A stretch of DNA of 18,129 bases from a virus (taxonomy: Duplodnaviria; Heunggongvirae; Uroviricota; Caudoviricetes), in the IMG/VR virus record IMGVR_UViG_3300012281_000006. One strand, written 5' to 3'. The notes beneath the pieces were generated by a model. That model did no database searches. It was not told the DNA's origin and was given only the letters and a program-made list of their open reading frames with translations. Each line of letters begins with the position of its first letter. Position 1 is the stretch's first letter. Shown here piece after piece: positions 1-18,129 of the stretch. The translations under genes were made by a program, and so were the position numbers.

Positions 1-57
1 AATTTTTTATCCACACCCCCATGTCAAAATGATACCCCCTCCCCCTGTCAGGATGAC

Positions 58-411
58 GTGGCAATAAAGAATAAGAAGTCACAAGTTAAAAAAACAAAAA
101 GATCAGTTTCCGGCGGTGCCGGAACGACCAGACTCAAAAAATTGACTTCATGGATCGCTGAGGCAAAAGCAAAGGCTGACAATCTGCGGTTATCCAAAAA
201 ACGCGCTCAAAAACATGAGTTCAAGCAGAAAGTAGAGGCGGCAGCGCGGAAATATGCTTACCTGAAGAACAAGCGTTCTCCTGATATTGGCGGGGTATCA
301 AACTTCGATAATCTGCCGCATTGCATGACGGTAAACGAAGCTCTTAATGCGGTTTTAGCCAAAAATAAAGATAACGAACAATGGGGTATACCGGCAGGAT
401 TCAGAGGGTGA
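58..411 (+). CDS. Hypothetical highly basic (Lys/Arg-rich) protein; frame is open to the window start so the gene may be 5'-truncated
   Basis: 117-codon ORF from GTG at 58 preceded by AGGA; no stop in this frame between position 1 and 58; K/R-rich composition; no recognisable motif. Confidence 0.35.
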   Translation: MAIKNKKSQVKKTKRSVSGGAGTTRLKKLTSWIAEAKAKADNLRLSKKRAQKHEFKQKVEAAARKYAYLKNKRSPDIGGVSNFDNLPHCMTVNEALNAVLAKNKDNEQWGIPAGFRG

Positions 412-479
412 TAGATTGCTCTAATCTGGAGTCACCTGGTGTTTTCAGTTTGAGGTCGGAGATGCAATCTGATTTTTTA

Positions 480-527
480 NNNNNNNNNNNNNNNNNNNNN
501 NNNNNNNNNNNNNNNNNNNNNNNNNNN
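480..527. other. Run of 48 N (assembly gap or masked sequence)
   Basis: Literal n characters in the sequence. Confidence 0.95.
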
Positions 528-749
528 GCGTTCGCTTTTGCAGGATATGTTTGTATTGGCTTCTGTGTATACATAATCAGCCGAAAAATGCTTGTCGATA
601 TCGACCGCAAAGAACGAGCAGAGGAGATCTTAGTATGGATTTTCTTTGGCGCAATCTGGCCATTAGGGATCATGTTTGCTGCAACATTTCTTCTGATGTG
701 GATATTCACCCTTCCAGGTGATTTCTATAGAAAAAAAGCCAGACATTGA
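528..749 (+). CDS. Small hydrophobic (membrane) protein fragment; 5' part lost in the N-run
   Basis: Frame open from the gap to the stop at 747-749; translation AFAFAGYVCIGFCVYII...WIFFGAIWPLGIMFAATFLLMWIF is two hydrophobic stretches typical of a small membrane protein; an internal ATG at 588 is an alternative start. Confidence 0.25.
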   Translation, partial: AFAFAGYVCIGFCVYIISRKMLVDIDRKERAEEILVWIFFGAIWPLGIMFAATFLLMWIFTLPGDFYRKKARH

Positions 750-819
750 TACAATCGTTGCGGGTGCTTGAGGCTATCTGCTTCAGGCATTACCAGAAAA
801 GCAGATAGAAGAAAGCCCC

Positions 820-885
820 AGATAACATTACGCGTCCTGCAAGACGCTTAACATTAATCTGAGGCCATATCTATGCTTAGCATAC
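820..885 (-). ncRNA. Possible sok-like antisense RNA to the hok/mok leader (position inferred)
   Basis: Minus-strand sigma70-like elements (TTGACC as rc of 912-917; GCTAAT as rc of 889-894) facing into the mok start region; hairpin GCGTC-N6-GACGC at 833-852; inferred by analogy to hok/sok, not demonstrated. Confidence 0.2.
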
Positions 886-1079
886 GTAGATTAGCCTCTT
901 ACCGACCAAAAGGTCAAGGAGAAGCAGGCTATGAAGCAGCAAAAAGCGATGTTAATCGCTCTGATCGTCATCTGTTTAACCGTCATTGTGACGGCACTGG
1001 TAACGAGGAAAGACCTCTGCGAGGTACGAATCCGAACCGGCCAGACGGAGGTCACTGTCTTCACAGCCTACGAATCTGA
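873..1079 (+). CDS. mok-like reading frame overlapping hok (modulator of hok translation)
   Basis: 68-codon ORF starting at ATG 873 and overlapping the hok ORF in another frame, the arrangement of mok/hok in hok-sok loci. Confidence 0.4.
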   Translation: MLSIRRLASYRPKGQGEAGYEAAKSDVNRSDRHLFNRHCDGTGNEERPLRGTNPNRPDGGHCLHSLRI

Positions 1080-1086
1080 AAGGTAA
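931..1086 (+). CDS. hok: Hok/Gef-family type I toxin (small membrane-depolarising peptide)
   Basis: 51-aa ORF MKQQKAMLIALIVICLTVIVTALVTRKDLCEVRIRTGQTEVTVFTAYESER; RBS AAGGAG at 916-922; near-identical in pattern to Gef/HokC as I recall it (MKQHKAMIVALIVICITAVVAALVTRKDLCEVHIRTGQTEVAVFTAYESE). Confidence 0.8.
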   Translation: MKQQKAMLIALIVICLTVIVTALVTRKDLCEVRIRTGQTEVTVFTAYESER

Positions 1087-1093
1087 GAGACCT

Positions 1094-1113
1094 GGCGGGG
1101 AGAGATCCCCGCC
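1094..1113 (+). promoter_or_regulatory. Stable GC-rich stem-loop 3' of hok (GGCGGGGA-GAGA-TCCCCGCC), candidate mRNA 3' stabiliser or fold-back element
   Basis: Perfect 8-bp stem with GAGA loop directly after the hok stop; no U-run follows. Confidence 0.4.
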
Positions 1114-1156
1114 ACTCTTCGTGTGTCAGGTATCCTCAATGCACCCTTTCCTCTCC

Positions 1157-1182
1157 AAATAAAAAAGCTACCCGAAGGAGCT
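1157..1182 (-). terminator. Rho-independent terminator of the minus-strand structural operon
   Basis: Hairpin at 1167-1182 followed on the minus strand by a T-run (A-run 1157-1166 on plus); lies just downstream of the ORF ending at 1204. Confidence 0.6.
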
Positions 1183-1203
1183 TTAAAATACAAGGGATGA
1201 CTC

Positions 1204-1713
1204 TTAATCCCACTCAATCCAGTTGTAGACGATACGAAGTGACGGGCGCACAGCGGCAGTCACATCTTCGGTACTAAAGTCGATTGCATCACTGTAGATT
1301 TTGCAGTCCAACATTTCAATTGTTGTAGCAGCTTTTGTCACAGCGTTAACCCCGGAAGATTTGGATTCAGGGGTAGCAGCCATCGTGATATCAACATAGT
1401 CCTTCGCCGCAATGCGATCCTTAATGAACTGAAGAATATCGCCTTCGATAGTCTCCACGCACTGGACCTGGATTTCCCCAGAGTTTCGAATTGGTCCGTG
1501 CTGGTTGAACTTCACACCATTCGGACCATAGTCCTCCACATCCTCGCGGGTCATTTCAGGGATTTGCGACGTGCGAACCAGTACGCTGATATCTTCATGG
1601 CCTGCAAAAGTGAGCTGGAATTCAGAAGATACCAGTCGTTCGCCTTTGGCCGCGTTGGCAGTATAGCGGCCTTTAATAAATTTACGGTTTCCCTTAGTGT
1701 TATTGTGCCCCAT
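1204..1713 (-). CDS. Late structural protein, 169 aa (tail-associated; possibly tail tube-like)
   Basis: ORF with AAGGA RBS 6 nt upstream of ATG 1713; last gene of a tightly packed minus-strand operon with a sheath-like gene; size typical of tail tube proteins; no diagnostic motif. Confidence 0.6.
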   Translation of the reverse strand: MGHNNTKGNRKFIKGRYTANAAKGERLVSSEFQLTFAGHEDISVLVRTSQIPEMTREDVEDYGPNGVKFNQHGPIRNSGEIQVQCVETIEGDILQFIKDRIAAKDYVDITMAATPESKSSGVNAVTKAATTIEMLDCKIYSDAIDFSTEDVTAAVRPSLRIVYNWIEWD

Positions 1714-1724
1714 ATAAAATCCTT

Positions 1725-2306
1725 TTACTGGAACGCCCGAACAATATCGGAGCTGTTATATATCGAAGAACCGGTCAACTGGAGGTTGACGGTGTTTTTC
1801 AGGAAATATCCATTACTGTCCCTTGGCGCATCGAGATCAAAACTTAAGTCCTGGATAGCGACATCGGTGATGTTGATCCGGCGGCCAATGTTTAGCGTCA
1901 CACGTTCCGGGATTCGACCACCAACATTGGCCGCTTTTAGTTCCGGGCTAATCATGGCTGTCAACGCGGCGATAGCGCCTGAAACTTCAATGAATGGATT
2001 GTTCAAAGCAATGAAAGTTACGGGCAGCGTGAACGTCGGCGGAGTCCCCCCTTCCCAAACCATTAAGCTGTTCCAACGGGCAACCGACGTTGTTTCAGTA
2101 CCTACTTGCACAAACCCCCCCAGAGCGCCAGAAACAGACCCCATGGACATACCAGTAAACGGTGCTTCCCAATTCTGGGCCATGTTCATTGCCGCCCCCT
2201 GGCTGATATATCCGGTAACCTGATACTGAGAGTTCGTTAAAGTAACTTTCAGATATGGCGATACACCGTCAGCCTGGCTGTAAACCCCATAAGCTATAGG
2301 AGCCAT
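1725..2306 (-). CDS. Late structural protein, 193 aa (tail-associated, function unknown)
   Basis: ORF packed between neighbouring genes (12-nt spacer downstream); same operon as the sheath-like gene. Confidence 0.6.
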   Translation of the reverse strand: MAPIAYGVYSQADGVSPYLKVTLTNSQYQVTGYISQGAAMNMAQNWEAPFTGMSMGSVSGALGGFVQVGTETTSVARWNSLMVWEGGTPPTFTLPVTFIALNNPFIEVSGAIAALTAMISPELKAANVGGRIPERVTLNIGRRINITDVAIQDLSFDLDAPRDSNGYFLKNTVNLQLTGSSIYNSSDIVRAFQ

Positions 2307-2341
2307 TCAAGTTAAAGGCCGGAGTTCCCCGGCCTCCTCCT

Positions 2342-3157
2342 TTAGCCAAGGCGCTTACGGCGCAGTTTCATTGACTTTTTGCGGGCAAGTTTTGCCGCGC
2401 CAGTCTGGGCTTTTCGACGCGCTTTTTTCAGCGCCGATTTTTGAGCCGCAGTCAGACGTTTTTTACGCAGGCGTTTACGGATGAGTTTGATCTCACCGTT
2501 ACGAACAACCTTCTTAAATGCTTCAGTCAGCATTTCATCAGAAGTGCCAGCAACAACAAATGCCGCTTCCAGTTCGTCGCGGTCGTCGCTATCTAAACCA
2601 GCGATAGAGGCACCAACATCAGCAGCTGCGTCGTCGTCTTCATCGTCAGCCAGTGCTTCGATCAGGTCATCATCTACACCGCATGCTGCGGGGAAGTCAG
2701 CAACATTTGCCCATGCTTCGTTATAGGCATCGTCCTGTTCTTCTGTAACTTCGGAGTCGTCGTCATCAGAGATACCAGCGATAGCCTGAACGAAACCATC
2801 AAGGGAGTCGAAAGTCAGATCACCGCTATCAGCCCAGGCGAAAACGGCGTCGGCCGCATCACTCAAAGCATTCTGCATAGCACTTCGATTTGCAGCTTCC
2901 AGAATCATCTGGTGCGCCTGTTCGACGGTCCATTCTTTACCGTCTTTCCCTTCCAGGATTTGCTCAGGAGCCGGGGCAGATGGAACGTTATCGTTAGTCT
3001 GTACCGCCGGTTCCGGATTATTATTAATAACCGGATCTGTTGGCGGTTCGGCGCTTGCTCGGGCAGACTCCATCAGCTGCACAGGATCAGAGTTCAAAGC
3101 GAAACGAGACAGTCCATTCCCCAAAAATGCCCCGGATTGAAAAAAGTTTTTGCTCAT
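2342..3157 (-). CDS. Acidic protein with poly-basic C-terminal tail, 271 aa (virion-associated protein of unknown function)
   Basis: ORF starts 9 nt after the upstream stop; long D/E-rich stretch and C-terminus KLIRKRLRKKRLTAAQKSALKKARRKAQTGAAKLARKKSMKLRRKRLG. Confidence 0.65.
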   Translation of the reverse strand: MSKNFFQSGAFLGNGLSRFALNSDPVQLMESARASAEPPTDPVINNNPEPAVQTNDNVPSAPAPEQILEGKDGKEWTVEQAHQMILEAANRSAMQNALSDAADAVFAWADSGDLTFDSLDGFVQAIAGISDDDDSEVTEEQDDAYNEAWANVADFPAACGVDDDLIEALADDEDDDAAADVGASIAGLDSDDRDELEAAFVVAGTSDEMLTEAFKKVVRNGEIKLIRKRLRKKRLTAAQKSALKKARRKAQTGAAKLARKKSMKLRRKRLG

Positions 3158-3166
3158 TGTATTCCC

Positions 3167-4756
3167 TTACTTAATAAGCAGCGGTACGCCCTGGATACGA
3201 CGGGCTACGCCAGTCGGGCAGCAGGCCCAGACTACTTCCCATTTATCGAATTCCGCCTGCGTAACTTTCAGCACATACGGTTCTGTACCGTCAGCATCAG
3301 GATCACGAGGAGCCACCAGAGCGCCGGAAGCGACAAAGCGATCTAAAAGTTTGGTCATCCCTTTAGTCAGGCCAGCCGCAGTAATACCGTCCGGGCTATG
3401 CTTCATCTGGCGGGCTAACTGGACAAAGAAACGGCTGATTGCATTCTTCAGGGATGGGACGTGCTGGAAGTGCAGATAGTTATCCTGCGTGCAGCAAGTT
3501 AAAGCATCGTCGATGATCATCTGGCCAGAGGTGCCAACAGATACTTTATTGAGACGGCCCTTGACCATTGCTTCTTCGTCCGGGGTATCTTCCGGATACA
3601 GCGGTTGAATTGACGCACGAGCAATGACGGCACGTTCTTCACCAGCCGGTGAGTAATGCCAACCGCCGACATCAGAGTTTTTCTTGACGCCACGAGCTTT
3701 CGCCGCGTACGCCACGCCAGACAGACCAAAGACCACACGGGATTGGGTCCATTTGTCTTTGCAGGAGAACGGGTAGTGATAGACAGAACAGCTTACATAA
3801 TCGGTACCAAGTAAACCGGTATCTTCAACAGCAGACAGCGCTTCCGTGTACGTCAATGTCGGTTTAACATCAAAGAAGCCATCAATCAGGCGATCAGAAC
3901 AGATATTACCTAACGCAGTGATCGCCGCATTGTCATAGCAGCCCAGGCCAAGAACAGCGGTGTACATGTACGGGGCATTGTTCAGCACTTTCACCGCACG
4001 CAGGTACGCAGCAGTTGAGATTTTCGATTGATCACCGTTGGTACCACCGGTGAACGCCAACGATTTTTTGTTTGTTACTTTCGCTGTCGAAATCAGCTCT
4101 TCATTAACAACCGCACGCAGATATTTAGAACGGGCTTCCAGAGCCGTAGGCAGATAACACAAGCGGCCCATGTCATCTTTCGCTTCTTCCGCCAAAGACA
4201 CAGTGTGTGTCTCCAGGGTCGTTACCACACCGAGCGAAGTCGTCTGGGTCAGTTTTAAGAGGAAGCGTTCATTGCCCGCACTGTCCGTTGTTGCCGTTTC
4301 GATGGTTAACTCACGGGTAGGTGAAATACACGGATCACCATCATCAACGTAGATAGCAAAGGCTTCGCCGCTATCAAGTTCAATTTCAGAACCGTATGGC
4401 AACGCACTGTAAGCTGGTTCGCCTGATTCATCGAACATAATAATCGGGAATTTCGCATCATCCGGAACAGCACGAACAACATAACCAGACGTTTGCTGAA
4501 TAGCTTCGTACACATGACGAATTGGTTCGAACTGTGAGCCGGAAGACGGTTTCAGCGGTTCGCCGAGAACATCTTCGTAATTGGACTCAGTAACAGCGAG
4601 AACAGTAAACGGCTTGCCACGCGCAAATACGCCAATACCAGCCCACAAGCTGCTATTTAATGCAACACCGGTAGATAACGTCGCATCGGCATTGATCGGG
4701 CTAACCGCGACGCCGGATGCATTACCTAATGACTGTTGAATTGAATATTGAGACAT
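3167..4756 (-). CDS. Putative contractile tail sheath protein, 529 aa (P1 gp22-like by size and position)
   Basis: 529-aa ORF (~57 kDa) second in the operon; size and position match what I recall for the P1 sheath protein; no diagnostic motif. Confidence 0.6.
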   Translation of the reverse strand: MSQYSIQQSLGNASGVAVSPINADATLSTGVALNSSLWAGIGVFARGKPFTVLAVTESNYEDVLGEPLKPSSGSQFEPIRHVYEAIQQTSGYVVRAVPDDAKFPIIMFDESGEPAYSALPYGSEIELDSGEAFAIYVDDGDPCISPTRELTIETATTDSAGNERFLLKLTQTTSLGVVTTLETHTVSLAEEAKDDMGRLCYLPTALEARSKYLRAVVNEELISTAKVTNKKSLAFTGGTNGDQSKISTAAYLRAVKVLNNAPYMYTAVLGLGCYDNAAITALGNICSDRLIDGFFDVKPTLTYTEALSAVEDTGLLGTDYVSCSVYHYPFSCKDKWTQSRVVFGLSGVAYAAKARGVKKNSDVGGWHYSPAGEERAVIARASIQPLYPEDTPDEEAMVKGRLNKVSVGTSGQMIIDDALTCCTQDNYLHFQHVPSLKNAISRFFVQLARQMKHSPDGITAAGLTKGMTKLLDRFVASGALVAPRDPDADGTEPYVLKVTQAEFDKWEVVWACCPTGVARRIQGVPLLIK

Positions 4757-4816
4757 AACTTTCCCTGTTATGCGCCCCGCACGGGGGCGCTATGTTAAAC
4801 GGAGAACTTCCCCTGA

Positions 4817-6544
4817 TTACTCAGAGTCACCGGCATCAATCGTGTCGCCGCTTATGAAGTTAAGCCCGCCTTTTTTGGCCATTGTCAGCGTTACACGAGT
4901 GAAGTAATCAGCGCCGTTGCGTGGGTGCATATCGTTGATAGCCGAACCCCACAGTGTGGTACGGTTGACCAGCGCCGGAGTGGTCGGATGCTGGAACGGG
5001 ATCGCCGGGACAGCATCACCAGTCACGAAGCCTGCTTTACCCGGATTTTCATCACGGACGTAGCACAGCACATCCATCGAGCTGAACTGAATGTTATCTG
5101 TCGTTAAGTTCTTACAAATACCAGCAGGTACTTCGTACACTTTCACGTTACCGAACAGGGTACCGATGTAGTGAACATACGGAGTCTGGATATAGTCTTC
5201 GGCTGGCTGGAAGAAATCCTTCGGCAACTGTTTGAAGAAAGATGCTGCATCAGCACCAGCAAACATCCCCATCGCACCAGAAGATTTAACGCGCTCAATA
5301 ATGTCGCGATATACAGTCTGGAATTTGCCACGAATGATGGTTGCCCATACATCAAAGGACTGGTTAACCGGCAGAGCGATGTCAAAGGTGTCGGTCGCAA
5401 GAGTGCGCCAGATCATGATGCGAAGACGCAGCATATCCTGTTCATGAGACAGGTATTCCTTCAGGGTGCGGAACTGTAGGGAACCCAGGTCCAGACCAAA
5501 TTCACGCTGTGCTTCATACGCCGCCTGTACCGTGTGCTCAGCCGCGATAACGAACTGACTTGGGAACAGGGTGTATTTCTTCATTTCGTGGTTGATCAGC
5601 GGGATCAGCTCAGGAGCGGCTTCAATATTGATTTCCGTCTCAATTGCGATCTCAGTGCCTTTATCCGGCGCTTTGGAGAACGACAGGGCAATCTGACCAA
5701 TGTTGTAGTTCAGAGAGCAGGTAACAGTGATTTGCTCACCAGCAGCATTAGTAAACGAGTGAAGTAGGCTGCCGGAACCGTTATCAACAACAGACTTAAT
5801 ACGGTTAACGTAGATGTTAGTGCGACCTTTTCGGATTGGTACATTCTGGCCTTCGAAGTCTTCCATCTTGAAGGTTGCGGTTTTGCTGGTGCCATCGGAG
5901 CTTGCCACCAGCACATAGCGGCGACGTAACTGGCTGTACACACCGACGGATTGCATGTCCAGAACATCACCAGCAGCATAAGAACCAAAAGAGGAACCTG
6001 CCACGTTAAAGACTTCATAGATGTCGGACTGGTCACGCGTAACCGGAATGAAGGTACACGCATCAGCGGTAGCTGCCCCCAACTGAACAGGCAGGATCAT
6101 CGCGAGGAATAAAGGCAGACGCATAACACCGTCAGAAACGCTCATCATCTCTGCTGCGACGGATTCCAGCATCGCTTTATTAGTGGCATCCATGCTATTG
6201 CGGGTGGACTCAATCAGGCAGTTTTCCAGCGTCTGGTGGCAGGAGGCCAGAATTTCCGGACGCGGCATAGATTTATGTGCTGCGGCGTAGTCAGCCAGTG
6301 CACTTGCCCACGCTGTAGCGATTTGAGCGGTGGCATTATCAGAGATACCCGCAAAAACCGGGTCTTTACGTGCTGCTTCAAGGATAGATGCGGCACGCGC
6401 GGCATCATCTTTAATGAATTGGTTATCAGTACCGAACTGCGCAGTGCTTGCCCAGCCAAGCACAGCTTTAGAGCGTTTTGCGATATCTGCAATACGATTC
6501 TGGTATTCGCGTAAGTTACTCAATTTACTCTTCCTTAAACACAA
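4817..6544 (-). CDS. Putative major head (capsid) protein precursor, 575 aa (P1 gp23-like by size and position)
   Basis: Longest ORF starts at TTG 6544; a better start is TTG at 6523 preceded by AAGGAAGAG; ~62 kDa product immediately downstream of parS, as I recall for P1 gene 23. Confidence 0.55.
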   Translation of the reverse strand: MCLRKSKLSNLREYQNRIADIAKRSKAVLGWASTAQFGTDNQFIKDDAARAASILEAARKDPVFAGISDNATAQIATAWASALADYAAAHKSMPRPEILASCHQTLENCLIESTRNSMDATNKAMLESVAAEMMSVSDGVMRLPLFLAMILPVQLGAATADACTFIPVTRDQSDIYEVFNVAGSSFGSYAAGDVLDMQSVGVYSQLRRRYVLVASSDGTSKTATFKMEDFEGQNVPIRKGRTNIYVNRIKSVVDNGSGSLLHSFTNAAGEQITVTCSLNYNIGQIALSFSKAPDKGTEIAIETEINIEAAPELIPLINHEMKKYTLFPSQFVIAAEHTVQAAYEAQREFGLDLGSLQFRTLKEYLSHEQDMLRLRIMIWRTLATDTFDIALPVNQSFDVWATIIRGKFQTVYRDIIERVKSSGAMGMFAGADAASFFKQLPKDFFQPAEDYIQTPYVHYIGTLFGNVKVYEVPAGICKNLTTDNIQFSSMDVLCYVRDENPGKAGFVTGDAVPAIPFQHPTTPALVNRTTLWGSAINDMHPRNGADYFTRVTLTMAKKGGLNFISGDTIDAGDSE

Positions 6545-6660
6545 GGCACTTGTGTGAATCCCTTTTCGGAAGAGATTTTATTGAAAGTCACTTGTTGACT
6601 TTCTCGTGACAAGCAATTTTTTTATTTTTTTCGGGAGGAGGGGAGGAAGGTAAAATCCAA

Positions 6661-6747
6661 GGTGAAATCGTGGCGATTTCACCTTGAAATTTTAGAGAGA
6701 TTTACTTTAAAAACAGTAGGTTAATAGTGAAATTTGAATGGCGAAAG
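6661..6747. promoter_or_regulatory. parS: Partition centromere parS (incB): heptamer A-boxes (ATTTCAC/ATTTCAA), hexamer B-boxes (TCGCCA) and central AT-rich IHF-type region
   Basis: Perfect palindrome GGTGAAATCGTGGCGATTTCACC at 6661-6683, TTGAAAT at 6684-6690, AT-rich spacer, then GTGAAATTTGAATGGCGAAAG at 6727-6747, immediately downstream of the parB stop. Confidence 0.8.
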
Positions 6748-6748
6748 T

Positions 6749-7750
6749 TTAAGGCTTCGGCTTTTTATCGAGGCTCTTTCTAAGGATATGCCCAATCATC
6801 CTGTCGAGTTCTTCCTGTAACTCTTTTGAAAGTCGATTAAACTCATAAGAAAATGCACGGCCTTTCACGCGCTTCCTTGCAAAGCGATCCTTGTCCTCAA
6901 ATTTCCATAATTCAGTAACTACGGACTTATCTTTAGAACCTTTATCCGTGAGTAGTGAGGCTTCCTTTGTTATCAAGCGCAGGATTTTATTTTTAACTTC
7001 ATCTTCGGCCATTTCTTCAATGGATAAGATGTCGTTTATTTCCGGGGATATGTTTTGAATAAGCTGATCAAACTCTAAATTCTTGTTCCCCATTTCGTCG
7101 CCAACAGCACAAAGCGTTTTGTAGTCCGAAAAGGTTAATTCCGACTGCACAGGGAAAAGGGCGACTAATTCTTCCGGAGCACTCGCTGCCTGGAGAGCAC
7201 GCGTGACCTTCGCCTGAGATAGCCCTTCTTTGGCTGCAATATCCTTCTGACTCATCCCATCATTTTTCATTCGCATCAAACGCAGACCTATTTCTCGAAT
7301 GCTGTGCTGCAATGCTGTCTGAACGTCTTTCGCTAAATTTTGCGCTTCCTGGACGCTGATCTCCTGGTCCGTGACTAAAACCCGCAACCCTACGTTCTCT
7401 AAGATGGCAGAAGCTCGACGCCGGGAACCATCCAAAATTTCAATTTTCCCTGTAGCACGTCTAACACCTATTGCAGGGTAAAATTGCTGATGCTTAATAG
7501 TGCTTCGGATACTTTTTAATGATTTTGGCGTAAGAGATGCCTGGTCACGACCGTTGTTATGCTGATCAACAAAGGTATCGCTTTCTACCTGATTCGGAGG
7601 TATTACCTCTTCAATAAATGTGGCCTGGCGACCTGTTGATAACTTGAATACCTGCTCGACTCGATCGCCAGAGGCTGAAGAACTATCAAATCCGCTTAAT
7701 ATTGAAGGATTAAGGGTTCGCCCAATTGTTGGTCTGTTTTTCTTTGACAT
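6749..7750 (-). CDS. parB: Partition protein ParB (centromere-binding)
   Basis: 333-aa ORF beginning MSKKNRPTIGRTLNPSILSGF..., matching the length and sequence I recall for P1 ParB; directly downstream of parA and upstream of parS. Confidence 0.95.
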   Translation of the reverse strand: MSKKNRPTIGRTLNPSILSGFDSSSASGDRVEQVFKLSTGRQATFIEEVIPPNQVESDTFVDQHNNGRDQASLTPKSLKSIRSTIKHQQFYPAIGVRRATGKIEILDGSRRRASAILENVGLRVLVTDQEISVQEAQNLAKDVQTALQHSIREIGLRLMRMKNDGMSQKDIAAKEGLSQAKVTRALQAASAPEELVALFPVQSELTFSDYKTLCAVGDEMGNKNLEFDQLIQNISPEINDILSIEEMAEDEVKNKILRLITKEASLLTDKGSKDKSVVTELWKFEDKDRFARKRVKGRAFSYEFNRLSKELQEELDRMIGHILRKSLDKKPKP

Positions 7751-7766
7751 GGGGGTTTCTTACTCC

Positions 7767-16410: not shown

Positions 16411-16591
16411 AATGAATCGTGATTTATAGAGCGATTTAGCTGTTAGCCGCGACAGGCGCGGCGGTAAGCATGGCTGGGCCTAGTCCTCCCAGACAAACCA
16501 CCGAGTTGCCAGGTTGACCATGCGCCTAAGTGGTAACACCGAAGTGCGTTACGAGCTTCCAGTTTGCCCATCTTCGGGTGGGCGTTTTTTT
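16411..16591 (+). ncRNA. Candidate small late RNA (~180 nt) from the late promoter to the terminator at 16566-16591
   Basis: No convincing ORF (longest about 15 codons); internal hairpins GCCGCG/CGCGGC, CTGGG/CCCAG, GTAAC/GTTAC; bounded by promoter and terminator. Confidence 0.3.
16566..16591 (+). terminator. Rho-independent terminator (GCCCATC-TTCG-GGTGGGC followed by GTTTTTTT)
   Basis: 7-bp GC-rich stem with TTCG tetraloop and 7-T run. Confidence 0.8.
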
Positions 16592-16780
16592 CAGGGTTTT
16601 CGTCATGGTTAGCGACTTTGCGGCGGTTTAGAAACTGACCATTAAAGTAAATGCAAACGATGATCTGATGATGGTAGCGGCCTAAGAAGCCAGACGCCAC
16701 GGGGTATGAGTCGTCCCCCGTCAAAAAATCGACCGCAGAGTGTCCCCGTCTGTGTATTAGGGAACGGGGAGGCATAACAA

Positions 16781-16847
16781 GGTAAGGGCGCTGGTTCGAT
16801 TAACCAGGTGAGCGAGAAGGGGCCATCTTTTGGTCAGTGCCCTTACC
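16781..16847 (+). other. Structured element E1: GGTAAGGGC...GCCCTTACC stem enclosing a TTCGATT-containing hairpin; paralogous to 17220-17293
   Basis: Outer 9-10-bp stem shared with E2, including the flanks aaca(A/G)GGTAAGGG and CCCTTACC(n)GTT. Confidence 0.3.
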
Positions 16848-17057
16848 TGTTACGTCCTTTTTCATTCAGCGTAACAGCCATTGCTTAATGGCATCCTGGG
16901 AGAATTTCTTGTAACGGGTATATCCCGTCATGCTGAAGGCGCTAATCACGCTGGAAGCCAGGGTTGTGCATCCCCTGTTACCGAATTGCAGCCAGGGCGC
17001 GGTGCGCCGAAAAGCATACGGAGGTGGAAGCCCTCGCCGGAGACGTACCCGGCAAGT

Positions 17058-17133
17058 GATGGTGTAGCTCAGCGGTTAGAGCGGTTGACTGTTAATCAAC
17101 GGGTCGATGGTTCAAATCCATCCACCATCGCCA
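17058..17133 (+). tRNA. tRNA-Asn (anticodon GUU), CCA encoded
   Basis: Manual cloverleaf: acceptor GATGGTG/CACCATC, D-arm GCTC-AGCGGTTA-GAGC, anticodon loop CTGTTAA, T-arm GATGG-TTCAAAT-CCATC, discriminator G, CCA. Confidence 0.9.
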
Positions 17134-17135
17134 AT

Positions 17136-17211
17136 GCCGGTTTAGCTCAGTTGGTAGAGCGCCTGCCTTGTAAGCAGGATGTCAGCGGTTCGAGTCCGTT
17201 AATCGGCACCA
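17136..17211 (+). tRNA. tRNA-Thr (anticodon UGU), CCA encoded
   Basis: Manual cloverleaf: acceptor GCCGGTT/AATCGGC, D-arm GCTC-AGTTGGTA-GAGC, anticodon stem CCTGC/GCAGG with loop CTTGTAA, T-loop TTCGAGT, discriminator A, CCA; starts 2 nt after tRNA-Asn. Confidence 0.9.
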
Positions 17212-17219
17212 GCACAACA

Positions 17220-17293
17220 GGTAAGGGTATTTTGCGACGTCGGAGATCGCCGAGCTTGGCAGAGGGTTCGAATCCCTACGAAGTACCCTTACC
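17220..17293 (+). other. Structured element E2: 10-bp stem GGTAAGGGTA/TACCCTTACC enclosing a GGGTTCGAATCCC T-arm-like hairpin; tRNA-like but not a canonical cloverleaf
   Basis: Perfect T-loop motif but no 7-bp acceptor pairing adjacent to the T-stem; paralogous to E1. Confidence 0.3.
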
Positions 17294-17444
17294 GTTGTGA
17301 GGAAACGCAGCTCTTTGAAGCAACCAGAAGATAAGCATCTGGCTTCACAACATAAACCGCAGGAACGACCAATAAACGGTAGTCCGTATGGAGAACACCC
17401 CGTTGAGGAAGAGGCCTGGCCGGAACCGTAACCGGCACTATAAC

Positions 17445-17526
17445 GTTGAGAACACTGGCGTAACGGGGTCATATCCCAATCTACGAATAAATGTTGCGTT
17501 GCAGCGTGACAACCAGTGTTCTCAAC
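17445..17526. repeat. 14-bp perfect inverted repeat (GTTGAGAACACTGG / CCAGTGTTCTCAAC) with 54-nt spacer; long hairpin in the tRNA-region spacer
   Basis: Exact reverse-complement arms at 17445-17458 and 17513-17526. Confidence 0.5.
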
Positions 17527-17686
17527 ATTGTGGTGAAAGCGCGTTGCTGGCGCGCAAGTCCGCCCTATGGCAACGAGGCGGCGTAGTAAATATCGATGCC
17601 TTAGTCATCAAGCGCACTGACCGGCCTTATGGGCTATGAACAAAAAGAGGCGCAGTCGGAGATCAGCACCGACCACCACAATCACT

Positions 17687-17773
17687 GGAGAGTAGGGAGC
17701 ATGGTGCTCAAGCGGTCTTGAAATCCGTCCCGTCGCGCAAGCGATGATGGTTCGATTCCATTACTCTCCGCCA
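17687..17773 (+). tRNA. Type II (long variable arm) tRNA-like gene, Ser-like, anticodon UGA predicted, CCA encoded; non-canonical D-arm
   Basis: Acceptor GGAGAGT/ACTCTCC, anticodon loop CTTGAAA (same loop as E. coli tRNA-Ser UGA as recalled), variable-arm hairpin TCGC-GCAA-GCGA, T-arm GATGG-TTCGATT-CCATT, discriminator G, CCA; one extra nucleotide before the D-stem and a T-T mismatch in the anticodon stem. Confidence 0.5.
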
Positions 17774-18036
17774 GCGCAACGTTAAGAGTATTTGGCTAAT
17801 TAAGCGAATGCCGGAAGCAGAACCGGATCACCAAATGCGTACAGGCGTCATCGCCGCCCAGCCAGCCAAATGCTCTTACCATTGCGGTGAATGCGGCTAA
17901 GCGCACGCGGGGAAATGGTTATATCAGTCCATTCATTTCTCCTTGTTTCCCCGTCCACGGTGGATAACCAGCCAAAGGACACCGGGAGGCACCCGGCACC
18001 GCAACCTTATTTCCCAACCAGTAATGAGGTTAATAA

Positions 18037-18129
18037 ATGCTCGGCATTCTCAAAAAGAAATTCCGCAAAGCGGCTGGCGGAGTCAAGAAGATGGAAAACC
18101 GTGATGCGGTGGAAGCGACCGTCTGGGGC
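18037..18129 (+). CDS. 5' end of a hypothetical protein gene running off the window (MLGILKKKFRKAAGGVKKMENRDAVEATVWG...)
   Basis: ATG at 18037 with TGAGG SD 8 nt upstream; frame open to the window end. Confidence 0.45.
   Translation, partial: MLGILKKKFRKAAGGVKKMENRDAVEATVWG

What the first reader, a model, noticed from the sequence alone, without database searches (positions are those of the whole stretch)
760..1115. Hok/Gef-family type I toxin-antitoxin locus (hok, overlapping mok-like frame, candidate sok antisense) next to the late structural operon
The 51-aa ORF at 931-1086 is a clear Hok/Gef homologue (LIVICLTVIVTALVTRKDLCEVRIRTGQTEVTVFTAYESE). An overlapping 68-codon frame starts upstream at 873, as mok does in hok/sok loci. 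A 9-bp inverted repeat at 770-807 and a GC stem-loop at 1094-1113 flank the locus, and a minus-strand promoter-like sequence faces the mok start, which would fit a sok-like antisense RNA. I do not recall a hok-type addiction module as a described P1 feature; the known P1 addiction system is phd/doc. A second, RNA-based post-segregational killing system on a P1-like replicon would be notable.
Basis: partly seen in the sequence, partly recalled or inferred. Interest (0 to 1): 0.6.

Follow-up and report, generated by a model that had tools for sequence, protein, structure and literature searches.

The report
Ordinary hok/sok toxin–antitoxin cassette on P1-like plasmid
This is a complete, canonical hok/mok/sok RNA-regulated toxin–antitoxin cassette in a known variable slot of a P1-like phage-plasmid; it is real, but it is already annotated in hundreds of public P1-like plasmids, so it is ordinary rather than new.

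Summary
Window 931-1086 encodes a 51-aa Hok toxin (Pfam HOK_GEF, E=2.4e-22). A 68-codon mok frame starts at 873. The leader 762-936 matches Rfam RF01794 at 109.8 bits against a cut-off of 59.

Every RNA element of the hok family is present. The 5' end (762-773) pairs with the 3' end (1134-1146), and 11 of 30 related loci carry compensatory changes in that helix. The mok ribosome-binding site is sequestered. The Sok target hairpin also covaries. A conserved antisense promoter (TTGACC-18-TAATCT, 917-888, minus strand) would give a Sok RNA of about 70 nt covering the mok start.

The cassette, plus a small unknown ORF, replaces rlfA-rlfB-pmgF of reference P1 between repL and bplB. That slot is a published variable region.

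It is not rare. At least 417 of 679 P1-like plasmids in PLSDB carry it in this context, annotated hokD. Only 99 carry rlfAB. So do 212 of 5,426 complete E. coli genomes.

The closest tested relative, hokW-sokW (88% nucleotide identity), is a proven type I toxin-antitoxin system. No function has been tested in a P1 context. Interest is low.

The parts
415..431 (+). Remnant of the P1 C1 operator Op55 and left junction of the inserted module. The first 11 nt (ATTGCTCTAAT) are identical to P1; homology to reference P1 ends at 425.
   Evidence: P1 has ATTGCTCTAATTATAAC, the window has ATTGCTCTAATCTGGAG.
462..749 (+). Small hydrophobic ORF of unknown function ('orf81'; it contains the N-run 480-527). 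It belongs to the same inserted module but is not part of the toxin-antitoxin system.
   Evidence: PHROG 3772, E=2.6e-53, unknown function. Annotated as a hypothetical protein in CP103741. No significant Pfam or NCBIfam hit.
728..755 (+). hok/mok promoter candidate: TAGAAA, 16-nt spacer, TG-n-TACAAT. The inferred transcript start is about 762.
   Evidence: Promoter scan. The Rfam model and the conserved GGGYGCUUGAG 5' end both begin at 762.
762..780 (+). tac element, the 5' end of the hok mRNA. It pairs with the 3' fbi element in the full-length RNA and can alternatively pair with 813-819.
   Evidence: In the minimum-energy fold 762-773 pairs with 1134-1146. The duplex is -27.0 kcal/mol with 18 pairs. 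The U-A to C-G change is compensatory in 11 of 30 loci. The alternative tac/813-819 stem appears in the fold of 762-822.
813..819 (+). Upstream complementary box (mok anti-Shine-Dalgarno), AAGCCCC.
   Evidence: Pairs with the mok SD 861-864 in the full-length fold. The G-C pairs are invariant in 30 loci. Terminology follows PMC9841398.
816..866 (+). Sok-target hairpin of the hok mRNA, which is the complement of the Sok stem-loop.
   Evidence: Consensus helix with compensatory A-U to G-C changes in 9 loci and G-C to A-U changes in 9 loci.
806..881 (-). Predicted Sok antisense RNA, about 70-76 nt. It has a single-stranded 5' tail, a long hairpin and a U-rich 3' end, and it covers the mok SD (861-864) and the mok AUG (873-875).
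   Evidence: Mapped from the sokW annotation of 933W. Fold -32.9 kcal/mol, z=-6.0. sokW is a 71-nt RNA shown experimentally to act as antitoxin (PMC8621323). The ends are not determined here.
888..917 (-). sok promoter: -35 TTGACC (917-912), 18-nt spacer, -10 TAATCT (893-888).
   Evidence: TTG(A)CC(T) / 17-18 nt / TAnnCT is conserved in 30 loci. It aligns with the same segment of the IncFII R1-type locus.
873..1079 (+). mok reading frame, 68 codons, preceded by SD GAGG at 861-864. Its ATG lies 58 nt upstream of the hok ATG, so it is in the +1 frame relative to hok.
   Evidence: The R100/R1-type allele has the same 58-nt, +1-frame geometry (70 codons).
931..1086 (+). hok toxin gene, 51 aa, with SD AAGGAG at 916-921.
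   Evidence: Pfam HOK_GEF E=2.4e-22. PHROG 251. 47 of 51 residues identical to HokW of 933W.
896..903 (+). 5' arm (CUCUUACC) of a conserved long-range helix that closes the coding domain. Its partner is 1082-1089 (GGUAAGAG), which spans the hok stop codon.
   Evidence: The helix is present in all 30 loci and is essentially invariant.
1093..1114 (+). 3'-UTR G+C-rich hairpin, 9 perfect pairs. It probably protects the 3' end of the processed mRNA.
   Evidence: Mutations in the last stem-loop of truncated R1 hok mRNA destabilise the mRNA (PMC9841398).
1127..1146 (+). fbi (fold-back inhibitory) element, CAGGUAUCCUCAAUGCACCC. It is the 3' partner of tac. Homology to other hok loci ends at about 1148.
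1161..1190 (.). P1-backbone hairpin, AAAGCU(A)CC-CGAA-GGAGCUUU, flanked by A and T runs. It is a likely terminator for the convergent late operon (bplB) and possibly for hok mRNA. Homology to reference P1 resumes here, so it marks the right junction.
   Evidence: The fold is weak (z about -1) and the role is inferred.

Best explanation
This is an intact hok/mok/sok type I toxin-antitoxin cassette of the hokD/hokW subgroup. It sits as cargo in the repL-bplB variable slot of an IncY P1-like phage-plasmid.

The proposed mechanism is inferred from homology to the R1 and Sp5 systems; nothing was measured here.

1. A weak constitutive promoter (728-755) makes a stable mRNA of about 385-425 nt.
2. 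The 5' end of that mRNA (tac, 762-773) pairs with its 3' end (fbi, 1134-1146). The mok ribosome-binding site (861-864) is held by an anti-SD box (816-819). The full-length RNA is therefore neither translated nor bound by Sok.
3. Slow 3' trimming back to the G+C hairpin (1093-1114) removes fbi and allows refolding that exposes the mok start.
4. The short-lived Sok antisense RNA is made from the strong minus-strand promoter at 917-888. It pairs across the mok start region and the duplex is cut by RNase III.
5. When Sok is no longer replenished, mok is translated. This happens after loss of the plasmid or after a shut-off of transcription. Ribosomes then run through the hok SD and AUG, and the membrane toxin Hok is made.
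6. The cell is killed. In the prophage state this stabilises the low-copy plasmid alongside phd/doc.
For: Shown from the sequence:
- Hok family membership.
- Leader covariance-model hit at 109.8 bits.
- The mok ATG aligns with the mok ATG of 28 of the 30 related loci (two rows lack an ATG there), and has the same 58-nt, +1-frame geometry as the R100/R1-type allele.
- tac/fbi closure is predicted in the window and is supported by compensatory changes in 11 of 30 loci. Sixteen of the 79 consensus pairs carry double changes.
- The mok SD is paired to the anti-SD box in the full-length fold.
- The sok promoter geometry is conserved across Escherichia, Kluyvera, Photorhabdus, Pantoea and Citrobacter loci.
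- The Sok candidate folds with z=-6.

Integrity and selection: the same cassette occurs at 99% identity or more in 285 PLSDB plasmids and in this exact context in at least 417.

From the literature:
- The closest tested homologue, hokW-sokW, has a toxic Hok and a 71-nt antitoxin RNA that depends on RNase III and Hfq (PMC8621323).
- The R1 mechanism and its elements are described in PMC9841398.
- phd/doc is conserved in P1-like plasmids (PMC9603915).
Against: - There are no expression or phenotype data for this copy or for any P1-borne copy.
- The sok -10 hexamer matches only 3 of 6 and was missed by the generic promoter scan.
- Minimum-energy folding of 3'-truncated RNAs did not reproduce the open tac/anti-SD conformation. 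That pairing does appear when the 5' 61 nt are folded alone.
- The 3' end and terminator of the mRNA are not defined. No U-run follows fbi, and the nearest hairpin belongs to the P1 backbone.
- Some chromosomal hok loci are known to be inactive, so an intact sequence does not prove activity.
Confidence: 0.85

Rival explanations
1. The cassette mainly serves the lytic cycle. On induction Sok disappears, Hok is made early, and membrane damage speeds growth arrest, lysis and progeny release, as shown for hokW-sokW of the Stx2 prophage Sp5. This reading does not exclude plasmid stabilisation.
For: - The locus shares 88% nucleotide identity and 47 of 51 Hok residues with hokW-sokW.
- In Sp5, deleting hokW-sokW delays growth arrest by about 40 min and halves released phage (PMC8621323).
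- The cassette lies between the C1-controlled lytic replicon repL and the late tail operon.
Against: - P1 is a plasmid prophage and has its own holin and endolysin system.
- There is no evidence that induction lowers Sok in P1-like elements.
- A terminator-like hairpin upstream (706-721) and another downstream (1164-1184) would insulate the cassette from phage transcription.
Confidence: 0.3
2. The cassette acts as an abortive-infection defence. Infection by a virulent phage shuts off host transcription, Sok decays, and Hok kills the cell before the invader completes its cycle. This protects the P1-carrying clone.
For: - R1 hok/sok has been reported to exclude T4 (general knowledge of the family). 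Phage defence is listed among the roles of these systems in 10.1101/2025.08.07.668861.
- The slot it occupies is a cargo hotspot of P1-like elements (PMC9603915).
Against: - The same survey found no enrichment of hok next to defence systems.
- Nothing in the window links the cassette to other defence genes.
- It was not tested.
Confidence: 0.15
3. The cassette is an inactive relic, like several chromosomal hok loci, carried along as a passenger with the neighbouring small ORF.
For: Among the 36 related genomic loci extracted, five were left out of the comparison because an end did not align with the conserved element. These were L011, L012, L027 and L042 at the 5' end and L016 at the 3' end. 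In the 30-locus comparison two loci have a 19-codon mok and two lack an aligned mok ATG.
Against: - All elements are intact here: both promoters, tac/fbi, SDs, both ORFs and the hairpins.
- The window's tac/fbi duplex is among the strongest in its group.
- The cassette is kept at 95% identity or more in about 570 plasmids.
Confidence: 0.07

Closest known systems
hokW-mokW-sokW of Stx2 phages 933W / Sakai prophage 5
   Same: About 88% nucleotide identity over 759-1146. Hok is 47/51 identical. It has the same leader, tac/fbi, Sok stem (96% identical) and promoter positions. It is an experimentally verified type I toxin-antitoxin system (PMC8621323).
   Different: - The window has one extra T (914). 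This makes the sok -35 TTGACC with an 18-nt spacer and puts mok in the +1 frame (68 codons). In 933W mok is an in-frame 19-codon extension of hok (70 codons).
- The Sok 5' tail and mok start segment is only about 65% identical, so cross-neutralisation is unlikely.
- The host element is a plasmid prophage, not an integrated lambdoid phage.
hok/mok/sok (parB locus) of IncFII plasmids R1/R100
   Same: The architecture matches element by element. The Rfam leader model hits both (109.8 and 87.2 bits). The mok ATG is 58 nt upstream of hok in the +1 frame, and mok ends just before the hok stop. The aligned sok promoter segment and the 5'/3' fold-back are shared.
   Different: The sequences are much more distant. 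By my count of the alignment about 19 of 51 Hok residues are identical, and HokW shares 44% identity with R1 Hok (PMC8621323). The Sok-target hairpin here is longer. The replicon is a phage-plasmid rather than a conjugative plasmid.
hokD (relF) / prophage hok loci of E. coli chromosomes (Rac, Qin, lambdoid prophages)
   Same: 88-91% nucleotide identity. This is the name PGAP gives to the P1-borne gene. Related loci are present in 4,748 of 5,426 complete E. coli genomes.
   Different: The chromosomal copies sit in integrated prophages. Some related chromosomal copies have ends that do not align with the conserved elements. The mok frame differs.
phd/doc of P1
   Same: It is the addiction module of the same kind of replicon and would have the same presumed selective effect, killing or arresting cells that lose the plasmid.
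   Different: phd/doc is a type II protein-protein system with no sequence or mechanistic relationship to hok/sok. It lies outside this window.

Membership tests
[quoted passage not shown] | Hok/Gef toxin of about 50 aa with an N-terminal transmembrane helix and a conserved C-terminal region | tested here: met
   PF01848 E=2.4e-22, full-length match 1-42 of 42. PHROG 251 E=4.9e-32. NCBIfam Hok subfamily E=2.8e-13 but below its curated cut-off (49.5 against 73 bits).
[quoted passage not shown] | mok leader reading frame starting upstream of hok and running through the hok SD and start codon, giving translational coupling | tested here: met
   ORF 873-1079 with SD GAGG at 861-864. Its ATG aligns with the mok ATG of 28 of the 30 related loci, and it has the same 58-nt, +1-frame geometry as the R100/R1-type allele. 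Coupling itself was not tested.
[quoted passage not shown] | Long-range 5'-3' pairing (tac/fbi) that closes the full-length mRNA | tested here: met
   762-773 pairs with 1134-1146 in the minimum-energy fold (z=-7.5). The duplex is -27 kcal/mol. The pair at alignment columns 4/403 is U-A in 17 loci and C-G in 11.
[quoted passage not shown] | mok SD sequestered by an upstream anti-SD box, with an alternative tac/anti-SD stem after 3' processing | tested here: inconclusive
   Sequestration is predicted and the tac/813-819 pairing is possible. The minimum-energy folds of truncated RNAs did not switch to the open form.
[quoted passage not shown] | cis-encoded antisense Sok RNA with its own promoter, complementary to the mok translation initiation region | tested here: met
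   At sequence level only. There is a conserved TTGACC-18-TAATCT promoter, a hairpin with a U-rich tail (z=-6), and a position equivalent to the annotated and experimentally active sokW. No transcript evidence is available here.
[quoted passage not shown] | Hok toxicity, neutralisation by Sok, and post-segregational killing | not testable with these tools
   Shown for hokW-sokW and R1 hok/sok in the literature. Not shown for any P1-borne copy in the papers searched.
Rfam RF01794 'sok' | Score above the gathering threshold of the covariance model | tested here: met
   109.8 bits against 59, over the full model 1-157. Caveat: the match is on the hok-sense strand, as in the 933W and IncFII loci, so it identifies the hok leader.
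P1-like phage-plasmid variable region 5 (rlfA-rlfB-pmgF slot) | Cargo lying between repL and bplB with P1 backbone on both sides | tested here: met
   P1 homology ends at 425 and resumes at about 1160. The neighbouring genes are repL and bplB-pmgG-21-22. The region is listed as variable in PMC9603915.

The most novel reading that the evidence does not exclude
In P1-like phage-plasmids the hok/sok cassette may be wired into the lysis-lysogeny switch rather than being only a passive addiction module. It sits immediately after a retained half of the C1 operator Op55, downstream of the C1-controlled kilA-repL operon, and it converges on the late tail operon. Induction could therefore change the hok:Sok balance through read-through, transcriptional interference or loss of Sok. 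Hok would then assist host shut-down and lysis as HokW does in Sp5. That could explain why this form has largely displaced rlfAB in natural P1-like elements.
Probability: 0.15. Interest if true: 0.45.

Novelty: already known. Interest (0 to 1): 0.15.

Why it matters
It matters little as a discovery. The family, its mechanism and this very allele are already in public annotation.

Two practical points follow.

1. The laboratory reference P1 is atypical at this slot. Most sequenced natural P1-like plasmids in PLSDB carry hok/sok in addition to phd/doc. Many P1-like plasmids carry resistance genes. This is relevant to their stability and persistence.
2. No one appears to have tested what hok/sok does in a phage that is also a plasmid. 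It could stabilise the plasmid, help lysis or exclude other phages. The experiment is easy to do.

Tried and rejected
- The generic sigma-70 scan did not find the sok promoter because the -10 matches only 3 of 6. I accepted the site only after showing conserved position and spacing in 30 loci.
- I first labelled the CUCUUACC/GGUAAGAG helix as 'ucb/dcb'. Reading PMC9841398 showed that ucb is the mok anti-SD box, so the label was corrected (note).
- Having seen that the closest relatives and one IncFII variant carry mok in frame with hok, I checked whether the window's +1 frame was aberrant. My recalled R1-type sequence proved 100% identical to R100 and many other plasmids and has the same +1 frame. 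Both states occur naturally.
- Folding 3'-truncated mRNAs to reproduce the open conformation gave no switch.
- Plasmid R1 itself (KY749247) is not in the plasmid collection, so R100 and IncFII records were used instead.
- Two paper searches and one in-paper term search failed on the three-character rule for search terms.
- Searches for a paper that characterises hok/sok on P1-like elements found only passing mentions.
- The large protein-database, structure-prediction and metagenome tools were not used. The family assignment was already unambiguous.

Full report
**Observation**

The region was read directly and its ORFs listed.

- hok ORF: 931-1086 (+) encodes MKQQKAMLIALIVICLTVIVTALVTRKDLCEVRIRTGQTEVTVFTAYESER. 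It matches Pfam HOK_GEF over the whole model (E=2.4e-22, 78.7 bits against a cut-off of 22). It also matches PHROG 251 'MokW-like host killing' (E=4.9e-32).
- Overlapping frame: the 68-codon frame 873-1079 exists.
- Upstream repeat: the perfect part is 10 bp, 774-783 / 799-808.
- Downstream hairpin: the G+C hairpin is 1093-1101 / 1106-1114.
- Rfam: a scan of the whole window gives RF01794 'sok' at 762-936, 109.8 bits against a gathering score of 59.

**Anatomy**

- hok promoter. A promoter-like site, TAGAAA-16-TG-n-TACAAT, lies at 728-755. It sits just upstream of the conserved 5' end GGGUGCUUGAGG at 762.
- Full-length fold. Folding 762-1150 gives -156.8 kcal/mol (z=-7.5). In this fold 762-773 pairs with 1134-1146, the mok SD (861-864) pairs with 816-819, and 896-903 pairs with 1082-1089.
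- tac/fbi duplex. The 5'/3' duplex alone is -27.0 kcal/mol with 18 pairs.
- sok promoter. On the minus strand TTGACC (917-912), 18 nt and TAATCT (893-888) face the mok start.
- Sok candidate. The 933W sokW annotation maps to window 881 down to 811. That RNA folds into a 5' single-stranded tail, a long hairpin and a U-rich end (-32.9 kcal/mol, z=-6.0). It covers the mok SD and AUG.
- Extent. The unit therefore spans about 728-1146.

**Comparative test**

A scan of one genome per species with the Hok peptide returned 47 loci. I extracted 36 of them and set five aside because an end did not align with the conserved element. These were L011, L012, L027 and L042 at the 5' end and L016 at the 3' end. 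I aligned thirty copies with both ends intact, from Escherichia, Shigella, Kluyvera, Citrobacter, Pantoea and Photorhabdus plus phage 933W and the window.

RNAalifold recovered the textbook hok mRNA architecture. Sixteen of 79 pairs carry compensatory double changes.

| Helix | Change | Loci |
|---|---|---|
| tac/fbi | U-A (17 loci) to C-G | 11 |
| Sok-target hairpin | A-U to G-C | 9 |
| Sok-target hairpin | G-C to A-U | 9 |

The sok promoter geometry, TTG(A)CC(T) / 17-18 nt / TAnnCT, is kept in essentially all loci.

An IncFII R1-type locus aligns element by element. The same Rfam model hits it and 933W, always on the hok-sense strand. The Rfam 'sok' hit therefore identifies the hok leader, not the antisense RNA. 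Sok is inferred from the promoter, the fold and homology.

**mok frame**

In the window the mok ATG lies 58 nt upstream of the hok ATG, so mok is in the +1 frame. This results from one extra T at 914 relative to 933W. In 21 of the 30 loci the distance is 57 nt, and mok is then an in-frame extension of hok. One IncFII variant is also in frame.

A 217-nt R1-type sequence that I recalled was verified as 100% identical to R100 (NC_002134) and was at least 99% identical in 2,690 plasmid records. It has the 58-nt, +1-frame arrangement with a 70-codon mok. Both states are therefore natural, and the window has the archetypal one.

This fits published evidence that translation of mok up to the hok start is what matters, not the Mok peptide (PMC9841398).

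**Context**

The window is a segment of an IncY P1-like phage-plasmid. Its gene order is repL, the cassette, bplB-pmgG-21-22-23, parBA, repA, rdgC, dam and then tRNAs.

Reference P1 has rlfA, rlfB and pmgF between repL and bplB.

- Left junction. Homology to P1 stops at 425, inside the C1 operator Op55. The first 11 nt of the operator are kept.
- Right junction. Homology resumes at about 1160, at a hairpin downstream of bplB.
- Inserted module. It spans about 426-1158 and holds a small hydrophobic ORF of unknown function (462-749; PHROG 3772) plus hok/sok.
- Source of the cassette. Homology to lambdoid-phage hok loci covers only about 750-1146. The cassette was therefore probably acquired from such a locus. 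That is an inference.

**Prevalence and prior knowledge**

| Collection | Count |
|---|---|
| PLSDB records carrying bplB | 679 |
| PLSDB records carrying rlfA-rlfB | 99 |
| PLSDB records with this cassette and both P1 junctions, annotated 'hokD' | at least 417 |
| Phage records holding it at 99% identity or more (one, MH422554, annotated 'MokW') | 6 |
| Complete E. coli genomes with it in the P1 context | 212 of 5,426 |
| Complete E. coli genomes with some related hok locus | 4,748 of 5,426 |

- Venturini et al. 2019 list '2 orfs including antibacterial toxin' and '3 orfs between repL and bplB' substituting rlfA-rlfB-pmgF (PMC6906374).
- A 2022 survey of 77 P1-like plasmids names rlfA-rlfB-pmgF as variable region 5 and phd/doc as conserved (PMC9603915).
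- A 2026 preprint mentions type I and type II toxin-antitoxin modules on a P1-like plasmid (PMC13596339).
- A survey of Hok diversity reports enrichment in prophages and large plasmids but does not single out P1.

I found no functional study of hok/sok on a P1-like element.

**Mechanism**

The best explanation is the canonical one described for R1 (PMC9841398).

1. A stable full-length mRNA is closed by tac/fbi, with the mok SD sequestered.
2. Slow 3' processing removes fbi and the RNA refolds.
3. Unstable Sok pairs at the mok start and the duplex is cleaved by RNase III.
4. When Sok decays, mok-coupled translation of Hok kills the cell.

The sequence elements and their covariation are shown here. 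Transcripts, processing, toxicity and plasmid stabilisation are inferred.

The closest tested relative, hokW-sokW (88% nucleotide identity), is a proven type I system. It also speeds growth arrest and doubles phage release on induction (PMC8621323). A lytic-cycle role is therefore a serious rival that does not exclude the first. Abortive infection is a weaker rival. An inactive relic is unlikely, given that every element is intact and the cassette is strongly conserved.

**A small extra point**

Against the hokD/hokW loci, the Sok stem (816-866) is 96% identical. The adjacent Sok 5' tail and mok start segment (867-887) is only 65% identical. This suggests divergence of the recognition segment, which would keep co-resident hok/sok systems from cross-neutralising. 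It is consistent with the report that chromosomal Sok RNAs did not inhibit R1 hok.

**Verdict**

The finding is a correct identification of a known, widely annotated element. It is nevertheless the commonest state of this slot in sequenced P1-like plasmids. Novelty: already known. Interest: low (0.15). The only open question is what the cassette does for a phage that is also a plasmid.

Noticed in passing
window 480-527: A run of 48 N lies inside the small ORF upstream of hok. In MH422554 and CP103741 the same place holds only 6 nt (CAGTTA). The masked stretch is therefore 42 nt (14 codons, in frame) longer than in relatives. It may be a real insertion or only a mask.
   Followed up: partly
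window 9793-10054: A second N-run of 262 nt falls within the repA gene (positions 9478-10338 in the close relative CP103741).
   Followed up: no
window 415-431: The left recombination junction of the hok module falls inside the P1 C1 repressor operator Op55. The first 11 nt (ATTGCTCTAAT) are retained and the last 6 are replaced. The operator half-site may still bind C1 and affect transcription entering the module.
   Followed up: partly
window 462-749: A small hydrophobic ORF (81 aa in relatives) belonging to PHROG 3772, function unknown. It accompanies hok in P1-like plasmids but is not adjacent to hok in lambdoid phages.
   Followed up: partly
window 762-936; L002 1504-1678; L052 182-353: Rfam RF01794, named 'sok antitoxin', matches the hok-sense strand in all three loci tested. 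In practice it is a model of the hok mRNA leader, not of the antisense RNA.
   Followed up: yes
window 873-933 and alignment A2: The mok frame is polymorphic in the family.
- +1 frame (58 nt): the window, L005, L024, L026 and the R100/R1-type allele.
- In-frame extension (57 nt): 21 of 30 loci, including 933W.
- 56 nt with a 19-codon ORF: two loci.

   Followed up: yes
window 867-887: The Sok 5' tail and mok start segment is the fastest-diverging part of the cassette. It is 65% identical to hokD/hokW loci, against 96% for the adjacent Sok stem. This is consistent with selection for non-cross-reacting antisense pairs.
   Followed up: partly
window 17687-17773: ARAGORN calls a third tRNA, Ser(tga), that Rfam does not report at its gathering score. 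It overlaps the start of the tellurite/colicin-resistance CDS annotated in CP103741, so it is probably a false positive. The Asn and Thr tRNAs at 17058-17211 are supported by both tools.
   Followed up: partly
L013 (Acinetobacter idrijaensis, 275-bp contig); L025 (Xanthomonas pisi, 431-bp contig): Tiny contigs in non-enterobacterial assemblies carry hok fragments 100% identical to this allele. This looks like E. coli or P1-type contamination of those assemblies.
   Followed up: no
window 1164-1184: The hairpin downstream of bplB has a 1-nt insertion (A at 1170) relative to reference P1, where the 8-bp stem is perfect. It is the only terminator-like structure between the convergent late operon and hok.
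   Followed up: partly

Follow-up and report, generated by a model that had tools for sequence, protein, structure and literature searches.

Conserved stem-loops at the borders of non-coding RNA cassettes in the ban operon leader of P1-like phage-plasmids: candidate RNA processing sites

Examination of an 18,129-nucleotide stretch of DNA recorded as a virus of the class Caudoviricetes (IMG/VR record IMGVR_UViG_3300012281_000006), hereafter called the window, identified it as a piece of a P1-like phage-plasmid. Region 16400-17900 matches P1-like phage-plasmids, the top match being a Salmonella plasmid (99.9%), and P1, P7 and D6 match the same region at 92-96% over the shared parts. According to the annotations of these three phages, the region lies directly 3' of the methyltransferase gene dmt, begins with the promoters and operator of the C1-controlled ban operon and extends as far as tciA; it includes a "dicF-like region" together with tRNA genes, Pban and C1 operators, all on the same strand. 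The gene order is thus dmt, the Pban/C1 operator, a leader, and then tciA through ban, with tciA starting near position 18038. The Pban region is predicted to drive + strand transcription of the leader. The features of the leader are collected in Table 1. The transferred annotation, the operator and the positions of the tRNA genes and of tciA place two structured elements, E1 and E2, within the untranslated + strand leader of about 1.6 kb that belongs to the C1-controlled ban operon.

Table 1. Features located in the leader of the ban operon and at its promoter, in window coordinates.
Feature	Position	Strand	Description
C1 operator and Pban promoter region	16373..16404	+	P1 annotation transferred by alignment; operator palindrome found
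tmRNA-like tag module	16593..16775	+	Immediately 5' of E1; tag 16653-16685 = ANDDLMMVAA*
E1 hairpin	16776..16851	+	5' arm AACAAGGTAAGGGCGCTG, 3' arm CAGTGCCCTTACCTGTT; 3' of the tmRNA-like tag module
tRNA-Asn(GUU)	17058-17133	+	ARAGORN; cassette between E1 and E2
tRNA-Thr(UGU)	17136-17211	+	ARAGORN; cassette between E1 and E2
E2 hairpin	17213..17299	+	Outer stem CACAAC/GTTGTG, bulged A, 15-bp inner stem GGTAAGGGTATTTTG/CGAAGTACCCTTACC
E4, third family hairpin	17436..17535	+	Arms CACTATAACGTTGAGAACACTGG / CCAGTGTTCTCAACATTGTGGTG; found by repeat scans
Second, weaker STnc100-like copy	~17529-17681	+	Our reading of the sequence
tRNA-Ser(UGA)	17687-17773	+	ARAGORN; between the third (E4) and fourth (E3) hairpins
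E3, fourth family hairpin	17772..17889	+	Starts right after the CCA of tRNA-Ser; arms CAGCGCAACGTTAAGAGTATTTGGCT / AGCCAAATGCTCTTACCATTGCGGTG
STnc100-like module	17883..18003	+	Closed by UGCGGUG/CACCGCA; Rfam RF02076

Besides the tRNA-Asn and tRNA-Thr genes that lie between E1 and E2, ARAGORN located a tRNA-Ser gene further downstream. The tmRNA-like tag module next to E1 is highly conserved; it is probably the more surprising object of the region and merits a separate study. At the other end of the leader, the STnc100-like module scores 37.8 bits (E 3e-6) over model positions 31-147 only, against a gathering score of 47, and its 5' closing strand overlaps the outer 3' strand of E3. On the opposite strand, tRNA-Thr and E2 are overlapped by an ORF annotated as plp in P1, which in many relatives is broken or differs in length (43-156 codons open), so that coding does not explain the conservation over E2, and the hairpins suggest that plp is not a real gene.

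No credible ORF was found on the + strand of the leader, which consists almost wholly of predicted structure or known RNA genes, and a scan of 16300-18129 for intrinsic terminators returned a single terminator-like site (16565-16592). These observations would also suit a purely passive role, in which hairpins, tRNAs and modules together keep a 1.6-kb untranslated transcript tightly folded and so block the loading of Rho and the progress of 3' exonucleases. We give this explanation little chance, since it leaves unaccounted for the conserved architecture of the stems, their partial sequence conservation and their strict placement at cassette borders, all of which are described below.

The initial annotation of the window had recognised E1 and E2 as two paralogous structured elements with shared flanks, and the repeats, their complements and the inner hairpins are all present. 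The octamer GGTAAGGG and its complement CCCTTACC occur four times in 18 kb where 0.33 copies are expected, a count reached by none of 200 shuffles, and all four copies lie within E1 and E2: GGTAAGGG at 16781-16788 and 17220-17227 on the + strand, the complement at 16840-16847 and 17286-17293. The hairpins inside the elements are CTGGTTCGATTAACCAG at 16791-16807 and GGGTTCGAATCCC at 17264-17276. Folding of the + strand gives -36.1 kcal/mol for E1 (z -4.87) and -41.6 kcal/mol for E2 (z -5.44), better by 7-9 kcal/mol than the corresponding - strand folds (-27.2 and -34.4). The outer stem proposed at 9-10 bp is indeed there, but it is longer than had been thought: E1 has a stem of 4 + 14 bp (AACA/UGUU plus 14 bp), and E2 one of 6 + 15 bp with one bulged A. 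In E2 the stem encloses a small hairpin and a T-arm-like hairpin, AGGGTTCGAATCCCT. The element does sit just after tRNA-Thr, its core beginning 8 nt past the CCA and its outer stem about 2 nt past it.

While the paralogy and the structured RNA held, the idea of a pair did not, because the window contains at least four hairpins of one design. The third and fourth, E4 and E3, have arms read by the repeat scans as AACGTTGAGAACACTGG / CCAGTGTTCTCAAC and AACGTTAAGAGTATTTGG / CCAAATGCTCTTACC, with 23 and 26 arm positions respectively, and the differences between the arms of E4 and those of E1 and E2 are compensatory. The general form of the family has a stem base CA(C/Y)(A/R)CAAC...GUUG(Y)G and an inner box G(G/U)U(A/G)AG(G/A)N...N(C/U)CU(C/U)(A/U)(A/C)C. 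The stems are slightly irregular and measure 19-27 bp, a range also seen in the relatives, and the enclosed interior of 30-80 nt is free to vary. None of the leader hairpins is followed on its 3' side by a U-tract, and they are therefore not intrinsic terminators. On our reading of the sequence, the outer 6-9 nt of the stems could alternatively pair with the closing helices of neighbouring modules, which makes the in vivo fold at the stem base uncertain. The arm GGUAAGGGU is presumably identical to part of the anticodon arm of a host tRNA-Thr(GGU), which we take to be a coincidence.

Scanning viral contigs with a pattern and then running local BLAST yielded 54 related leaders. A covariance model built on the arms only missed even known copies on account of their long interiors, and regular expressions combined with pairing scripts were used instead. 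At least eight hairpin types can be distinguished in the 54 leaders, among them a 62-nt type, the 73-nt type of P1, an 81-nt type with a perfect T-arm and an 86-88-nt type, the last found in a separate family of ~108-kb phage-plasmid-like genomes that includes Escherichia phage Cyrano. The early-left regions of two lambdoid phages, Salmonella phage 118970_sal3 and Cronobacter phage phiES15, have hairpins of the same design (arms e.g. AACGATGAGAGTATT / AATGCTCTCATCGTT) ahead of STnc100-like modules, and so does that of prophage e14 of E. coli K-12, in a short form of only ~12-13 bp. Stems of the P1 type are not widespread: when 185,579 species representative genomes were scanned for the exact stem, the only match was a P1-like contig.

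The individual hairpins differ in their rate of change. E2 is nearly invariant in more than 45 loci. E1 is the most variable segment of the leader (identity 0.81-0.90); among its orthologues the 5' arm is fixed and the 3' arm toggles between C and U opposite G, so that changes are mostly GC to GU or the reverse, with one U.U mismatch in the E1 of P1 itself. In phage Cyrano the positional homologue of E1 pairs 25 of the 27 positions of its stem, with arms that are different but compensating. An E4/E3 hybrid that has lost the pairing between its arms (dG -18 to -19) occurs in at least three natural genomes, which indicates that one hairpin site at least is dispensable.

An alignment of 24 distinct arm variants, comprising 6 outer and 13 inner pairs after removal of the junction bulges, was examined for covariation. 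Standard pairs occupy 95.4% of the cells of this 19-bp stem, an absolute figure that leans towards structure, as the pattern used to pick members already required parts of the arms and as the bulged A, misplaced by MAFFT, was trimmed by hand, a step somewhat favouring structure. The compensatory differences between types are nevertheless plain in the raw sequences. Changes on both sides were found at 11 of the 19 pairs, which bears out the compensatory changes that were to be looked for in relatives; none of 500 shuffles reached the observed values of pairing and covariation, and sliding the partner arm by 1-3 columns as a control lowered pairing to 33-54%. Among the 13 inner pairs, 21 cells are G.U or U.G and none is A.C. 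Cells of the A.C and C.A kind occur in the outer stem only, where they fall partly at the recurrent junction position that is a bulged A in other members. Compensatory changes, strand-specific wobble and the C/U toggling in E1 together point to an RNA, or at least to a single strand of + polarity, rather than to a protein-bound DNA palindrome. The hairpins are thus real, conserved and selected for pairing on the + (transcribed) strand.

Their placement is equally regular. Hairpins occupy the borders of RNA cassettes, namely the tmRNA-like tag module, the tRNA sets and the STnc100/PasD-like modules, and the module maps of the 54 leaders obey one syntax: the tag module, a hairpin, the tRNA set, a hairpin, optionally an STnc100-like module with the 62-nt hairpin, a hairpin, an STnc100-like module, optionally tRNA-Ser with a hairpin, then an STnc100-like module and tciA. 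The set found in the tRNA slot varies (Asn-Thr, Arg-Thr, Asn-Tyr-Thr, Arg-Tyr-Thr, Asn alone, or none). In every map the hairpins lie between cassettes and tRNA-Thr is always followed by one, and the same order is kept in the Cyrano family, a second family of phage-plasmids. The three tRNAs of phage Cyrano are separated by spacers of 2-8 nt with no hairpins between them, which indicates that tRNA maturation in itself does not depend on the hairpins.

Breakpoints between relatives also fall at the hairpin arms. The segment 17282-17304 is duplicated around an inserted module with the 62-nt hairpin, and other junctions join 17540 to 17869 or, in the E4/E3 hybrid, 17484 to 17869. Such breakpoints, the combinatorial order of the modules, and AAC...GTT flanks with a bulged base that superficially recall the R boxes of attC sites might be taken to mean that the hairpins are DNA-level inverted repeats, serving as attC-like or homologous recombination joints for RNA-gene cassettes and having no role as RNA. 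We consider this quite improbable. The compensatory changes with strand-specific G.U pairs indicate that what folds is a single strand of + polarity, that is, the transcript; the 15-nt direct repeat that flanks the inserted segment is what ordinary homologous or unequal exchange would give; and the single occurrence of the exact stem in the species representative genomes, as noted above, is in a P1-like contig. P1-like genomes are not known to encode an integron-type integrase (IntI).

The interiors of the hairpins behave differently from the stems. They are unrelated between hairpin types, and when the hairpins that follow a tRNA are compared with RNAalifold only the stem is retained; the interiors are accordingly dispensable or variable. 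The initial annotation had seen a T-arm-like hairpin in each element and had raised the possibility of degenerate tRNA genes. Such a hairpin is present in both, and that of E2 has a true T-loop 11-mer, GGTTCGAATCC, one of four in the window (0.07 expected) of which the other three belong to real tRNAs. The loop TTCGATT of E1 is not conserved, P1 reading TGTGATT. A T arm with a UUCRANY loop is present in E2 and absent from the E1 orthologues and from the positional homologues of E2: in P7 the place of E2 is taken by the 62-nt type, which has no T-loop, and the Cyrano-family counterpart, with GGAUCUGAUUCC at this spot, also lacks one.

E1 and E2 might be degenerate tRNA genes, or tRNA-like stable RNAs that act by mimicry, either as substrates of RNase P or of the CCA enzyme or as decoys for tRNA-binding proteins. 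The 11-mer of E2 speaks for this, as does the near invariance of this element. As we read the sequence, its T-loop hairpin abuts a 7-bp helix followed by ACC, much as in an acceptor/T minihelix. T-arm-like hairpins recur in the L004 type (GTAGAGTTCGACTCTCTAC) and twice in 118970_sal3, and the C4 RNA of P1 is a substrate of RNase P. We nonetheless hold this reading to be very doubtful. As the initial annotation had noted, neither element folds into a canonical cloverleaf: ARAGORN at default settings and Rfam at E<=10 found no tRNA, tmRNA or Y-RNA-like fit on E1 or E2. Relaxed ARAGORN runs (-ps80/-ps60, intron and mt modes), with thresholds of 60-80%, gave only low-score calls overlapping the true tRNA-Thr, and the tRNA, tmRNA and YrlA models of Rfam find nothing on the two elements, the sole YrlA hit (RF02553; 25.6 bits, gathering score 69) covering the real tRNA-Asn and tRNA-Thr. 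Likewise, a search for a T arm followed by a 7-nt strand and NCCA, with any partner, recovered only the three true tRNAs. The resemblance of E2 to neighbouring tRNAs, including those of relatives, stops at the T-loop 11-mer, and the homologues that follow tRNAs in other genomes have other interiors; across the family it is the long stem that covaries and not the interior.

Two more specific candidates were tried and rejected. No donor tRNA for the E2 T-arm emerged among the neighbouring tRNAs of the relatives, where only the universal 11-mer matches. E1 was considered as the tRNA-like domain, permuted or standard, of the tag module, but it has no acceptor/NCCA partner, its T-like loop is not conserved and its interior cannot be aligned between families; the three proposals made by ARAGORN -ps80 for a tmRNA tRNA-like domain are mutually inconsistent. 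Given the lack of a model fit, the missing T-loop in the positional homologues and the unconserved T-arm of E1, the term "tRNA-like" applies at most to a relic inside E2, and the E2 T-arm is best read as a relic or a co-opted piece of a tRNA gene within the hairpin.

A different alternative is raised by the modules that follow the hairpins. GUG(A/G)(U/G)GAA(U/A)GC, with which an STnc100-like module begins, comes after each of E2, the 62-nt type, E4 and E3; a single hairpin stands directly before a single such module in 118970_sal3, phiES15 and e14; and positions 1-30 of the Rfam STnc100 model align over the 3' part of the hairpin. The hairpins could thus be the 5' structural domain of STnc100/PasD-type prophage sRNA units, a domain that might for instance insulate folding, give stability as a 5' stem or bind a protein and would not be a cleavage site, and the leader would be a tandem array of such units with inserted tRNAs. 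We regard this alternative as rather unlikely. E1 and its Cyrano-family counterparts have no STnc100-like module after them, all STnc100 hits in this region fall below the gathering score, and the 5' arm is absent from the Rfam seed, which means that the described STnc100 sRNA starts inside the hairpin and fits processing at least as well.

Taken together, the hairpins are most likely cutting or insulating signals rather than tRNA-like molecules. We tentatively propose, with somewhat less than even confidence, that E1 and E2 are members of a family of transcribed punctuation hairpins that are candidate RNase III-type processing or insulating sites. Three options had been put forward in the initial annotation, namely tRNA pseudogenes, processing signals and small stable RNAs; processing signals appear to fit best, with the modification that the candidate signals punctuate the whole array of RNA cassettes and not only the tRNAs. 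What favours punctuation by cleavage of double-stranded RNA is the presence of a 19-27-bp duplex between the RNA units of one transcript without a U-tract.

According to this proposal, the transcript from Pban would run through the hairpins, and their stems would be cut by a double-stranded RNA endonuclease, of which the host RNase III is the obvious candidate. Cutting would release the cassettes and provide an entry point for the processing of tRNA 3' trailers, and it would make the stability of the upstream RNAs independent of that of the downstream tciA-ban mRNA. As by-products, the hairpins may insulate neighbouring folds from one another, and their conserved arms may serve as joints for the homologous exchange of cassettes between relatives.

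Known cases of RNase III processing include the DicF RNA that comes from the homologous dicB operon and the leader of lambda N, and rRNA operons use flanking stems likewise. The leader hairpins provide the intramolecular double-stranded RNA of ~20-22 bp that is expected of a substrate of this enzyme. The binding valley of RNase III measures about 22 bp, the median distance between paired in vivo cuts is 58 nt and sites have been seen beside tRNAs (PMC6212723), and both the stem length and the inter-arm distance of the hairpins fit these published figures. Some observations do not sit easily with RNase III: the stem sequence is partly conserved (GGUAAGRG), which the enzyme does not require, and the e14 form, at ~12-13 bp, is short for it. 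The unpaired E4/E3 hybrid, the U.U mismatch in the E1 of P1 and the closely packed tRNAs of Cyrano likewise count against the proposal. The conservation of GGUAAGRG may reflect recent duplication, gene conversion or a sequence-specific factor.

A bolder version of the punctuation hypothesis can be formulated, which we consider improbable. The leader would be a recombining array of non-coding RNA cassettes, made up of variable sets of tRNAs, STnc100/PasD-like sRNAs and a tmRNA-like tag RNA that lacks a tRNA-like domain. The hairpins would then be dedicated, sequence-specific punctuation sites that direct both the excision of cassettes and their exchange among P1-like phage-plasmids, Cyrano-type phage-plasmids and lambdoid prophages, and the cores freed by excision, E2 with its T-loop among them, would remain as tRNA-mimic RNAs with an activity of their own.

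P1 is a model phage with a rich annotation, and Rfam has no family for these hairpins. No description of them was found in Rfam 15, in the P1, P7 and D6 records or in the searchable literature, and the 535 features of the P1 record make no mention of them. They look like new and well-supported inter-unit stem-loops of phage transcripts and candidate processing sites. If they are processing sites, they would explain how one repressor-controlled promoter yields several tRNAs, small RNAs and the tciA-ban mRNA from one transcript. Moreover, the hairpins make it easy to tell where the RNA-gene cassettes shuffled between phage-plasmids and lambdoid prophages begin and end.

Several known systems share traits with the leader hairpins. 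Like ERIC/IRU and REP sequences, which can affect RNA processing and stability, they are long, transcribed, imperfect palindromes in operons, but they are not dispersed through genomes and are confined to these phage leaders. A relationship with ERIC/IRU was considered and rejected, as an ERIC copy from E. coli, aligned locally on both strands to E1-E4 and to the E1 of P1, scored no better than shuffles. With integron attC sites the hairpins share the form of an imperfect inverted repeat (60-110 nt), a position at cassette borders, an extrahelical base, a variable centre and, in most members, an AAC...GTT base. The resemblance is superficial: of the attC boxes RYYYAAC / GTTRRRY, most members have AAC...GTT and lack the fuller consensus (E2 has GCACAAC/GTTGTGA), the cassettes consist of tRNA and sRNA genes within the leader of a phage operon, it is the transcript strand that folds, and the exchange looks homologous.

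Further candidates for comparison are tRNA genes, tRNA pseudogenes and tRNA-like RNAs such as the tRNA-like domain of tmRNA, YrlA and the species 1 and 2 stable RNAs of T4. E2 and some other members contain a canonical T-loop hairpin, and the elements are located in a phage tRNA cluster; they have no acceptor, D and anticodon architecture and are hit by no model. With STnc100 (RF02076) and PasD they have in common that a family hairpin stands directly 5' of the STnc100-like modules (in the window, 118970_sal3, phiES15 and e14), and the 5' end of the Rfam model overlaps the hairpin 3' arm; the hairpin, however, is not included in the model in full, E1 has no module after it, and the sub-threshold hit in the window adjoins E3 and is not on E1 or E2.

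The stem-loops processed by RNase III, such as the R sites of the T7 early region, the site of the lambda N leader, the flanking stems of rRNA and the DicF/dicB system, are likewise slightly irregular duplexes; the leader hairpins resemble them in reaching ~20 bp or longer, in lying between functional units of one transcript, in occurring as several paralogous copies and in lacking a U-tract, and the dicF-like region of the P1 annotation is a further point in common with DicF/dicB. In contrast to these sites, the leader hairpins, for which cleavage is a prediction, enclose large interiors (30-80 nt) that sometimes contain T-arm-like hairpins, their stem is partly conserved in sequence, and the units that they separate are non-coding RNAs.

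In the leader, the untranslated region 5' of tciA in the P1-type ban operon, the module upstream of hairpin E1 reads as a tmRNA-like tag template in which no tRNA-like domain can be recognised. The predicted tag, GCAAACGATGATCTGATGATGGTAGCGGCCTAA, would be translated as ANDDLMMVAA* and lacks an in-frame start codon; a resume-like AAAGUAAAU lies on its 5' side. Across 31 distinct P1-like leaders the module is conserved at about 100%, and the Cyrano-type family, a second family of phage-plasmids, carries tags of equal length with conservative substitutions in the corresponding position (ANEEVYLAVA* and ANDNQYLAVA*). The Rfam model tmRNA_permuted scored the module at 25.7 bits, below its gathering score of 47, and ARAGORN called the tag at 80% thresholds only. 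Alignment with E. coli ssrA picked the tag region, with a score not above those of shuffles.

Features of the leader, of related leaders (L001, P1; L006 and L129, Cyrano-type family) and of the remaining window (window positions unless a leader is named)
Feature	Position	Remark
sok antitoxin RNA, hok/sok system	762-936	Rfam RF01794, 109.8 bits
Counterpart of P1-annotated "dicF-like region"	16499-16600	
tmRNA-like tag module	16593-16775	tag 16653-16685
Tag counterparts, Cyrano-type family	L129 ~1812-1844; L006 ~4120-4152	
GCCGGA-N6-ACCGG(CA)	17036-17052	just 5' of tRNA-Asn
GCCGGA-N6-ACCGG(CA)	17419-17435	5' of third hairpin (E4)
GCCGGA-N6-ACCGG(CA)	17810-17826	within fourth hairpin (E3)
GCCGGA-N6-ACCGG(CA)	~17980-17998	in STnc100-like module
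GUAACGGG(N)U(C)AUAUCCC	16910-16930	module 3' of E1
GUAACGGG(N)U(C)AUAUCCC	17459-17480	within E4
GUAACGGG(N)U(C)AUAUCCC	L001 ~2841-2865	within P1's form of fourth hairpin
plp, P1 gene, "putative lipoprotein"	17182-17472 (-); L001 2281-2658	
STnc100/PasD-like module, copy 2	~17529-17681	
tRNA-Ser(UGA)	17687-17773	unusual architecture
STnc100/PasD-like module, copy 1	17883-18003	
Hairpin 5' of tRNA block, Cyrano-type	L006 4421-4527; L129 2116-2237	arms CAACGTTGAG(A/G)CC...
Hairpin 3' of tRNA block, Cyrano-type	L006 5100-5185; L129 2751-2836	arms ACAGCGTTGAGCGG...

The dicF-like counterpart has at its 3' end an intrinsic terminator (16565-16592), the sole one in the leader; the cassettes 3' of it therefore need read-through or another promoter. 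The Cyrano-type leader has a clear intrinsic terminator at its end, and its hairpin arms, compared with each other and with the P1 types, show additional compensatory changes.

Both STnc100/PasD-like modules are closed by UGYGGUG/CACCRCA helices, in which a U-A pair covaries to C-G. Because the strands of these helices could equally pair with the outer strands of the hairpins on either side, to which they are complementary, alternative pairings are possible. The tRNA-Ser(UGA) has a long acceptor, a 6-bp D stem with a 4-nt loop and a long variable arm; it is scored at 42 bits by the tRNA-Sec model and is not reported by the general tRNA model at its gathering threshold. The annotators of D6 remarked that tRNAscan-SE left the amino acid of the counterpart tRNA uncalled.

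Antisense to tRNA-Thr, to hairpin E2 and to the modules 3' of it runs plp, which is probably not a gene because its frame is broken or varies in length in many relatives.

Two small hairpins recur in the leader: GCCGGA-N6-ACCGG(CA), comprising repeat families D1 and D15, and GUAACGGG(N)U(C)AUAUCCC. The latter is the crossover point in the E4/E3 hybrids, fusions of these two hairpins in natural genomes with arms that have lost their pairing.

Elsewhere in the window, 15-16-nt repeats ATGTGTGCTGGAGGG are clustered at 9330-9519 in both direct and inverted orientation, and we take them to resemble the RepA iterons of the P1 plasmid replicon.

Follow-up and report, generated by a model that had tools for sequence, protein, structure and literature searches.

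A tRNA-Ser(UGA) gene with a compact D-arm in a P1-family phage-plasmid and in other mobile elements

The DNA analyzed here (18,129 nt, hereafter the window) is from a P1-family phage-plasmid. At its right end ARAGORN found three tRNA genes on the + strand, tRNA-Asn, tRNA-Thr and tRNA-Ser, and it called the third as tRNA-Ser with the anticodon tga at exactly 17687-17773(+). We consider it likely that this gene encodes a functional elongator tRNA-Ser(UGA), a member of a serine-tRNA lineage that travels on phages and other mobile elements. The ARAGORN call and the sequence features uphold the original prediction of a Ser-like type II tRNA with a non-canonical D-arm. Both the gene and its structural class are already known, the former having been annotated and the latter published. 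The features discussed below are as follows; position n within the tRNA corresponds to nucleotide 17686+n of the window.

16359-16404 (+): homologue of the P1 C1-controlled ban promoters and operator (Op72); mapped from P1, approximate
17058-17211 (+): tRNA-Asn(GUU), 17058-17133, and tRNA-Thr(UGU), 17136-17211, upstream in the same-strand cluster; ARAGORN, Rfam
17541-17868 (no strand assigned): tRNA-Ser segment of 328 nt, replacing the 235-nt upl-containing segment of reference P1; BLAST against P1, D6 and P7
17687-17773 (+): tRNA-Ser(UGA) gene, 87 nt with encoded CCA; ARAGORN, family covariance model, homologues
17687-17694 (+): 5′ strand of the acceptor stem (positions 1-7) and A8; pairs 1-7 covary
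17697-17709 (+): compact D-arm, 4-bp stem GAGC/GCUC and 5-nt loop AUGGU; sequence, covariation
17712-17728 (+): anticodon arm, loop CUUGAAA, anticodon UGA at 17719-17721
17729-17745 (+): long variable arm, 17 nt, CCC followed by a 5-bp stem with a GCAA loop; the stem covaries
17746-17762 (+): G60, 4-bp T-stem AUGG/CCAU, canonical loop UUCGAUU and U76; sequence
[quoted passage not shown]
17774-17864 (+): 3′ flank travelling with tRNA-Ser, about 83% identical in unrelated rV5-like phages

Architecture of the tRNA and its scores on tRNA models

We first describe the gene itself. The acceptor stem GGAGAGU/ACUCUCC forms seven perfect pairs (17687-17693 with 17763-17769) and is followed by the discriminator G and the encoded CCA (17770-17773). 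Thus the class II fold of 87 nt, the perfect acceptor stem, the canonical T-arm and the encoded CCA that had been predicted are all present in the sequence, in agreement with ARAGORN. The 17-nt variable arm was also seen as described, its own hairpin being a 5-bp stem-loop at 17732-17745. In the D-arm region, A8, G9 and G10 place three nucleotides ahead of the 4-bp D-stem, if the acceptor and T-stems are read as 7 and 5 bp (7/5), and A24 and A25 follow it; the extra nucleotide before the D-stem and the short D-loop that had been pointed out are therefore real. The GG within the D-loop is expected to contact the T-loop. The claimed T-T mismatch at the base of the anticodon stem is likewise in the sequence: 17716 and 17724 place U opposite U at the loop-closing pair, leaving four standard pairs in the anticodon stem of the window copy.

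The host serine tRNAs provide the closest functional comparison. E. coli serT has the identical anticodon loop, as the original prediction had stated; we verified the serT sequence by a 100% match to an annotated tRNA-Ser in 5426 of 5426 complete E. coli genomes, and that of serU likewise. With serU, the tRNA-Ser(CGA), the window tRNA shares acceptor pairs 1-6 (six of the seven), G73 and CCA. The core is different. U8 is nearly universal in tRNAs, and serT and serU both have it, together with a 3-4-bp D-stem containing C11-G24 and a 9-11-nt D-loop, whereas the window tRNA has A8, a G11-C pair and a 5-nt loop. It thus departs from the canonical design, in which U8 and a two-nucleotide linker are followed by a D-loop of 7-11 nt.

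This departure is reflected in the scores on general models. The Rfam tRNA model RF00005 gave no match over 17687-17773 at its gathering score of 29 bits, so that the window tRNA stays below 29 bits, compared with about 60 bits for a canonical class II serine tRNA; the neighboring tRNA-Asn(GUU) and tRNA-Thr(UGU) scored 74.5 and 72.9 bits. Intact relatives from Cyrano, Roth39 and ATCCa scored 32.7, 35.4 and 32.3 bits, and the D6 and phita32 copies, like that of the window, were under the threshold; the compact family as a whole reaches about half of the roughly 60 bits of canonical class II tRNAs. Since intact relatives share the low score, it reflects architecture rather than decay. By contrast, a covariance model of the family (see below) scored the window copy at 111.6 bits (E = 7e-32). 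Rather than a pseudogene score alone, which the original prediction had named as the result that would speak against a tRNA, ARAGORN returned an outright tRNA-Ser call. The minimum-energy fold of the isolated sequence is not a cloverleaf, but the same is true of host serT, and single-sequence folding is therefore uninformative here. We conclude that the core of this compact serine tRNA is truly atypical; its compatibility with every host enzyme is assumed.

The tRNA-Ser of phage T4, the subject of classical characterization, is also phage-borne, has the anticodon UGA and lies in a tRNA cluster, and we considered it as a functional precedent. It is canonical, however, with U8 and an 11-nt D-loop, and scored 62.6 bits on RF00005 and 43.5 bits on the family model, as compared with 111.6 bits for the window tRNA. 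We rejected it as a precedent because it is not a member of the family.

The best Rfam match of the tRNA-Ser(UGA) sequence was tRNA-Sec (RF01852; 42 bits, E = 9e-7), with which it has in common a compact D-arm and a long variable arm, and possibly an 8-bp acceptor stem. One might thus read the gene as a selenocysteine-type or other recoding tRNA. We rejected selenocysteine tRNA because the anticodon is wrong and the score lies below the gathering score of 47 bits: the anticodon UGA reads the serine codon UCA, whereas the Sec anticodon UCA reads the UGA stop codon. In addition, the acceptor and T helix comprises 12 rather than 13 pairs and the D-stem four rather than six. Matches of such tRNAs to the Sec model have been identified as false positives arising from allo-tRNAs and (8/4) tRNA-Ser (PMC5389517). 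Any recoding role is, in our estimation, vanishingly unlikely.

Conservation and covariation of the compact family

The same gene occurs in phages P7 (96.6% identity over 87 nt) and D6 (95.4%) and in 340 PLSDB plasmids. Among complete E. coli genomes, 330 of 5426 have it, on plasmids and under the RefSeq label tRNA-Ser. Sequence searches revealed relatives in 337 phage records, including rV5-like phages (89% identity), T5-like and T4-like Klebsiella phages, and Pseudomonas, Brevundimonas and Streptomyces phages. In P7 (AF503408) and D6 (MF356679) the gene occupies the same place, between tRNA-Thr and tciA/terB, with collinear flanks. The window copy differs from these two at position 38, where it has T and they have A, and in the variable arm, where it has G46/C48; the D6 copy carries an A12-to-C change that breaks a D-stem pair. 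Among the 340 plasmids, only the Salmonella enterica plasmid pCFSAN058545_02 (NZ_CP077708.1, IncY, 96 kb) matches the tRNA at 100%, and it matches the window at 99.9% over 17212-18040; the window most likely derives from this plasmid.

Annotation of the gene is uneven. The D6 GenBank record annotates it with the remark 'apparent UGA Serine anticodon but AA not called by tRNAscan-SE', and in one rV5-like phage record it had been found only with ARAGORN, whereas the P7 record and many lytic-phage records omit it.

We then searched IMG/VR using a pattern unconstrained at positions 8, 60 and 76 and obtained 120 loci with 62 unique sequences, every one of which ARAGORN called tRNA-Ser(tga). A covariance model was built with the same three positions unpaired, and 66 distinct members were aligned to it at a strict threshold. 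Across these members, 98.1% of the cells of the cloverleaf form standard pairs, and 22 of the 25 pairs show compensatory (two-sided) changes. None of 500 shuffled controls was as good as the observed covariation, and pairing fell to 40-55% when the partners were slid by 1-3 columns. Conservation and covariation together rule out a chance fold.

The D-arm and the variable arm both take part in this pattern. All four D-stem pairs show compensatory changes, pair 12:23 being AU in 27 members, CG in 16, GC in 8, UA in 8 and UG in 5, and the variable-arm stem covaries as well. Position 8 is A in the majority, and the D-arm of the relatives has a stem of 4-5 bp with an AUGG or GUGG tetraloop. The compact D-arm (A8-G9-N10, a 4-bp stem and a 4-5-nt loop with GG) is thus the conserved norm of the family. 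Because every D-stem pair covaries, the odd D-arm is a maintained trait rather than damage. Variation among near-identical P1-type copies preserves structure too: C50-G55 is replaced by U-A with pairing kept, position 46 is A or G opposite U59, and position 48 is U or C opposite G57. With the D-arm conserved and the P1-type variation structure-preserving, a pseudogene reading of the gene family is not supported. Of the three possibilities that the original prediction had left open, a lineage-specific tRNA is borne out, as reference P1 lacks the gene; an unannotated one is not, since D6 and RefSeq annotate it, and a tRNA-derived pseudogene finds no support at the level of the family, in view of the covarying D-arm.

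Only the U.U opposition resembles damage, and it concerns the window copy rather than the family. Position 38 (17724) is polymorphic, being A in most copies, which gives a U-A pair, and G in E. albertii plasmids (U.G). T38 was found in the window, in one of the 340 plasmids (the Salmonella plasmid) and in two IMG/VR contigs; of 334 E. coli records, none matched at 100% identity. Its rarity could indicate that the window copy is a decaying, non-functional allele, a pseudogene in the making. Two further observations point in this direction: T38 costs about 1.2 kcal/mol of folding energy relative to the A allele, and it helps to push the Rfam tRNA score under the threshold, which the near-identical Cyrano copy with A exceeds. 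On the other hand, T38 is a single change in an otherwise intact gene, and the allele persists, being present on a second variable-arm haplotype in one IMG/VR contig (L131) and in an independent metagenome contig (L080). Position 38 also tolerates non-standard pairs, which occur in 8 of the 66 distinct members and include a C.A conserved within one subgroup, and host TruA could turn U39 into pseudouridine and so stabilize the opposition. We therefore regard decay as quite unlikely; the U.U is a rare allele that probably weakens the tRNA without abolishing its function.

The pairing partner of position 76 bears on the class to which the tRNA is best compared. A8 and U76 (17694 with 17762) can pair, giving an 8-bp acceptor stem and a 4-bp T-stem (8/4); in the alternative 7/5 fold, G60.U76 is the fifth T-stem pair. 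Among the 66 distinct relatives, pair 8:76 is A-U in 46, G-C in 9, U-A in 2 and U.G in 1, and unpaired in 7, whereas pair 60:76 is G.U in 47, G-C in 5 and another standard pair in 3, and unpaired in 9. Double changes number 12 at 8:76 as against 2 at 60:76. For members with G8/A60/C76 the 8/4 fold is the sole possibility, while a minority of six or seven relatives can form only pair 60:76. The combination in the window, A8/G60/U76, allows both, and the two folds have practically the same energy (-30.7 kcal/mol for 7/5 and -30.8 kcal/mol for 8/4). With equal energies, it is the covariation in the relatives that favors the 8/4 arrangement, which the window tRNA probably adopts.

Members of the (8/4) tRNA-Ser and allo-tRNA class were first noticed because they nearly matched the tRNA-Sec model (Mukai et al. 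2017, PMC5389517). Our family resembles the (8/4) tRNA-Ser described there in its long variable arm, its G73 (the class has G73 or U73), a D-arm that is Sec-like in being compact, and a near-threshold tRNA-Sec match, as well as in its occurrence in phage tRNA clusters and the covariation of an eighth acceptor pair, 8:76, in the relatives. It differs from allo-tRNAs in that the anticodon stem has five pairs and is not extended, as A25 and C43 cannot lengthen it; also, the window D-arm has a 4-bp stem and a 5-nt loop in place of the long stem and tetraloop of allo-tRNAs. Since the extended anticodon stem is missing, we do not file the family as a strict (8/4)/allo-tRNA member, the comparison being made with the description of the class.

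A scan of one genome per bacterial species with the pattern used for IMG/VR returned two kinds of match. Ordinary serine tRNAs of the U8 type, mostly from Blastocatellia, are solitary: in 24 of 25 cases the 8-kb locus held no second tRNA, whereas compact non-U8 types (Cyanobacteria, Saprospiraceae and others) lie in arrays of 2-32 tRNAs per locus of at most 8 kb. The chromosomal contigs of Cyanobacteria and Bacteroidota carry their non-U8 tRNA-Ser(UGA) in dense arrays of up to 32 tRNAs per 8 kb, and the cyanobacterial compact tRNA-Ser(UGA) is G8/A60/C76, so that it can form the 8/4 fold only. The family thus lives in phages, phage-plasmids and chromosomal tRNA arrays. A 3′ flank of about 90 nt is shared by P1-type and rV5-like phages (window 17774-17864 and L003 1592-1672), indicating that the unit that moved was the tRNA together with this flank. 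In two rV5-like phages (L003 1690-1788 and L013 489-587), ARAGORN reported a 99-nt 'tRNA-???' with a four-base anticodon (atcc) beside tRNA-Ser; it scored 35.5 bits on the Rfam tRNA model.

The tRNA-Ser segment and its surroundings

We compared the window with reference P1, as the original prediction had suggested. The two are 96-97% identical up to 17540 and again from 17869 (pairwise BLAST); between these points P1 has the upl segment and no tRNA-Ser, and ARAGORN found no tRNA-Ser at the P1 locus. P7 and D6, by contrast, are collinear with the window across 17541-17868. That the original prediction listed only Asn, Thr and Ile tRNAs for P1 agrees with its RefSeq annotation.

The window is 96% identical to P1 at 16000-17540, across the annotated ban features, and tRNA-Ser lies upstream of tciA/terB, which starts at 18037. 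The homologue of the ban promoters is the presumed source of a transcript containing the tRNAs, and its use for tRNA-Ser would follow from this arrangement. A simple promoter scan of 16000-18129 detected no site, but as it also missed the homologue of the ban promoter annotated in P1, this negative result carries little weight. At 16565-16584(+) there is a terminator-like hairpin followed by a run of T, at the end of the region homologous to the dicF-like segment of P1; as it stands between the ban promoter homologue and the tRNAs, their transcription from that promoter would need read-through.

Several other elements were noted in and around this region. Directly after tRNA-Thr, 17212-17300(+) forms a very stable structure (-41.6 kcal/mol, z = -5.4) consisting of a stem of about 20 bp and a junction cap with a T-arm-like hairpin (AGGG-UUCGAAU-CCCU). 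P1 and D6 have the identical structure, whereas P7 and phage Ro157c2YLVW keep the outer stem with a compensatory change and have a different, shorter apex. The structure lies antisense inside the annotated plp ORF of P1; it may be what remains of a tRNA, or it may act in processing or termination. Where P1 annotates the 125-aa Plp (L002 1683-2060), the window has only a 96-aa ORF (17182-17472, - strand), the swapped segment having removed the start of plp and the whole of upl. P1 plp runs opposite to the hairpin and to the 3′ end of tRNA-Thr and overlaps both, which makes its status as a real gene doubtful. The spacer that separates the tRNA-like hairpin from tRNA-Ser contains a 23-nt inverted repeat (17436-17458 and 17513-17535; 87% complementary), the arms of which lie 54 nt apart. 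We judged a 15-nt direct repeat (17234-17248 and 17650-17664; 87% identical) to be a likely chance match. Just upstream of tciA/terB, 17883-18003(+) matches the Rfam sRNA STnc100 below threshold (37.8 bits, gathering score 47) and may be a conserved leader of TerB-type genes. Far from the tRNAs, a sok antitoxin RNA at 762-936(+) scored 109.8 bits, indicating a hok/sok plasmid-stability module in the window. Finally, Ro157c2YLVW, a relative of P1, has an extra tRNA-Tyr (L137 439-525) inserted between tRNA-Asn and tRNA-Thr, which marks the tRNA island of P1-type elements as a hotspot for the gain and loss of tRNAs.

The location of the gene in a segment exchanged between P1 variants, with a second tRNA-like hairpin nearby (17212-17300), could be taken to mean that it has no tRNA function. 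It might then be a relic of recombination (for instance, part of an attachment site), or else a tRNA-like element serving regulation or processing in the leader of the ban operon. Relics at attachment sites usually comprise only a 3′ part of the tRNA gene. Here the full length is preserved, including the two acceptor strands and CCA, and the anticodon loop is intact, for which reason we rejected an attachment-site relic; P1-type elements, moreover, are plasmids and not integrating prophages. Conservation also reaches lytic phages, in which the gene sits in ordinary tRNA clusters. A non-tRNA function of either kind is thus highly improbable.

Expected role in translation and possible benefit to the phage

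If the tRNA is a working elongator, as we favor, its expression would be tied to that of its neighbors. The gene follows tRNA-Asn and tRNA-Thr on one strand, inside the unit that is assigned in the P1 annotation to the C1-repressed ban promoters, and would therefore be made on derepression of the prophage, by co-transcription with these two genes from the ban promoters. RNase P and 3′ trimming down to the encoded CCA would then yield the 87-nt tRNA, which could be charged by the host seryl-tRNA synthetase (SerRS) through its long variable arm, G73 and the G1-C, G2-C and A3-U pairs. All of these elements (the pairs being G1-C72, G2-C71 and A3-U70) are present and match the E. coli serine tRNAs. 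The C11-G24 pair of E. coli serine tRNAs is a minor SerRS identity element, and the G11-C that replaces it in the window D-stem counts against charging by SerRS. Charging with serine is a prediction, with indirect support by analogy from 8/4 allo-tRNAs, the serylation of which in E. coli has been published (PMC5389517).

Because the anticodon loop is that of host serT, the tRNA would be expected to receive the same loop modifications and to read UCA, UCG and UCU. It could thereby supplement, or replace, the single-copy host tRNA-Ser(UGA) during phage growth. Per 1000 codons, UCA is used 12.1 times in the window ORFs, 8.3 times in ordinary E. coli genes and 1.8 times in ribosomal and EF genes. 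The enrichment over ordinary host genes is modest (about 1.5-fold), and ACA, the codon read by the neighboring tRNA-Thr(UGU), shows the same pattern. Codon use thus fits a supply role modestly.

The main benefit might lie elsewhere than in codon supply. The divergent D-arm and core, and perhaps the end of the anticodon stem, could allow the tRNA to serve as a spare that survives host nucleases depleting serine tRNAs during infection, which would keep phage translation going. This possibility, which we hold to be unlikely as the principal benefit, overlaps with our preferred explanation, since such a spare would itself function as a tRNA-Ser. When phages infect cells with a type I-A retron from E. 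coli FORC82, all four serine tRNAs of E. coli are depleted, and in the same study the differences between phage and host tRNAs cluster around the D-loop (PMC12475279); phage tRNAs are also reported to neutralize the PARIS and retron Ec78 defenses. The D-arm considered here is radically different from those of serT and serU, the architecture is tied to the tRNA arrays of mobile elements, and position 38 varies among A, G and T on several backgrounds in near-identical copies. However, T5 tRNA-Ser(GCU) was cleaved and did not rescue infection (PMC12475279), and an anticodon loop identical to that of host serT would not evade a nuclease that reads the loop. The variation at position 38 may also reflect weak constraint, considering the members that lack a standard pair there. 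A bolder version is that the A8-type compact lineage is specific to mobile elements and has been kept because its core escapes serine-tRNA-depleting nucleases (for example, the HNH effector of the type I-A retron) while SerRS still charges it, the A/G/U variation at position 38 being the trace of an arms race; we consider this quite unlikely.

Returning to the tRNA as a working elongator of a mobile lineage, the current understanding is unchanged, given that the gene has been annotated and its structural class published, and the compact shape, which is typical of tRNAs on mobile elements, is an interesting detail rather than a new one. Reference P1 lacks a fourth tRNA that is present in its P7/D6-type relatives, which make up about a third of the related plasmids in our sample; several phage records, including that of P7, still omit it. 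The gene offers a clear case of a serine tRNA whose core is non-standard, and this design is met again in chromosomal tRNA arrays and in unrelated phages of enterobacteria. If the tRNA is charged and used, it would show how much of the D-arm E. coli-type translation can spare, and it would be a natural candidate to be tried against the recently described defenses that cleave serine tRNAs.
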